Shown here: positions 1 to 62,048 of the stretch, in pieces | Layout: each line of letters begins with the position of its first letter | How positions within the stretch are numbered: the first letter of the stretch is position 1 | From: Pirellulales bacterium | Lineage (GTDB): Bacteria; Planctomycetota; Planctomycetia; Pirellulales; UBA1268 | Direction: 5' to 3' | DNA: 62,048 nt | Assembly: GCA_046092585.1 (NCBI GenBank) | Contig: JBJTDZ010000141.1 | Location: 1 to 62,048, forward strand | Program-made: the position numbers and the translations under genes | Notes under the pieces: generated by a model | Seen by the model: only the letters and a program-made list of their open reading frames with translations | What the model was told of the DNA's origin: nothing | Databases searched by the model: none

Positions 1-444
<444 letters not shown>

Positions 445-633
445 AGGAAACTGCCGAACCAGGCCTGGTTTATCCAGGCTCTGCGGAGGCCATCAGCGAG
501 ATATCGACGGTTCGCAAGAGCCGTTTGGTCATCGACGCTGCATGTGGAGGCGATCGCGAGCCACCGAAAGAGATCGGTGATGCGGATGCCAACGTCCGTG
601 TCGCGAAACTGCCAGACCATCCAAGGTCATGTG

Positions 634-670
634 ACCCGGTGGGGCTTTGCCGAGCCCCACCGGGTTTTTT
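634..670 (+). terminator. Rho-independent terminator downstream of 16S
   Basis: Perfect 13-bp stem ACCCGGTGGGGCT (634-646) / AGCCCCACCGGGT (653-665), 6-nt loop, T-run to 670. Confidence 0.92.
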
Positions 671-845
671 CATGCGCCGCGTTCGGCGGTTCGCCGGGGC
701 TTGCCCGTCCCGTGGTGTTTTCGCATAGCGCGCAGTGAGATTTCGGTGAGGCACGGGCCGGTGTTGGGGTCGCTGCTACACTCGCCGATTCGGGGCGTTG
801 GAGCCGGCGTCAGGAAGGAAGTTGCACGAGGGAGCGGGCGTGGGC

Positions 846-2588
846 ATGAAGGGCATCGTCGGTGCTGGCTGTTATGTGGCGGCGGTGTGCGGGGCATTCG
901 CCGTGGTGCATGCCGAGGAGTGGCGCGTGCGTGGCGAGTTTCTGTCGCTGGCGGACGGGAGGCCCACGGTCGCCGTTTTGAAGTTGGAGGACGGAACACG
1001 CCTGGAGGTGCCGATCGCGGCCTTGGCGGAGACGGATCGGCAGAGGATCCCGCGGGCTCAAGGGGCCGCGAAGTCGCCAGCCGCCCGCTCGCCGGTGGGA
1101 GGCGCTGGTGCGACGGCGGTGAACGCCACGGATCAGGCGGGTGGCAGTGGTGAGCCCGTGGCGATCCCCGCCTCGCTGAAGGACGTCGAGACCGCCGCGG
1201 AATCGTGTCGCTCAGCTCTGGAGGCTTCGCGGGTGTATCGGCTCTTCATGGCCGATGGCCAACTGTCGGACGAGCAGCGAGTTGCCGCCGAGCAGCGACT
1301 GGCCCACTGGGAGTCGTTGGCGGCGGCTCGCTGCGTGCGGGCTGGAGCGAACTGGATCACCCCCGACGATGCCCGGGCTTCGGCCGCCGAGTGCGAAACG
1401 CTGATTGCCCAGGCGGCGGAAAAGCTGCGGCTGCAGAACATCAAGCTTGCGATCGATGATCTGCAGAAAGCGGTGCGGGCCGATCCGACTTCCGGCCGGG
1501 CGGCGTTTTTTCTCGGCGCGGTGTCGGGAGACCCCGCCACGGCGGCCGAGCATTACGCCGAGGCGGTGCGCCGGGATCCGACGGATGGGTATGCGCTGAA
1601 CAATCTCGCAGTTTGTGAAGCCGTCTCACGAAAGGCCGCGGCCGTCGCCCATTTCCGCCAGGCGGCCGGCTTCGTGCCTGACGCGCAAGTGGTCGCCGAC
1701 AATGTCGGGTTGATCGTGGCCAATGCCAACAAGGCTCCCCGCTGGAAGATGACCGACAAGGTGGCTGCGGACTATGCGGCGCTCTACAAGTCGCTCACGA
1801 GTGAAGGCGGGCTGAAGCCGCTCGACCTGGGAGTCGAGAGCCTGAAGATTTTCGGTCCCGATGGGCGGCCGCGGGCTTTGGCGGATGCCGCTCCGACGCC
1901 GCAGCAGATCGCCTCCGCGATCGCCGACGCGGTTCGCACGCCCGTCGTAAGGCCCGACGTGCTCGGCGTCGCCGTGTCGCCGACGCACGTGCTGGCGCCC
2001 GTGGCGGAGGGCGTGTCTGCGTGCAGCGTGTGGGTGGCAGGAGGCGCCGAGCCGGCACCCGCCACCCTCGTGACCATTTTCGAGGGTACCGGCTTCGGGT
2101 TGCTGAAGACCGACAAACTTCCGGTCGAGCCCGTCGCGCTCGGTGGCACCGTGCCAGCGGCCGGCGGCAGGATTTCGCTGTCGACGGGAGAACCTGGATC
2201 CCTGGCCAAGGTGCCCTCGACCGTCGTCATGGGAACCGTCCTTCCGGGGCCTGGCGACGGCGTGTTCGCGTATACGGCCGAGGCGGTGGGCACTCGCGGC
2301 GGCGGTGCCATCGTCGACCCCGCGGGAAGACTGATCGGCGTGGCGATGCCCGCGCCCCTGACGATGCCGGCTGGCTGGGCCGAGAAGTTGAGACGCGGGC
2401 TCGGCCTGTCCGTGGCACCGCTCCGACGTGCCTTCGAGGAGCACGGGATTCCGTTCGCCGCTGAGGCGGGCGGGGCCCCCCTGTCGGTCGATGAACTCAG
2501 GGACCGTCTGGCGAAGGCAACGGTCATCGTCTCGGCGCGCCCGGCGACGACGACTGCACCGCCCGCTCCTGCAGGGGCCACGCCCTGA
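846..2588 (+). CDS. Exported SHD1-like / TPR / degenerate trypsin-like multidomain protein
   Basis: Signal-peptide-like N-terminus. SHD1-like segment (VRGEFLSL..VLKLEDGTRLEVPIAALAETDRQRI). TPR motifs (AVRRDPTDGYALNNLA). C-terminal trypsin-like remnant (GGGAIVDPAGRLIGVA). ATG at 846 chosen over TTG at 798. Confidence 0.7.
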   Translation: MKGIVGAGCYVAAVCGAFAVVHAEEWRVRGEFLSLADGRPTVAVLKLEDGTRLEVPIAALAETDRQRIPRAQGAAKSPAARSPVGGAGATAVNATDQAGGSGEPVAIPASLKDVETAAESCRSALEASRVYRLFMADGQLSDEQRVAAEQRLAHWESLAAARCVRAGANWITPDDARASAAECETLIAQAAEKLRLQNIKLAIDDLQKAVRADPTSGRAAFFLGAVSGDPATAAEHYAEAVRRDPTDGYALNNLAVCEAVSRKAAAVAHFRQAAGFVPDAQVVADNVGLIVANANKAPRWKMTDKVAADYAALYKSLTSEGGLKPLDLGVESLKIFGPDGRPRALADAAPTPQQIASAIADAVRTPVVRPDVLGVAVSPTHVLAPVAEGVSACSVWVAGGAEPAPATLVTIFEGTGFGLLKTDKLPVEPVALGGTVPAAGGRISLSTGEPGSLAKVPSTVVMGTVLPGPGDGVFAYTAEAVGTRGGGAIVDPAGRLIGVAMPAPLTMPAGWAEKLRRGLGLSVAPLRRAFEEHGIPFAAEAGGAPLSVDELRDRLAKATVIVSARPATTTAPPAPAGATP

Positions 2589-2749
2589 TGATGTGGTAGC
2601 AGAGGGGGATGACGCTGCGGGATTGATCTCCGTCCCTGCCGGGGGCCGCCGCATCGGCTTGCGTTTTTCCGCAAAACAGCGAATGTATTCACTCCGGTAG
2701 CCGGCGCGTGTCGGCCCTCCCGACCATCCGCCACGGCGAGACCGCCATC

Positions 2750-3268
2750 ATGAACCAGACCGATCAACCGATCTCCGGCGTGGTGCCACCCTCCGTCGCC
2801 GAGGCGACCGTGATGACGGTATGGCCGTCCGTGGCTTCGACGGGGCTGGGGCAGGCCTTGGGCAGGCTGTACCGAATCCGCGAGGGCTTCGGCGCCCTGT
2901 CGATCGGCAGGTTGGCATTGCTGGCCACGATCCCGGTCGGGCTGATGCTCTATCTCTCGATGCGTCTGCCGTGGGCGATCCGGCGATACCGGCTCACCAA
3001 CCGCCGGGTCGTGATCGAACGGGGCATCAACCCGCGGGTCGAGCAGTACGTCGATCTCGACCGGTTCGACGCCATCGACGTGGTCGTGAGCCCTGGGCAG
3101 GAGTGGTATGCCGCCGGGGACCTCGTGTTTCGCCGCGGCCCGATCGAGACGCTGCGGCTGCCCGGCGTCAGCCGGCCGGAGTCGTTTCGCCGTGTCTGCC
3201 TGGAGGCCCGTCAGGCCTACGTGAGTGTCGCGAAACTGCAGCCCGATGCGGCGTTCGCCACGGCCTGA
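2750..3268 (+). CDS. Membrane protein with bacterial PH domain (bPH_2-like)
   Basis: Hydrophobic segment followed by RYRLTNRRVVIERG...GDLVF, typical of bPH_2 proteins. Confidence 0.7.
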   Translation: MNQTDQPISGVVPPSVAEATVMTVWPSVASTGLGQALGRLYRIREGFGALSIGRLALLATIPVGLMLYLSMRLPWAIRRYRLTNRRVVIERGINPRVEQYVDLDRFDAIDVVVSPGQEWYAAGDLVFRRGPIETLRLPGVSRPESFRRVCLEARQAYVSVAKLQPDAAFATA

Positions 3269-3269
3269 T

Positions 3270-4271
3270 TCACACGGCCCGCCCGCCGGCGACGGGGCCT
3301 CGGGCCGCGATCGCCATCCGGATGTCGTGCCTCGCCGCATCATCGAGATGGCACGACAGGGTCCGTACGTTGTCCTTCACCTGCTCCGGTGAGGTCGCGC
3401 CGCTCAGCACGCTCGTGATGCCGGGCTGCTCGGCCGTCCACGCCAGCACCAGGGAAGTCAGGGCGCAGCCCAACCGGGTTGCCACCGGCCGCAGGGCGTC
3501 GACGAAATCGAGGTTCCGCTCGAATTCCGGGCCGTTGAACATCGGATATTTGTGGCGGCTGTCGCTCCGCGGAAACGCCTGTCCCCGCCGCATCCGTCCC
3601 GTCAGCAGTCCCTTCATCAGCGGCCAGTAGGCCACCAGGGCCACGTCGTGCCCGCGGCACCAGGGGAGCACCTCCGCCTCGATCTCTCGCTGCAGCATGT
3701 TGAAGTGCATCTGGCAGGCCGAGAGCGGGCAGGTGGCCGCGAATCGCTCGAGCGTGGCGACGCCGGCGTTCGAGAGCCCGATCGCGCGGGCCTTGCCCGA
3801 TTCGAGCATCCGCCGAAGGGCGCCGGCAGATTCCTCGACCGGCACGGCGGGGTCGGGCGCGTGAAGGTAGAGCAGGTCGAGATGGTCGGTGCCGAGGCGG
3901 CGCAGACTCTCCTCGACCTCGGCCTGAATCCTTTCGGGGCGCCCATCGATTACCTGCCGTCGGGGTGGCGCAGCGGTGGAATCCGGCTCCCAGTGGATCC
4001 CGCACTTGCCCGCGATCACCACCCGATCCCGACCACCGGCGCCGATCTCGGCCAACGCATCGCGGATCGCCCGCTCGCTCTCTCCGTGTTCACCGTAGCA
4101 GAAGGCGGTGTCGAGGTGCGTGATGCCGTGGTCGATCGCCGTGCGGATGGTGTCGACCGCCGCGTCGTGGGTGAGTCCCTCGCGGGTCATGCCGGCCAGC
4201 GGCCAGCAGCCGAGGCCGAGCGGGCCGACCACGACCGGCGACATACCAAGCCGGCGAGCGGAGGCGTTCAT
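3270..4271 (-). CDS. Aldo/keto reductase
   Basis: LGLGCW, DTAFCYG, SLRRLGTDHLDLLYLH, IGLSN motifs. Confidence 0.93.
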   Translation of the reverse strand: MNASARRLGMSPVVVGPLGLGCWPLAGMTREGLTHDAAVDTIRTAIDHGITHLDTAFCYGEHGESERAIRDALAEIGAGGRDRVVIAGKCGIHWEPDSTAAPPRRQVIDGRPERIQAEVEESLRRLGTDHLDLLYLHAPDPAVPVEESAGALRRMLESGKARAIGLSNAGVATLERFAATCPLSACQMHFNMLQREIEAEVLPWCRGHDVALVAYWPLMKGLLTGRMRRGQAFPRSDSRHKYPMFNGPEFERNLDFVDALRPVATRLGCALTSLVLAWTAEQPGITSVLSGATSPEQVKDNVRTLSCHLDDAARHDIRMAIAARGPVAGGRAV

Positions 4272-4933
4272 GACGCCGGCCCTGCCGCGGCAGGCAGCGG
4301 CGGAAAATCACCGGTCGCAAGAAAGCCCGCCACGAGGTCGGCGGCTTCCCGGCGGAAGAGCAGGCCCGTATGCCACGTGGGCAGGACGACGTGGGCATGC
4401 GGGGCATCCGGGTGCGTGCTTTCCTCCGCGACGAGGGCGTCGTGCTTCGCCGCGATCACGCCGATCTCGACATCCTGCGGCGTGGGCAGCGAGTTGACGA
4501 GGCTGTCGCGGGCGGTCGACAGTTCGGCGACCGGCTTGAGGAAGCGGCCCACGGTGCCGGCGGTCGCCGTGGCGACGAACGACCCGCGATTCGGCGGGGC
4601 GAGCATCACGAAGCGGCCCATCTTCCGCGGCCGGTAGGTGTCGAGGGCCGCCCGCCCGATGATGCAGCCCATGCTGTGGGTGACGAGGTGCACGACATCG
4701 ATCCGCGGCTCGGCATCGAGCAACTCGAGTTCACGGGCGAGCCGTTCGGCATGCACGAGCAGGGAACACTGCATGTTCCAGTAGCCCCACGCAGTCGTCT
4801 GGTAGCCCCGCTCGCGCAGCCGGCTGCCGAGCAGCGAGAGCATGAAGCGGTTGGCCAGGTACCCGTGCACGAGCGTCACGCATTCCCGCGGATGATCGGG
4901 GGGCGAGCCGGGCGTGAAGCGGACGGAAGGCAT
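4268..4933 (-). CDS. Alpha/beta hydrolase (small lipase/esterase type)
   Basis: LVHG oxyanion motif, THSMG nucleophile elbow, APPNRGS, D..V and late His. Stop overlaps the AKR start (ATGA). Confidence 0.85.
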   Translation of the reverse strand: MPSVRFTPGSPPDHPRECVTLVHGYLANRFMLSLLGSRLRERGYQTTAWGYWNMQCSLLVHAERLARELELLDAEPRIDVVHLVTHSMGCIIGRAALDTYRPRKMGRFVMLAPPNRGSFVATATAGTVGRFLKPVAELSTARDSLVNSLPTPQDVEIGVIAAKHDALVAEESTHPDAPHAHVVLPTWHTGLLFRREAADLVAGFLATGDFPPLPAAAGPAS

Positions 4934-4938
4934 GGCGT

Positions 4939-6024
4939 TCAGGCGGGCCGGCCCGGCGGCAGTGGCGGACGCTGCGGTGCGGGGCAGCAGTCGAGCGGGC
5001 AGACATCGTGGTTGGCCGGGAGGCAGCCGATCGCCACCCGATCCGCCAGGTTCCATGCCCGTTCGGCGATCAAATCACGAACCATCGCCACGAACTCCGG
5101 GGCGGTGCCGACGGTGGCCGCCCGCACCATGTCGATTCCCAGCTCGCGGCAAAGATCGGCCGCCTCGGTGTCGAGGTCGTAGAGCACCTCCATGTGATCC
5201 GAGATGAATCCGATCGGGGCGATCACCAGGCGGCGACATCCACGGGCGTGCCGCTCCCGGATCGCGTCGCAGACATCGGGCTCGAGCCACGGCTGCGAGG
5301 GCGGACCGCTGCGACTCTGGTAGACGAGCCCCCAGTCGGCGACACCCGCCTCGCCGGCGACCAGCCGGCACGATTCCTCGAGCTGCTGCACGTAGCGGCA
5401 GCCGTCGGACATCGAGGTGGGAATGCTGTGGGCGGTGAACAGGACCGGCACGCCCGGCCGCTCGGCAGCCGGAAACCGCTCGAGGGCCCGAGCCACGTTG
5501 GCGGCCATCGGCCGCACGAAGCCGGGGTGGTTGAAGAACACGCGGATTTTGTCGACCTCGGGAGCCCGCTCGCCCACCGCCTGCCGCGCGGCCTGGATGT
5601 TTTCCCGATACTGCCGACAGCCGGAGTAACTCGAGAAGGCGCTGGTAACGAACGCGATCGCCCGCTTCACGCCCGCATCGGCCATCTCGCGGAGCGTGTC
5701 GGTGAGCAGCGGGTGCCAGTTGCGATTCCCCCAGTACACCGGGAGGTGTGGGCCCCGGCGGGCAAGTTCGTCGCGGAGCGCGGCGAGCAGGGCGAGATTC
5801 TGCGCGTTGATCGGGCTTTTGCCGCCGAAGTGGTGGTAGTGCTCAGCGACTTCGAGCATCCGTTCCCGGGGCACGTTGCGGCCCCGGAGCACGTTCTCGA
5901 GGAAGGGGATGACGTCGTCAGGGCCGTCAGGCCCACCGAACGACACGAGCAGCACCGCGTCGTACTGTGACGGCCGGACGGCATCGGCGGATGGTGAACC
6001 GGTAGGCCGATCGGGTTGCGACAT
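4939..6024 (-). CDS. hemH: Ferrochelatase
   Basis: LLVSFGGP, GGKSP, LFTAHSIP, YQSRSG..PWLEP, PIGFISDHMEVLYDLD; Cys-rich C-terminus (CPLDCC). Confidence 0.95.
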   Translation of the reverse strand: MSQPDRPTGSPSADAVRPSQYDAVLLVSFGGPDGPDDVIPFLENVLRGRNVPRERMLEVAEHYHHFGGKSPINAQNLALLAALRDELARRGPHLPVYWGNRNWHPLLTDTLREMADAGVKRAIAFVTSAFSSYSGCRQYRENIQAARQAVGERAPEVDKIRVFFNHPGFVRPMAANVARALERFPAAERPGVPVLFTAHSIPTSMSDGCRYVQQLEESCRLVAGEAGVADWGLVYQSRSGPPSQPWLEPDVCDAIRERHARGCRRLVIAPIGFISDHMEVLYDLDTEAADLCRELGIDMVRAATVGTAPEFVAMVRDLIAERAWNLADRVAIGCLPANHDVCPLDCCPAPQRPPLPPGRPA

Positions 6025-6048
6025 TACGAGATTCCGCGAGCGGTGAAC

Positions 6049-6121
6049 TGACCCCACGGGGATTCGAACCCCGGTTACCGCCGTGAAAGGGCGGTGTCCT
6101 AGACCACTAGACGATGGGGCC
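6049..6121 (-). tRNA. tRNA-Glu (TTC), CCA not encoded
   Basis: Reverse complement GGCCCCATCGTCTAGTGGTCTAGGACACCGCCCTTTCACGGCGGTAACCGGGGTTCGAATCCCCGTGGGGTCA folds as a cloverleaf with anticodon TTC and T-loop GTTCGAA. Confidence 0.97.
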
Positions 6122-6164
6122 CTGCCGGTTACGCCGATGCTCCGCTCGCGAAACGTCGCAGCAC

Positions 6165-6193
6165 AGCCTACCGTGCAACCGGCGTCGGCGCAA
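6165..6193 (-). promoter_or_regulatory. Candidate sigma70-type promoter for tRNA-Glu/hemH
   Basis: TTGCGC-17 nt-TAGGCT on the minus strand. Confidence 0.45.
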
Positions 6194-6255
6194 GAGCGTC
6201 GGCCTGATCGCCGCCCTGCGAACCCAGAGGCGCCGCCGTGCGTGCACGCAGAGGG

Positions 6256-6513
6256 TCAGGGCTGTGGCTCGTCGGTGGGCTCCGCCACCGGCACCGTCGG
6301 CGCCGAGGCATCATCGGCCGAAACGGAGACTGAGCCCGCATCGACCGGTTCCCCGCGGGCGATGGCCTCGAAGACCTCTCGGCGATGCACCGGCACCTCC
6401 TTCGGTGCCTCCACGCCGAGTCGCACCTTGTCGCCGCGGATTTCGACCACCACGATCGTGATGTCGTTGTTGATGACGATGCTCTCGTCTTTTTTTCGCG
6501 ACAGCACGAGCAT
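6256..6513 (-). CDS. csrA: Carbon storage regulator CsrA, paralog 1
   Basis: [47 protein letters not shown]. Confidence 0.96.
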   Translation of the reverse strand: MLVLSRKKDESIVINNDITIVVVEIRGDKVRLGVEAPKEVPVHRREVFEAIARGEPVDAGSVSVSADDASAPTVPVAEPTDEPQP

Positions 6514-6516
6514 GGT

Positions 6517-6529
6517 GCCATTCCTTGGC
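6517..6529 (-). promoter_or_regulatory. CsrA-binding-site-like hairpin overlapping the csrA1 RBS
   Basis: Minus strand GCCA-AGGAA-TGGC: GGA in a hairpin loop just upstream of the ATG, with two more GGA motifs in the leader. Confidence 0.55.
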
Positions 6530-6566
6530 GGGGCCGAACGGATCCCTCGGCTCCCAAACTTCTTTC

Positions 6567-6594
6567 ACTGTAAGGGTTTCCGACTGCGGGTCAA
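6567..6594 (-). promoter_or_regulatory. Candidate sigma70-type promoter for csrA1
   Basis: TTGACC-16 nt-TACAGT on the minus strand. Confidence 0.55.
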
Positions 6595-6682
6595 GCAATG
6601 TGCGGGGGCTGGGATGTCCGGGGTGTCGGGAGCGGTGTTTTTGGGCCATAAACCCCTTGTTCGGCCGATCCGGGGCGGTGCC

Positions 6683-6710
6683 TTGTTGGCCGTCCTGTCA
6701 TCCCTATACT
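6683..6710 (+). promoter_or_regulatory. Candidate sigma70-type promoter for the nuo cluster
   Basis: TTGTTG-16 nt-TATACT upstream of nuoI. Confidence 0.45.
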
Positions 6711-6773
6711 TTCGCGCGACACGCTCCGCAGCCGGTGTCACCCTCCCCCCGGAAAACACCCCCGGACGCCCCG

Positions 6774-7301
6774 ATGCGCATCTGGTTTCGCAACCTGTTT
6801 TCGGCGGTGGGCACCGTGCTCGAGGGCATGCTGGTCACGCTGCGGGTCTTCGGCAGCACCTACGACCAGAAGCGGCGGACGTTCACCGAGCACTTCGAGT
6901 ATCCGGAGTTGCCCGCGCCGGTGGCGGCCCGGTATCGCGGTTTTCATCGGTATGATCTGACGACGTGCATCGCGTGTGATCAGTGCTCGAAGGCGTGCCC
7001 CGTCGACTGCATCTACATCGGCAAGGAGCGCGTCGAGAACGGCAAGGGCTTTCGCGTCAGCGGGTTCACCATCGATTACTCGAAGTGCATGTTCTGCGCC
7101 CTCTGCGTAGAGCCGTGCCCCGTCGACTGCATCTTCATGGGGTCCACGCTCGATCTCTCCTGCTTCAGCCGGGACGGCACGATCGTCGACTTCGCGAGGC
7201 TGCCGGTCGAGGTCGCGTGGGGCAGATCGACGCTCAACCCCACGGCGGTCGCGGCCTCGAAGGTGATCGTGGAGCCCGTGCACGGCGGCCCCAATCAGTA
7301 A
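6774..7301 (+). CDS. nuoI: NADH-quinone oxidoreductase subunit I
   Basis: YPE..RYRG, two [4Fe-4S] motifs CIACDQCSKACP and CMFCALCVEPCP. Confidence 0.92.
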   Translation: MRIWFRNLFSAVGTVLEGMLVTLRVFGSTYDQKRRTFTEHFEYPELPAPVAARYRGFHRYDLTTCIACDQCSKACPVDCIYIGKERVENGKGFRVSGFTIDYSKCMFCALCVEPCPVDCIFMGSTLDLSCFSRDGTIVDFARLPVEVAWGRSTLNPTAVAASKVIVEPVHGGPNQ

Positions 7302-7323
7302 CCAGTTCTTCCTGCGGGTTCCC

Positions 7324-7971
7324 ATGCATCCCACGCTCGTTGCCGGCTATGTCGCCCTGTTCGTCGCGATCGGCGGTGCCTTCCTTGCCGTCAACCTGCT
7401 CGTCGGCTGGCTGGTGCGGCCGCGGATGCCCAACACGGAAAAGCTCGAGGTGTACGAGTGCGGCGAGCCGACGATCGGTTCGAGTTTCGTGCAGTTCGAC
7501 CTCCGCTTCTACGTGGTCGCGCTGCTGTTCATCATCTTCGACGTCGAGGTGGCGTTGTTCTTTCCGTGGGCCACGGTTTTCGGCAAGGCGACCCAACTGA
7601 CCGATCCCGCGCTCGTGTCGGCCACGGTTGACGGCGGGCTGTCTCCTGCGGGCGTCGGCCTGCTGCAGGAACTCGGCGTCACGGCCCCGGTCGTCCCGGC
7701 GGCCGAGGGGCCCCTGTTCACGCCGACACTCGCCGAGGCTCGTCACCTCGAGGCGACGCGGGGCGGGAAGTCGCCCGAGCAGGCGCAGTCGGAGTGGTCG
7801 CTGGCACGGGCCGGTTCGCTCCTTGCACGGTCGGCGCTCGTGGACATGGCCGCCTTTTTTGCGGTGCTGCTCGCCGGCTTCGCCTACGTCTGGTATCGCG
7901 GCGACCTCGACTGGGTGCGTGCCGTGTCGGCCGAGCGAGCTGGCTCCGTGGGCCGGTCCGCGACCCGTTGA
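7324..7971 (+). CDS. nuoA: NADH-quinone oxidoreductase subunit A (long loop insertion)
   Basis: YECGE, FYVVALLFIIFDVE, YVWYRGDLDW motifs. Confidence 0.95.
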   Translation: MHPTLVAGYVALFVAIGGAFLAVNLLVGWLVRPRMPNTEKLEVYECGEPTIGSSFVQFDLRFYVVALLFIIFDVEVALFFPWATVFGKATQLTDPALVSATVDGGLSPAGVGLLQELGVTAPVVPAAEGPLFTPTLAEARHLEATRGGKSPEQAQSEWSLARAGSLLARSALVDMAAFFAVLLAGFAYVWYRGDLDWVRAVSAERAGSVGRSATR

Positions 7972-8032
7972 CCCGCCGATCTCGGCGATCGCAAAGTTTT
8001 TCCGCCCCCGTCTCCAACCCATCAGACATACC

Positions 8033-8566
8033 ATGATTCGCGGACCTGACTTTCTCGAGCAGCTCGACGAGTCGCTGCCCGGCGCCGTCGTCGACCGCAA
8101 TCTCGAGGCCCTCGATCCGTGGGTGGAGATCGCCCCGGAGCGGATCGCCGACGTCTGCCGGTGGCTTGCATCGTCGAGCCCGGTGCGGTTTGACTCCCTG
8201 CAGTCGATCACCGCGGTCGACTGGTGCGAGCCCGATCCTAAAAAAGCCGCGAAGGTTTCGTGGAAGCCGCACGTCGAAATGGTCTATCACCTGTGGAGCA
8301 CGCCGGCTCGGGCGAGTCTCGTGCTGAAGGCGAAGCTGCCGCGGTGGAAGGGCGACGTGCCGGGGCAAATTCCCGAGATTCCGAGTGTCTGTGGCGTGTG
8401 GCGCGGCGCCAACTGGCACGAACGCGAGGTTTACGATCTCTCCGGCGTGTGGTTCTCCGGTCACCCGGATCTCCGCCGGATCCTCTGCCCGGAGGATTGG
8501 GAGGGGTACCCGCTCCGCAAGGACTACGAAATGCCGCTCGAATACCACGGGATCAGGGGAAAATAA
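8033..8566 (+). CDS. nuoC: NADH-quinone oxidoreductase subunit C
   Basis: ANWHEREVYDLSGVWFSGHPDLRRIL..WEGYPLRKDY signature. Confidence 0.96.
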   Translation: MIRGPDFLEQLDESLPGAVVDRNLEALDPWVEIAPERIADVCRWLASSSPVRFDSLQSITAVDWCEPDPKKAAKVSWKPHVEMVYHLWSTPARASLVLKAKLPRWKGDVPGQIPEIPSVCGVWRGANWHEREVYDLSGVWFSGHPDLRRILCPEDWEGYPLRKDYEMPLEYHGIRGK

Positions 8567-8569
8567 CCG

Positions 8570-9778
8570 ATGCCATCGATGGTCGACGACGATCCGCGGA
8601 TCATCGAGTTCGACGTCCGTACTGACGAGATGCTCGTCAACATGGGGCCCCAGCACCCCAGCACGCACGGCGTGCTGCGGCTCGTGCTGCGGACCGACGG
8701 AGAGGTCGTGTCGGAGATCGAGCCGCACATCGGCTACCTCCACCGCTGTGCCGAGAAGATCGGCGAAAACCTCACGCACCGGCAGTTCATCCCGTACACC
8801 GACCGGATGGACTACCTGGCGGCGATGAACATGAACCTCGGCTGGTCCCTGACGGTCGAGAAGTTGATGAAGTACCAGGTGAGTGAGAAGGCCCGCCACC
8901 TGCGGGTGCTGATCGCCGAACTCAACCGGATCGCCAGCCATCTCGTCGGCATGGGGGCGTACGGTCTCGACCTCGGCACCTTCAGTCCGTTTCTCTACGC
9001 CTTCCGGGAGCGGGAGAAGATTCTCGACCTCTTCGAGGAGGCGTGTGGCGCCAGGCTCACCTACAGTTACATCACCATCGGCGGTCTGACGGCCGATCTG
9101 CCGCCGGGGTGGCTGCAGAGGTGCGAGGCGTTTCTTGATCAGTTCGAGCCGGTGATCAAGGAATATCACGCCCTGCTCACGACCAACGCCATTTTCGTGA
9201 AACGCACCGCGAACATCGGCGTGCTCCCCCGCGCCCTGGCGATCGAGTACGGCTGCTCGGGGCCGGTGCTGCGGGGCAGCGGGGTCGACCAGGATCTCCG
9301 CCGCGACGGCGAGGCGATCTACACGGCCATGTACGACGGCTATGCCTTCGAGGTGGCCGTGATGAAAGACGGCCATTACCCCCGCGATCACGAGTACCCC
9401 CCGGTTCCGGCCGACGCGGTGCTCGGCGACTGCTGGCACCGGTTCTTCGTCCGCATGCTGGAGGTGGTCCAGTCGATGGACCTCGTCCGGCAGGCCATCG
9501 ACCGCTATTCGGCGTGCAAGGGCCCCCTGGGCGAGCCGCTGAAGCTCACGGAGAAGATGCCTGCCGGCGATGCCTACCTCGAGACCGAGGCCCCCAAGGG
9601 GCAGATGGGCTTCTATGTCGTCAGCGACGGCTCCGCGATCCCGTGGCGGGCCCGGGCAAGGTCGAGTTCGTTCTCGAATCTTGCCGTGGCGCCGGAGCTC
9701 TGCCGTGGCTGCCTGATCGCTGACGTGCCGGCGATCGTGGGCAGCCTCGACATCGTCATGGGCGAGATCGACCGGTAG
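8570..9778 (+). CDS. nuoD: NADH-quinone oxidoreductase subunit D
   Basis: NMGPQHPSTHGVLRL, GYLHR..EK, DRMDY, EAPKG, C-terminal GEIDR. Confidence 0.97.
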   Translation: MPSMVDDDPRIIEFDVRTDEMLVNMGPQHPSTHGVLRLVLRTDGEVVSEIEPHIGYLHRCAEKIGENLTHRQFIPYTDRMDYLAAMNMNLGWSLTVEKLMKYQVSEKARHLRVLIAELNRIASHLVGMGAYGLDLGTFSPFLYAFREREKILDLFEEACGARLTYSYITIGGLTADLPPGWLQRCEAFLDQFEPVIKEYHALLTTNAIFVKRTANIGVLPRALAIEYGCSGPVLRGSGVDQDLRRDGEAIYTAMYDGYAFEVAVMKDGHYPRDHEYPPVPADAVLGDCWHRFFVRMLEVVQSMDLVRQAIDRYSACKGPLGEPLKLTEKMPAGDAYLETEAPKGQMGFYVVSDGSAIPWRARARSSSFSNLAVAPELCRGCLIADVPAIVGSLDIVMGEIDR

Positions 9779-9817
9779 GCGTTTCGGGGGCTTTCTTTTT
9801 GCGGGCCCGTACGCCAC

Positions 9818-9841
9818 ACTTCGTGCAAATTTTCACGAAGT
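9818..9841. promoter_or_regulatory. Palindromic operator between nuoD and nuoH, Rex-box-like
   Basis: ACTTCGTG-CAAATTTT-CACGAAGT perfect 8-bp inverted repeat. Core TCGTGCA-AATT-TTCACGA resembles the Rex consensus TTGTGAA-N4-TTCACAA (3 mismatches). Confidence 0.55.
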
Positions 9842-9869
9842 CGGTTTTCTCCCCGAAATAACGACTCGC

Positions 9870-11069
9870 ATGGCTGAGTTCCTCATCAACTCCGTGGGCC
9901 TCCCGGCGTGGCTGGCATGGACGGTCACTGCCGCCGTCGCGGCGGCGTTGGTCCTCAACGTGATCGCCGTCGGGGCCCTCGTCTTCATCTGGGCGGAGCG
10001 GAAGATCGCGGGCCGCATCCAGGATCGCCTGGGGCCGACGCGCACCGGCGGCAAGTTCGGGTGGCTGCAGTCGCTCGCCGACGGCATCAAGCTGCTTGCC
10101 AAGGAGGATCTCATGCCCGACGGGGCCGATGGGATGCTCTTCCGCCTCGCCCCCTACGTGAGTTTCTGCGCGTCATTCTGTGCCTTCATCGCGCTTCCGT
10201 TCGCCTTCGATTTCGTCGGCCAGCGGCTGAACGTCGGGGTCTTCTTCGTGATCGCCGTGCTCGGGCTCGAGGTCTTCGGCGTGATCCTTGCCGGCTACGC
10301 GTCGGCCTCGAAGTGGTCGCTGTTCGGGGCGATGCGCGAGGCGGCCCAGGTCGTCAGTTACGAGGTGCCGCTGGGCATGTGCGTGGTCGTGCCGGTGATG
10401 CTCGCGGGCAGCATGGATCTCGTGACGATCGCCGAGAAGCAGGCCGGCTGGTTCACCAGCTGGTTTCTGTTCCATGATCCGTTCACGTTCGTCGTGTTCT
10501 GGATCTACGTGACGTGCGCCGTGGCGAGCGTGAACCGGGCCCCGTTCGATCTCGCCGAGGCCGAGAGCGAACTCGTGGCCGGGTTCCACACGGAGTACTC
10601 CGGCCTTCGCTGGAGCTACTTTTTCATGGCCGAATACGGCTCGATGTTTCTCGTGAGCGCCCTAGCGGCGGTGCTCTTCCTGGGCGGCTGGAACGGGCCG
10701 ATTCCCGTGGCCTCGCTGCTCGGCCTGTCGGAGGGCACCGGCGACACAGCCGGGTATTTCGTGCGGCTTCTCGGCATGTTCAATCTTCTCGGCAAGGCGA
10801 CGCTCGGGGTGCTCGTCATGATGTGGATCCGGTGGACGCTGCCGCGGCTGCGGATCGACCAGGTGATGACCACGTGCCTGAAGTACTGCACGCCGCTGGC
10901 CGCCGTGATGTTTCTCGGAGCCATGCTCTGGCAGATCGCGTTGCCGGGCGGGCTGGTGCCGGGGCTGGGGCGGCCGGCTGGTGAGGTCCGCGAGGGCTGG
11001 CTGCCGGGCCCGGGCGGGGCCGCGCGGCCCGCCGGAACGGGCGAGTCCGTTGCCAGGGTGGCCTCATGA
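9870..11069 (+). CDS. nuoH: NADH-quinone oxidoreductase subunit H
   Basis: ERKIAGRIQDRLGP, ADGIKLLAKE, NRAPFDLAEAESELVAGFHTEYSG, PRLRIDQ. Confidence 0.97.
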   Translation: MAEFLINSVGLPAWLAWTVTAAVAAALVLNVIAVGALVFIWAERKIAGRIQDRLGPTRTGGKFGWLQSLADGIKLLAKEDLMPDGADGMLFRLAPYVSFCASFCAFIALPFAFDFVGQRLNVGVFFVIAVLGLEVFGVILAGYASASKWSLFGAMREAAQVVSYEVPLGMCVVVPVMLAGSMDLVTIAEKQAGWFTSWFLFHDPFTFVVFWIYVTCAVASVNRAPFDLAEAESELVAGFHTEYSGLRWSYFFMAEYGSMFLVSALAAVLFLGGWNGPIPVASLLGLSEGTGDTAGYFVRLLGMFNLLGKATLGVLVMMWIRWTLPRLRIDQVMTTCLKYCTPLAAVMFLGAMLWQIALPGGLVPGLGRPAGEVREGWLPGPGGAARPAGTGESVARVAS

Positions 11070-11791
11070 TGCCGATCGCATCGCTCTTCGAGATCGCTCC
11101 CATTCTGCCGTTGGCGGCGATCAACTGGCACACGTTTTTCTTCCTGCTCTTCGCGGTGATCGCCTGCGGTTTCGCGGTGGCCGTCGTGGCAGCCGACAAC
11201 GTCGTGCGGATGGCCCTCTATCTCGTGCTGTCGCTGGGCGCGACGGCCGGGCTCTTCTTTCTGGCGGGGGCGGAGTTCGTCGGGGCGATGCAGTTGATGA
11301 TCTACGTCGGCGGCACGCTGGTGCTGCTGGTGTTCGGCGTGATGCTCACCGCGCAGGCCCCGTTCGTCTCGATTCGTGCGTCCGGTCGCGACAAGGTCGT
11401 CGCGGGCGTGGTCGGTGCGGCGCTGCTCGCGGTGCTGCTGCAGGCGGCCCTGTCGGTGAAGGCCTGGCGGGTGCCGGCGGCTGGCGAGGTGGGCCGTCCT
11501 GCGGCAACGCCGATCGGGGTGGCGCTGGTCGGGGTTCGCGTCGACGAACCCGGCGTGGGGGCCCCGGCTCGCAACGTGCGGCCCGGCTATCTGCTGCCGT
11601 TCGAGATCGTGTCGGTGCACCTGCTCGTCGTGCTCGTCGGTGCCGCCTATCTCGCGAGGGCCAAGCGGCGGAAGACGCCACGGGCGATCGAGGTGGTCGC
11701 GTCGGTGGAGCCTCCCGCCTCAGTGGCCGAGCATGCGGCCATCGGTCGCGGCCGGTCGGGCGGTGGTTCCGTGCTGGCGGGAGGACGATGA
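11066..11791 (+). CDS. nuoJ: NADH-quinone oxidoreductase subunit J
   Basis: AEFVGAMQLMIYVGG..VL..FGVML and YLLPFE motifs. Confidence 0.93.
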   Translation: MMPIASLFEIAPILPLAAINWHTFFFLLFAVIACGFAVAVVAADNVVRMALYLVLSLGATAGLFFLAGAEFVGAMQLMIYVGGTLVLLVFGVMLTAQAPFVSIRASGRDKVVAGVVGAALLAVLLQAALSVKAWRVPAAGEVGRPAATPIGVALVGVRVDEPGVGAPARNVRPGYLLPFEIVSVHLLVVLVGAAYLARAKRRKTPRAIEVVASVEPPASVAEHAAIGRGRSGGGSVLAGGR

Positions 11792-12168
11792 TGGGGTCCG
11801 TGGTGGTGTCGTCCGTGCCCTTGTTCGGCCTGCTCTCGCAGCCGGTGGGCGTTGCCCACTACCTGGTCGTGGGCGCGGTTCTCTTCGTCAGCGGCATCGT
11901 CTGCATGGCCCTGAAGCGAAACGCCCTCGGCGTGCTGATGGGCATCGAGCTCGTGCTCAACGGTGCCAACGTCAACTTCGTCGCCTTCGCCTCGCCGTAT
12001 CTGCAGGGTGAGGGCTCCCGGTCGCTCGGGCTCGACGGCCAGGTGATCGCCCTCTTCGTGATCCTGCTGGCGGCTGCTGAGGCCGCCGTGGCGCTGGCGA
12101 TCACCCTCAACTTCTACAACAACCACGCGACCGTCGACGTCGACCGCGCGGACGACCTCAAGGGCTGA
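11788..12168 (+). CDS. nuoK: NADH-quinone oxidoreductase subunit K
   Basis: KRNALGVLMGIELVLN, AAAEAAVALAI, C-terminal LKG. Confidence 0.95.
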   Translation: MMGSVVVSSVPLFGLLSQPVGVAHYLVVGAVLFVSGIVCMALKRNALGVLMGIELVLNGANVNFVAFASPYLQGEGSRSLGLDGQVIALFVILLAAAEAAVALAITLNFYNNHATVDVDRADDLKG

Positions 12169-12211
12169 GCGCGTGCCCGCCGGGCACGACCTCCTGCAGC
12201 ATCACCGCACC

Positions 12212-14704
12212 ATGGACCTCGCCACCACACTCCCGCAGCTGCTCGGCCTCGCCTGGCTGCTGCCGCTGGTTTCGTTCGTGCTGATCCTGTTCTTCGGCCC
12301 GAAGATGGGGCCCCACGGGCGGAACGCCGCCTGGGTCGCCACTGCGGCGATCGTGATGTCGCTGGTGCTCTCGCTCGTGGCGTTCGTGGGGTGGATGGGA
12401 GCCCATCCTGTCACGGCCGCGCATCATGGCAGCAACGCCGGTGCCCCTGGCGCGCATGGCGAGGGCCACGGCCAGGAGGCTTCCGCCGGGCATGACGGGG
12501 AGCATGGGCCCGCCGGCAATCATGAAGGCGAGCATGCAGCCGCCGGCGGGTCGCACGCCGGCCACCACGTGCCGGTCGCCTACTCCGGCGACTGGTACAC
12601 GCTCTATGAAGCCGGGCGACTGCAGCTCTCCATCGGCTGGTACATCGACTCGCTCACCATCCTGATGTTCGTGGTGGTGACGTTCATCGCCACCTGCATC
12701 CATGTCTATGCGTCGGGCTACATGCACGACGAGCTTCACGACGTGACCGACCACGAGGTCACGTTGGCGGACGGGCATCACCTCCACCGGCCGGGGCGGT
12801 TTCCGCGGTTCTTCCAGGCGCTGTCGCTCTTTTGCTTTTCGATGCTGGGCATCGTCATCGCCGGCAACCTGGCGATGGTGTTCATCTTCTGGGAGCTCGT
12901 CGGCATCTGCTCGTGGTTCCTGATCGGCTTCTACTACGAGCGGACGTCGGCCTCCACCGCGGCGAACAAGGCCTTCATCGTCAATCGGGTCGGCGACTTC
13001 GGCATGCTCATCGGGCTGATGGCCCTTTGGGGCGCGCTCGGCACGTTGCAGTTCGCCGATGCGACCGTCGCGACGGCCGATGGCGGGGGGGCCGTGAAGC
13101 CGGGCCTGTTCAGCCTGGTGCGGCCGGCCGATCACGGGCATGCCCTCCGCGTGCCGGACGGGATGGTCGAGTTCGCCGCAGCGGACAAGGTCGCCGGGAT
13201 CGCCGCCGACCATGCGGCGAGCCCCGCTGACGCGGCCAGCGAGGTGGCGGCGCGGGTCGACGACTGGCGGGCCGAGGGCTTCGGCCGTTGGCTCCTGTTC
13301 ATCGCCGGTGTCGGCATCTTCTGTGGCTGCGTGGGCAAGAGCGCGCAGTTTCCGCTCTTCGTCTGGCTTCCCGATGCGATGGAAGGCCCGACGCCCGTCT
13401 CGGCGCTCGTGCACTCGGCGACGATGGTGGCGGCGGGGGTCTACCTCGTGGGTCGGTTCTATCCCGTGCTGACGCCCGACGTGCTCCTCGTCATCGCCTA
13501 CGTCGGAGCGACCACGCTCTTCATCGCGGCCACGATCGCGCTGGTCGCCAACGACATCAAGCGGGTGCTTGCCTATTCGACGGTCAGCCAGCTCGGCTAC
13601 ATGCTGCTCGCGCTCGGGGTGGGCGGCTGGGTGGCGGGCCTCTTCCACCTCGTGACCCACGCCTTCTTCAAGAGCCTGCTGTTCCTCTGCTCCGGGTCCG
13701 TGATCCACGCCTGCCACACCAACGACATGCGAAAGATGGGCGGCCTCGCCCGGGTGATGCCCTACACGGCCGGCACGATGCTGGTCGGCTGCCTGGCGAT
13801 CATCGGTGCCGGCATCCCCTTCGTGATCGGGCTCTCGGGCTACTACTCGAAGGACTCGATCCTGGCCCAGGCGCTCTCTTTCTCGCAGGCCAATCCCGGG
13901 CATTCCATCCTCTTCCTCGCCGTCGCGGGCGGCGCCGCGCTGACGGCCTTCTACATGTTCCGCCTGTGGTTCATGACCTTCGCCGGTACGCCCCGAGATC
14001 ATCACGTGGCCGAGCATGCCCATGAGTCGCCCCAGGTGATGGTGATGCCGCTCCTGGTGCTGGCGGCGCTGGCGGTGGTGGCCGGATGGACGCTGCCCGG
14101 TGGGTTCGGGATCGCCAACCTGCTCGAGCAGTCGCGGCCCGCGGGCACGGCCGAGACCGCCGTCGGGGGCTTTGCCTTCGGGCAGACGCTGACGATCCCC
14201 GCCGAGCATCTCAGTCACGAGGGCGCCATCCACGTGACGGCGACGATGACGGCCTTCGCGACGGCGCTCGGTGGTGTGCTGCTGGCGGCGCTGATGTATC
14301 TCTGGCGGGTCATTTCGCCGGACGTCGTCGCCGCCATGTTTCAGCCGATCTACAGGTTCCTCGCGGGCCGCTGGTATTTCGACGAGCTCTACCATGCCCT
14401 CTTCGTGGTCCCGGTCCACGGCCTGGCTGCCGTGGCCAGCGGCATCGATCGTGGGCTGATCGACCCGTTCATCAACGGCCTCGCCTGGTTGACCCGGCAG
14501 GTGGCCGGCTTCGACGCGTGGATCGACCGCACGCTCGTCGATGGCCTGGTGAACGCCACCGCGAACGCCACCTGGTCGGCGGGGCTCGAGCTCAAGAAGC
14601 TGCAGACGGGCAGCCTGCGGCAGTATGTGACCTTCATCGCTGCCGGCACCGTCGCCCTGTTCGTGATCGCCAGCCTGTTGTTCCGGCAGACGTTCGCCGG
14701 CTGA
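12212..14704 (+). CDS. nuoL: NADH-quinone oxidoreductase subunit L (His-rich insertions)
   Basis: WELVG, KAFIVNRVGD, GKSAQFPLFVWLPDAMEGPTPVSALVHSATMV, HAFFK. Confidence 0.97.
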   Translation: MDLATTLPQLLGLAWLLPLVSFVLILFFGPKMGPHGRNAAWVATAAIVMSLVLSLVAFVGWMGAHPVTAAHHGSNAGAPGAHGEGHGQEASAGHDGEHGPAGNHEGEHAAAGGSHAGHHVPVAYSGDWYTLYEAGRLQLSIGWYIDSLTILMFVVVTFIATCIHVYASGYMHDELHDVTDHEVTLADGHHLHRPGRFPRFFQALSLFCFSMLGIVIAGNLAMVFIFWELVGICSWFLIGFYYERTSASTAANKAFIVNRVGDFGMLIGLMALWGALGTLQFADATVATADGGGAVKPGLFSLVRPADHGHALRVPDGMVEFAAADKVAGIAADHAASPADAASEVAARVDDWRAEGFGRWLLFIAGVGIFCGCVGKSAQFPLFVWLPDAMEGPTPVSALVHSATMVAAGVYLVGRFYPVLTPDVLLVIAYVGATTLFIAATIALVANDIKRVLAYSTVSQLGYMLLALGVGGWVAGLFHLVTHAFFKSLLFLCSGSVIHACHTNDMRKMGGLARVMPYTAGTMLVGCLAIIGAGIPFVIGLSGYYSKDSILAQALSFSQANPGHSILFLAVAGGAALTAFYMFRLWFMTFAGTPRDHHVAEHAHESPQVMVMPLLVLAALAVVAGWTLPGGFGIANLLEQSRPAGTAETAVGGFAFGQTLTIPAEHLSHEGAIHVTATMTAFATALGGVLLAALMYLWRVISPDVVAAMFQPIYRFLAGRWYFDELYHALFVVPVHGLAAVASGIDRGLIDPFINGLAWLTRQVAGFDAWIDRTLVDGLVNATANATWSAGLELKKLQTGSLRQYVTFIAAGTVALFVIASLLFRQTFAG

Positions 14705-14760
14705 CGCCGACACCGCCCCCTCATCCCGAATCACCTCCGCCCCTTTTCACGGATCCTGCG

Positions 14761-16551
14761 ATGACCCCAGACAGCCTGACGCAGCCCGCCCTCTGGCCCC
14801 TGTCGATGATCGTGTTCCTGCCGGCCCTCGTCGCGGCCTTCCTCGCGCTGCCGATCATCCCCAAGGCCCGCGAGGAGGCGATCCGCTGGATTACGCTCGC
14901 GGCCACCGTGGTGGTCTTCGTACTGTCGCTCTGGATGGCGTGGCCGTCGCTCTTCGGGGCCGCCGGGCCTGCCCAGTTCACGGTGGGCGAGGCGGGCATG
15001 CAGGCGGTGGTGAAGAAGCCGTGGATCCCCGCCTTCGCCATCGAGTATCTCCTGGGCGTCGACGGCATCAGCATGCCGCTGGTCGTGCTCACCACGTTCC
15101 TGTCGGTGCTCGCCTGTGCGGCCAGTTGGCCGATCACCAAGCACGTGAAGGCCTATCACGTGCTGTTTCTGTTGCTGGAAACGGGCATGCTCGGCGTGTT
15201 CGTATCGCTCGACTTTTTCCTCTTCTACGTGTTTTGGGAGGTGATGCTCCTGCCGATGTACTTCCTGATCGGCATCTGGGGAGGGCCACGTCGCGAGTAC
15301 GCCGCGATCAAGTTTTTTCTGTACACGCTGTTCGGGAGCGTGCTGATGCTCATCGCGGTGCTGATGCTCTACTTCACGAGCGACCTGCGGATGCTCTCGG
15401 AGGAGCAGTTGGTCGCGACCCACGTCGTGAGCCCGGTCCTCGAGGGTGCCGGGCGGGCCGATCCCGTCGCGGCCATCAAGACCGCGACTGGTCCCGTGCA
15501 TACGTTCAACCTGCTGGCTCTCGCGCAGCTCGGCCAGTCGCCCGACTCGCCGTTCGCCGCCGCGAACGTGTGGGGCATGAGCCTCGAGACGTGGGCCTTC
15601 CTGCTCCTGCTCGTCGGCTTCGTGATCAAGGTGCCGGTGGTGCCCGTGCACACGTGGCTCCCCGACGCCCACGTGGAAGCGCCGACGCCGATCTCCATGA
15701 TCCTCGCCGGCGTGCTCCTCAAGCTCGGTGGCTACGGCATCCTCCGGATCTGCTACCCGATCTGCCCGGGCGCGGGGCTTTCGCTCGCGTGGCTCGTTTG
15801 CGGTCTCGGAGTGGTTTCGATGGTGTACGGGGCTTTCGCGGCGCTGGCCCAGAAGGACTTCAAGCGAATGGTCGCCTACAGCTCCGTGAGCCACATGGGT
15901 TACGTGATGCTGGGGCTCGGCGTCTGGAGCGCGGTGGCCGGGAACCAGTTCCGCTGGGACGCCTGGGCCCAGGGCGTGAACGGCGCGATGTTCCAGATGC
16001 TGGCCCACGGCATCTCGTCGGCCGGGATGTTCTTCATGGTGGGCGTGCTGTACGACCGCGTTCACCACCGGAACCTCGAGGAGTTCGGGGGCATCTTCAA
16101 CCGGATGCCCGTCTATAGCGGCCTGGCCGTGGCGGTCTTCTTCGCCGGCCTGGGGCTACCGGGGCTGTGCGGCTTCATCGGCGAGGTTCTGGTGACGCTC
16201 TCGAGCTGGAACTACAGCCGAGTGCTCGCCGTGATTTCCGCGTTCACCGTGATTCTGACGGCGGCCTACATCCTCTGGGCGATCCAGCGGGTCTACCTCG
16301 GCCCTGAGTACAAGGGGCCTCATGGCGACCACCTCACGCCGATCACCGGTCGCGAACTGGCGATCGCGACGCCGCTGGTGTTTCTCGCGATCCTGTTCGG
16401 CGTGGCCCCGCAGTTGATTTTCAACTACGTGACGCCGTCGGTGAACCGCCAGGTGGAGACGCTCGCGGAGTGGACGCGGGATGTCGGGCCGAAGCCGTCG
16501 CAGGCGGAGGCCGGCCAGCCGGCCTCGGCCGACGTGTCGGCGGTGAGGTGA
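14761..16551 (+). CDS. nuoM: NADH-quinone oxidoreductase subunit M
   Basis: LGVDGIS, FWE, AAIKFFLYT, HTWLPDAHVEAPT, AYSSVSHMG, GFIGE. Confidence 0.97.
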   Translation: MTPDSLTQPALWPLSMIVFLPALVAAFLALPIIPKAREEAIRWITLAATVVVFVLSLWMAWPSLFGAAGPAQFTVGEAGMQAVVKKPWIPAFAIEYLLGVDGISMPLVVLTTFLSVLACAASWPITKHVKAYHVLFLLLETGMLGVFVSLDFFLFYVFWEVMLLPMYFLIGIWGGPRREYAAIKFFLYTLFGSVLMLIAVLMLYFTSDLRMLSEEQLVATHVVSPVLEGAGRADPVAAIKTATGPVHTFNLLALAQLGQSPDSPFAAANVWGMSLETWAFLLLLVGFVIKVPVVPVHTWLPDAHVEAPTPISMILAGVLLKLGGYGILRICYPICPGAGLSLAWLVCGLGVVSMVYGAFAALAQKDFKRMVAYSSVSHMGYVMLGLGVWSAVAGNQFRWDAWAQGVNGAMFQMLAHGISSAGMFFMVGVLYDRVHHRNLEEFGGIFNRMPVYSGLAVAVFFAGLGLPGLCGFIGEVLVTLSSWNYSRVLAVISAFTVILTAAYILWAIQRVYLGPEYKGPHGDHLTPITGRELAIATPLVFLAILFGVAPQLIFNYVTPSVNRQVETLAEWTRDVGPKPSQAEAGQPASADVSAVR

Positions 16552-16585
16552 TCGCGGTACGCCACGCCCCAACGGACCATCGACC

Positions 16586-18214
16586 ATGGATCTTGGATCG
16601 CTCCTGACGAGCAGCCTGACCGACACGCTCGACGTGTCGCTGCCCCACTTCCGCCCGGAGCTCGCGCTCGCGGCCACGGTCGTGCTGGTGCTGCTCTGCC
16701 GCATGCTGCCCGTGGTCCGATGGCTCGACTCGGGGATGGTCGCGCTCGGCGGCGTGGCCTTCGCCCTCTGGTATGCCTGGCTCGACCTGCGGTCGCTGCC
16801 CGGGTCGCCCTGGCCGACGGCGGGCGAGGCGCAGGGGGCGGTGGAGCTGTTTGGCGGCCTGCTCGCGTACGACCCCCTCACGGCGTACATCCGCTTTCTG
16901 CTCTGCGGCTTCCTCGTGCTCTACATCCTGTTCACGAAGGTGTCGGGCATCCCCGATCGCGAGGACGGCGCCGACTTCTACACGCTCGTGCTCGGTTCAT
17001 CGCTCGGCATGTGCTTGATGGCATCGGCCAATCACATCCTCATGGTCTTCATGGCGGTGGAGATGGCGAGCGTGCCGTCGTACGCCCTCGCCGGGCTGCT
17101 CAAGGGACGCAAAGCCAGTTCCGAGGCAGCCCTGAAGTACGCCGTGTATGGGGCAGGGGCCGCCGGCATCATGCTCTACGGCATCAGCCTGCTTGCCGGC
17201 GTGCTCGGCACCTGCCACCTGCCGAGCATGGCGGCCGAACTGGGGCGGATCGTCGGGGAAGGGGGCGACACCGGATCGGTCATGACCCTTGCCCTCGGCG
17301 GTCTAATGCTGACGGCCGGGCTGGCCTTCAAGCTCTCTGCGGCGCCCTTCCACTTCTGGTGTCCCGACGTGTTCGAGGGCGCTGCGGCCGAGGTGGGGGC
17401 GTTTCTCTCGGTGGCCAGCAAGGCGGCGGCCGTGGCACTGGCCCTCCGCGTCGCCTTTGCCCTCGGCTGGCTGGGTGACGCCGTGGGCGTGACCGCGGCC
17501 GGCCTTGCCGACGTGCGGCATTTCAGCGTCGTGGTGATCGCGGCGATGGCGGCGGTCACCTGCACGTTGGGCAACCTCGCCGCCTACGGCCAGACCAACA
17601 TGAAGCGGCTGCTCGCCTATTCGACCATCGCCCACGCCGGGTACCTGCTCATGGGGGTGGCCGCCGCGGTGGCGTTGCTGGGTGCCGATCCCGAGGGCTG
17701 CCGGAGGGCCGTGGCCGCCCTGGCCTTCTACCTCGGCACGTACCTGTTCATGAACCTCGGCGCGTTCGCGATCGTGGCCGTGCTACGGAACCGGCTGCGG
17801 AGCGAGGAGATCTCCGCCTACGCGGGACTGGTGCGGTCGAGCCCGGGGATCGTGGTGGCCGCTGCCGCGGTGCTCGTGAGCCTGGTCGGTCTGCCGCCGT
17901 TGGCCGGGTTCGTCTCGAAGTTTCTCGTGTTTTCGTCGCTCGTCGACGCGAGCACCAAGGGGATCGAGCGGCCGCTGATGCTCACGCTCCTGATCGTGGG
18001 TGGCCTCAACACCGTGATCAGCCTCTTCTACTATCTCCGGGTGCTCAAGGTGATGACGTTCGATCCGCCGGCCGACGACCGCGTGGCCGCCGCGGCTCCC
18101 GTCTGGCTGCCTGGCGCCCTGGTCACGGCCGTGGTCGTGCCCGTGGTGCTGCTCGGCATCTTCTGGTCGGGCCTCTACGCGGCTGCCCAGTTGGCCGGCA
18201 CGTTTGCGTCCTAG
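16586..18214 (+). CDS. nuoN: NADH-quinone oxidoreductase subunit N
   Basis: EAALKY, FKLSAAPFHFWCPDVFEGA, KRLLAYSTIAHAGY, GLPPLAGF..K. Confidence 0.96.
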   Translation: MDLGSLLTSSLTDTLDVSLPHFRPELALAATVVLVLLCRMLPVVRWLDSGMVALGGVAFALWYAWLDLRSLPGSPWPTAGEAQGAVELFGGLLAYDPLTAYIRFLLCGFLVLYILFTKVSGIPDREDGADFYTLVLGSSLGMCLMASANHILMVFMAVEMASVPSYALAGLLKGRKASSEAALKYAVYGAGAAGIMLYGISLLAGVLGTCHLPSMAAELGRIVGEGGDTGSVMTLALGGLMLTAGLAFKLSAAPFHFWCPDVFEGAAAEVGAFLSVASKAAAVALALRVAFALGWLGDAVGVTAAGLADVRHFSVVVIAAMAAVTCTLGNLAAYGQTNMKRLLAYSTIAHAGYLLMGVAAAVALLGADPEGCRRAVAALAFYLGTYLFMNLGAFAIVAVLRNRLRSEEISAYAGLVRSSPGIVVAAAAVLVSLVGLPPLAGFVSKFLVFSSLVDASTKGIERPLMLTLLIVGGLNTVISLFYYLRVLKVMTFDPPADDRVAAAAPVWLPGALVTAVVVPVVLLGIFWSGLYAAAQLAGTFAS

Positions 18215-18230
18215 AAATCGGAGCACCGCC

Positions 18231-18683
18231 ATGGCCGCCGCCGACCCGCTCTGCCGACTTGTCTCGGTCGTCCAGCCATCGATGCTGATGTACCTGGCCG
18301 ATTCGGGCATCTGGTCGTATCCGGGCGGCGAGCCGCTGAAACTCGCCCTGGCCGCCGCGGTCGACGACTTTCGGAGCCTGATCGAGCGGGCCACGAGCCT
18401 TCTGCAGGAGCGAGAGGTCGCCATCCCGCCCAGGGCCGCCTACCCGCTCTCCTTCACCGCGCTTCACGATGTCGACCTCGGCACCCTGCTCCCGCGGGTG
18501 ATCGACGGGCTGCGGCGGCAACTGGCCGACCTCGATGCCCTTGCCGGGCCGGCGGGCACCGATGCCGCGGCCGCCGACCTCGTGGCCGACGCGAAGCAGT
18601 CGACGCGGCAGCACCTCGATGCTCTCGAGCAGCTCGCGGCCAAGGTGAGGGCCGGGCTTTCGGGAACCGGCGCCGCCGGCTGA
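18231..18683 (+). CDS. Hypothetical helical protein, possibly ferritin-like fold
   Basis: Four amphipathic helices with YP..FTALHD and a terminal RQHLDALE. TGATG overlap with tatD. Confidence 0.55.
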   Translation: MAAADPLCRLVSVVQPSMLMYLADSGIWSYPGGEPLKLALAAAVDDFRSLIERATSLLQEREVAIPPRAAYPLSFTALHDVDLGTLLPRVIDGLRRQLADLDALAGPAGTDAAAADLVADAKQSTRQHLDALEQLAAKVRAGLSGTGAAG

Positions 18684-19453
18684 TGGAGTTCTACGACAGC
18701 CACTGCCATCTCGATCCGATGCGGTTCGGTGCGGAACTGCCGGACGTGATCGCGCGGTCACGCGCCGCAGGTGTCACGAGACTCACGGTGATCGGCACCC
18801 GGGCCGCGGACAGCGAAGCCGCGGCGGAGCTCGCCGGGCGTGAGGCGGGCATCGTCGCCGCCGCGGGGATCCACCCCAACGACGTCTCCGAGGCGGAGCC
18901 GGGGGAGTGGGATCGCATCGTGCGGCTGGCCGAATCGGGCCGCGTGGCTGCCATAGGGGAGACGGGACTCGACTGGTATCGGACCACGGCGCCGCCGGAG
19001 CTGCAGCGGGAGTCGTTCGACCGCCACCTGCGGCTGGCGCAGCGGCTTTCGCTGCCGGTGGTGATCCACACGCGGGAGAGCATTCGCGACACGCTCGACA
19101 TGCTCCGCGACGCCGTGGCGCGGAGCCCGCTCTTCCCCGTGCTCCATTCGTTCACCGGCACCGCTGCCGAGGCAGCCGAGGCCATCGACCTCGGCTGCCA
19201 CCTGGGATTTGCCGGGATGGTGACGTTCCGCTCGTCGTCGGCGCTGCGCGACGTCGCGAAGGAGGTGCCGCTCGATCGGCTGCTCATCGAGACGGACAGC
19301 CCGTTTCTCTCCCCCGAGCCTCTGCGTGGCAGGCGGAACGAGCCGGCCAATGTCGTGCATACGGCCCGCTGTCTGGCCCTGGCCCGTGGCCAACCGCTCG
19401 AGGCCTTCGCCGCAGCCACCACCGCCAACGCCCGGCGGGTGTTCCGCTGCTGA
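18683..19453 (+). CDS. tatD: TatD family metal-dependent hydrolase/DNase
   Basis: DSHCH, GIHP, AIGETGLD, IHTRE, HSF, ETDSP, RNEP. Confidence 0.95.
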   Translation: MEFYDSHCHLDPMRFGAELPDVIARSRAAGVTRLTVIGTRAADSEAAAELAGREAGIVAAAGIHPNDVSEAEPGEWDRIVRLAESGRVAAIGETGLDWYRTTAPPELQRESFDRHLRLAQRLSLPVVIHTRESIRDTLDMLRDAVARSPLFPVLHSFTGTAAEAAEAIDLGCHLGFAGMVTFRSSSALRDVAKEVPLDRLLIETDSPFLSPEPLRGRRNEPANVVHTARCLALARGQPLEAFAAATTANARRVFRC

Positions 19454-19533
19454 GAGCCGTTCGCCGGGATGTCCGGACGGCCGGTGGGTGGGTAGGATTG
19501 CCGGCCCGCACGATCTTCACGGAGCCTTTCGTC

Positions 19534-20115
19534 ATGGTTCGCACCCCGAGCACGATGCTGCCCCTCGGCACGACCGCGCCGGACTTCGACCTCCCCAACG
19601 TGGACGGCCGGATGATCGATTACGCCGCCGCCGCCGGCCCGCAGGGCACCGTGGTGATGTTCATCTCAAACCACTGCCCGTTCGTGAAGCACGTGGCCGA
19701 TCAGTTGGCCGCGCTCGGCCGCGAGTACCTGCCGCGGGGCATCGGGTTCGTGGCGATCAGCTCCAACGACGTGTCGAGCCATCCGGCCGACTCGCCCGAG
19801 CAGATGGTGCGGGAGGCGGAGGACCGCGGCTACCCGTTTCCCTACCTCTATGACGAAACCCAGGAGGTGGCGAAGGCCTACCACGCCGCCTGCACGCCCG
19901 ACTTCTTCATCTTCGATGCCGGCCGAAAACTCGTCTATCGGGGGCAGCTCGACCCGAGCCGCCCGGGGAGCGAGGTGCCCGTGACGGGGAGCGACCTGCG
20001 GGCCGCACTCGAGGCCCTGCTCGCCGGCAGGCCGCCGGTGGCCGACCAAGTGCCGAGCCTCGGCTGCAACATCAAGTGGAAGCCCGGCAACCACCCGGCG
20101 TATTTCAGTCCCTGA
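19534..20115 (+). CDS. Thioredoxin-fold AhpC/TSA-like redoxin
   Basis: APDFDLP, SNHCPFV, ISSND, YLYDETQEVA.AY.AACTPDFF, GCNIKW. Confidence 0.92.
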   Translation: MVRTPSTMLPLGTTAPDFDLPNVDGRMIDYAAAAGPQGTVVMFISNHCPFVKHVADQLAALGREYLPRGIGFVAISSNDVSSHPADSPEQMVREAEDRGYPFPYLYDETQEVAKAYHAACTPDFFIFDAGRKLVYRGQLDPSRPGSEVPVTGSDLRAALEALLAGRPPVADQVPSLGCNIKWKPGNHPAYFSP

Positions 20116-20118
20116 AGC

Positions 20119-20138
20119 CGCGTGATGCGGGTCACGCG
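20119..20138. terminator. GC hairpin between convergent genes (possible terminator)
   Basis: CGCGTGA-TGCGGG-TCACGCG, perfect 7-bp stem, but no T-tract. Confidence 0.3.
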
Positions 20139-20144
20139 TGCTGG

Positions 20145-20298
20145 CGACCCCGGCTCTCGCGCAGTCGTACCGCTTACGCGGTTACGCTTCCCGGACACAT
20201 CGCCGGTCGTAGCGTCGGTGATCCCGTTGCTGCACGCTTCTGGAAGCCCAATCGCATGAGCGATGGGGATAGGGCGATCCACGCTCCCAGAGACGTCG
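20145..20298. ncRNA. Candidate structured ncRNA (rod-like), family unknown
   Basis: Nested pairings ATCGCC 20199-20204 / GGCGAT 20273-20278 and ATCCCGTTGCT 20221-20231 / AGCGATGGGGAT 20259-20270, apical GCTT-CTGG-AAGC; no convincing ORF. Confidence 0.3.
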
Positions 20299-20316
20299 GG
20301 CCGCTTGCTGAGTCGC

Positions 20317-20577
20317 TCAGCGGGGCTTGTCGCCGCCCGGCCGTGACGGGCCGCGGTTGGCGTACGTGCCGATGTCCTGCGTGTCGCCCGGTTCCAGCCG
20401 CGCGGCCCGGAGATTTTCCCGCTGGATGGCCTCGTAGACCTCTTGGCGGTGCACCGGAACCTCGGAGGGCGCGTTGATGCCCAGCCGTACCTTGTCTCCC
20501 CGGATATCCACGATCGTCACGACGATGTTGTCGCCGATCATGATGCTTTCGTCACGTTGTCTGGAGAGCACGAGCAT
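20317..20577 (-). CDS. csrA: Carbon storage regulator CsrA, paralog 2
   Basis: [55 protein letters not shown]; directly downstream of fliW. Confidence 0.97.
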
Positions 20578-20637
20578 GGCTGGTTCCTTCCTGATCCGTC
20601 GTGGAGGCGGCAATCCGATGCCGCCGGCCACTGGTGA

Positions 20638-21078
20638 TTATGCACTCTTTTTCAAAGGCGGACGTTCGAGAGAGAGTTCGTAGTGAAGCGGAAGCTCGCC
20701 GCTCGCAACGACCTGGCGGCCTGTGCGGGCTTCGAGGTTGATGACGATCGGAGCTTTGAGATTGAGCGTGAGGCCTCTGCCGTTTTGGCCGACCACCACC
20801 ACCACCTGCGCCTCCCGCATGTCGGTGAGGGCCAGTGGCGTGAGTTCGCTGCGGGGAATCCGCACCTGGTATTCGGGGACGAACCGCCGCGGGCTGACTA
20901 CCGCGAGGGCCACGTCGCCGCGCGTGGTGCTCTGCAGCCAGCCGAGCGCGTCGTTGGAGGCGTCGGCGAGGAGCGCCCACTCGCGGCAGTCCTCGAGGCC
21001 GGGCAGGCCGCTGGGAAACCGGATCAGATCCGCCGCATCGACGTCGCTGCGGCCGAATCGGGTGGTGCTGATTCTCAT
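20638..21078 (-). CDS. fliW: FliW (CsrA antagonist)
   Basis: MRISTTRFG, IRFPSGLPGLE, WLQS, P..FVPEY, TLNLKAPIVIN...GRQVV. Confidence 0.93.
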   Translation of the reverse strand: MRISTTRFGRSDVDAADLIRFPSGLPGLEDCREWALLADASNDALGWLQSTTRGDVALAVVSPRRFVPEYQVRIPRSELTPLALTDMREAQVVVVVGQNGRGLTLNLKAPIVINLEARTGRQVVASGELPLHYELSLERPPLKKSA

Positions 21079-21367
21079 GGCTGGGCACTCCATTGCCGGA
21101 ACGCTTCCGGCGGCCTCCCGGCCTGCCGGACGGACTCCCGTCCGCACCTCTGAAATCGGCAGGCGGGGGTGTCCTGGTGAAGAAAAAAGGTTTGGAGAAG
21201 GGCGGGCGATGCCGGGGGGCATGCCGGGCGGGCGGTCTCGGCCGGTGGTGCCGTTTTTGCCGCCCGCTTGACGCCCCGGCAATTTCCCCACAATCGTCGT
21301 GTTCGTGCGGGGCCTGGGGCGACCCGAGCCCACTGACGACCGTTGTTCAGCGCAAAGGTGAGACCAC

Positions 21368-22102
21368 ATGCACACGCGGCGATCGGTCGTGGGGCTGGGC
21401 TGGCTGCTCGCCCTGACGTTCTCTGGCTGCTCGACCGGCCCATACGATCGCGACCTTGCCGCACAGGTGGAGCGGTATCGCGCCGACTCCGAGTTCGCCG
21501 CGTTGTCGTCGGAGCCGACCGCCCTCGCGGACGGTCGAGTCACCATGCGGCTGCCGGCGTCCTTCGCGCCGATCGAGGCCGAGGCCGCATTCCCGAGGCC
21601 CCCGTTCATCCGCGATTTTCCCGGCTTTGCTGCCGCCTTCGATGTGAAGCTTCGCAAGAAGGACGGCAACGAGATCAGGCCCGTGCTCACGGTGGGCGTG
21701 GTGGCGACGGCGGAAAGCCGTCACCCGGAGGTCGAGCAGCGGATTCTCGACCAGGCGAAGAACGACGTTCGGCTCGACAAGGCCCAGTGGCAGCGAGGCC
21801 GCCAGGTGCAGCCGATCGGCAGCGGCTCCGCCGTCTGGGACACGCTCTCGCTCGGCGGCGAGCAGGAGTTCGAAGCGGCCATGAATGGCGAACTGCTTCC
21901 TCTCGCATCTCCCGCGACGTGCGAGATCTGGGTGTCGGCCGATCCGAAGCAGGAGTTCGCGACCGTGATCGCCCTGCGGGTTCCCGCCGAGGTCGCGGAC
22001 CAACTCGCCGTGCCCGTGCCGCAGGTGCTCGAGCTCATGGCCCGATCCGTCGAGATCCTGCCGGCCGCGGAACCTCCCGCCGCCGGCCCTGAGGCCAAGT
22101 GA
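21368..22102 (+). CDS. Hypothetical lipoprotein
   Basis: Basic N-terminus, hydrophobic stretch, lipobox-like FSGC. Confidence 0.65.
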   Translation: MHTRRSVVGLGWLLALTFSGCSTGPYDRDLAAQVERYRADSEFAALSSEPTALADGRVTMRLPASFAPIEAEAAFPRPPFIRDFPGFAAAFDVKLRKKDGNEIRPVLTVGVVATAESRHPEVEQRILDQAKNDVRLDKAQWQRGRQVQPIGSGSAVWDTLSLGGEQEFEAAMNGELLPLASPATCEIWVSADPKQEFATVIALRVPAEVADQLAVPVPQVLELMARSVEILPAAEPPAAGPEAK

Positions 22103-22130
22103 CAACCGCCGGGGCCGCGAGTGCCGCGGC

Positions 22131-23261
22131 CTACTGCCACATCGGCTGGGCCCACCAGGCCGCCAACGGCGCGAGGATCAGCAGCGGCAGCCAGGCGCCG
22201 ACGGAGGCGGAATAGGCGTCTGCCATCACCAGGGCGTGCGAGCCGAGCACGGTCAGGAAGAAGACCACCGTCATCCCCACGCAGAGGCCGACCGCGGCGA
22301 ATACGCCGCGGCGGGAGGGGCCGAGCACGAGTGGGATGCCGAGCATCACCAGCGCCATGTCGAGCAGCGGGGCGGTGACCCGGGCATGCACCCGCAGCGG
22401 GATGTCGGCGCCGACGCCGAGGCTGGGGTTGCGGATCGCCTGCACGAGGTCGAGCGTCGAGGAGTACTGGCTCCAGTTGGCGGAGCCGATCAGTTGCTCG
22501 AACGTGACGTCGCTGGCCACGAAGCATTCCCGGGGCTGGAGCCACGCCGCCGTCGCCCGCGAGATCACCACCTGCCGCTCGGCCGTCTCGAGCGGTGCCA
22601 GTCCGTCGATGTCGGCGGGCTCGCGGACGTCGCGGAGCAGGTAGCCGGCGGGGTGGTCATCGGTGGCCGGCTGCCAGACCGCCTCGGCGGCGGTGATCTG
22701 GGCACCGTGGCCGCCGAGGTGAGGGGGCATGAGCAGGCTTGGTTGATCGATCCGGCAGCCGTCCGCACGGGCGCCTTTTCCGCGAAAGAGGATCTCCGTG
22801 CGGTTGTCGTAGCGGGGCTCGAAGGTCTGGAGCATCTGGCCGCGGAGATCCTGGGCGTTGCGAGAGAATGCCTCGCGGATCTGCGGCAGCACGACCTCGC
22901 GATTGGCCGCCGCGAGGATCGCGACTGTCGCGGAGAAGACGAGCACCGGCCGGGCGATCCGCCAGCGGGTGACGCCGGCCGCGAGCAGCGCCGTGAGCTC
23001 GTTGTGGCGCTCCAGCCACGACAGCGCGAACATGGCGCTCGCCAGGGAGATCACCGGGCTCGTGGCGTCGAAGAACCAGATCAGCCGGCAGCTGTAGTAG
23101 GAGGCCAGCACCTGCGCCAGGCTCCCCTGCTCGGCTGCATGGGCGAGGAACTCCTCGAGGTTCGTGAATGCGTCGAACACGAAGTAGAGGCCGGCAAGGC
23201 TGACGAACACCACGAGAAACGCGTGTAACTGGGCGCGGCCGAGGTAGCGGTCGATCAGCAT
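22131..23261 (-). CDS. LptF/LptG family LPS export permease
   Basis: MLIDRYL start, HNELTALLAAGVT, three N-terminal and three C-terminal TMs, AWLP. Confidence 0.9.
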   Translation of the reverse strand: MLIDRYLGRAQLHAFLVVFVSLAGLYFVFDAFTNLEEFLAHAAEQGSLAQVLASYYSCRLIWFFDATSPVISLASAMFALSWLERHNELTALLAAGVTRWRIARPVLVFSATVAILAAANREVVLPQIREAFSRNAQDLRGQMLQTFEPRYDNRTEILFRGKGARADGCRIDQPSLLMPPHLGGHGAQITAAEAVWQPATDDHPAGYLLRDVREPADIDGLAPLETAERQVVISRATAAWLQPRECFVASDVTFEQLIGSANWSQYSSTLDLVQAIRNPSLGVGADIPLRVHARVTAPLLDMALVMLGIPLVLGPSRRGVFAAVGLCVGMTVVFFLTVLGSHALVMADAYSASVGAWLPLLILAPLAAWWAQPMWQ

Positions 23262-23375
23262 GGGCGCTTGACGCGTGAGGGGGGGCGGAGACGATTGGGG
23301 GCCGGGCGAGCCGCCCCGCCGGGGCGGCGGACATTACGGAACTCGGGCCGGATCGTCAATCTGGGAAACCCGCGG

Positions 23376-24122
23376 ATGGCCTGGTCTGACCTGCCCGGGA
23401 TCGCGGCCGTCGTCGACCTGCTGGTTCCCCCCCGCTGCGTGTTCTGCGCGGCGGAGGCCCACGAGATCGGCGGAGGGGTGGTCGTGGTGTGCCCCGCCTG
23501 TGCCGCCGCCCTCTCGCGAGACGTGGAACGGTGCCCGACCTGCGGCGAGCCCTCCGCCGCAGGCGCGAGTTCGTGCGAGCGGTGCGTGCGCCGCCGGATC
23601 GGCGACGGCATCGTCGTGCTTTCCGCCTACGGCGACGAGGTGCGCTCGCCCGTGCTGCGGGCCAAGCGGCCCGGTGGCGAAGGGGTGGCCGCGGGCTTGG
23701 CCGCGCTGCTGGTTGCCAAGCATGCCGACCGGCTGCGGTCGTGGCAGATCGACGTGGTGACGCCCGTGCCGATGCACTGGCTGCGGCGCCTGGGCCGCGG
23801 CACGAGCGCCGCAGCCCAGATCGGCCGCGGCGTGGCCCGCGGCCTGCGGCTGCCGCTGCGGCCGCTGCTCGTTCGTCGGCGGTGGACCACCATGCAGAAC
23901 GAACTCCCCTTCGAGGATCGGGCGGCGAATCTCCGCGACGCCTTTCACGCGGGGGGGGCCGCCGCCGGCCGAAGGGTGCTCCTCGTCGATGACGTGACCA
24001 CGTCCGGCTCGACGCTCGCCGAGTGTCGCCGGGTGCTGGTGGAGGCCGGGGCCGCCGCCGTCTACGCTGCCGTGGTCGCCCGGGCCGATCGTGGACTCGG
24101 CGCCGAGGAAGCCGCCCCGTGA
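23376..24122 (+). CDS. comF: ComF family phosphoribosyltransferase
   Basis: Double zinc ribbon (CVFC, CPAC, CPTC, CERC), PVPMHW.R..RG, VLLVDDVTTSGST. Confidence 0.92.
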   Translation: MAWSDLPGIAAVVDLLVPPRCVFCAAEAHEIGGGVVVVCPACAAALSRDVERCPTCGEPSAAGASSCERCVRRRIGDGIVVLSAYGDEVRSPVLRAKRPGGEGVAAGLAALLVAKHADRLRSWQIDVVTPVPMHWLRRLGRGTSAAAQIGRGVARGLRLPLRPLLVRRRWTTMQNELPFEDRAANLRDAFHAGGAAAGRRVLLVDDVTTSGSTLAECRRVLVEAGAAAVYAAVVARADRGLGAEEAAP

Positions 24123-25144
24123 ACGAGATGCCACGACAGATGCACGACGCCACCACGCATCGCCCGCTTCGCATCGGCACCCGGGCGAGCGCCCTGGCAC
24201 GCACCCAGACCGGCCATGTAGCCGACCGCCTGCGGTCGCTTGGCATCGACGTGGAGATCGAGACGATCTCCACCCGGGGAGACGAACGCCGGGATCGGCC
24301 GGTGGCCGCGATCGGGGGCGACGGCGTGTTCGTTCGCGAGTTGGAACAGGCGATGCTTGACGGCCGGATCGACGCCGCGGTGCACAGCCTCAAGGACATG
24401 CCCACCGCCGAGACCCCCGGCCTCTCGCTGGCGTGCGTGCCGGAACGGGCCCCCCCCTTCGACGCGGTCGTGGGCCGAACGGCCGCGACGCTCGAGGAAC
24501 TCCCCGCGGGCGCCGTGGTGGGCACGTCGAGCATCCGGAGGATCGCGCAGCTCAAGTCGCTGCGGCCCGATCTCGTCGCGGCACCGCTGCGGGGCAATGT
24601 CGACACCCGGTTGCGGAAGCTCGACGCCGGCGACTACGACGCCCTGATCCTCGCCGCCGCCGGGCTCGAGCGGCTGGGACTGGCGGCGCGGATCACGCAG
24701 ATGCTTGCTCCCCCGGCGTTTTGGCCGGCGGTGGCGCAGGGGGCGATCGTCGTGCAGATGCGGGCCGACGATGCCGCCGCCGCCGCCCTGGTGCCGCTCG
24801 ACCATGCACCGACGCACGCCGCCGTGATCGCGGAGCGCCGGATGCTGGGGCGGCTCGCGGCGGGGTGCCTCGCACCGGTCGGTGGGTACGCCCGCATGGG
24901 TGAGGACGGCCGGCTCGTGCTCGGGGGATGCGTGCTGGAGATCGTCGCCGCCACCGGCGAGGTGCGTCGCCTGCACGCCGAGGCGGCTGGCGACGCAGCG
25001 GTGTTCACCGGCCCGGGCGGCACGGTTCCCTCCAAGGTGTCTCTCCGCGCCCAGGCGGAGTCCCTCGGCGACGACGTGGCCCTTCGGCTCCTCGCTGCCG
25101 GAGCCGAGCCGATGCTGGCGCATATGCGACACCGGCTCGTCTGA
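24119..25144 (+). CDS. hemC: Hydroxymethylbilane synthase
   Basis: IGTRASALA, DAAVHSLKDMP, GTSSIRR, RGNVDTR, GCLAPVG. Start uncertain (24119/24128/24140). Confidence 0.95.
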   Translation: MNEMPRQMHDATTHRPLRIGTRASALARTQTGHVADRLRSLGIDVEIETISTRGDERRDRPVAAIGGDGVFVRELEQAMLDGRIDAAVHSLKDMPTAETPGLSLACVPERAPPFDAVVGRTAATLEELPAGAVVGTSSIRRIAQLKSLRPDLVAAPLRGNVDTRLRKLDAGDYDALILAAAGLERLGLAARITQMLAPPAFWPAVAQGAIVVQMRADDAAAAALVPLDHAPTHAAVIAERRMLGRLAAGCLAPVGGYARMGEDGRLVLGGCVLEIVAATGEVRRLHAEAAGDAAVFTGPGGTVPSKVSLRAQAESLGDDVALRLLAAGAEPMLAHMRHRLV

Positions 25145-25296
25145 ACGGCCCGGTGCCGCGGCCGCCAGGAGGGCGACCGCACAGCCGCCCATCTGGAGGG
25201 TATGGCATCCCGGCGGCGGCAGTACACTTCCCCGGCACGGCGCTGGGTCCTCCAGGCCGGGGCGGACCCTCGGACATGGGGGGAATCCCCGGTGGC

Positions 25297-25326
25297 TTGT
25301 AATCAAGTTTCTTGAAAATATAGACT
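25297..25326 (+). promoter_or_regulatory. Candidate promoter with internal palindrome, upstream of the response regulator
   Basis: TTGTAA-18 nt-TAGACT in an AT-rich patch; spacer contains TCAAG-TTT-CTTGA (25303-25315). Confidence 0.5.
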
Positions 25327-25479
25327 GCGAGTGAGAGATCGCAGGCTCGGGTTGGTGGCCAGCGCCCGCATGGTGGCCGGTTTTCCCCACCCGAGCCGCG
25401 GCGTGGCCGGCGTGGCCCCGCCGAGGATTCTGCAAGGGCACGAGCACGACGGCGTCATGCCGAGGAAGGTTGTAAGCAC

Positions 25480-26112
25480 ATGGCAATCAAGGTGGTGATC
25501 GCGGACGATCACGAGGTTGTGCGTCGGGGACTCGTCAGCCTGCTGGCAGGGTCGGAGGTCAAGATCGTCGGCGAGGCGTCGACGGGTGATGAGGCGGTGA
25601 AGGTCACGAAGAAGACGAAGCCAGATGTCGTGCTGCTCGATATCCGCATGCAAGGCAAGGATGGCCTGACGGCGCTGGAGAAGATCCGCGCTGACATGCC
25701 CAATGTCCGCTGCGTGATGCTCTCCACCTTCGACAATCCCACCTACGTGGCCCGGGCCGTCGCGGCCGGGGCCCACGACTACATGCTCAAGGGCTGCTCC
25801 CGCAGCGAACTCATCAACTCGATCACCGGCGCCGCCGCCGGCCAACTACCGATGCGGGCTGGCGAGCTCCGCCGGGTTGCCACGACCATGGCCAACCGGA
25901 TCGCCACGCCCGATCCTGACATCCCGCTCACGCAGCGTGAAACCCAGGTGCTGCGGCACATGGCGCTGGGGCTCTCCAACAAGGAGATCGCGCAGTCGCT
26001 GACGATCAGCGTGGAGACGGTGAAGGAGCACGTGCAAAACATCCTGCGCAAGATCGCCGTGAGCGATCGCACGCAGGCCGCCGTCTGGGCGGTGCGGCGC
26101 GGCCTCGTCTGA
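25480..26112 (+). CDS. NarL/LuxR family response regulator (no adjacent kinase)
   Basis: IADDHEVVR, DVVLLDIRM, LTQRETQVL..GLSNKEIA..ETVKEH HTH. Confidence 0.95.
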   Translation: MAIKVVIADDHEVVRRGLVSLLAGSEVKIVGEASTGDEAVKVTKKTKPDVVLLDIRMQGKDGLTALEKIRADMPNVRCVMLSTFDNPTYVARAVAAGAHDYMLKGCSRSELINSITGAAAGQLPMRAGELRRVATTMANRIATPDPDIPLTQRETQVLRHMALGLSNKEIAQSLTISVETVKEHVQNILRKIAVSDRTQAAVWAVRRGLV

Positions 26113-26121
26113 CCGGCGGCT

Positions 26122-27045
26122 TCACCGGGCCCGCGGATGGGCCTTGTCGAAGGCGTCGCGGAGCCGGCTGGTCGTCACGTGGGTGTAGATCTGCGTGGTG
26201 ACAAGGCTCTTGTGGCCGAGGAGTTCCTGGACGCTGCGGATGTCGGCCCCGGCGTCGAGCAGGTGCGTGGCGAAACTGTGACGTAGCGTGTGCGGGCTGG
26301 CCTTGCGGCCGAGTCCGGCGGTCGCGAGGTGTTTTTCCAGGAGCCGGGCCACGCCCCGCACCGAGAGTCGCCCTCCGAACTTGTTCGTGAACAGGGGGCG
26401 GCCGGCAGTCTTGCTCCCGGCCTTCGGCGCAGACCGGGCGGCGAGCCACGCCCGAACCGCCGCCAGGGCGTGCGACCCGACGATGCCGAGCCGCTCGCGC
26501 CGGCCCTTGCCGCGAATGCGGACGGTGGCGTTGTGCAGGTCGAGATCGCCGTCATCAAGGGTGACCAACTCCCGGACTCGGCAGCCCGCCGAATACATCA
26601 GTTCGAGGATCGCCCTGTCGCGGAGGCCGCCGGCCTGACCCGGATCGGGCGCGGCGAGGAGCCGGGCGATCTCGTCGCCGGTGAGGAACTTCGGCAGTTT
26701 TCGTGGGCGACGCGGGCTGCGCAGCGGCTTGGCGGGGTTGGTGGTCGTCCAGCCCTCCCGCTGGCCGAACGCGAAGAAACTCCGCATGCTGGCGAGCTTG
26801 CGGGCGATCGTCGACGGCGCGTATCCGGCGGCATGCAGTCCGGCTGCGAATCGCCGCAGGATCGTGCTGGTGGCGGCCGCCGGAGCGTGGCTGCCCGCGG
26901 AGCCGAGGACCTCCTCGAGCTGGAGGAGATCCTCGCGGTAGCTCTTCACCGTGAGCGGCGAGCCACCCCGCTCGGCGGCCATGAATCGCAGGAAACGTTC
27001 GATCGCCGTCGCGAAGTCGGCTCGTGAGTGTCCCGCGCCCGCCAT
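26122..27045 (-). CDS. xerC: Tyrosine recombinase XerC/XerD type
   Basis: Catalytic set intact: YSAGCR, GKGRRER, HTLRHSFATH, LLGH, TTQIYTH; LPKFL linker. Confidence 0.9.
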   Translation of the reverse strand: MAGAGHSRADFATAIERFLRFMAAERGGSPLTVKSYREDLLQLEEVLGSAGSHAPAAATSTILRRFAAGLHAAGYAPSTIARKLASMRSFFAFGQREGWTTTNPAKPLRSPRRPRKLPKFLTGDEIARLLAAPDPGQAGGLRDRAILELMYSAGCRVRELVTLDDGDLDLHNATVRIRGKGRRERLGIVGSHALAAVRAWLAARSAPKAGSKTAGRPLFTNKFGGRLSVRGVARLLEKHLATAGLGRKASPHTLRHSFATHLLDAGADIRSVQELLGHKSLVTTQIYTHVTTSRLRDAFDKAHPRAR

Positions 27046-27058
27046 GGCACCTGCCGGC

Positions 27059-27292
27059 TCAGGCCGGGCGGTCGGCCCGCGGTCCGAACCGGAGCCGTCG
27101 CGGCTGCGGCGTGTTTTGCCGCACCTTCTGGCCGAGCACCGCGGCGTCGTGCCACGAGAAGCTCAGGTCGGGATTGGCGGCATGCCTGGCCAGCGCCTCG
27201 AGCGCCCGGTCGCGACTGTCGTCGTCGTACAGGAACACGTAGCGTTCGCCGCCTTTGACGAGGGCGATCACGTTGATGTCTCGAGCGGCCAT
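27059..27292 (-). CDS. Small hypothetical protein (77 aa)
   Basis: Globular-looking MAARDINVIALVKGGERYVFLYDDDS..LSFSWHDAAVL; GAGGA RBS upstream. Confidence 0.7.
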   Translation of the reverse strand: MAARDINVIALVKGGERYVFLYDDDSRDRALEALARHAANPDLSFSWHDAAVLGQKVRQNTPQPRRLRFGPRADRPA

Positions 27293-27519
27293 GCACAGTC
27301 CTCGGGCGAACGCCGTGGCCGCGACGGGACGCGACCACCCGAAGGGGTATCGGCACGAACGATTCGCCGGCCGCAGGCCGCGGCCGCGGGATCGCCAATT
27401 CTCCGCGATCGGGCCAACCGCCCCGTGGGTCGCGGGAATGCGGGAGGTTTCGGCAGGAGTCTGGGAAGGATGTGCCGACGGGGCGGAAGCGGCGGCCGCC
27501 CGGGAGGTCGCCGGCCGGC

Positions 27520-28203
27520 TCAGAACAGATCGGTGAAGCCCCGGAGGGCCACCGGCTCGCGCGACCAGAAGGGCTCGCCATGCTCCGTGCCGATCATCGA
27601 TCCCCACCAGGCGTCTGCGGCGGCGACGCGATCGAGCACACCGGGCCTGCCGGTCGGCTGGGGGAACTGGCTGGCGTAGCAGGCGAGGCTGCGGCGCTTC
27701 GTTTCCCACGTGGTGGAGATATCGATCACGAAGGAGGGCCGCCGCACCGATTTGAGGTGGACACAGGCATAGTGGTAGACCCGCTCCGGATGCCAGGGCT
27801 GGCCCGGGAGGTCGCACTTGGTGAACTTGGCCCAGAAGCGGGCTGCCTCGGTGAGCCGCGTGGCGGCGACGTGGTCGGGATGGGCGTCGACCCAGTGGGG
27901 CGCGAAGAGCCAGCGGGGTCGCATGCGACGGATCACGCCGGCGAGCAGACCCCGGGCCGCAAGCGTGGCCCGCAGGCTGCGGTTGGGGAGACCGAGGTTC
28001 TCCCGCCACGTCACTCCCAGCGCGGCCGAGGCGGCCGCCGTTTCCCGCGCCCGGATTTCGGGCGAGCCAAGCGGCGTCGGCTCGCCATCGGTCAGGTCGA
28101 GGATGCCGACCGCGAGCCCCTGCGCGAGCATCAGGGCGATCGTGCCCCCCATGCCGAGTTCGGCGTCGTCGGGGTGCGGGGCGATCACGAGGACATCGAG
28201 CAC
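27520..28203 (-). CDS. bshB1: PIG-L family deacetylase, BshB1-like
   Basis: LDVLVIAPHPDDAELGMGGT, DLTDGE.T..GS, HPDH, CYASQF. Confidence 0.85.
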   Translation of the reverse strand: MLDVLVIAPHPDDAELGMGGTIALMLAQGLAVGILDLTDGEPTPLGSPEIRARETAAASAALGVTWRENLGLPNRSLRATLAARGLLAGVIRRMRPRWLFAPHWVDAHPDHVAATRLTEAARFWAKFTKCDLPGQPWHPERVYHYACVHLKSVRRPSFVIDISTTWETKRRSLACYASQFPQPTGRPGVLDRVAAADAWWGSMIGTEHGEPFWSREPVALRGFTDLF

Positions 28204-28308
28204 CGTATCGCTCCGGGGGGGCACGAGGGAGGAAACGAGAGGGAGCCGGCGAGGCGGGCCTCGGGCAGTTGTTTGCTCGCCGCAGCCACCGGCGATCATA
28301 CTCATCGA

Positions 28309-29832
28309 ATGACGCACTCGCCCGCCGCCGACGTCTTCGCCGCCGCCTGCGGCCATGCCAGACGTGCCGCGGTGTTGGCGAGCATCGAGGCGGTTCTCGG
28401 CTGGGACGAGCAGACGATGCTGCCGGCCGCCGCGGGGCCGCACCGGGCGGATCAGGCCGCGGAACTGGCCGCAATCGTCCATCGGCACCGCACGGATCCG
28501 GCCCAGGGAGAGCGGCTCGCGGCGCTTGCCGAGGGGCCGCTGGCCGCGCACGGAACGCCCGAGCAGCGGACCACCATTCGGCTCCTGCGCCGCGACCACG
28601 AGAAACAGACGCGGCTGCCGAGCCGGCTCGTCGAGGAGTTGGCCCGCGTGGCCGTCGAGGCCCAGCAGGCCTGGGTGATGGCACGTCGGGATTCTTCGTG
28701 GGGCACGCTCGAGCCCTGGCTCCGGCGCATGATCGACCTCAAGCGGGAGCAGGCCGGCTGCCAGCGTCCCGACCTCGATCGCTACGACGCCCTGCTCGAT
28801 GACTACGAACCGGGGGCCCGCTGGCGGGCGCTCACGGAGCGGTTCGCGCCGCTTCGCGAGGCGGTCGTGTCGCTGATCCGCGCCTGCGGAGACTCGTCCC
28901 ATCGGCCCGACGATTCGCTGTTCACCACAGCCACCTACCCCGTCGAGGCCCAGCAGCGGTTCGTGCGTCGCGTAGCGGAGGCGATCGGCTTCGACTTTGC
29001 CCGGGGGCGGCTCGACACCACCGAGCACCCGTTCTGCTCGTCGCTCGGCCCCGACGACTGTCGGATCACCACCCGGTGGAACGATCGGTCGTTGCCCACG
29101 GCACTCTTCGGTGTTCTGCACGAGGCCGGCCACGGGCTCTACGAGCAGGGCCTGCGCCGCGAGTGGTATGGGCTGCCGCCGGGAGAGGCGGCGTCGCTGG
29201 GCGTTCACGAGTCGCAGTCGCGTCTCTGGGAAAACATGGTGGGGCGGTCGCGGGCGTTCTGGGAGTGGTGCCTGCCGATGGCCCGTGAGGCGTTTCCGGC
29301 GGCACTCGCCGGAAGGAGCGTTGCCGCCGTCCACGAGGCGCTGCTCGTCGTCAGGCCGTCGTTCATCCGGGTGGAGGCGGACGAGGTCACGTACAACCTC
29401 CATGTGATGATGCGGTTCGATCTCGAGAGGGCCCTCGTGCTCGGTGACCTCGACGTGGCCGATCTACCGACAGCGTGGAACACGCGGTTCGCCGACGACT
29501 TCGGCATGCCGCCGCCGGACGACGCCCATGGCGTGCTCCAGGACATCCACTGGAGTGCCGGGCTCGTCGGCTACTTTCCGACCTACACCCTCGGCAATCT
29601 CTACGCCGCGGAACTCATGGAGGCCGCCCGCCGCGAACTCGGCGCTGTCGACGAGGCGTTTGCCAGGGGACGGTTTGGCCCGCTGCTCGACTGGCTCCAC
29701 GCCCGCGTGCACGCCGCGGGCCGCATGCTCGAGTCGGACGCCCTCGTGACACAGGCCACCGGCAGGCCGCCGACGGCCGACTGCCTCGTGCGAAGCCTCC
29801 GCGAGCGGTATGGTGCCGCCTACCGGATTTAG
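28309..29832 (+). CDS. Carboxypeptidase, M32 (Taq-type)
   Basis: HPF, DCRITTR, HEAGH, HESQSR, IRVEADE, GVLQDIHW, GYFPTYTLG. Confidence 0.95.
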   Translation: MTHSPAADVFAAACGHARRAAVLASIEAVLGWDEQTMLPAAAGPHRADQAAELAAIVHRHRTDPAQGERLAALAEGPLAAHGTPEQRTTIRLLRRDHEKQTRLPSRLVEELARVAVEAQQAWVMARRDSSWGTLEPWLRRMIDLKREQAGCQRPDLDRYDALLDDYEPGARWRALTERFAPLREAVVSLIRACGDSSHRPDDSLFTTATYPVEAQQRFVRRVAEAIGFDFARGRLDTTEHPFCSSLGPDDCRITTRWNDRSLPTALFGVLHEAGHGLYEQGLRREWYGLPPGEAASLGVHESQSRLWENMVGRSRAFWEWCLPMAREAFPAALAGRSVAAVHEALLVVRPSFIRVEADEVTYNLHVMMRFDLERALVLGDLDVADLPTAWNTRFADDFGMPPPDDAHGVLQDIHWSAGLVGYFPTYTLGNLYAAELMEAARRELGAVDEAFARGRFGPLLDWLHARVHAAGRMLESDALVTQATGRPPTADCLVRSLRERYGAAYRI

Positions 29833-29860
29833 GATTCCCGCCAAGACCGGCACATTGCCC

Positions 29861-29880
29861 GTTGGTACACGTTGGTACAC
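29861..29880. repeat. 10-bp perfect tandem direct repeat in an intergenic region
   Basis: GTTGGTACAC twice. Confidence 0.8.
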
Positions 29881-29965
29881 TCGGGAGCGCCGGGAGGCGG
29901 GCGGTTGTCGCCCCCTGCGGCGGTGGCCTCATGACCGGGCCACGTCAGGCGACGAGGGAGACACC

Positions 29966-31876
29966 ATGGCCGACGACGACAAGAACTCCGGCGACGCATT
30001 CGACCCGTGGGCCGACCTCGAGTCCGATGCCAGTCCCGCCGCCGACGGCTTTTCATTTTCGTTCGAGGACGCGTCGCTCGATGCCGAGGTGGCGGACGGC
30101 AGCGCGGAGTCCCCGGAGGAAATGACGTCGTCGGATGACGCGCCGCCGGCGGCCGAGCAACCTGCCTTCGCGGAGGGCGGCGACACCGCCGACCTGGGTG
30201 ACGTCGGGGACGTCGGCGACTTTGGCGACTTTGGCGACATGATGGAGGCCGGTGCCTCCATGGACGTGACCGACGCCTTCCCCGGGATGGACGATCTCGC
30301 CAGTCTGGATGCCGGTGAGACGCCGGAGGAGAAGCAGGCCGACGACGCCCTCGCGGCGTCGTGGCTCGACGAACCCGCCGCCGACGCGGGTGGCGAGCGG
30401 GAAATCGACCTGCAGTTTGGCGAGGCGGCGGAAGCGCCGGTCGAAACGACGCTCGGCGTGTTCTCCCCCGACGACACCGACGCGACCGACGAACCGCAGG
30501 ACGCCATCGAGCCCTTTGCCGATAGTGCCGCGGCCGGCGAGCCGTCGGAGATCGAGATCGGCACCGGCACCTCCGCGATTTCGTCGCCGAGCGACATCGA
30601 CGCGATGGAAGGGTTCGCGGGTTTCGGCGAGCCGGGCGACGCACCGTCGCCCGACGACGAGCCAGCCGAGCAGTTTTCCTTCGGAGACATGGCATCCCAG
30701 GCCGGCGAGACGACCGCCGACGAAACGGAGACGATCGCGTTCGCCGCGGCTGCAGCGGGGGCGGCCGTGGCCGTCGCCGGCGGCGACGCGGCGGCGCCAA
30801 CGCCGGCGAAGCGGCCGGGGCGGGCCAAGCCCAAGAAGCAAAGCGGCATCGGCCAGATGCTCGGTGTCGTCCTCGGTGGCGCGATGGCGATCCCGATCAC
30901 GCTCGCCATCCTCATCTGGGGCTTCAAGAAGGATCCGTTCAAGGTCACGAAGCACGTTCCCGAATCGGTCGCATTTCTGCTGCCTGCCCAGTTTCAAAAG
31001 GGCTACGTGAAGCCGCTCGAAGGCGGGCCGGACCTGTCCGATGCCCCCTCGCTCGACGACCTGCCTTCGGCCGACACCGCCGTGGTCGATCCGGCGACGG
31101 AGCCCGCGCCAGCCGACGTCGCCACAGAGGAGCTGGTGGCGGAGGAGCCGCTGGCGCAGGAACCGGCAGACGAGCCCGCGGCCATGGAAGAGCCGGAGGA
31201 GCCGGCGTCAGGTGAGGTCGCGGCCTCGAATGAGCCGATGGAAGAACCCGCGGTTCCCGAATCTCCGCCGGCGCCCCCGGCGGCTCCCGAGCCGCCGCCG
31301 CTCGACACGGCCGCGCTCGACGGCGCCGTCGGCGATGCCTCGACCGCGCTCGATGCCCTGCGAGCAGTCGTCGACCCGGACGATCCGGTCCGCAAGACGC
31401 TGATGATCGACTGGTACAAGCACGTCGCCCGCGTCGCCGAGGAGTTGGCGCTCCTGGAACGCGAGGCCGCCGACACGGCCCGACCGCTGCAGGCCACCCC
31501 CGAGAACGTGGCGGCGCTGCACGCGGCCGTCGTCGCCACCCCGGGCCTGATCGACGATCTCGAGCGGCTCTCCCGCAACTGGCTCGCCTATTCCAAGCGG
31601 CCCAGTGACGGCGTCGTGCTGCCGGCCACCTTCGGCGGCGCGCGGCGTGTGGGACCCTTCTGGCGTTCGCAGGTGACGATCGCGGAGGCCGGTGGAAAGT
31701 CGCGGGAGGTGACCGTGATCTCCCGCACCGAGCCCGCCGTCCTTCCGGGCGACGTGGTGCTCGTCACGGGCCTCGTGCTCGCTGGCGACGTGGTCTGGGG
31801 AGCCGACGTGCGGTCGGCCAGGGCAGACCCTGCCGCGGAGCCGTCCGCCGATCCGTTTGCGACACCCGACCTGTGA
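29966..31876 (+). CDS. Acidic, largely disordered single-pass membrane protein
   Basis: About 270-aa D/E/A/F-rich N-terminus, basic patch, TM (GVVLGGAMAIPITLAILIWG), P/E linker, folded C-terminal domain; GAGGGAG RBS. Confidence 0.8.
   Translation: MADDDKNSGDAFDPWADLESDASPAADGFSFSFEDASLDAEVADGSAESPEEMTSSDDAPPAAEQPAFAEGGDTADLGDVGDVGDFGDFGDMMEAGASMDVTDAFPGMDDLASLDAGETPEEKQADDALAASWLDEPAADAGGEREIDLQFGEAAEAPVETTLGVFSPDDTDATDEPQDAIEPFADSAAAGEPSEIEIGTGTSAISSPSDIDAMEGFAGFGEPGDAPSPDDEPAEQFSFGDMASQAGETTADETETIAFAAAAAGAAVAVAGGDAAAPTPAKRPGRAKPKKQSGIGQMLGVVLGGAMAIPITLAILIWGFKKDPFKVTKHVPESVAFLLPAQFQKGYVKPLEGGPDLSDAPSLDDLPSADTAVVDPATEPAPADVATEELVAEEPLAQEPADEPAAMEEPEEPASGEVAASNEPMEEPAVPESPPAPPAAPEPPPLDTAALDGAVGDASTALDALRAVVDPDDPVRKTLMIDWYKHVARVAEELALLEREAADTARPLQATPENVAALHAAVVATPGLIDDLERLSRNWLAYSKRPSDGVVLPATFGGARRVGPFWRSQVTIAEAGGKSREVTVISRTEPAVLPGDVVLVTGLVLAGDVVWGADVRSARADPAAEPSADPFATPDL
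30191..30235 (+). repeat. Imperfect 9-bp in-frame tandem repeat x5 (DLG DVG DVG DFG DFG)
   Basis: GACCTGGGT GACGTCGGG GACGTCGGC GACTTTGGC GACTTTGGC. Confidence 0.75.
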
Positions 31877-33363
31877 GCGTCGATGGCGCTGTCGGCGACG
31901 CGGGGGCGACGGTCACGGTCGCCGCCATCGCGGCCGACGTGATAGCCGGCCGCATCACCGCAACCGCCGCGGTCGAGGAGTGCCGCCGCCGCCACGAGAA
32001 GACGGGCGCGAGCCTCAACGCGCTCGTGCAGCCACGGTTCGACGAAGCCCTCGATGAGGCGGCTGCGGTCGATGCGGCCGCCTCGCCCACCACGGCCCTG
32101 CCACTCACCGGCGTGCCGGTGAGCGTCAAGGAATGCTTTGCCGTGCGTGGCCTGGCAACCACGCTGGGAATCCCGGCACGACGCGGTGCACACGACACCG
32201 CCGATGCCGAACTCGTCGGCAGGCTTCGGCAGGCCGGGGCGATCGTCATCGGCAAGGCCAACGTGCCGCAGGCGATGTACCTTCACGAGACCGACAATCC
32301 CGTCTGGGGGCGCACGCTCCATCCGCTCGCGTCGGATCGCGGGCCGGGGGGGTCGAGCGGCGGTGACGCGGCCCTCGTGGCCGCGGGTGTGGTGCCGCTG
32401 GCGGTCGGCAACGACCTGGCCGGCAGCCTGCGGCAGCCGGCGCATGCCTGCGGCATCGTCGCGGTCATGCCGCGGACCGCGATGCTCGGTGAGGGCGGGG
32501 CGTTCGACACCATGCCGCACCTTCGCGGCGTGCGGCCCCGGGCGGGATTTCTCGGGAGGACGGTGGCCGACGTCACGGCCGGGCTGTCGGCTGTCGGCGT
32601 GCCCGCCGCCGATCGACGGGTCGGATGCGTCGGCTGGTGGGACGACGCCGGTCCGGTCGGCGCCTCGCCCGCGATCCGGCGCGGCGTGCGGGAGGCCGTG
32701 ACGCGACTGGAGCGGGCGGGCGTGCGGACGCTGCGGCTCGACGGCCGGATCGCCACCGAGGCGGCGTGGCTGCTGCTGGCGATCGCGGCTGCCGATGGCG
32801 GCGCCGACGTGAGCCGGCTCTTCGCCGGCACGCGGCCGATGCCGGGGGTACGGCGGCTCCTGGCGATCGCGGGCCTGCCGCGACGCTGGCGGCCGATCGT
32901 GGCGGCCGTGGCTCGTCTGACCGGCCATCGCATCGAGTCCGAGGGCATCCTTCGCACCGGCCCGAGGACGGCCGCCGACCTGGAAGGGATTCTTGCCGAG
33001 CGGGAGGCCGTGGCGGCGCGATTCGCGGCGCTGGCCGCCGACTGCGACGCGATCGTCTGCCCCGTCTCGGCGCTGCCGGCCCTGCGGCACGGGTCCGCCG
33101 CACGGCTCGTGCTCGCCGCCGCACCCTGCCTGCTTGCCAACCTCCTCGACCTCCCGGCGGGGGCCGTGCCGGTCACGCACGTGCGATCCGGCGAGGAGCG
33201 GTCGCGGCCCTGGCGGATCGACCCCGTGCTCCGGGCCGCCCGCGAGGCGGATCGCGACAGCCGCGGCCTGCCGGTTGGAGTGCAGGTGGTCGGCGGTCCC
33301 GGACGCGACGAGGCGAGCGTGCTCGCCGTCATGCGGCTGATCGCCGCCGCCGATTCGCCCTGA
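31873..33363 (+). CDS. Amidase signature family enzyme
   Basis: GVPVSVKE, GKANVP, PGGSSGG, GNDLAGSLRQPA, GLPVGVQVVG. Confidence 0.93.
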   Translation: MSVDGAVGDAGATVTVAAIAADVIAGRITATAAVEECRRRHEKTGASLNALVQPRFDEALDEAAAVDAAASPTTALPLTGVPVSVKECFAVRGLATTLGIPARRGAHDTADAELVGRLRQAGAIVIGKANVPQAMYLHETDNPVWGRTLHPLASDRGPGGSSGGDAALVAAGVVPLAVGNDLAGSLRQPAHACGIVAVMPRTAMLGEGGAFDTMPHLRGVRPRAGFLGRTVADVTAGLSAVGVPAADRRVGCVGWWDDAGPVGASPAIRRGVREAVTRLERAGVRTLRLDGRIATEAAWLLLAIAAADGGADVSRLFAGTRPMPGVRRLLAIAGLPRRWRPIVAAVARLTGHRIESEGILRTGPRTAADLEGILAEREAVAARFAALAADCDAIVCPVSALPALRHGSAARLVLAAAPCLLANLLDLPAGAVPVTHVRSGEERSRPWRIDPVLRAAREADRDSRGLPVGVQVVGGPGRDEASVLAVMRLIAAADSP

Positions 33364-33391
33364 GGGGGCGGCGGCCCGGCGCGACCAGCCG

Positions 33392-34396
33392 TCAGTCCGC
33401 GAGCCGTGCGGTGACGACTCGGGCCATCGCCTCGATGCCGAGCACCTCGCAGGCGGCACCCGCGTCGATGGCCGCCTTCGGCATGCTGAACACCACGCTC
33501 GACGCCTGATCCTGCGCGATCGTGTGCCAGCCGCGGGAGCGGAGGGCGAGCAATCCGTTCGCGCCGTCGCGGCCCATGCCCGTGAGCAGGGCGGCGGTGC
33601 CGGCCCGGGGCCAGTGTTCGGCCACGCTCTGGAAGAAGACGTCGACGCTGGGGCGGAAGAAGATCTCCCGCGGCTCCGCCCGGTATTCGAGGGTGCCGGA
33701 GCGGGTGAGCACGAGGTGGTCGTTGGTGCCCGCGACGAGCACGTCGCCCGCCACCGGTTGCTGGCCGTGCTCCGCCACCCGGACCTGGCGGCCGGTGCGA
33801 TCGCCGAGCCACTTCGCCAGCCCGGGGGCGAAGGCGACGTCGACGTGCTGCACCACGACCACCGCCACGTTCCAGTCGTGCGGCAGCGGAAAGAGCAGGT
33901 CGGAGACTGCCTTGGGGCCGCCCGTCGACGCGCCCACCACCAGCAGCCGCGGTGGGCTGGCCGGCGCGGCCCGCCGCGTGCTCCGCCGCGGGTCGGCCGT
34001 CGCGCCGACGAGCTTGGCGATGGTCCCGATCTTTTCGACAAGGGCCCCTGCGCCGCTCACCTCGCCGGAGGGGCCGAGCATCGGCGTGTCGACCGCATCG
34101 AGGGCTCCGTAGCCCATCGCGTCGTAGACGAGCGAGATGTTGCCGCTCACGGTGGCGGTGACGACCAGGATCGCGCACGGCGCCGTGGCCATGATCTGCC
34201 GCGTGGCCTGGGCGCCGTCCATGTGCGGCATCAGCAGGTCCATCAGGATCAGGTCAGGACGGTCGCGGCGTGCCAGCGCGATCGCCTCGACGCCGTCGCC
34301 GGCCGTCCAGGCGACCTCGTGGTCCGGCAGGCTGTCGACCACGCGGCGGAGCGCCTCGCAGGCGGCCTTCATGTCGTTGACGATCGCGATCCGCAT
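33392..34396 (-). CDS. cheB: Chemotaxis methylesterase CheB, WspF-like
   Basis: MRIAIVND receiver domain; GASTGGP, VQH, RPSVD, LTGMGRDG. Confidence 0.95.
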   Translation of the reverse strand: MRIAIVNDMKAACEALRRVVDSLPDHEVAWTAGDGVEAIALARRDRPDLILMDLLMPHMDGAQATRQIMATAPCAILVVTATVSGNISLVYDAMGYGALDAVDTPMLGPSGEVSGAGALVEKIGTIAKLVGATADPRRSTRRAAPASPPRLLVVGASTGGPKAVSDLLFPLPHDWNVAVVVVQHVDVAFAPGLAKWLGDRTGRQVRVAEHGQQPVAGDVLVAGTNDHLVLTRSGTLEYRAEPREIFFRPSVDVFFQSVAEHWPRAGTAALLTGMGRDGANGLLALRSRGWHTIAQDQASSVVFSMPKAAIDAGAACEVLGIEAMARVVTARLAD

Positions 34397-34565
34397 TGCC
34401 GCTCCAGCCTGGTCTGCATCCGAGACAGATGAATCCCCGGCTCGGGGGCGGCAAAAGTCTCGTCGCCGGGGCGAGGATACGCCCAAGGCTCCTCGAGCGT
34501 TCGCCGACCCCCTCGCCTCCGGTGTTCACATGGTTCCATCGACGCGCAGGCACCGCCCGGTGGAT

Positions 34566-36881
34566 TCAGGCCGTCGCCTCACCGATCAGGTCGATGATCG
34601 TATCGACGAACGTCTCGTCGTGGAAACTGCTTTTCGTGAGATAGCGGTTGGCGCCGGCATCGAGGCCCCGCAGCCGGTCTTCCTCGCGATCCTTGTAGGA
34701 GACGATCACGACCGGGATGTCCCGGCGGGCGGGGTCGGCCTTGATGAGCGACACCAGGCCGATGCCGTCCATCCGCGGCATGTCGACGTCGGTGACGACG
34801 AGGTCGTAGTGGGTGCCGCGGATGGTGTTCCAGCCGTCCATGCCGTCGACCGCCACGTCGACGGCGAAGCCCCGGGCCTGGAGCAGCTGCCGTTCCAGCT
34901 CCCGCACCGTGATCGAGTCGTCGACGACGAGGATCCGCTTCCGCCGGCGGGCCTGTTCGGTCATCCGCTCGAACTCGACCCGCGACAGCCGGCGTCCGGC
35001 GAGCACGTTGTCGATGGATCGGACGAGATCCTCCACGTCGACGATCAGCACCGGGTCGCCGTTCTCCAGGAGCGACACGCTATTGATGTCGGGCACCTTG
35101 CCGAGACGCGGGTCGAGCGGCCGCACCTCGAGGTCGCGCTCCCCGAGAAACGAATCGACGATCATGCCGAACTGCTGGCCGCGGTCGCTGATCACCACCA
35201 CCGGCATCGGGTCGGCCGGCGGTGCCGCGGTCGCCTCGAGCACCTGCGCGGCGAGCACCAGGCCGATCGACACGCCGTCGCGGTCGAAGTACTGCCGCCC
35301 CTCCACGGTCCGCACGTCGGCCGCGGCGCAGAACAGGATCTGGTCGATGCGGGTGAGCGGGAAGGCGTAGGGCTCGCCTCCGATCTCGACGATCAGCGCC
35401 CGGATCACCGACATCGTGATCGGCAGCTGGAGCGTGAACATGGTCTGGCGGCCCGGCTGCGTGGCGATCCGCACGCTCCCGCCGACGCTCTTCACCATGC
35501 TTTGCACCACGTCGAGTCCGACGCCGCGGCCGGAGATCTCCGTCACCTGGTCGCGGGTGGAGAAGCCCGGCAGGAAGAGAAACTCGAGCAACTCGAGCTC
35601 CGTGAGCTGGTCGGCCACCTGGCGGGCCACGAGGCCGCGGGCCACTGCCTTCGCCCGAAGGTGCTCCACCTCGATGCCGCGGCCGTCGTCGCTGAGCGTG
35701 ATCTGCAGCATCCCGGCCCGGTGCCTCGCCTCGAGGCGGATCGTGCCGGTGGCGGGCTTGCCCGCCGCCTCGCGGTCGGCCGGCCGCTCGAGGCCGTGGT
35801 CGAGCGCGTTGCGGATCAGGTGGCTGAGCGGGGCCTCGAGCTTGTCGAGGATGTCGCGGTCGACGCCCGTCTGCTCGCCGCGAACCTCGAACCGCACCTG
35901 CTTGCCCATCTGGCGGGCGAGGTCGCGGACGAGCCGGGGGAAGCCGCGGATGCCATCGGCCAGCGGCCGCATGCGGCTCACGATGACCTCGTGGTGGAGG
36001 CGGTTGGAGAGATCCTCGTTGCGGCGGGCGAAGCTCTCGAAATCCTCGACGTGGCGAGTGAGGGCGGCGAGGGCGCTGTCGGCCCGTTCGCGGATCGTGG
36101 TGAGCATGGCGGCCGCCGTGGCGGATCCCGTGGCATCGCCCCCCTTGAACCGTTCATCGAGGGCGGCAATCGCGTCGCAGAGGTCGACCTCCGCGGCCCG
36201 CAAGAGCAGCAGCGATTCCACGAACGGCCGCAGCTGCCGGGTCTCCACGAGCGACTCGCCGGCCAGGCCCACCAGCCGCGTGAGGCTGTCGGCCGAGACC
36301 CGCACGACCCGGTCTGACTGCTCGGCCGTCCGGGCCGCCGCCGAGGGCTCCACGGCAGGGGCGGGCTCCGCGGGGGCCGGCTCCGTCGCGGTCGCCGTCG
36401 GAGCGGGTGCGGGAGCCGCGGCCGCAGGCGTCGCGCCGCCCGCCGCCGCGGGGAGCGCGTCGGATGTCGTGGACGACGTCTGGTCGGCGAGCATGCCCGC
36501 CAGATCGGCCACGAGCCGCTCGGCCTGCCCGGGCCAGGCGGCGTGTGGCTCGAGCGCGTCGTCGGCCCTGGCGATCGCCGCCAGGAAGTCGACGCCCGCG
36601 AGCAGCCGGTCGGCATGACGCGGCTCCACGCGGAAAGCCCCCCTGCCCGCCGCCACGAACACGTCCTCGAGCGCGTGGGCGACGCGCACCGCCGGATCGA
36701 GTCCGACGATCCGCGCGGCCCCCTTGAGCGAATGCGCCGCCCGCATCATCGCCTCGACCGTGCGGGGCGAACGCTGCAACTCCTCGATGGCCAGCACCCC
36801 GGCCGAGAGCACGGCCGTCTGGCTCTCCGCCTCGAGGCGGAACAGTTCCAGCATCGAAAATCCGCTCAGGTCGTCAGCCAT
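34566..36881 (-). CDS. cheA: Hybrid CheA-receiver kinase, WspE-like
   Basis: Hpt MRAAHSLKGAA, HLIRNALDHG, FLPGFST..SGRGVGLDVV, CheW domain, C-terminal receiver (VVDDS, DVDMPRMDG). Confidence 0.95.
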   Translation of the reverse strand: MADDLSGFSMLELFRLEAESQTAVLSAGVLAIEELQRSPRTVEAMMRAAHSLKGAARIVGLDPAVRVAHALEDVFVAAGRGAFRVEPRHADRLLAGVDFLAAIARADDALEPHAAWPGQAERLVADLAGMLADQTSSTTSDALPAAAGGATPAAAAPAPAPTATATEPAPAEPAPAVEPSAAARTAEQSDRVVRVSADSLTRLVGLAGESLVETRQLRPFVESLLLLRAAEVDLCDAIAALDERFKGGDATGSATAAAMLTTIRERADSALAALTRHVEDFESFARRNEDLSNRLHHEVIVSRMRPLADGIRGFPRLVRDLARQMGKQVRFEVRGEQTGVDRDILDKLEAPLSHLIRNALDHGLERPADREAAGKPATGTIRLEARHRAGMLQITLSDDGRGIEVEHLRAKAVARGLVARQVADQLTELELLEFLFLPGFSTRDQVTEISGRGVGLDVVQSMVKSVGGSVRIATQPGRQTMFTLQLPITMSVIRALIVEIGGEPYAFPLTRIDQILFCAAADVRTVEGRQYFDRDGVSIGLVLAAQVLEATAAPPADPMPVVVISDRGQQFGMIVDSFLGERDLEVRPLDPRLGKVPDINSVSLLENGDPVLIVDVEDLVRSIDNVLAGRRLSRVEFERMTEQARRRKRILVVDDSITVRELERQLLQARGFAVDVAVDGMDGWNTIRGTHYDLVVTDVDMPRMDGIGLVSLIKADPARRDIPVVIVSYKDREEDRLRGLDAGANRYLTKSSFHDETFVDTIIDLIGEATA

Positions 36882-36896
36882 GGCCGCCGCCTCCGT

Positions 36897-37634
36897 TCAT
36901 GGCGACACCGCGTCGCGCAGGGCGTCGAAGAGCCGCCCCTCGTCGAGCAGGGCGACGGTGCGATCCTGCCACGCGAAGAGGGCCGAGCAGCAGCGGGCCG
37001 CCGCCTGGCTCACGGTGGACGGCACGGGCCGCAGGTCGGCGCTGCCGACGCGGTGGACGCCCGCGAGTTCGTCGATGCCGAGCACCCAGCGGTCGGTCCC
37101 GCGGTCGGTCGTCCGTTCCACCACCATGAGCCGTCGTGTGGTCGCCTCCACGTGGGACGCGTCTCCGTCCACCAGCCCACCGGGGCCGGGGGAAGGGCTG
37201 CCGTCGAGGCCGAGGATCGCGTGCAGCGAGACGCACGGCTGCAGTTGTCCGCGGATGTTGACGAGGCCCGCCAGTGCGCCGCCGGCCCGATGAGGCACGC
37301 TGTGGAGCCGCCGCTCGACCGTGACCTCCACCAGCACCGCCGTGGGCAGGGCGAGCCACTCGCCGTCGATGCGAAACACGAGCACGCCCGTGTCGGCGGT
37401 CTCGGTCGATTCCGCCGGCTCCTCGAGAATCGCCCGCCACGACTCCAGGTAGCCCGCGGGCGCTTCCCGGTCGAAGAACGATCGGGCGGCCTCGGCGAGC
37501 ACCGGACAGTTGCGGCAATGGATGAACGACTGCAGCTCGGGGCAGCTGCGGTCGCCCGCCACGCCGACGATCCGCCAGCATTCGGGCATCGGCTGCTCCA
37601 CCCGCAGGGGCTCGTCATGACGGTGGTCGATCAT
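36897..37634 (-). CDS. cheW: CheW-like adaptor, WspD-like
   Basis: WspD-type N-terminus CW..VGV.GD.SCPEL...HCRNCPV followed by a CheW domain. Confidence 0.92.
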   Translation of the reverse strand: MIDHRHDEPLRVEQPMPECWRIVGVAGDRSCPELQSFIHCRNCPVLAEAARSFFDREAPAGYLESWRAILEEPAESTETADTGVLVFRIDGEWLALPTAVLVEVTVERRLHSVPHRAGGALAGLVNIRGQLQPCVSLHAILGLDGSPSPGPGGLVDGDASHVEATTRRLMVVERTTDRGTDRWVLGIDELAGVHRVGSADLRPVPSTVSQAAARCCSALFAWQDRTVALLDEGRLFDALRDAVSP

Positions 37635-38878
37635 GGCGTCCCCTTTCGGGCCAACACCCGTGCGGCCGACTGGCGGTAGGTTTCCGCCATGCGGGTGTCA
37701 CCCCGCCGTCGGGCCAGCAGTGCCAGGGCCAGCAGGGCCTCCTCGTGGCTGGCGTCGAGGTAGAGCGTCTTGTGGAAGCAGCCCTCGGCGCGGTCGGCGT
37801 CGCCGACGGCCTGGTGCAGCATGCCCATCAGGAAGAAGACCTCCGGGGCCGGGGGGAGTTTCGCCCGCCAGCGCTCGCAGAGGGCGAGGGCCTCGAGGTG
37901 CCTGCCCGCGTTGGCCAGGTGTCCTGCCTCGTCGAGCAGGTCGCCGAGCGACGGAACCGGCTCCTCGGCCACGGCGTCGGCCGGGGCGACGGGGCGGGGC
38001 GACGCCGGCGCGGCCACGAACCGTGGTGCTGGCCGCCGGGCCGCCTGCGGAGGCCTGGCAGCGGTCGGCGGGGCGGGGCGATCGGCCAGATGGATGCCGC
38101 GGCGCAGCGCGAACACCGATGCCGCGCCCGCCTGGATCCAGTCGCCCCGCATGATGGGCGGCTCGGCGGCACCGAGAATCAGGATGCCGTCGGGGCGAAG
38201 CAGCCCGTCGACGACCCGCTCCACCCGCCGCCGGGCGTCGTCGGTGAGGTAGATCAGCAGGTTGCGGCAAAAGATGACGTCGTACGGCCCGCGGTCGATC
38301 GCGAAGCCCTCGTCGAGCAGGTTGCCCCATGCAAACTTCACGCAGCCGCGGACCCGCTCGTCGATCACCGAGCCCGTGCCGGCCGGGCGAAACCAGCGGT
38401 CGCGAAACGCCGCGTCGGCGTTTCGGAAGGCGTTGGCCGAGTACCGGCCGCGGGCCGCCCGGGCCAGGGCGGCATGGCTGACGTCGACGGCGTCGATCGT
38501 GAACTGCTCCGGCGTCAGCCCGGTGTCGAGCAGGGCCATGGCCACGGAGTAGGGCTCCTCGCCTGACGCGCAGGGGGCACACAGGATCCGCACGGGGGTG
38601 CGTCCCGGAAGCCCGACGAGCGTGGCGGCGAAGTCGGCCACGAACGAGAAGACCTGGCCGTCGCGGAAGAACCAACTCTCGGCGACGATCACCTCCTCCA
38701 CGAGGCGGTCGCGCTCGGCGGCATCACCCCGCACCACCTTGGCGAACGCGTCGGGATCGTCGATGCCGAGGGCGGCCATGCGGGTTCGCACCGCGCGGTC
38801 CACGGCAGCGGATCCGATCGTGGCCGCATCCAGCCCGATCCACTCGCGGAGCAGGTGCTCGACGGGGGCGATGGTCAT
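37631..38878 (-). CDS. cheR: CheR methyltransferase with C-terminal TPR, WspC-like
   Basis: ESWFFRD, CASGEEPYS, DVIFCRNLLIY, TPR with KTLYLD..HEEAL. Confidence 0.94.
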   Translation of the reverse strand: MTIAPVEHLLREWIGLDAATIGSAAVDRAVRTRMAALGIDDPDAFAKVVRGDAAERDRLVEEVIVAESWFFRDGQVFSFVADFAATLVGLPGRTPVRILCAPCASGEEPYSVAMALLDTGLTPEQFTIDAVDVSHAALARAARGRYSANAFRNADAAFRDRWFRPAGTGSVIDERVRGCVKFAWGNLLDEGFAIDRGPYDVIFCRNLLIYLTDDARRRVERVVDGLLRPDGILILGAAEPPIMRGDWIQAGAASVFALRRGIHLADRPAPPTAARPPQAARRPAPRFVAAPASPRPVAPADAVAEEPVPSLGDLLDEAGHLANAGRHLEALALCERWRAKLPPAPEVFFLMGMLHQAVGDADRAEGCFHKTLYLDASHEEALLALALLARRRGDTRMAETYRQSAARVLARKGTP

Positions 38879-39327
38879 GGCAGCGCGGAGTCCGGGGCGG
38901 GGGGCGTGGGGGTCGGCACCTCGTCGGGCAGCAGGCTGTCGATCTCGAGCAGTTGGACCGTGCGGCCGTCGATGCGGAGGATGCGGCCGAGGAAGGGGGC
39001 TCGTGTGGCGTCGAGCGGGGCGAGCGAGGCGGCGGCGTTGGTGTCGGAGCAGATCGAGATCACGTCTTCGGCGATGAGCCCGGTGCGGCGTCGATCGCCG
39101 TCGACCACGATGACCCGCGTGCTGAGCCGCTCCGCGGGGGGCCGCACGCCGAACAGGGTCGCGAGGTCGAGCAGGGGCAGGAGTGCCCCCCGGTAGGTGA
39201 AGACGCCACGGACCGACGGTGGGGTCTGCGGGATCGGCCGCGCCGGAACCAGCGGCAGCACCTCGACCACCCGCCGCGATTCGACCGCGTAGGTCTCTCC
39301 GCCGATGGTGAAGGTGAGCAGTTGCAT
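38875..39327 (-). CDS. cheW: CheW-like adaptor, WspB-like
   Basis: LTFTIGGETYA, VVEVLP, GVFTYRG.LLPLLDL, STRVIVV. Confidence 0.92.
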   Translation of the reverse strand: MQLLTFTIGGETYAVESRRVVEVLPLVPARPIPQTPPSVRGVFTYRGALLPLLDLATLFGVRPPAERLSTRVIVVDGDRRRTGLIAEDVISICSDTNAAASLAPLDATRAPFLGRILRIDGRTVQLLEIDSLLPDEVPTPTPPAPDSALP

Positions 39328-39348
39328 GGGAGGGGTGTGCCGGCGGCG

Positions 39349-41361
39349 TCAGATCGTGAACCGCGAGACCTCCTCCTTGAGGTCGCCGACGGCCTCGCGG
39401 AGGTGCACCGTGGCGCCGTTGAAGTCGTTGAGCGAGGACGCGGTGCGGGATGCGCCTTCGGCGAGACGGATCATCGCCTCGCGGATCTGCTCCGCGCCCT
39501 GCGACTGGGCCCGCATGCCCTCCGTCACCTGGCCGAACCTTCCGGAGATCCCTTGCACCGCGGTGATGATCTCGCCGAGCTTGGCGGACACCGCGCCGAT
39601 CTCGCGGACGCCCGTGCGAACCTGTTCGGCGAACTTGTCCATCTCCATCACGCCCGCCGACACGCTGTACTGCATGTCCTTGACCATGCGTTCGATGTCG
39701 AGCGATGCCACGGCGGTCTGGTCCGCGAGCCGGCGGATCTCGCGTGCCACCACCAGGAAGCCGAGGCCGTATTCACCCGCCTTTTCGGCCTCGATGGCGG
39801 CGTTGATGGAGAGCAGGTTGGTCTGGTCGGCCACCTTGGTGATCGTGGTGACCGCCAGGTTGATGGTGGCGGCCCGCTCGCTGATCACGGCGAGCTTGGA
39901 GCCGAACGAGGCGGTGCTCTCGGCGAGATGTCGCATGGTGCCGTCCATGCCGGCGAGATCGGCCCGTCCGTCCACGGCCATCCGGCCGGTGTGCCCCGCC
40001 ATGTCATTGACCTCCGTCATCGTCCGCACGAGTTCCTGGCTCGTGACGGAGATCTGTTTCACCGCTGCCACGGCCTCGCTGGTGGAGGCGCCGTAGTCGG
40101 TGATCACCTGCTGCTGCTCGCTCGCCGTCGCCTGGATGGCGGTGGCCGTCGAGATCAGCGCCACCGACGAGTGCTGGATCCGGCCGATGAGGCCGCGAAG
40201 GTCGTTGGTCATCGTCTGGATGGCGGTGAGCAGGGCCCCCGTCTCGTCGTCGGTGAGCCCGCCGACGTCGGCCCGCAGGTCGCCGCCGGCCACCTGGTTG
40301 GCCACGGCCACCGCGGTGCGGATCGGCGTGGAGATGGTGCGGGCCACGACGAGGGCCGCAGCCGTCACGCCCACGATCGTCGCCAGCGAGAGGCCGATCA
40401 CCGCGAGCCGCTGGAAACGGATCAGCCCGAAGGCCTCGTCGGCATCCTGCTTGACGACGAGCCCCCAGCGGAAGCTGGGCACGTAGCACCAGGCCGCTGC
40501 CACGTCGGTGCCGCGGTAGTCGACCGCCTCGCCGTAGCCGCGGTCGCCGGCCGCCGCCCGTTGCGTGGACGTCGCCTGCGCCGAGGTGAGAGGAATACGG
40601 AGGCGGAACGGGGCGTTGGTGGCGTGCCGCAAGGGCGTGGTGATCAGCACCGACGAGCCGGCGAGTTCACCGCCCACGATCTCGCCGGTGTCGCCGAGCC
40701 CGGTCAGGTCGGAGAGGATCTTCCACACCCGCTGCGTGCCGATGGCCAGCGCGAGGACGCCGGTGACCCGACCCTCGTCGAAGACGGGGCAGGTGACGAA
40801 GGCGAGGGGCGTCATCGACCGGCCGTAGGGCTGGAAGCCGGAGAGATCCGACTGCAGCAGCGTGCGGGCGCGGTCGAAGCCCGTGGCGAGTTCGGAGGAT
40901 GCGAGCACGCCCCCCGTCACGCTGCCGCCGCGGGGCACGTCGTCGCCCAGTGAAAACACGACCCGACCGGTGGCGTCGAGGAGCAGCAGATCGGCGTAGT
41001 CGAACGCCTTGGCGACGTAGGTGAAGTACTCGTGAAACTCGTCGCCGGCTTCCCGCAGCTGCTCGGCGTCGGTCAGCGGCGACAACTCGCGAATGGCCTG
41101 CACGAAGGTCGGTCCACGGGCAAAGGCGGCACAGTCGCGAACCCGCTCGGCGGCGTAGGCCTCCAACTCGTTGGCCTTGCCGGCGGCGATCTGCACGAGG
41201 TTGTCGCGCACCGCTTTCTCGAGCGCCCGTGTCGCGATGCGGGCCGTGATCGCAGTAAGGATCGCGCACGGGATGAGTGCGATCACGAGGAACCAGAAGA
41301 GCAATCGGCCCGCGATCGACCGCCGCAGGCTGCCGCCGCGGTGCTCGGTGTGCATGCTCAT
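39349..41361 (-). CDS. Methyl-accepting chemotaxis protein with dCache-like sensor, WspA-like
   Basis: TM1, about 280-aa periplasmic domain (DYRG..V.AAW..WGLVVK), TM2, HAMP, signalling tip [25 protein letters not shown]. Confidence 0.94.
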
Positions 41362-42725
41362 CGCGTGGCCTCCATCGCGTCCGTCGGGCCGCCGGGGGCG
41401 GTCGTCGTGTTGCCCCATTGGCCGCCCCAGGACCGCCGCAGGTCGCCCACGAACGCCTCCCATTCGGGCCGCGAACGGGAGATCGGAAATGGGACGGGCC
41501 GCACGGCCGTCCGGCTGGTCCAGACGATGTCGAACTGCCCGTCGTTCCGCACGCGGCCGATGAACACCGGCCGCCAGGTGTGCTGCGTTTCCGGATCGAT
41601 CGCGATGATGCCCTCCGGCGCGTTCATGCTCTGGTGCCGCATCGCGTTGCGAACCGGCCGCACGTCGGCGGTCTCGGCCTCGCGCACGGCCTGGGCCCAG
41701 AGTCGCACGCTGTTGTAGGCCGCGACCGTGACATCGGAGGCCACGCGGTCGGCACCGTAGCGGGCCTTGAAGGCCCGCACGAACGCCAGGTTCTCCGGCC
41801 GCTCGATACTCTGGAAGTAGTTCCATGCGGCATAGGTGCCCGCAAGGGTGGCGGCCGACCCGTCACGGAGTTCGTTTTCCGCGATGGCGAACGTCACGAT
41901 CGGGGTCGTCTCCGCCGACAGCCCCGCCGCCCGCACGGCCCGCGCGAACGGGATCGCCGAGTCACCCACCACGGTGCTCAGGATCACGTCGGGTTTCGCG
42001 GCGGCGATGCGGGCGGCGAGCGCGTCGGCGTCGGTGCTGCCGAAGGGGAGGTAGGCCTCGCCCACCAGCGTGGCGTCGAGGCCCGCGAGCTGGTCGGCGG
42101 CGATTGCGTTGACGCAGTGGGGCCAGATGTAGTCGGAGCCCACCAGGAAAAACCGACGGGCCTGCAGGGCGTCGTGGCACCACTGCACCGCCGGGGTGAT
42201 CTGCTGGTTGGGTGCAGCACCGGTGTAGATGATGTTCGGTGACTGCTCGAGACCCTCGTACGCCATGGGGTAGACGAGGAGGTGATCGTGCGACTCGACC
42301 ACCGGCAGCACGCTCTTGCGGGAGGCGCTGGTCCAGCAGCCGAAGATCACGCTCACGCCATGCTCGCGGATCAGCGACTCCGCCTCGCGGGCGAATGTGG
42401 GCCAGTCGGAGGCACCGTCGGCGACCACCCAGCGGATCGGCCTGCCGAGGAGACCGCCCTGCCTGTTCAGTTCCTCGAGCGCGAGGATTTCCGCGTCGAT
42501 CATCGAGCGTTCGCTGACGGCCATGGGACCGGTCTGCGAGTGGAGGATGCCGACGACGATCGGGTGGCGGGCAATCAGGATCCTGTCGACGGCAAACCAC
42601 GCGGCGGCCGCCAACGCCGCGATCCCGAGCACGACGACGGAGCCGAGCCAGCGGCGCGCGGGGCGGGCGTCGGCTTCCGCCGTGGCCGGCCGGGCGACGG
42701 TCGGTGACATCCGGGCCATGGACAT
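41358..42725 (-). CDS. UrtA/AmiC-family urea/amide-binding protein, membrane-anchored, no transporter adjacent
   Basis: [61 protein letters not shown]. Start uncertain (42725/42719/42710). Stop overlaps the MCP start. Confidence 0.9.
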
Positions 42726-43098
42726 GGAAAGACCATTCGAGGTGACGGCGGCGGTGGCAGGCCGGCACGCACGGCGCGCACCGCACCACCCTGCCGCTCC
42801 TGCAATCTTTGTCCATCTTTCCCGACCGGGCGACGAGCCGGCGAGAAAACGGGGCCGAGGGCGCCGGTCGTCCCGGTTTTTCGGCCGCAGGAGGGCATCT
42901 CGCCCGGTTCGACCGTCACCAGTCGTTCGAACGCCCCCCACCGTGCGGGCCCCCTCGCCCGCCGGTTGCCCGGGACGGCCTTCTGGCCCGGTGCCCGCAA
43001 ATGGGGTATATCAACGAGGCGGCGCGAGCGTGGCTCCGTACCGGGGGTGCCCGGGGTCGAAGCGTGCGGGTGGACGTCGCTGCGAAGGACGCCGACGA

Positions 43099-44235
43099 AT
43101 GGAGTGTGCAACCGGTTCCGCGCGGGCCAACGACGCGATCCAGCGGATCGTCGGTGTCTCCCCGTGGGCGGAGCAGGTGCGGCGCTCGATCGAACTGGTC
43201 GCCGTCCACCAGTCGAGCGTGCTGATCCTCGGCCCGAGCGGCACGGGGAAGGAGCTGATCGCGCGGGCGATTCATGCCTGCAGCCTGCGGTCGAAGAAAC
43301 CCTTCATCCCCGTCGACTGCGCGGTCACCACGGGCACGCTCTTCGCCAGCCACATGTTCGGGCACGTGAAGGGGTCGTTCACCGGTGCCACGTCATCGAC
43401 GCTCGGCTGCTTCCGCGCGGCCGACGCGGGCACCATCTTCCTCGACGAGATCGGGGAGATGGAGCTCGAACTGCAGGCCAAGCTGCTTCGCGTGCTCCAG
43501 CAACGCGTCGTGGTGCCGGTCGGCAGCCACCAGGAGATACCGGTCGACGTGCGGGTGCTGGCCGCCACGAATCGTGATCTCGCCGCCGAGGTGCAGGCCG
43601 GGCGCTTTCGAGAGGATCTCTTCTACCGTCTCAACGTGGTGGCGATCCGCACCATTCCGCTTCGCGAGCGGGTCGAGGACATCCCCGTGCTGGCGGATCG
43701 CTACCTGGCGGAGCTCGCCACCCGTCATGGCATGCCGATGTGCACGCTGTCGCCATCGGCGGTCGAGGTGCTGCAGGGCTACTCGTGGCCCGGCAATGTC
43801 CGCGAGCTCGAAAACGTGCTGGAGAGGGCGGTGATGTTTTCGTCGGGCGACCAGATCGATCCCGACGCGCTTACGGGCCTGATGATGGGATCGCAGCCCG
43901 GTGCGACGCCAGCCCCCGGTGGCATCGGCCAACTGGCTGCGGCCGCAGGGCAGGGCATCGTTTCACCGACGCCGTTGCCGGGCGTATACCGCGTGGAGCC
44001 GAGGCTGGTGCCGGCGGTCCCCGCCGCGCCGCCGGCGAAGGACGACAGCTCGGCAGCGACCGGTGACGGCTGGCCCACCCTGGCCGACGTGGAGCGGATG
44101 CACCTCGAGAAGACGCTTGCGGCCACCATGCGCAACAAGTCGCTGGCGGCGAAGATGCTGGGCGTCGACCGCTCGGTGCTGCGGCGGAAGCTGCAGCGGC
44201 ACGGCCTCGACGACACCGCCGGCGCGGGCGAGTAG
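43099..44235 (+). CDS. Sigma54-dependent enhancer-binding protein with no N-terminal regulatory domain
   Basis: Walker [15 protein letters not shown] loop, [26 protein letters not shown], Fis-type HTH; only about 15 aa precede the AAA+ domain. Confidence 0.9.
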
Positions 44236-44240
44236 CCGGT

Positions 44241-45092
44241 TCAGCCGGCCTTGGCCCGGACGACCGACGCGGCGTCGTCCTCCGGCACCCGCAGGCGAAG
44301 CGTGGCGGCGGGCGGGGCGCGTCGCTCCTGGGCGAAGCCGCGGGTGCCGCTGGCCAGGAACGCCTTGAGGTGTGCGGCGGGGCCGGCCGGCAACTCCTGC
44401 TCGAGCGCGTCGAGCACGTCCTTCCACGACAGTCCCCGACGGTACACGATCCGGTAGGCAGCCTTGAGGTCGGCGACATCCTCGGCGGAGTGCCCGCTGC
44501 GGCGCAGGCCGACCACGTTGAGCCCGACGATGCAACCGCTCTGGCCGTCGACCAGCATGTATGGGGGCACGTCCTGCACGATGCGGGCATGGCCTCCCAC
44601 CATCGCCAGTCGGCCGATGCGGCAGAACTGGTGCACCGCGACGGCCCCGGAGACGAACGCCCGGTCTTCCACCGTGACGTGACCACCGAGCAGGGCCCCG
44701 TTGGCGAAGATGCAGTTGCTGCCGACCACCACGTCGTGCCCGAAGTGCGCCCCGACCATCACGTAGTTGTGACTGCCCACGGTCGTCGCCGCATCCGGCT
44801 TGAGGGCACGGTGCACGGTGGCGTGCTCGCGAAACACGTTGTGGTCGCCGATCGTCACCCGACCGATGGTCTGCGGCCGGGCCACGTGCTGCGGCGGCCC
44901 GCCGATCACGGCGTGCTCGCCAAACTCGTTGTGACAGCCCGCGCGGACGCCCGCCTTGATCGCGGCGCCGCTGGCCACCGTGCAGAAATCGCCGAGTTCG
45001 ACGTCACCCTCGACGGTCGCGAAGGCACCGATCTTCACCCCGACTCCGAGGCGCGCATCCGGACTCACAACGGCCATCGGATGGATGCTCAC
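44241..45092 (-). CDS. lpxA: UDP-N-acetylglucosamine acyltransferase
   Basis: IHPMAVV hexapeptide repeats, IGGPPQ, FREHATVHR, HFGHD, GGHV, HQFCRIG, GLNVVGLRR. Confidence 0.92.
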   Translation of the reverse strand: MSIHPMAVVSPDARLGVGVKIGAFATVEGDVELGDFCTVASGAAIKAGVRAGCHNEFGEHAVIGGPPQHVARPQTIGRVTIGDHNVFREHATVHRALKPDAATTVGSHNYVMVGAHFGHDVVVGSNCIFANGALLGGHVTVEDRAFVSGAVAVHQFCRIGRLAMVGGHARIVQDVPPYMLVDGQSGCIVGLNVVGLRRSGHSAEDVADLKAAYRIVYRRGLSWKDVLDALEQELPAGPAAHLKAFLASGTRGFAQERRAPPAATLRLRVPEDDAASVVRAKAG

Positions 45093-45305
45093 GGCGCGCC
45101 TTTCGCTCGGGGACTGGGCGGAACCCGCGGGTTTATCGGCTTGGCGGCGGCACGGATTCAATGCCAGTTCGGCGTTCCCGGGATACGTCGCCCGGACCTC
45201 CCCCTCGGGCCAGTCGCCCCCGCTTCCCCGGCTTTCCGGGTCGCGGCGAGCCCCTATACTCCCCCGGGCACGATTGGCCCCTTCCACCGCCGAGGACGCA
45301 CCGCC

Positions 45306-45617
45306 ATGTCATCCCGCGACGAACGCTATGCCGCCGCCGAGAAACTCAAGGATGCCGGAGATCTGGCGGCCGCCGTGACGGCCATGGAGGCCCTCGTCGC
45401 CGACGAGTCGGATTTCGCCCTGGCGCACTCGGCCTTGGCGGCATGGTGCACGCGGTTGGAACGGCATGAACAGGCCGTGCAGCACGCCCGTCGGGTCGTG
45501 GAACTCGAGCCCCGCGACCCGTTCAGCTACACCGCCCTGAGCGTCGCCTGCATGCGCGCCGGGCTCATTCCCGAGGCGGAAGACGCGCTGGCCCGCTCCC
45601 GGATGCTCCAGGGCTGA
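45306..45617 (+). CDS. Small TPR protein
   Basis: Three TPR-like helix pairs (ALAHSALA, VELEPRDPFSYTALS). Confidence 0.8.
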   Translation: MSSRDERYAAAEKLKDAGDLAAAVTAMEALVADESDFALAHSALAAWCTRLERHEQAVQHARRVVELEPRDPFSYTALSVACMRAGLIPEAEDALARSRMLQG

Positions 45618-45627
45618 CGAGGAGGCA

Positions 45628-48600
45628 TCATCCCTGGGGGGGCAGGGGCTTCGGCTCGGCAACGCCGAGCGCGGCCTCGAGGTCGCCGAGGATCTTGCGG
45701 TCGGCGGGCGAGAGTCGGGAGATCGCCAGCCCCTTCCGCCTCCCCGCGTCGAGCGACCGACGGGCCGCTGACTCGTCACCCGCCTGCAACTGGGCCCAGG
45801 CGAGATGCAGGAACTTCACGTCGGTCGCCTGGAGGACGGCCTCCTGCAGGTCGGTCACCGCATCACGGGCATCGCCGGCCGCGAGCAGCACCATGCCGCG
45901 GGTGTCGAGCAGGTCGGGCAGCGGGCCGAGTTCGTCGATCGCGCGGTCGATGAGCGTCCGTGCCTCGCCGACCGTCGCCGGCTTGGCAAGATGAAACGCC
46001 AGGTTGTTGGAGACGATCGCCTTCTGCGTGCCGTCGAGCTCGGCGCTGGCGAGAAGGTCGCGGTAGATCGCCTCGGCGGCGTCCGGATTTCCCTCGAGCG
46101 ACCGCAGTTCCGCCTCGAGCAGCCGCAGCACGACGGAACCCGGGTCGATCCGGCGTCCCTTCGCGATCCACGCCTCGACGCGGGGGGCGACCGTCGCGGG
46201 AGTCTCGTGGCAGCGGACGATCTGCATGGCGGAGGTCAGCAGCCGCTCCAGCGGGATCGCATTCCAATGGGCGTCGAGCAGGTCGAGAGCCTCGTCAATC
46301 CGCCCTTGCCGGCCGAGGAAATCGGCCCGGGCGACGACGCCGTCGGCGGAACGCTCCGCAAGCTGATGCCGGGGGGCATCGTGGCTGGCGACCAGCCGGC
46401 GCAGCTCAACGCCGTCGCCCGGCTGATGGAGCAACTCGGCTTCCCCAAGGCCGCCGACAAGGTGCTGGCCCAGCTTGCGGGCCGCCTCCGCGGCGAGCTT
46501 GCGATCCTGCTGGGCGATCGCGAACTTCGCCTCCAGCGCGATCGTGATGGCCGAGTCGGGGCTCGCTTTCTGGAGCCGGGCCAGCCACGGGCGGGCTGAC
46601 GAGACCTCGCCGTGATCGAGCATCTTCTCGACCAGCATGGCGATGTACGCCGGCGGCACGTTCGGTCCGGCGACCACCGCGACCAACTCGTTCCGGCAGT
46701 CGTCCCATGCCCCCACCTTCTCGTGAAGCTGGGCCAGCATGATCCGCTGGCCGATGGACAGCGGCTGCTTCCGCGAGAGTTCCTCGAGCGTCGCGATCGC
46801 CTGCTTCCAGCTGGCCGGTTCGGGCCTGCTCGTGAGCAGCTTGATCAGGAGCAGGGTGTCTTCGACCGACATCTGCCTCGTGTCGTCGACGTTCTCCTGC
46901 AGGAGCTGCATCGCCCGCTGCATGTCGCGAAACGTGCCCCGCTCGGCGATCATTTCGGCCATCATTCTCCGGGCCCAGGCCCGTTCCCCGCGGGCGGCGG
47001 CCGAGTCATCCGTGGAGGCGATCATCGCGTCGAGGGTTTCGCGGGCCGGACCGAGACGGCCGCACCGCACGAGGAAGGCCGCGAGCCCGCGGCTCGACTC
47101 CAGGTTGCCCGGGGCGACGCGCACCGCCTCGCGAAACGCCTCCTCCGCCTCGTCGGGTCGTCCGAGCATCTCGTAGCCCTGGGCGAGAGTCAGCTGCCGC
47201 TTCGGCTCCGGCATCAACTCGGCGGCCCTGGCGAGACTCCGCGCCGCCAGCGGATTGCGGCCCATCGCGACCTGCTGGGAGAAGAGCGCCACCCAGGCAT
47301 CGCTGCGCTCGGGGGCGACGTCCGTGGCCCGCGTGAGCACGTCGGCGGCACGGTCGTTCTTCCCGGAGCGGGCGAGCAGCTGGCCGAGCCAGAGGAGGTC
47401 GTCCGGATTCGACGAATCCCGCTCAACGCTGCGCTCGGCGAGCGCGACGGCGTCGTCGAACTTGCCGGCCCGCAGTTCTGCCTCGGCGTTGAGCCGCTCC
47501 AGACCTTGCTCCCCTTCAACGCCCAGCGTCTCCATCGCCAGCCTGGCCTCTTCGAGCCGGTTGGAGGCATAGAGCAGTGACACAAGCCGCCGCGTGAGCG
47601 CGGGGCTTGCGGGCCCGAGTGCCACGGCCTTTTTCAGCCGCTCGATCGCGCCGGACACATTGCCCTTCAGGCCCTCGATCTCCGCGGAGAGCACCTGGAG
47701 TTGGTTCCAGCCGGGGCGGTCGTTCTCGGCTTCGATGAGCAGGTTCCGCGCCTCGTCGAGCCGTCGTCGTTCCTCGGCGGAAAGCGCCGAGACGTCCTCG
47801 CCCGAGGCCTGCCGCTGCGCGGCGGACTTCCGCACTTCGAAGATCAGCACGCCCGCCTCAGCCGCCCGGGCTCGGGCTGACCCCGCGCCCGATGCCCTCG
47901 CGACACCAGCCGCCGCCGCCTTGGCCGCCTCGAGATCGCCGCGGGCGACGGCAAGTTCGAGCAGTGCCTCGTGCGGGCGGATCTCGTCGGGCTGCAGCGC
48001 GGCCACACTGGTCCAGATCCGCGTGGCGGTCTCCGTCTGTCCGGCGGCCAGCGCGACGCCGGCGATCGTCGAGAGCGTTTCGGCCGCCTGATCCGGCGGG
48101 AGCGAGGCCGCCATGGCCTCGATGTCGGCGAGCGTCTCACCGGCCGCCGCCTCGGGGCGGCGTGCCGCCGCCTGCGCTCTCACGACCAACACCGGCGGCG
48201 TGTCGGCGACGGTCGGGGGGGCCTTGGCCAGCAGGTCCGTCGCCGCGTCCGGGCCGTCTGTTCGCAGCACGAGCGTGGCGAGCGCCGACCAGACCTGCGG
48301 ATCGGGCTCGCGATCGGCGGTCGTTTGCAGCAGTTCGCGGGCGGTGTCCCGCTCGCCCTTGCGCACCAGCGAGTCGGCGCGGAGAAGCAGCAACTGTGTC
48401 GGCGTCACCTCGGCCGACTGCTGCAGGATGTCGAGCAGGGCGTCGACCTTGTCCCAGTCGCGGTCGGCCGCCGGCAGGCTGGCCTGCGTCTGCATCCGCA
48501 GCTGCAGCAGCGGGTACCACACCTGGGGCACGGCGGCCAACTGGTCGGGCGGCAGGGCGGCCGCGAGCGACTCGAACTCGGCGAGCGCCTCGCTGATCTT

Positions 48601-50013
48601 GCCGGCCGCGGCCAGCGCGGCGGCGGTGCCTGCCCGGGCCGCGAGCGACGTGGGATCGTCGGTGAGGATGCGCCGATTCACGTCGAGCTGGGCGTCGTAT
48701 TCGTCGAGCTGGGCATGACACTGGCCGAGGTACAGGTCGACCTGTCGGACGAGTTCCGGGGAGCCGATCACGACGGGCCGCACGGCCTCCAACTTCGTTT
48801 TCGCCTCGGCCCACTTCCGTTGTCCGACCAGGAGCCGTCCCTCCAGCAGACCCACCGCGGGACTGCTGACGCCGTAGAGTTCCTTGATCCTGGCAATCGT
48901 CTGGCCGACATCCTCGAACTTGCCCTGCTGGAGGAGGGCGTCGGCCAGCATGAGGAGCAACGACGCCTTGCCCGGAAACCGCTCGATGCCCTCGAGCAGC
49001 ACGAGTTCGGCCGCCGCCGGATTCGCCTTCTGGAGTTCGATGGCGGCCAGGCCGCGGTAGCCGCGTTCGTCGCCGGGAAACGTCTTCACCGCGTTGGACG
49101 CGAGCGATTCCGCGGCGGCCAGGTCACGGCGGGCGAGGGCCAGTTCGAATCGGGCGAAGACCGCGTTGGGGTCGTCGGGGGCGAGCTCGATGGCCTTGGC
49201 CACCTCCCGCTCGGCGGCCTCGTACTCGCCCCGCTGGCGATGCCAGCTGCTGATGGCCAGCCATGCCTGCGGATCACCCGCGTACGTTTCGAGCATGCGG
49301 TCGAGCACGAGTGTCGCGGCTGCAGGGTCCTCGAGTTTCTCCTGCAGAATGGCCGCAAGGATGATGTAGGCCTCGGTCGGCCCCGTGCGCTTCGTGTCGG
49401 GGTCGAACCGCCGGCCATCGAGATCGAAGCCGACCATGGCCGCAACGCGGCGGCCCGCCTCGGGCACGTCGCCGGCGGCGAGGTACGATCGCGCCGCGAG
49501 CAGGTCGACCGTCTCGAGCGTCAGCGGGCGACTGCCGGCGGCGGGTTCGTCACCGCCGACTTCCGACGCGGGCCCGGCTTCTCCGGAGGCGAGGCGCTCG
49601 CGCAACACTTCGAGGTGCTCGCGGGCGTCGATGGCCCGACCGATGCGGAGTTGGAACTCGGCAAGTCGGCGACGGAGTTCGTCGTCGTCGGGGTTGCGGC
49701 GGACGGCGGTCTCGAGCGTGTTGTACGCCTTGGCCACGTCGTTGCGGGTCGCATCGGGGGCCTCGGCTTGGGCCAGCATCAGCCGTGCGTACTCGGCGAA
49801 CGCCGCATGATCGTCGGGCCGCAGTCCGAGGTAGCGGCCGAAGAGCATGAGCGCCTCGGCCGGCTTGCCCTCGTCGAGCCGTATCTTCGCGAGCTTCGCG
49901 AGGCTGCCGGCGTTTCGCGACACCTGAAAGCGGCGCAGCAAGACGGTCCCCCCGATGACACCGATCGCCACGGCGATCAGGATCACCAGGGGCTTGAGAT
50001 TGATCCGTTTCAC
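45628..50013 (-). CDS. Giant N-terminally anchored TPR protein (1461 aa) containing an apparently inverted 35-codon segment
   Basis: N-terminal TM, many TPR motifs, C-terminal NNLAFHLA..LLDTRG. Residues about 1182-1216 read like antisense sequence (see findings). Confidence 0.88.
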   Translation of the reverse strand: MKRINLKPLVILIAVAIGVIGGTVLLRRFQVSRNAGSLAKLAKIRLDEGKPAEALMLFGRYLGLRPDDHAAFAEYARLMLAQAEAPDATRNDVAKAYNTLETAVRRNPDDDELRRRLAEFQLRIGRAIDAREHLEVLRERLASGEAGPASEVGGDEPAAGSRPLTLETVDLLAARSYLAAGDVPEAGRRVAAMVGFDLDGRRFDPDTKRTGPTEAYIILAAILQEKLEDPAAATLVLDRMLETYAGDPQAWLAISSWHRQRGEYEAAEREVAKAIELAPDDPNAVFARFELALARRDLAAAESLASNAVKTFPGDERGYRGLAAIELQKANPAAAELVLLEGIERFPGKASLLLMLADALLQQGKFEDVGQTIARIKELYGVSSPAVGLLEGRLLVGQRKWAEAKTKLEAVRPVVIGSPELVRQVDLYLGQCHAQLDEYDAQLDVNRRILTDDPTSLAARAGTAAALAAAGKISEALAEFESLAAALPPDQLAAVPQVWYPLLQLRMQTQASLPAADRDWDKVDALLDILQQSAEVTPTQLLLLRADSLVRKGERDTARELLQTTADREPDPQVWSALATLVLRTDGPDAATDLLAKAPPTVADTPPVLVVRAQAAARRPEAAAGETLADIEAMAASLPPDQAAETLSTIAGVALAAGQTETATRIWTSVAALQPDEIRPHEALLELAVARGDLEAAKAAAAGVARASGAGSARARAAEAGVLIFEVRKSAAQRQASGEDVSALSAEERRRLDEARNLLIEAENDRPGWNQLQVLSAEIEGLKGNVSGAIERLKKAVALGPASPALTRRLVSLLYASNRLEEARLAMETLGVEGEQGLERLNAEAELRAGKFDDAVALAERSVERDSSNPDDLLWLGQLLARSGKNDRAADVLTRATDVAPERSDAWVALFSQQVAMGRNPLAARSLARAAELMPEPKRQLTLAQGYEMLGRPDEAEEAFREAVRVAPGNLESSRGLAAFLVRCGRLGPARETLDAMIASTDDSAAARGERAWARRMMAEMIAERGTFRDMQRAMQLLQENVDDTRQMSVEDTLLLIKLLTSRPEPASWKQAIATLEELSRKQPLSIGQRIMLAQLHEKVGAWDDCRNELVAVVAGPNVPPAYIAMLVEKMLDHGEVSSARPWLARLQKASPDSAITIALEAKFAIAQQDRKLAAEAARKLGQHLVGGLGEAELLHQPGDGVELRRLVASHDAPRHQLAERSADGVVARADFLGRQGRIDEALDLLDAHWNAIPLERLLTSAMQIVRCHETPATVAPRVEAWIAKGRRIDPGSVVLRLLEAELRSLEGNPDAAEAIYRDLLASAELDGTQKAIVSNNLAFHLAKPATVGEARTLIDRAIDELGPLPDLLDTRGMVLLAAGDARDAVTDLQEAVLQATDVKFLHLAWAQLQAGDESAARRSLDAGRRKGLAISRLSPADRKILGDLEAALGVAEPKPLPPQG
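46356..46480. repeat. Perfect 10-bp inverted repeat flanking a 105-bp segment (candidate invertible element)
   Basis: CCGCAAGCTG (46356-46365) and CAGCTTGCGG (46471-46480) are exact reverse complements; the inner 105 nt is open in both orientations. Confidence 0.85.
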
Positions 50014-50345
50014 TGGATGGTTCGCTCCGCATCGGCCCGCGGCGGCGGCGTCGCAGACCGACGGTACCCCCGTCCCGAGGTTTCCCAGTCTACCAGCGTC
50101 GTGGGCCCGGCGGCCACGAGCCCGATCACGGCCCGGACCCTTCGGGGCCGAGGGGGGAAGCGTTTTCCCCAGACCACCGGGCTTCACGCATGGCGGATCC
50201 GGCAAAGATCGCGGAGAGAAGAGGTCGATAGAAACGATGGCGCCGACTGTTCCGGTCGGGTTGGCTCTGCGGTCGAGGCCGCGGCGATCCCGGCCGATGG
50301 TGGGAGGCCCGACAGGTCTCGATGTCCCCGGCGAGGAATGCTCCC

Positions 50346-51356
50346 ATGTCGACGATCGTGACGGTGCAGCCTGCGGCGCCCCGCCGCCTCTCGATCCGCC
50401 CGTGGACGGCGGTGGCGGCATGGGGAGTGATCCTGGCCACGGGGGCGGCCGCGGCGTTGGCCTCGCCGCCGAAGCACGGGGCCGCCGGCTCGTCGCGCCG
50501 CCCCGTCGTCGATCGGGCCGTCATGCCCGCGGGAGGCGGAGGTCACGGCTCGTGCGGGCCGGGCGGGTGCTGCCACGATCACGCGAGACACCACCGCGAC
50601 TGTCGCAACGGTGCCTGCGCCCCCCACTGTCCGGTGCGGCCAAGCACGTTCGGATTTTACGGCACCCAGTGGCGGCGTTGGCCCGGGCAGGGCGTCGTGC
50701 CCGTGTCCAGCGAGCAGGCCGTGACGCCCGCCGCGCCGCCACGTCTGGAGGTTCCCCGCGCCGAGGAGGAGTCGCCCGGGGCCGGGCCCGCCGAACTTCC
50801 GATCCCGGAGCTTCCGGCCGTGCCCGAGCCGGCCATCGAGCAGCCTTCGGCTCCCGCGCGGGATGGTTCCGAGACGCCCATGGAGCCGGAGCCGACGCAA
50901 CTGCCCGTCGCCCCGGAGCCCGACGCAGCACCGGACGAACAGTCGCCCGCACCACCGGAGCCCGAGGTCACGACGCCGATGGCCGAGGAGGAGCCCGCGG
51001 CCGTCGAGCCGCCGCGGGAACTCCCGCAGGCTGACGAACCGGCCAAGCCCGCCGAGCCGGCTCCCCGGCCCGAAGACGAAAACCTCTTCGACGAGTCGGC
51101 GGCGTCGAAGGTTCTGCGGCGAATCCCCATCGCGACGGCGGACCACGGTGCGGCCATCGGCCGGCCGGCGATCCGTCCCACCGCCCATGCAGACCGTGTT
51201 CCGGCAGACCATGCTCCGGCAGCGGTCACCCCCGAGGCCAAGCCCGCCACATCCTCCCCGGCTGCAACGGTGCGTCGCGGCTGGCTCGCGGTGCCGCGTG
51301 TCGCGTTCGACCCGGAGACCGAGACCGCCCGACTCGAAGCGGCCGGCCCGCGTTGA
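50346..51356 (+). CDS. Exported Cys/His-rich plus Pro/Glu-rich hypothetical protein
   Basis: Signal-like hydrophobic stretch, CGPGGCCHDHARHHRDCRNGACAPHCP, GFYGTQWRRWP, long P/E tail. Confidence 0.7.
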   Translation: MSTIVTVQPAAPRRLSIRPWTAVAAWGVILATGAAAALASPPKHGAAGSSRRPVVDRAVMPAGGGGHGSCGPGGCCHDHARHHRDCRNGACAPHCPVRPSTFGFYGTQWRRWPGQGVVPVSSEQAVTPAAPPRLEVPRAEEESPGAGPAELPIPELPAVPEPAIEQPSAPARDGSETPMEPEPTQLPVAPEPDAAPDEQSPAPPEPEVTTPMAEEEPAAVEPPRELPQADEPAKPAEPAPRPEDENLFDESAASKVLRRIPIATADHGAAIGRPAIRPTAHADRVPADHAPAAVTPEAKPATSSPAATVRRGWLAVPRVAFDPETETARLEAAGPR

Positions 51357-51363
51357 ACCGGAC

Positions 51364-51445
51364 TGCGAGAGGCGGGAGTCGAACCCGCACGCCTTGCGGC
51401 ACTGGAACCTAAATCCAGCGCGTCTGCCAGTTTCGCCACTCTCGC
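51364..51445 (-). tRNA. tRNA-Leu (TAG), CCA not encoded
   Basis: Reverse complement GCGAGAGTGGCGAAACTGGCAGACGCGCTGGATTTAGGTTCCAGTGCCGCAAGGCGTGCGGGTTCGACTCCCGCCTCTCGCA: anticodon TAG, long variable arm. Confidence 0.96.
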
Positions 51446-51478
51446 GTCGGCGGCACGAGGCCGTCGCACGAGCGAAGT

Positions 51479-53011
51479 CTACCTCGCCGCGCCAGCCGAC
51501 CGATCCGCATCACGCGACGGCCCGGCGACCGTGTCGAGGAGCCGGTCCAGGTTGCCCTGACCGTCGGGGCCGCTCGTGGGCCACGACGCCACCAGCATCT
51601 CCTGCAGCGGCGTGTCGGGGGCGGCCACGCCCTGGACACCGAACCTGATCTCCAAGCGTCGCACCTGGTGTGCCGCGCCGTGGCGGGCATTCCAGTCGCG
51701 GGCGAGCGCCGCCGCCGCGGCGGGGCCGAAGATGCGGACGTGCGCCCGAGGCAGCACCCAAAAGAACTTGTGCCAGCGGTGGTGGGCCAGCGATGAGAAA
51801 CCTCCCGCGGGCCGGTCGCGTTGGAAGGGCCGGCCGTTCCGCAGCAGGTCGACCACGGAGCCGTCGATGAGCTCCGCGCGTCCGTAGACCCACTGCTCCT
51901 GCGGCGGCACGGCACCGAACATGGCCCACTCCTGCACGAGACACAGGGCGTGGGCCGCGATCATCAGCGGCCGCGGCGGCCGCGTGCTTCGCCACGGGCC
52001 GAAGATCTGCAGAAAACTCGCCAGGGCGATCGCCAGCGCCGTTGCGCAGGCCCACGCTGCCGGCCCGCGCAGGCTGGCCACCCGCGGCGGGACTGCGACA
52101 ACGCCCGTCGCGCGATCCCAGAATTGGGCAGGGAGCAGGGGCAGCCAGGCCGCGATGCCGATGGCGGCGAACAGCCCCACCGACATCGTCACCCAGATCG
52201 CGAGATGAAAGGCCATGAAGGCGAGCGCGGTGAGCATCCGCACCCGTGGCGTGGGCCGGAGCACCAGCAGGATCGGTGCGCCGAGTTCGGCGAACACCAC
52301 CGACCATGTCAGCGGCCGTGCCAGCCAGTCGGCCCTGGCCAGCGCCTCGCCGAGCCAGGTGCCGTGGTCGTGCACCGAGAGGGCGTGGGCCATTGCCGCG
52401 CCGGAAAACCACGTGGCGTTGCACTTCGAGAGGCCCGCTCCGAGGTAGACCGCCACGACCTCCAGCACGAGCGCCGCGGAGGCGACGGAGCGCACGACCG
52501 TCGGAGGCGCGGCGGCGAGCGATGCCCTGCCGCGGCGCCACGCATCGACCGACCAGACCGCCCCGAGCGGCAGGAACATCGACCAGAAGACGAGGCAGGC
52601 CAGCCAGGCATCGCCGGCGTTGGTAGCCGGCGACGTGCGGCGGATCACGCTGACCAGGGCGACCCAGGCCACGGCCGTCGCCAGCCGCGTGCCGACGCCC
52701 ACGGCGAGGCAGCCGCCCGCGACGCCCTCCGCCGCGAGCACGCAGCCGCCCCACCAGGCGGAGTCGTCGAGCAGGGCGAGCGACCAGAGAAACGGATCAC
52801 CGTGAAACTGCCGCAGCAGATCGGGTGGAAAGATGCCATCGGGCGTGAACATCAGCCCAAAGTCGCGGGTGCGCAGCAGGCAGTCGGCGACGAGAATCAG
52901 CCCGATCGCCACCCGAAAGGCCGCGAGGCTGCGGACGTCGAGCGTGAACGCACGGCTGCCCAGATCACGGAGGGCGGGCAGGATGCCGCGGGCCGGCTGG
53001 GGCGTATCCAT
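51479..53011 (-). CDS. HTTM-domain membrane protein
   Basis: DVRSLAAFRVAIG, FLPLGAVWSVD, VYLGAGLSK..W..G.A, FHL.I..VGLF, QEWAMF. Confidence 0.85.
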   Translation of the reverse strand: MDTPQPARGILPALRDLGSRAFTLDVRSLAAFRVAIGLILVADCLLRTRDFGLMFTPDGIFPPDLLRQFHGDPFLWSLALLDDSAWWGGCVLAAEGVAGGCLAVGVGTRLATAVAWVALVSVIRRTSPATNAGDAWLACLVFWSMFLPLGAVWSVDAWRRGRASLAAAPPTVVRSVASAALVLEVVAVYLGAGLSKCNATWFSGAAMAHALSVHDHGTWLGEALARADWLARPLTWSVVFAELGAPILLVLRPTPRVRMLTALAFMAFHLAIWVTMSVGLFAAIGIAAWLPLLPAQFWDRATGVVAVPPRVASLRGPAAWACATALAIALASFLQIFGPWRSTRPPRPLMIAAHALCLVQEWAMFGAVPPQEQWVYGRAELIDGSVVDLLRNGRPFQRDRPAGGFSSLAHHRWHKFFWVLPRAHVRIFGPAAAAALARDWNARHGAAHQVRRLEIRFGVQGVAAPDTPLQEMLVASWPTSGPDGQGNLDRLLDTVAGPSRDADRSAGAAR

Positions 53012-53155
53012 GGGCGAGCCGCCGGTGTTTCTTGTCCGAACGCAGTGCCGAAACTACAACATCGCGTCCCCGCGGGACGAGTCCAGATTCGTGCCGTAGG
53101 GCCCCGCCGTGCCGCCCCGGCCGTCGCGGGCCTGACCCGACCGAGGAGATTCGAA

Positions 53156-54583
53156 ATGCACGTTCCGCTGGTGGTGCTCGGTGGTGGTCCGGGTGGCTAT
53201 GCCGCCGCCTTCCTGGCTGCCGACCTGGGGATGCAGGTGGCGCTGGTCGACCGCGACGAGCGGCTCGGCGGCACCTGCCTGCTGCGGGGCTGCATCCCGT
53301 CGAAGGCGCTCTTGCACGTGGGGCGGGTGCTTTCGGAGGCTCGGGAGATGGAGGAGTGGGGCATCCATTTCACGAAGCCCACGATCGATGTCGCCGCGGT
53401 TCGGGCCCGCAAAGACAAGGTGATTTCGGCGCTCACCGGCGGCCTCGGCCAGCTGGCACGGCGGCGGAACGTGACGGTGGTACACGGGGCCGCCCGGTTC
53501 GTGAACTCGAACACCCTTGAGGTCGCCCCCGCGGCTCCGGGCGGGGCCAGCCAGCGGATCACATTCGATCACTGCATCCTCGCCAGCGGCTCGCGGCCGG
53601 CGAAGATTCCGGCGTTCGACATCGGCAGTCCGCGGGTGATGGATTCCACGGGAGCCCTCGAACTGGCCGACGTGCCCGAGTCGCTGCTGGTGGTCGGCGG
53701 CGGCTACATCGGGCTGGAGATGGGCACGGTCTACGCCGAACTCGGTTCGCAGGTGTCGGTCGTGGAACTCACCGACACGCTCCTGCCGGGGGCGGATCGC
53801 GATCTCGTGAGGCCGCTGCAGAAGCGTCTGGAAGGATTGTTCGAGGCGATCCTGCTGCGCACGAAGGTCGTGAAGATCGAAGACACCGGGCGGTCGGTGC
53901 GGGTCACGTTCGAAGGGCCCGAGGGACAGGCCGTGAAGGAGTTTTCCCGGGTACTGGTCGCCGTCGGCCGTCGGCCCAACTCCGACAACCTCGGGCTCGA
54001 GACCACGAAGGTGGCGGTCGATGCCAAGGGCTTCGTCGAGGTCGACGGCCAGCAGCGAACCGCCGACCCCCGCATTCTCGCGATCGGCGACGTGTGCGGC
54101 GAGCCGATGCTCGCCCATCGGGCGAGCCACCAGGGCAAGGTGGCCGTCGAGGCCCTGCACGGGGAAGCAGCCCTGTTCGCGCCGCGGGCGATTCCCGCCG
54201 TGGTGTTCACCGATCCCGAGATCGCGTGGGCCGGGCTCACGGAAAACGAGGTGGCCGCCACGGGGCGGGCCGTCGAGATCAGCCGTTACCCGTGGGCGGC
54301 CAGCGGTCGGGCCCACGCGCTGGGGCGGACGGATGGCCTCACGAAAATCCTCGTCGATCCCGAGACCGATACCGTGCTGGGCGTCGGCATCGTGGGCCCC
54401 GGGGCGGGCGAACTGATCGCCGAGGGCGTGCTGGCGATCGAGATGGGCTGCTCGGCCCGAGACCTGATGGAGGCGATCCACCCCCATCCGACGCTCGGCG
54501 AGACGATGGCCTTCAGCGCCGAAAACTATTTCGGCGTCGCGACCGAGATCTACCGCCCGCGGAGCGACGCCGCCGCACGATAA
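53156..54583 (+). CDS. lpdA: Dihydrolipoamide dehydrogenase (E3)
   Basis: GGGPGGY, GGTCLLRGCIPSK, GGGYIGLE, HPHPTLGE; GAGGAG RBS. Confidence 0.97.
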   Translation: MHVPLVVLGGGPGGYAAAFLAADLGMQVALVDRDERLGGTCLLRGCIPSKALLHVGRVLSEAREMEEWGIHFTKPTIDVAAVRARKDKVISALTGGLGQLARRRNVTVVHGAARFVNSNTLEVAPAAPGGASQRITFDHCILASGSRPAKIPAFDIGSPRVMDSTGALELADVPESLLVVGGGYIGLEMGTVYAELGSQVSVVELTDTLLPGADRDLVRPLQKRLEGLFEAILLRTKVVKIEDTGRSVRVTFEGPEGQAVKEFSRVLVAVGRRPNSDNLGLETTKVAVDAKGFVEVDGQQRTADPRILAIGDVCGEPMLAHRASHQGKVAVEALHGEAALFAPRAIPAVVFTDPEIAWAGLTENEVAATGRAVEISRYPWAASGRAHALGRTDGLTKILVDPETDTVLGVGIVGPGAGELIAEGVLAIEMGCSARDLMEAIHPHPTLGETMAFSAENYFGVATEIYRPRSDAAAR

Positions 54584-54717
54584 CCGTTTCGACAGGCCGG
54601 TTCCGGGCGGTCGGACGCGGGCAGGGACGTGGTTCCGGGGGTGGGCGAACCGGCCTAGACTCCCCCGGTCCAGCCGGAATAATCTGAAAAGTCCCTCCTT
54701 TTTCGCCGGAGTCCCGC

Positions 54718-57546
54718 ATGGCCAACCCCGACATCGACCATTCCGCCGCCGCGGCCGCCGAAGACGTCCTCGGCGGGGGCTCCGCTCCGCTCCCCCGCGG
54801 CGCCCACGCCCCGATGTCGATCGGGCAGATGAGCGACAGCGCTTCCGGCCAGCCGGAGGTGGTCGACGGCGTGTCGGCCGTCGACTCCGACCCCACCGAG
54901 ACCCGGGAGTGGCTCGACTCGCTGCGATACGTGATCAACAGCCGCGGCGGCGATCGAGCCGCCTACCTGCTCCACGCCATCGAGCAGGAGGCGTATCGCC
55001 TGGGCGTCGAGATCCCTTTTTCGGCGACCACGCCCTACATCAATACGATCCCGCTCGACAAGCAGCCGCCCTTCCCCGGCAACCGGGAGATCGAGCGGCG
55101 GATCAAGAGCATCATCCGCTGGAACGCGATGGCGATGGTGGTGCGGGCCAACCGCGAAGACAAGAGCATCGGCGGCCACATCTCCACGTTCGCCTCCTCG
55201 GCCACGCTCGTCGAAGTGGCGATGAACCACTTCATCCGCGGCCGCAGTGACGACTACTCCGGGGACCAGGTCTATTTTCAGGGCCACGCCTCTCCCGGCA
55301 TCTACTCCCGCGCCTTTCTCGAGGGGCGGATCACCGAGAAGCAGCTGGAAAACTTCCGCCGCGAGCTGGCCGACGGCGGCGGTCTCTCCAGCTACCCGCA
55401 TCCCTGGCTGATGCCCGGCTTCTGGGAGTTTCCCACGGTCTCGATGGGGCTCGGGCCGATCATGTCGATCTACCAGGCCCGGTTCAACAAGTACCTGCAG
55501 GATCGCGGGATCAAGGACACCAGCCGCCAGCACGTCTGGTGCTTCATCGGTGACGGCGAGACCGACGAGCCCGAGACGCTCGGGGCGATCTCGCTCGCCG
55601 CCCGCGAAAAGCTCGACAACCTGGTGTTCGTGATCAACTGCAACCTCCAGCGGCTCGACGGCCCCGTTCGCGGCAACGGCAAGATCATCCAGGAACTCGA
55701 GGGCGTGTTCCGCGGCGCCGGCTGGAACGTGGTCAAGGTCATCTGGGGCGACGAGTGGGATCCGCTCCTCGACAAGGACGACGAGGGGCTGCTCGTCAAG
55801 CGGATGAACGAGGTGGTCGACGGCCAGTACCAGAAGTACGTGGTCATGCCGGGCGGCTACATCCGCGAGCACTTCTTCGGAGCCGATCCGCAGCTTCTGG
55901 AGATGGTGGCCCATCTCTCCGACGAGAAGCTGAAGAAGCTCCGTCGCGGCGGCCACGACCCCGAGAAGGTCTATGCCGCCTACGCCGCGGCGATGAAGTG
56001 CCACGGCAAGCCGACGGTGATCATCGCCAAGACGATCAAGGGCTACGGCCTCGGCGAGGTGGGCGAGGGCCGCAACGTCACCCACCAGCAGAAGAAGCTC
56101 AACGAGGACGAACTACGGGCGTTTCGCTCCCGGTTCGGGATCCCGATTTCCGACGACGAGGTGGCGAAGGCGCCCTTCTACCGGCCGCCCGAGGATTCGG
56201 AGGAGATGCGGTATCTCCGCGAGCGGCGCCAGGCCCTCGGCGGCTACGTGCCGAGCCGGCCGCTCGAGTCGCCGCGGCTCGAGACGCCGAAGCTCGACGA
56301 CTACCGCTCCTTCATCGAGAAGAGCGCCGGCCGCGAGGTGTCCACGACCACGGGTGTGGTCACGCTGATGGCGTCGCTTCTCAAGGACAAGCACGTGGGC
56401 CGCTACATCGTGCCGATCGTGCCCGACGAGTCGCGGACGTTCGGCATGGATCCGCTCTTCAAGCAGTGCGGCATCTACGCGCACACGGGCCAGCTCTACG
56501 AGCCGGTCGACTCCGACCAGCTCCTCTACTATCGCGAGGCCAAGGACGGCCAGATCCTCGAGGAAGGGATCACCGAGGCCGGGAGCATGTCGAGCTTCGT
56601 CGCCGCGGGCACGGCGTACGCCAGCCACGGCGTGCCGATGATCCCGATGTTCATCTACTACTCCATGTTCGGCTTCCAGCGGATCGGCGACCTGATCTGG
56701 GCCGCCTGCGACTGCCGGGCCCGGGGATTTCTCCTCGGCGGCACCGCCGGCCGCACCACGCTCAATGGCGAGGGGCTGCAGCACCAGGACGGTCACAGCC
56801 AGTTGTTCGCGATGGCCTATCCGACCGTGAAGGCGTACGACCCGGCGTTCGTCTACGAGGCGACCGTGATCATGCTCGACGGGCTCGAGCGGATGTATGC
56901 CAAGGGCGAGGACTGGATCTACTACCTCACCGTCTACAACGAAAACTTCGAGATGCCGTCGATGCCGGCCGGCTGCGAGGAGGGCATCCTCAAGGGGATG
57001 TATCGCCTCCACGACGTGGCGGCGAGGAGCAAGCCCGTGGCTGCCGGCCTGCCGCGGGTGAACCTCTTCGGCTCGGGCACGATCCTCCGCGAGGTGATGC
57101 GGGCGGCCGACCTCCTCGCCGAGCACTGGGGCGTGGCCAGCAGTGTCTGGAGCGTGACGAGCTGGAAGGAGTTGCGGCGGGAGGCCCAGGAGTGCCGCCG
57201 CTGGAACATGCTGCATCCCGAGGCTGCTCCGCGGGTGAGTTACCTCGAGCATCAACTCGGGGGCACCGACGGCGTGTACGTGGCCGCCAGCGACCATGTG
57301 CGGGCCGTGCCCGAGCAGCTCGACCCTTGGTTTTCCGGCGGGCTGTTCGTGCTCGGCACCGACGGCTTCGGCCGCAGCGAGCTGCGGCCGAAGCTCCGGC
57401 GCCACTTCGAGGTCGATGCCGAATGCATCGCGGTCGGCGCGCTTTCGCGGCTCGCTGCCGCCGGTGCCATCGGCAAGCATGTCGTCGCGGAGGCGATCAC
57501 CCGTCTCGGTGTCGATCCCGACAAGGTCGACGCCGCGTCGGCCTGA
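54718..57546 (+). CDS. aceE: Pyruvate dehydrogenase E1, homodimeric type
   Basis: DPTETREW, GGHIST, QGHASPG, PTVSMGLG, GDGETDEPE, EGLQHQDG, LGTDGFGRS. Start may be later (e.g. 54829). Confidence 0.97.
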   Translation: MANPDIDHSAAAAAEDVLGGGSAPLPRGAHAPMSIGQMSDSASGQPEVVDGVSAVDSDPTETREWLDSLRYVINSRGGDRAAYLLHAIEQEAYRLGVEIPFSATTPYINTIPLDKQPPFPGNREIERRIKSIIRWNAMAMVVRANREDKSIGGHISTFASSATLVEVAMNHFIRGRSDDYSGDQVYFQGHASPGIYSRAFLEGRITEKQLENFRRELADGGGLSSYPHPWLMPGFWEFPTVSMGLGPIMSIYQARFNKYLQDRGIKDTSRQHVWCFIGDGETDEPETLGAISLAAREKLDNLVFVINCNLQRLDGPVRGNGKIIQELEGVFRGAGWNVVKVIWGDEWDPLLDKDDEGLLVKRMNEVVDGQYQKYVVMPGGYIREHFFGADPQLLEMVAHLSDEKLKKLRRGGHDPEKVYAAYAAAMKCHGKPTVIIAKTIKGYGLGEVGEGRNVTHQQKKLNEDELRAFRSRFGIPISDDEVAKAPFYRPPEDSEEMRYLRERRQALGGYVPSRPLESPRLETPKLDDYRSFIEKSAGREVSTTTGVVTLMASLLKDKHVGRYIVPIVPDESRTFGMDPLFKQCGIYAHTGQLYEPVDSDQLLYYREAKDGQILEEGITEAGSMSSFVAAGTAYASHGVPMIPMFIYYSMFGFQRIGDLIWAACDCRARGFLLGGTAGRTTLNGEGLQHQDGHSQLFAMAYPTVKAYDPAFVYEATVIMLDGLERMYAKGEDWIYYLTVYNENFEMPSMPAGCEEGILKGMYRLHDVAARSKPVAAGLPRVNLFGSGTILREVMRAADLLAEHWGVASSVWSVTSWKELRREAQECRRWNMLHPEAAPRVSYLEHQLGGTDGVYVAASDHVRAVPEQLDPWFSGGLFVLGTDGFGRSELRPKLRRHFEVDAECIAVGALSRLAAAGAIGKHVVAEAITRLGVDPDKVDAASA

Positions 57547-57624
57547 TCGGCAGGCCGGGCGTGCCGGCCTCTCCCTGCAAGTTTTTCCCACCAGCCCTTC
57601 CCTGAAGCCCCGCGGATCCCATTC

Positions 57625-58925
57625 ATGGCCACCGAGTTCAAGCTGCCCGATCTGGGCGAAAACATCGCCTCGGGCGACGTCGTCACCGTGTTTGTGGCGG
57701 AGGGCGACGTGGTCAAGCCCGGCCAGGCGTTGCTCGAAGTCGAGACCGACAAGGCCGTGATCGAGGTGCCCTGTCCGCCGGGGGGCGTGGTGACGAAGGT
57801 GCTCGTCAAGAAGGGCGACACCGTGAAGGTGGGCCAGACGCTGGTGGTGCTCGACGCCCCCGGCAGTGCGCCCGCGAAGCCCGCCGCTCCTGCCGCCGCC
57901 CCGGCAGCTGCGAAGCCGGCCGCTGCGACGGCCGCTCCCGCCCCCAAGGCAGCGGTCGCCGCGCCGCCCGCACCCGCGCCGGCTCCCGTCGCCGCGGCAG
58001 TGGTCGCGGAGCCCCCGGTCGTTGCGGCCACCGCCGCGGTGGAGCCGGCCGGCCCGGCGGTGCGTCGGCTGGCGCGGGAACTCGGTGTCGATCTGGCCCG
58101 GGTGAAGGGCTCCGGGCCGGCGGGCCGCATCGTGCGGGAGGACGTCATCGCCGCGGTGCGGCATGCCAGCGCGACTCCGGCGGGGCGTTCGCGGCCGGAG
58201 TCGACGTCCACGGAGCGGGACGACTGGGGCCCGATCCGCCGGGAGCAGATGTCGCGGATGCGGAAGACGATCGCCGTCAACATGGTCCGCAGCGTGCAGA
58301 CCATTCCGCACCTCACCAACTTCGACGACGCTGACGTCACGGAACTCGAGGCCCTGCGGAAGGCGAGCGCGCCTGAATACGCCAAGAACAACCTCAAGCT
58401 CACGGCCCTGGCCTTCGTGATCAAGGCGGTGAGCCTCTCGCTGCGGCAGCATCCGGTGGTCAACGCCACCATCGACATGGAGAAGGGCGAGGTCGTCTAC
58501 AAGGATTACGTGAACATCGGCCTGGCGGTCGACACGCCGCGGGGCCTGGTGGTGCCGGTGCTCCGTGACTGCGATCAGATGTCGATTCCGCAGGTCGCCC
58601 AGGCGATCGCCGACACGGCCGAGAAGGCCAAGAGCGCCCAGTACGGCATCGACGATCTTCGCGGCGGCACCTTCACGATCAGCAACCTCGGCGCCGTGGG
58701 CGGCGTCTACTCCACGCCCATCATCAACTGGCCTGAGGTTGCTATCCTGCTCCTGGGCCGGTCGCGGAAGATGCCGGTCGTGCACGACGACCGCGTCGAG
58801 TCGCGGCTCATGATGCCGCTGTCGCTCTCCTACGACCATCGCATCATCGACGGTGCCGCGGCCGCGCGGTTCCTCAACGAGGTGATCGGCTACCTGGAGA
58901 GTCCGGGCCGGCTGCTTCTGGCCAT

Positions 58926-58929
<4 letters not shown>
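57625..58929 (+). CDS. aceF: Dihydrolipoamide acyltransferase (E2), single lipoyl domain
   Basis: ETDKA lipoyl site, Ala/Pro linker, E3-binding PAVRRLARE, GGTFTISN, DHRIIDG. Confidence 0.9.
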
Positions 58930-61883
<2,954 letters not shown>

Positions 61884-61923
61884 CCGAATCCCTTGTGAGG
61901 CCGCCGGCACGCGGCGATCAGTC

Positions 61924-62048
61924 ATGCCCATCGAACTGAAGGTTCCCGAGGTTGGCGAGTCGATCACCGAGGTGATGATCGGCGCGTGGAAGAAGCGGGA
62001 GGGCGACGCGGTGTCCGCCGACGAAGCCATCGTCGAGATCGAGAGCGA
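61924..62048 (+). CDS. sucB: 2-oxoglutarate dehydrogenase E2, 5' fragment (runs off the window)
   Basis: MPIELKVPEVGESITEVMIGAWKKREGDAVSADEAIVEIES lipoyl domain directly after sucA. Confidence 0.88.
   Translation, partial: MPIELKVPEVGESITEVMIGAWKKREGDAVSADEAIVEIES

Follow-up and report, generated by a model that had tools for sequence, protein, structure and literature searches.

A UrtA-family binding protein encoded with a dCache chemoreceptor in a Wsp-type operon of a Pirellulales bacterium: a candidate transporter-independent amide co-receptor

What could a binding protein of the urea-transporter family be doing at the head of a chemosensory operon? The question is raised by a stretch of 62,048 nucleotides from a Pirellulales bacterium (contig JBJTDZ010000141.1, assembly GCA_046092585.1; the whole stretch is called the window here). 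Gene calls and Pfam searches identified seven minus-strand genes in the order binding protein, MCP, CheW, CheR, CheW, CheA, and CheB. A preliminary description made from the sequence alone had proposed that the first gene was repurposed as a co-receptor, passing a urea or small-amide signal to a non-motility pathway. The relevant features are as follows:

41358-42725, minus strand: UrtA/AmiC-family binding protein, 455 aa (PF13433, 492 bits)
42588-42644, minus strand: hydrophobic N-terminal segment of the binding protein (residues 28-46, by hydropathy)
41415-41498, minus strand: C-terminal extension of the binding protein (residues 410-437), typical of signalling copies
39349-41361, minus strand: MCP with TM1, dCache_1, TM2, HAMP, and MCPsignal (dCache_1 50.4 bits, cut-off 45)
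38875-39327, minus strand: CheW, WspB-like (domain match)
37631-38878, minus strand: CheR, WspC-like, with a C-terminal TPR-like region (domain match)
36897-37634, minus strand: CheW, WspD-like, with an extended N-terminus (domain match)
34566-36881, minus strand: CheA with Hpt-HATPase-CheW-REC, WspE-like (domain match)
33392-34396, minus strand: CheB, REC-methylesterase, WspF-like, the final gene of the operon (domain match)

The correspondence to the wspA-F order of Pseudomonas was confirmed by domain searches for all seven genes, with weak support for the TPR region of CheR (residues 314-405), which gave no Pfam TPR match and only weak NCBIfam matches (best E 1.5e-6). The stop codon of the binding-protein gene overlaps the MCP start in an ATGA at 41358-41361, as initially described, and the same overlap occurs at the CheW/CheR and CheR/CheW junctions. 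The CheB start was set at 34396 because a longer frame from 34486 crosses a repeat. At the locus, the binding-protein gene is flanked by the MCP and a sigma-54 activator, and no ANTAR gene adjoins it. A sigma-54 promoter for this divergent activator was considered and rejected (44 matches, 55.6 expected by chance, none of them immediately upstream on the operon strand).

A signalling domain of 40 heptads is a criterion for receptors of the ACF class, and that of the MCP comprises approximately 40 heptads (141 residues between HAMP and the tip, then 140 to the end); JGI annotations give relatives of the MCP the label WspA. Two hydrophobic stretches, residues 20-38 and 321-339, were found in the MCP by hydropathy. 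In agreement with the dCache-like domain noted at first sight, a Foldseek comparison of the AlphaFold model of its periplasmic part (pLDDT 95, pTM 0.90) retrieved dCache structures, among them PctA (E 1.8e-10). A PDB sequence search with the dCache region gave no match, and a pattern search of the receptor did not find an amino-acid-binding dCache motif, which is a weak test.

The first gene product matches PF13433, and its closest solved structures are UrtA-type, which bears out the initial family assignment. Its score against the UrtA model TIGR03407 (455.2) is below the cut-off of 492.75, a weak test as some non-transporter copies, such as that of locus L045, also pass. The single hydrophobic stretch at residues 28-46 corresponds to the N-terminal transmembrane stretch described earlier; similar N-termini are present among the relatives listed, and the segment is likely an uncleaved membrane anchor.

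That this protein is an ordinary transporter subunit serving a distant permease, its adjacency to the operon being incidental, is extremely improbable. Its fold is that of an ABC binding protein, and the source genome (98.5% complete, assembled in 151 contigs, a fragmentation that favours this explanation) contains one LivH/M-type permease pair and two further PF02653 permeases. However, the LivH/M-type pair already has its own adjoining binding protein, and no urtB over the cut-off was found in the whole genome, which extends to genome scale the absence of urt permease genes first noted for the window. The C-terminal extension motif is present in 20/20 family pairs, 50/65 other pairs, and 4/4 kinase fusions, and in none of the 13 transporter proteins or five second paralogs. 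The comparison with transporter-linked UrtA suggested in the preliminary description was also made: in a tree of 40 rows, a branch with 72/99 support (only moderate with regard to the bootstrap of 72) sets the signalling copies apart, and the window protein lies inside a clade with support 100/99, whose grouping with transporter proteins was rejected (p-AU 0.006). Duplicate loci (five pairs) were removed from the trees, alignments A2/A3, and the dCache-position analysis, and one degenerate domain, the second copy in P0019, was left out of the tree. The transporter explanation is largely refuted by this tree test and by the conserved pairing with the MCP described below; the first gene of the operon does not encode a transporter subunit.

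A search of 150 genomes of the family found an ortholog in 108, directly before the MCP in 107 of them. In genus g3, the pair lies away from the che genes in both loci read, and cheA is on a different contig in 5/5 genomes; thus, the binding protein has remained with the MCP. More widely, 80 GTDB loci were taken from 283 dCache matches, selected by dCache sequence alone. A UrtA-like gene is directly upstream of dCache in 69 of the 78 informative loci (nine lack it and two are cut off), or in 51/60 after dropping 16 members of the window family and two seed loci, and no urtB/C match was found at any of the 80. Within the 80 of 283 matches listed, the 69 paired loci cover six phyla, and their outputs comprise 29 MCPs, 23 histidine kinases, 10 GGDEF-EAL proteins, 3 SpoIIE (PP2C) proteins, and 1 HlyD-like protein, with 3 cut off; duplicate loci were kept in these counts, and related genomes are not independent. 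This neighbourhood survey, also proposed at the outset, shows conserved pairing, and the idea of a local repurposing gives way to a widespread two-gene module plugged into a Wsp-type operon. At loci L099 and L133, another UrtA accompanied by a urtB above the cut-off lies approximately 6 kb downstream of the pair, so the paired copy there is an extra one. Without a transporter and directly preceding a double-Cache receptor in many phyla, the binding protein is likely the ligand-catching partner of the receptor. Moreover, four dCache positions (L168, L169, Y179, and R274) show 75-89% conservation across 91 paired receptors and are depleted in each of the two lineages that lack a partner (9 + 9 sequences).

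Several other observations on the pair were made. A record of binding protein-dCache-HAMP-PAS-kinase (P0022, 60% identical) was considered as a true fusion and taken instead as read-through of two adjoining genes, because the fusion topology would place the binding domain and the following TM1 on the wrong sides, and only a single record exists. A correlation between binding-protein and dCache distances (Spearman 0.70, 49 non-family rows) was discarded as evidence of co-evolution because kin share history. A second protein search returned close family members only.

Which ligand may be caught is suggested by the pocket. In UrtA of UrtABCDE (TIGR03407; PDB 8HIC, 7S6E, 7S6F; PMC10392092), the side chains of Q144 and N246 hold N1 of urea, and a mutation at either site strongly reduces or eliminates binding (PMC10392092). 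The window protein, of the same family, has W131, S133, Y152, A155, E157, Y199, W201, V253, and A280 at the corresponding sites, sharing five of nine residues (W, S, Y, E, Y). S133, Y199, and W131 are retained; Q144, F192, N246, and S274 are changed, Q144 to Ala155 and N246 to Val253, leaving the hydrogen-bond set for urea (S122, Q144, Y190, N246) incomplete. It further differs from UrtA in its score below the model cut-off, separate clade, extra C-terminal segment, and lack of a permease. AmiC of the Pseudomonas aeruginosa amidase operon (PDB 1PEA; pocket residues listed in PMC13531289) is likewise a signalling PF13433 protein and binds short amides; both proteins are aromatic at the 192 site and have Val at the N246 site (V206 in AmiC), where five consecutive residues are identical. 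AmiC resides in the cytoplasm and acts on AmiR, an ANTAR antiterminator, whereas the window protein has a hydrophobic N-terminal segment and is encoded beside a membrane receptor. The W192/V246 combination is also common to three transporter proteins, one in a formamidase operon, and this pocket shift appears to be convergent (p-AU 0.035).

Based on these residues, urea is unlikely to be the ligand of the window copy. The loss of the urea-nitrogen contacts Q144/N246, as in AmiC and the formamidase-linked transporter, points to a short aliphatic, acetamide-like amide as the predicted ligand class. Thus, of the signal first proposed, the small amide fits the pocket and urea does not. The original headline of a urea co-receptor, which is consistent with UrtA-type structures being the closest and with the complete nine-residue urea pocket of 36/65 other paired proteins, is very unlikely given Ala and Val in place of Q144 and N246 and a genome with no urt transporter and no urease or urea carboxylase over the cut-off. 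That count of 36/65, from a table omitting frameshifted or partial binding proteins (match <250 residues) and with duplicates dropped for only two of five pairs, suggests that the module was probably ancestrally a urea sensor.

A true MCP co-receptor might instead bind another small ligand, such as a substituted urea or a small carbonyl compound. The pocket differs from that of AmiC (W for Y83, A for P107, W for Y152, A for T233), has A at the Q144 site and not F as in the formamidase-linked type, and no amide-catabolic gene travels with the window-type clade; no FmdA-family formamidase/acetamidase was found in the genome. However, the primary-carboxamide contacts of UrtA (S122, Y190, and the main chain of 144) are all kept, and only those to the second nitrogen are lost, which makes this alternative rather unlikely compared with a simple aliphatic amide. 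A neighbouring amidase was considered as a ligand clue and given zero weight: its position is conserved within the family, but it is convergently oriented, and it was not found beside pairs outside the family.

Does the binding protein matter for the receptor at all? In genus g8, 18 of 20 genomes have the MCP but lack the paired binding protein, the operon being otherwise intact; lpxA replaces the gene in the eight loci whose upstream sequence was read. The MCP is thus functional, or at minimum retained, without its partner, and this loss counts against an essential role for the binding protein. Moreover, genera g5, g7, g8, and g11 form one clade with degenerate pockets and long branches (10 sequences read), a sister set of genera. 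According to PMC8320348, surface sensing by WspA persists without its periplasmic domain. All of this would suit an MCP whose main role is WspA-like sensing of the surface or envelope, with the binding protein as a ligand-independent modulator or a passenger nearing loss. On the other hand, the altered pocket is kept in seven family genera and in records labelled Gemmataceae, Verrucomicrobiota, and Gammaproteobacteria (57-89% identity), which implies selection on ligand binding, and the gene stayed with the MCP after the operon split; this sensor-only alternative is thus of low probability. In metagenomes, 22 copies with the window-type pocket were found, followed by a dCache gene in 19 and by a contig edge in 3.

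The favoured reading, to which we assign a probability of about 0.5, is that a tethered, transporter-independent binding protein relays an amide signal to the MCP's dCache domain. The membrane-tethered protein would catch a short aliphatic amide in the periplasm and hand the signal, presumably by direct contact, to the adjoining MCP, which would tune the CheA-REC kinase of a Wsp-type (ACF) array with CheR/CheB providing adaptation; the phosphoryl group would then go from CheA to a REC-PP2C (SpoIIE) phosphatase. As a prediction, the co-receptor in a non-motility pathway thus survives from the preliminary description, supported by the non-transporter clade and the conserved pairing, while urea and local repurposing do not.

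With regard to the output, a multidomain response regulator within the cluster is an ACF criterion in PMC3447774. It is absent at the operon locus, where neither a wspR-like nor any other response-regulator output gene was found downstream of cheB. In four other planctomycete genomes, the gene after cheB encodes REC-SpoIIE (Pfam-confirmed in two), and its ortholog, 62% identical, is present in the source genome on a separate contig (G000:C28:18233-19408). A single partial match to GGDEF, within a frame of 165 aa, was found in the source genome, and no WspR (REC-GGDEF). By synteny in other genomes, the pathway output is likely a REC-PP2C phosphatase encoded elsewhere.

The Pseudomonas Wsp system of the ACF class (PMC3447774, PMC8320348) has the same order mcp-cheW-cheR(TPR)-cheW-cheA(REC)-cheB; it differs in having the WspR diguanylate cyclase, probably replaced here by REC-PP2C, and the window system in that its receptor is of the dCache type and is preceded by a binding protein. 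Among known systems, BasB/BasT comes closest. BasB/BasT and CosB/CosT of Halobacterium salinarum (PMC8050422) likewise pair a dCache-like chemoreceptor with a binding protein whose gene lies immediately upstream and is free of a transporter; the window gene is also tied to a receptor and not a transporter, and the dCache fold of its receptor is supported by sequence and model. BasB belongs to the related Peripla_BP_6 family, whereas the window protein is PF13433/UrtA-type. Moreover, the archaeal systems serve chemotaxis, with amino acids or quaternary amines as stimuli, whereas the window pair belongs to a bacterial non-motility ACF pathway and to a module reused with four output types. The same review describes LuxP/LuxQ, HptA/HptS, NspS/MbaA, and ScrB/ScrC as dedicated binding proteins encoded beside dCache-type receptors; there the receptors are dCache-like kinases or GGDEF-EAL proteins, and binding-protein families and ligands differ from those of the window. 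The main text of this review has zero occurrences of urea, UrtA, or amide. No binding-protein-dependent receptor with a UrtA-family partner was found in it, whose supplements may list further systems, or in the literature searched, and searches for a urea-sensing histidine kinase with UrtA, or for FmdD, found none.

More broadly, the pair is judged probably to represent a widespread plug-in urea/amide module, in which a tethered UrtA-family protein serves a dedicated dCache_1 subfamily with varied outputs in at least six phyla; the ligand would be set solely by the pocket, being mostly urea and, in the planctomycete-ACF clade, a short amide. Binding-protein-dependent receptors have so far become known one case at a time. 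If true, a large number of orphan dCache receptors would acquire an assigned input (urea or short amides, which are organic nitrogen sources), and a Wsp-type pathway, of a class usually tied to surface sensing, would gain a defined chemical input. Many genes that carry a urea-transporter binding-protein annotation would then not be transporter parts, which bears on urea uptake inferred from genomes. Intact pocket, degenerate pocket, and gene loss provide a natural series for testing the chemical input, and such receptors are present in cultured strains, including Paramagnetospirillum marisnigri SP-1, Azospirillum oleiclasticum, Caenispirillum bisanense, Sulfuricella sp. T08, and Novipirellula sp. 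SH528.

All seven genes of the chemosensory operon were found on the minus strand of the window (33392-42725), at the positions where they had been placed beforehand, and their domains bear out the gene order of the preliminary description (UrtA-like, MCP, CheW, CheR-TPR, CheW, CheA-REC, CheB), the TPR-type matches being weak.

Genes of the chemosensory operon, in gene order (all minus strand)
41358-42725 (-): binding protein, 455 aa, PF13433 domain
39349-41361 (-): MCP, dCache_1-HAMP-MCP architecture
(-): first CheW, CheW domain
(-): CheR, CheR domain and weak TPR-type matches
(-): second CheW, CheW domain
(-): CheA, Hpt-HATPase-CheW-REC
(-): CheB, REC-CheB

ATGA overlaps occur at three junctions: binding protein/MCP (the overlap described earlier, seen in the sequence), CheW/CheR and CheR/second CheW. 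One hydrophobic segment is present in the binding protein (residues 28-46) and two in the MCP, whose periplasmic part, previously called dCache-like, carries the dCache_1 domain and has a confidently predicted fold (pLDDT 95) resembling dCache structures upon structure comparison. Close relatives carry the label Pirellulales or Planctomycetia.

The absence of urt transporter genes, originally claimed for the window, could be extended for UrtB to the whole genome (98.49% complete, 151 contigs), in which UrtB, urease alpha and urea carboxylase gave nothing over cut-off and FmdA-family amidase had zero matches. The best UrtB-like match was a LivH/M-type pair on contig C149, adjoined by its own binding protein, and the window protein itself scores below the TIGR03407 cut-off. 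A second UrtA-like paralog (G000:C139:8840-10045, L002), 41% identical to the window protein and with a full urea pocket, lacks an adjoining transporter and is flanked by a bestrophin-like and an AIM24-family gene; this type is frequent in the family and makes up a clade by itself (100/100).

Conservation of the binding protein/MCP neighbourhood, proposed earlier as a check, was borne out both within and beyond the family. In 150 other family genomes, searched with the binding protein and the N-terminal half of the MCP (coordinates compared for the best 150 matches each), a binding-protein ortholog was found in 108 genomes, directly before the MCP in 107 of them, and the MCP in 128, among the matches listed. 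Among the same matches, 21 MCPs had no listed partner, 18 of them in genus g8, where lpxA occupies the position directly upstream of the MCP in 8/8 loci whose upstream sequence was read, and the che operon is unbroken over the stretch covered; of the others, two have part of a partner at the edge of a contig, and one begins 192 bases from the start of its contig. The loss of the binding-protein gene from most g8 genomes speaks against an essential role. Genus g8 also has an FHA-domain gene between cheB and the amidase gene (L025:2965-3852), with a similar 1-kb gap in other g8 loci. Genus g3 has a split operon, with binding protein and MCP together but no che genes beside them in 2/2 loci read, and with cheA on another contig in 5/5 genomes.

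When 300 genomes of the phylum were searched with the binding protein, two of the three best matches directly preceded homologous dCache receptors, one of them a hybrid kinase and the other a SpoIIE phosphatase; the next-best were Ser/Thr-kinase fusions, which also predominate among longer homologs at 50-57% identity. GTDB was scanned by the dCache alignment alone to guard against circularity. Among the best 80 of 283 matches, an UrtA-like gene lay directly upstream of the dCache receptor at 69 loci, was missing at 9 (8 Omnitrophota, 1 Nitrosomonas) and was undecidable at 2, and neither urtB nor urtC matched beside the receptor at any of the 80; without 16 window-family members and 2 seed loci the figure was 51/60. 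All these counts are descriptive, since 5/6 dCache seeds were taken from paired loci and related sequences are not independent. Record labels cover Planctomycetota, Pseudomonadota, Nitrospirota, Myxococcota, Acidobacteriota and Verrucomicrobiota, and a single Bacteroidota-labelled record looks mis-binned. The receptors' outputs are MCP (29), histidine kinase (23), GGDEF-EAL (10), SpoIIE (3) and HlyD-like (1), with 3 cut off. At two loci (L099, L133) a separate UrtA, accompanied by an over-cut-off urtB, lies ~6 kb downstream of the pair, which makes the paired copy an addition to a real urea transporter nearby. At L137:1053-3362, the same dCache domain is fused to an HlyD/CusB membrane-fusion domain; the binding protein encoded before it has a degenerate pocket. 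Among the homologous records P0001-P0120 are numerous Ser/Thr kinase-TM-UrtA-like fusions, along with multi-domain UrtA-like/HEAT proteins; most of the 19 examined have a full urea pocket, and these proteins are candidate one-component urea sensors.

Grouping with transporter-linked UrtA, another proposed check, was rejected. An IQ-TREE tree of 40 rows places the 28 paired or kinase-fused proteins on one side of a branch (72/99), with the window protein inside a clade of ten (100/99), and a 134-row FastTree agrees. Constraining the window clade with nine transporter proteins (p-AU 0.006) or with two amide-type ones (p-AU 0.035) was rejected. A C-terminal extension marks the signalling copies and is absent in 13/13 transporter proteins.

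Nine pocket residues of UrtA are named in PMC10392092. Four of them (S122, Q144, Y190, N246) form hydrogen bonds to urea, and mutation of any one strongly reduces or eliminates binding. The first urea nitrogen is bound by the side chains of Q144 and N246, whereas its oxygen and second nitrogen are contacted by S122, Y190 and the 144 main chain (PMC10392092). Of the nine residues, W, S, Y, E and Y are conserved in the window protein, which has A155, W201, V253 and A280 at the other sites, from which we infer that contacts for one carboxamide are kept and those for the second amino group are replaced by a hydrophobic wall. Urea sensing, earlier considered possible, is disfavoured for this copy by Q144 -> A155 and N246 -> V253, and the predicted ligand is a short amide. 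AmiC, an acetamide and propionamide sensor, has V206 at the N246 site (PMC13531289). The W/V pair is common to three transporter proteins, one of them in a formamidase operon; these carry Phe where the window protein has Ala, so its pocket should be roomier. Against an amide, no amide-catabolic gene travels with the window clade.

Seven family genera retain the altered pocket, as do Gemmataceae-, Verrucomicrobiota- and Gammaproteobacteria-labelled records; it also occurs in 22/80 metagenome loci, where a dCache gene (19/22) or a contig edge (3/22) follows; metagenome loci with urtB have the full urea pocket in 8/8. The 65 other paired proteins comprise 36 with the full urea set, 18 with the altered set and 11 otherwise different, and the first figure implies that the module was probably a urea sensor ancestrally. 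Ten sequences picked as divergent (g5, g7, g11 and the two g8 copies) share a degenerate pocket and fall into a single clade with long branches, a further point against the overall reading. Six of these ten (L010, L012, L015, L017, L038, L039) have Arg at the Q144 site and Asp at the Y190 site; a urea-like guanidinium might conceivably fill the pocket and so lock the protein without ligand. A further kind of orphan UrtA-like protein, its pocket changed to S at the Y190 position and V at N246, occurs at ten metagenome loci (L212, L215, L217-L221, L223, L226, L227), with no dCache or urtB match and with a divergent sigma-54 activator at 7/10.

The system is real and conserved, and the binding protein is quite likely a co-receptor of the MCP, as predicted from sequence. 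Four positions of the dCache domain that are conserved among receptors with a partner show depletion in both lineages lacking one, a pattern predicted for an interface with the binding protein, although each lineage is a single event. Given this role, a short amide is somewhat favoured as ligand; the overall reading, a co-receptor with a short amide as ligand, has a probability of about 0.52. By analogy with WspA, whose periplasmic domain is not needed for surface sensing (PMC8320348), the MCP may have a second input besides the binding protein. A stand-alone second MCP (G000:C148:5980-8055, L019), 46.5% identical over residues 269-670, has a different Cache-like domain and no upstream binding protein, and may feed the same array.

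The Wsp-like reading held in that this is an ACF system with matching gene order, but it is not Wsp proper: no response regulator follows cheB at the window locus and a single partial GGDEF match was obtained in the genome, so this is not a WspR system. In four further planctomycete genomes that carry this operon, cheB is followed by a REC-SpoIIE gene (the contig ends in a fifth), and its ortholog in the window's genome lies on contig C28 (62% identical); REC-phosphatases are among outputs listed for CheR-TPR/ACF clusters (PMC3447774). Directly upstream of this REC-PP2C ortholog is an MpsC-family (PF10057) gene (G000:C28:19504-19813; L155:7505-7813), and the pair adjoins a tuf-secE-nusG-rplK cluster. 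A separate che cluster on contig C60, together with a weak FliF match, could serve motility.

The pair works like BasB/BasT, which with CosB/CosT is listed in a review as the chemoreceptor cases with a binding-protein gene directly upstream; binding-protein partners of chemoreceptors are mostly transporter-linked, and the main text of this review mentions neither urea, UrtA nor amide (PMC8050422). The window protein belongs to neither UrtA nor AmiC proper. One amide-bound structure is given for PF13433 in PMC10443332, PF13433 proteins are listed as cytoplasmic ANTAR partners (bioRxiv 10.1101/2024.02.22.581678), and passages of PMC6461901 note Wsp genes in freshwater planctomycetes with urea unmentioned. 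No description of an UrtA-like/dCache pair was found in the literature listings searched, which cover few subscription journals.

Several other features were observed in the window. Between cheA and cheB lies a GC-rich, hairpin-capable, REP- or MITE-like element of ~100 bases (34419-34518), with 62 blastn matches, 39 of which span 80 bases or more, spread over 46 of the genome's contigs. A sigma-54 activator (about 43078-44235, plus strand; AAA and HTH domains, no receiver or sensor domain found) is divergent from the che operon and syntenic with it in many but not all genera. Convergent on cheB is an amidase-signature enzyme (PF01425; 31873-33363, plus strand), under every NCBIfam cut-off and syntenic across the family; a long acidic low-complexity membrane protein without Pfam match (29810-31876, plus strand) likewise shows family-wide synteny.

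Follow-up and report, generated by a model that had tools for sequence, protein, structure and literature searches.

A 105-nt segment of a giant TPR-repeat protein gene from a Pirellulales bacterium is bracketed by a perfect 10-bp inverted repeat, and the assembled text of this segment looks antisense to the gene around it. The locus raises the question of whether the living cell flips the segment to make two protein isoforms, whether it carries a single micro-inversion that arose by mutation, or whether an ordinary gene was altered on the way from DNA to contig. The window, i.e., the whole stretch of DNA that was analysed (62,048 nt), is contig C141 of a 3.0-Mb, 151-contig genome with 70% G+C that is rated 98.5% complete. 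The features under discussion are collected in Table 1.

Table 1. Position of the inverted segment, its flanking repeat, and related features in the window.
Feature	Position	Strand	Details
Giant TPR-repeat protein gene	45628..50013	-	ORF, 1461 aa, GTG start; Pfam TPR_19/14/16
Left arm CCGCAAGCTG of 10-bp inverted repeat	46356..46365	+	QLA codons in the gene
Inverted 105-nt segment	46366..46470	+	Residues 1182-1216; inverted in the window's assembly only
Right arm CAGCTTGCGG of 10-bp inverted repeat	46471..46480	+	RKL codons in the gene
8-bp partial copy	46496..46503	+	Second RKL tripeptide; 75 copies in the genome, chance-level
Nearest tyrosine-recombinase domain (PF00589)	26170..26691	-	About 19.7 kb from the inversion

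The giant TPR gene has matches in 21 of 24 congeners and is a conserved single-copy orthologue of this Pirellulales-type genus, and its product is identical to P0070 in the protein collection. An earlier note on this DNA, which proposed a candidate inverton, described the repeat correctly: the two arms are perfect reverse complements, enclose exactly 105 nt, and are codon-aligned in the minus-strand gene. The repeat arises from the RKL and QLA codons of the gene, and both peptides were reproduced along with the counts of codons ending in A or T (7/35 as assembled vs. 2/35 when flipped). The segment's native text, MPGG…KVLA, lies on the + strand of the window, antisense to its gene. The codon score (sense minus antisense) of the segment is -12.2, whereas 1354 further stretches of 35 codons in the gene have a mean of +14.7 and a minimum of +0.13. 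Because the score of the segment is below those of all these stretches, the inversion is not a chance reading, and the 105-nt segment is confirmed to be inverted in the assembled text.

Perfect 10-bp inverted repeats are common in this DNA, with 105 pairs at a spacing of 30-300 nt in the window and 14 in the giant TPR gene. An inversion is never able to shift the reading frame, and 571 of the 759 comparable in-gene repeats (arms of at least 10 nt, 60-150 nt apart) remain stop-free when the text between them is flipped. The observation that neither orientation contains a stop or frameshift is therefore true but carries little weight, and a frame open in both directions was rejected as a sign of selection. 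Similarly, the 8-bp partial copy of the arm is present as claimed but lends weak support, given its frequency in the genome and its coding for a second RKL. In the surroundings of the gene, a small TPR protein gene identified by Pfam hits (45282-45614, +) converges on the giant one, and ARAGORN calls a tRNA-SeC at 41718-41803 (-) within the ORF at 41358-42941, which is probably a false call. The run of ORFs at 34566-42941 (-) is presumably a chemosensory-like cluster (CheA-, CheW-, CheR-, and receptor-like genes, as we judge from the translations) and is preceded by what we take to be a substrate-binding-like gene.

Comparison with homologues indicates that the flipped text is the native one, as the earlier note had supposed. 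Among 29 non-self loci, 23 had a hit in the region and 6 had none; the MPGG… peptide was matched better at all 20 same-genus loci and at the three loci with a hit from other families. The opposite possibility, that the assembled peptide is native and there is no inversion, was favoured by 0/23 of these loci and was rejected. At the protein level, 72 of 73 homologous TPR proteins have the MPGG… orientation (two unrelated dehydrogenases in the comparison file gave no hit), and the check for the assembled peptide in homologues, suggested by the same note, found it only in the window's own protein, which lies on one contig of 62,048 nt, equal in length to the window. The four other members of its cluster, on 10 contigs, are all native, as are both JGI contigs of a relative with 72.5% identity. 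The protein P0071 of the collection is identical to the window's protein outside the inverted segment.

Sequencing runs of the same species point in the same direction. Of the 15 runs available as contigs, four from a single study account for 94% of the sampled words; in each of these the locus is spanned by one contig (word depth 8.5-49.7), and the orientation is MPGG… in 4/4 cases. The remaining eleven runs have small shares and are outside this count. Over 1.5 kb, the contigs of the four runs differ from the window in a single synonymous letter, which suggests that they may derive from another population than the window's source. In all four, the strand relative to the window changes precisely where the repeat lies; the joints are at 46355/46480 or 46365/46470 and share 10 letters. 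The window's own junctions were found in none of the four runs (0/4), as assembled in Logan contigs, from which rare variants are lost; neither these same-species runs, nor the JGI contigs, nor the protein collection contained the assembled orientation on any contig other than the window's.

The existence of two orientations across data sets (the window vs. the same-species runs), together with perfect, in-frame inverted repeat arms in a gene that is open both ways, would suit a programmed and reversible intragenic inverton, in which a recombinase flips the segment to give two TPR isoforms. However, none of the four runs has both orientations, with the reservation that contigs hide minor alleles. 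The genome does encode recombinases, namely three tyrosine (PF00589) and four serine (PF00239) recombinase domains, but all except the nearest are on other contigs, and nothing was found that links the inversion to the nearest one. The absence of an adjacent invertase, as had been noted, is thus correct. Recombinase sites would be expected to be conserved or to be shared between loci. The repeat, when checked in relatives as had been recommended, is perfect in 0/20 congeners, in which 2-8 of the 10 letters match. The arm occurs at eight further scattered places in the genome, none with a partner, and a pattern search gave no matches at a spacing of 20-50 nt, which adds little. A shared recombinase motif was also rejected since the arms match in only 6 of 10 letters between the window and the second inversion of this genome (on contig C19, described below), with no other paired copies.

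The predicted effect on the protein also bears on the inverton. Of the 35 native positions in the segment, 16 are conserved in at least 90% of 61 aligned sequences. A 270-residue fragment with the native segment was modelled with helices at 128-140 and 144-155 (mean pLDDT 91.9, pTM 0.77), whereas the fragment in the assembled orientation has pLDDT < 50 at 123-146 and a pTM of 0.48, although the alignment used for folding consists of native homologues only and biases toward the native model. According to these models, the recoded peptide is predicted to break a conserved helix pair. The alternative peptide reads as antisense text, is matched by no homologous protein (1/73, the window's own), and is modelled as disordered. 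The proposal that the locus switches one TPR unit on and off is therefore unsupported, as the assembled orientation is confined to a single contig, the repeat is not conserved, the helix pair would be lost, and other chimera-like junctions are present in the assembly. Recoding invertons do exist, including one with an 11-bp repeat (PMC10028968), yet we regard an inverton at this locus as highly improbable.

The same genome contains a second in-frame micro-inversion, located at C19:9489-9586, in which 10-bp perfect arms (about 19 of 20 letters when extended) enclose 78 nt. This inversion scrambles a conserved motif of an iron-containing alcohol dehydrogenase (Fe-ADH), for which 24/24 orthologues have the native orientation. 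The enzyme scores 126.4 bits in Pfam with the native text and 93.5 bits with the assembled text. The protein P0075, encoded on another contig of the same species, differs from the C19 protein only within the inverted segment, and the inverted protein itself, P0074, serves as a cluster representative. The C19 inversion emerged when every short inverted repeat in the genome was scored with a codon model. These scans were noisy and dominated by gene boundaries; after filtering and homology checks only C141 and C19 were left, while C47, C30, and C97 stayed at the level of candidates. The exactly 10-bp perfect cores in both inversions may reflect chance or detection bias. Hairpin strength was considered as a predictor of inversion and holds for C19 (rank 2 of 586 among exact-10 arms) but fails for C141 (rank 153 of 586).

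An independent DNA comparison was made with the congener G023. It used 120 stretches of G023 (1.84 of about 4.3 Mb), so that further inversions may be missed, and covered about 1.05 Mb of the window's genome. Opposite-strand matches numbered 12. Apart from C141 and C19, they consist of a terminal fold-back on C133, five rows on C76, and four short hits, three of which are at palindromes common to both genomes. Over the approximately 1.05 Mb of aligned blocks, no in-gene inversion of G023's own was found. The C76 rows concern a glycine-rich repetitive region (C76:61-1021), the halves of which match the congener on opposite strands, either by inversion or as an effect of the repeats.

The ends of the contigs provide a further line of evidence. 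Exact fold-backs, in which a contig ends in a reverse copy of nearby sequence, occur at 28 of 302 contig ends of the window's genome and at 0 of 173 contig ends of G023, despite the same palindrome family and the same 141-nt overlaps in that genome. Sixteen of the 28 coincide with a natural palindrome present in multiple copies and can arise without chimeric reads, while 12 are in single-copy DNA (examples of fold-back ends are the 3' ends of C133, C147, C9, C26, C102, and C142). The gene containing the C133 fold-back is collinear in G023, and the two sides of the fold-back share about 4-7 letters at their joint, a length below that of an assembly k-mer. Among 20 overlap lengths tried, an overlap of 141 nt was found for 22 pairs of contig ends, and this value, which we take to be the largest default k of MEGAHIT, suggests MEGAHIT as the assembler. 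A 10-bp gap-closing join, a behaviour that we presumed of SPAdes, was dropped as an explanation in view of the 141-nt overlaps. Near the start of C99, a 255-nt inverted copy (C99:201-455 vs. 728-982) with 93% identity interrupts a gene, presumably peptidase-like; the two copies agree fully over the first 68 nt, and the mismatches beyond resemble read errors.

The confinement of the inverted text to one data set, the second and unrelated inversion, and the fold-back ends together favour an artefact of library preparation or assembly, in which template-switch chimeric molecules were built into a short-read assembly. We assign this explanation a probability of roughly 0.85; in the living cell, the TPR gene is likely an ordinary one. 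The outcome that the earlier note had set against its own candidate switch, an assembly artefact, is thus the favoured one, on evidence from the contigs of other runs rather than the source reads. The locus has the features of a template-switch chimera, with junctions at a short inverted repeat, occurrence in one data set, and other inverted junctions in the same assembly, whereas the ordinary strength of the C141 hairpin counts against an artefact. During library preparation or amplification, a single strand may fold back or switch template at a chance 10-base inverted repeat and would then be extended on the wrong template. One such switch would give a fold-back of the form A-x-rc(S)-x'-rc(A), as at the contig ends, while two complementary switches at one repeat would produce A-x-rc(S) and rc(S)-x'-B as junctions. 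Where the true coverage is thin, a de Bruijn assembler working on short reads could connect both junctions and output a clean inversion.

Replication template switching at the repeat in a living cell could also have produced a real, one-off micro-inversion, which would be a damaging mutation and not a switch. The geometry is that of short-range template switching, the reading frame stays open, and the four native runs, with their one synonymous difference, perhaps represent another population. This explanation nevertheless requires that two conserved motifs (the TPR helix pair and the Fe-ADH motif) were damaged independently and that both lesions became fixed in one population, and the TPR segment is strongly conserved, as described above. 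It leaves the 12 single-copy fold-back ends unaccounted for, and the aligned part of G023 offers no comparable event. A one-off mutation therefore appears unlikely, if less so than an inverton. The broadest biological claim, that a freshwater planctomycete flips in-frame segments of ordinary genes such as the giant TPR gene and the alcohol dehydrogenase between a working and a recoded state, frequently enough to reach the assembly consensus and with no dedicated adjacent invertase, is in our view very hard to credit.

If the inversion is an artefact, its biological import is most likely none, and the gene is an ordinary TPR gene. The consequences concern the assembly itself, since a 98.5%-complete draft that is the sole genome of its species in the comparison set contains at least two stop-free micro-inversions. 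Such stop-free changes pass gene calling and reach the protein collection, in one case as a cluster representative (P0074), and their sites mimic intragenic invertons. Counts of fold-back contig ends may serve as a cheap warning sign, and other odd features of this assembly, e.g., over-long palindrome arms at contig ends, are equally suspect.

Our literature search returned nothing on invertons together with chimeras or library artefacts, nor on such an artefact in assemblies, which is no proof of absence; the separate phenomena are documented. Intragenic invertons that recode proteins have been described, e.g., BT0375 and nagA of Bacteroides thetaiotaomicron, and were called from reads in both orientations; PCR confirmed 10 of the 59 tested and did not confirm the other 49 (PMC10028968). 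The window resembles these in having short inverted repeats within a gene and a flip that changes part of the protein but introduces no stop, and differs from them in that none of the four runs has both orientations, the repeat is unconserved, and the assembly contains other chimeras. Micro-inversions by short-range template switching during replication are reported as real mutations (PMC7954356; 10.1101/038380), and those cases and the window have in common that a spacer flanked by short inverted repeats is inverted in a balanced way, which requires no enzyme. Unlike those mutations, the window's variant occurs in just one assembly, which also has fold-back contig ends. Chimeric reads from library preparation with reversed sequence between inverted repeats are also reported (PMC10908179), and 85% of the chimeras described from multiple displacement amplification (MDA) are inverted, with priming at 2-21 complementary bases (PMC1855051), a range that includes the 10-nt junction pairing of the window. 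As in both of these accounts, the sequence between short natural inverted repeats is reversed in a single library, here with fold-backs elsewhere in the assembly, although the cases described there are single reads with one junction, whereas the window has both junctions in a consensus contig. The inversion behaves like a template-switch event, most likely one that took place outside the cell.
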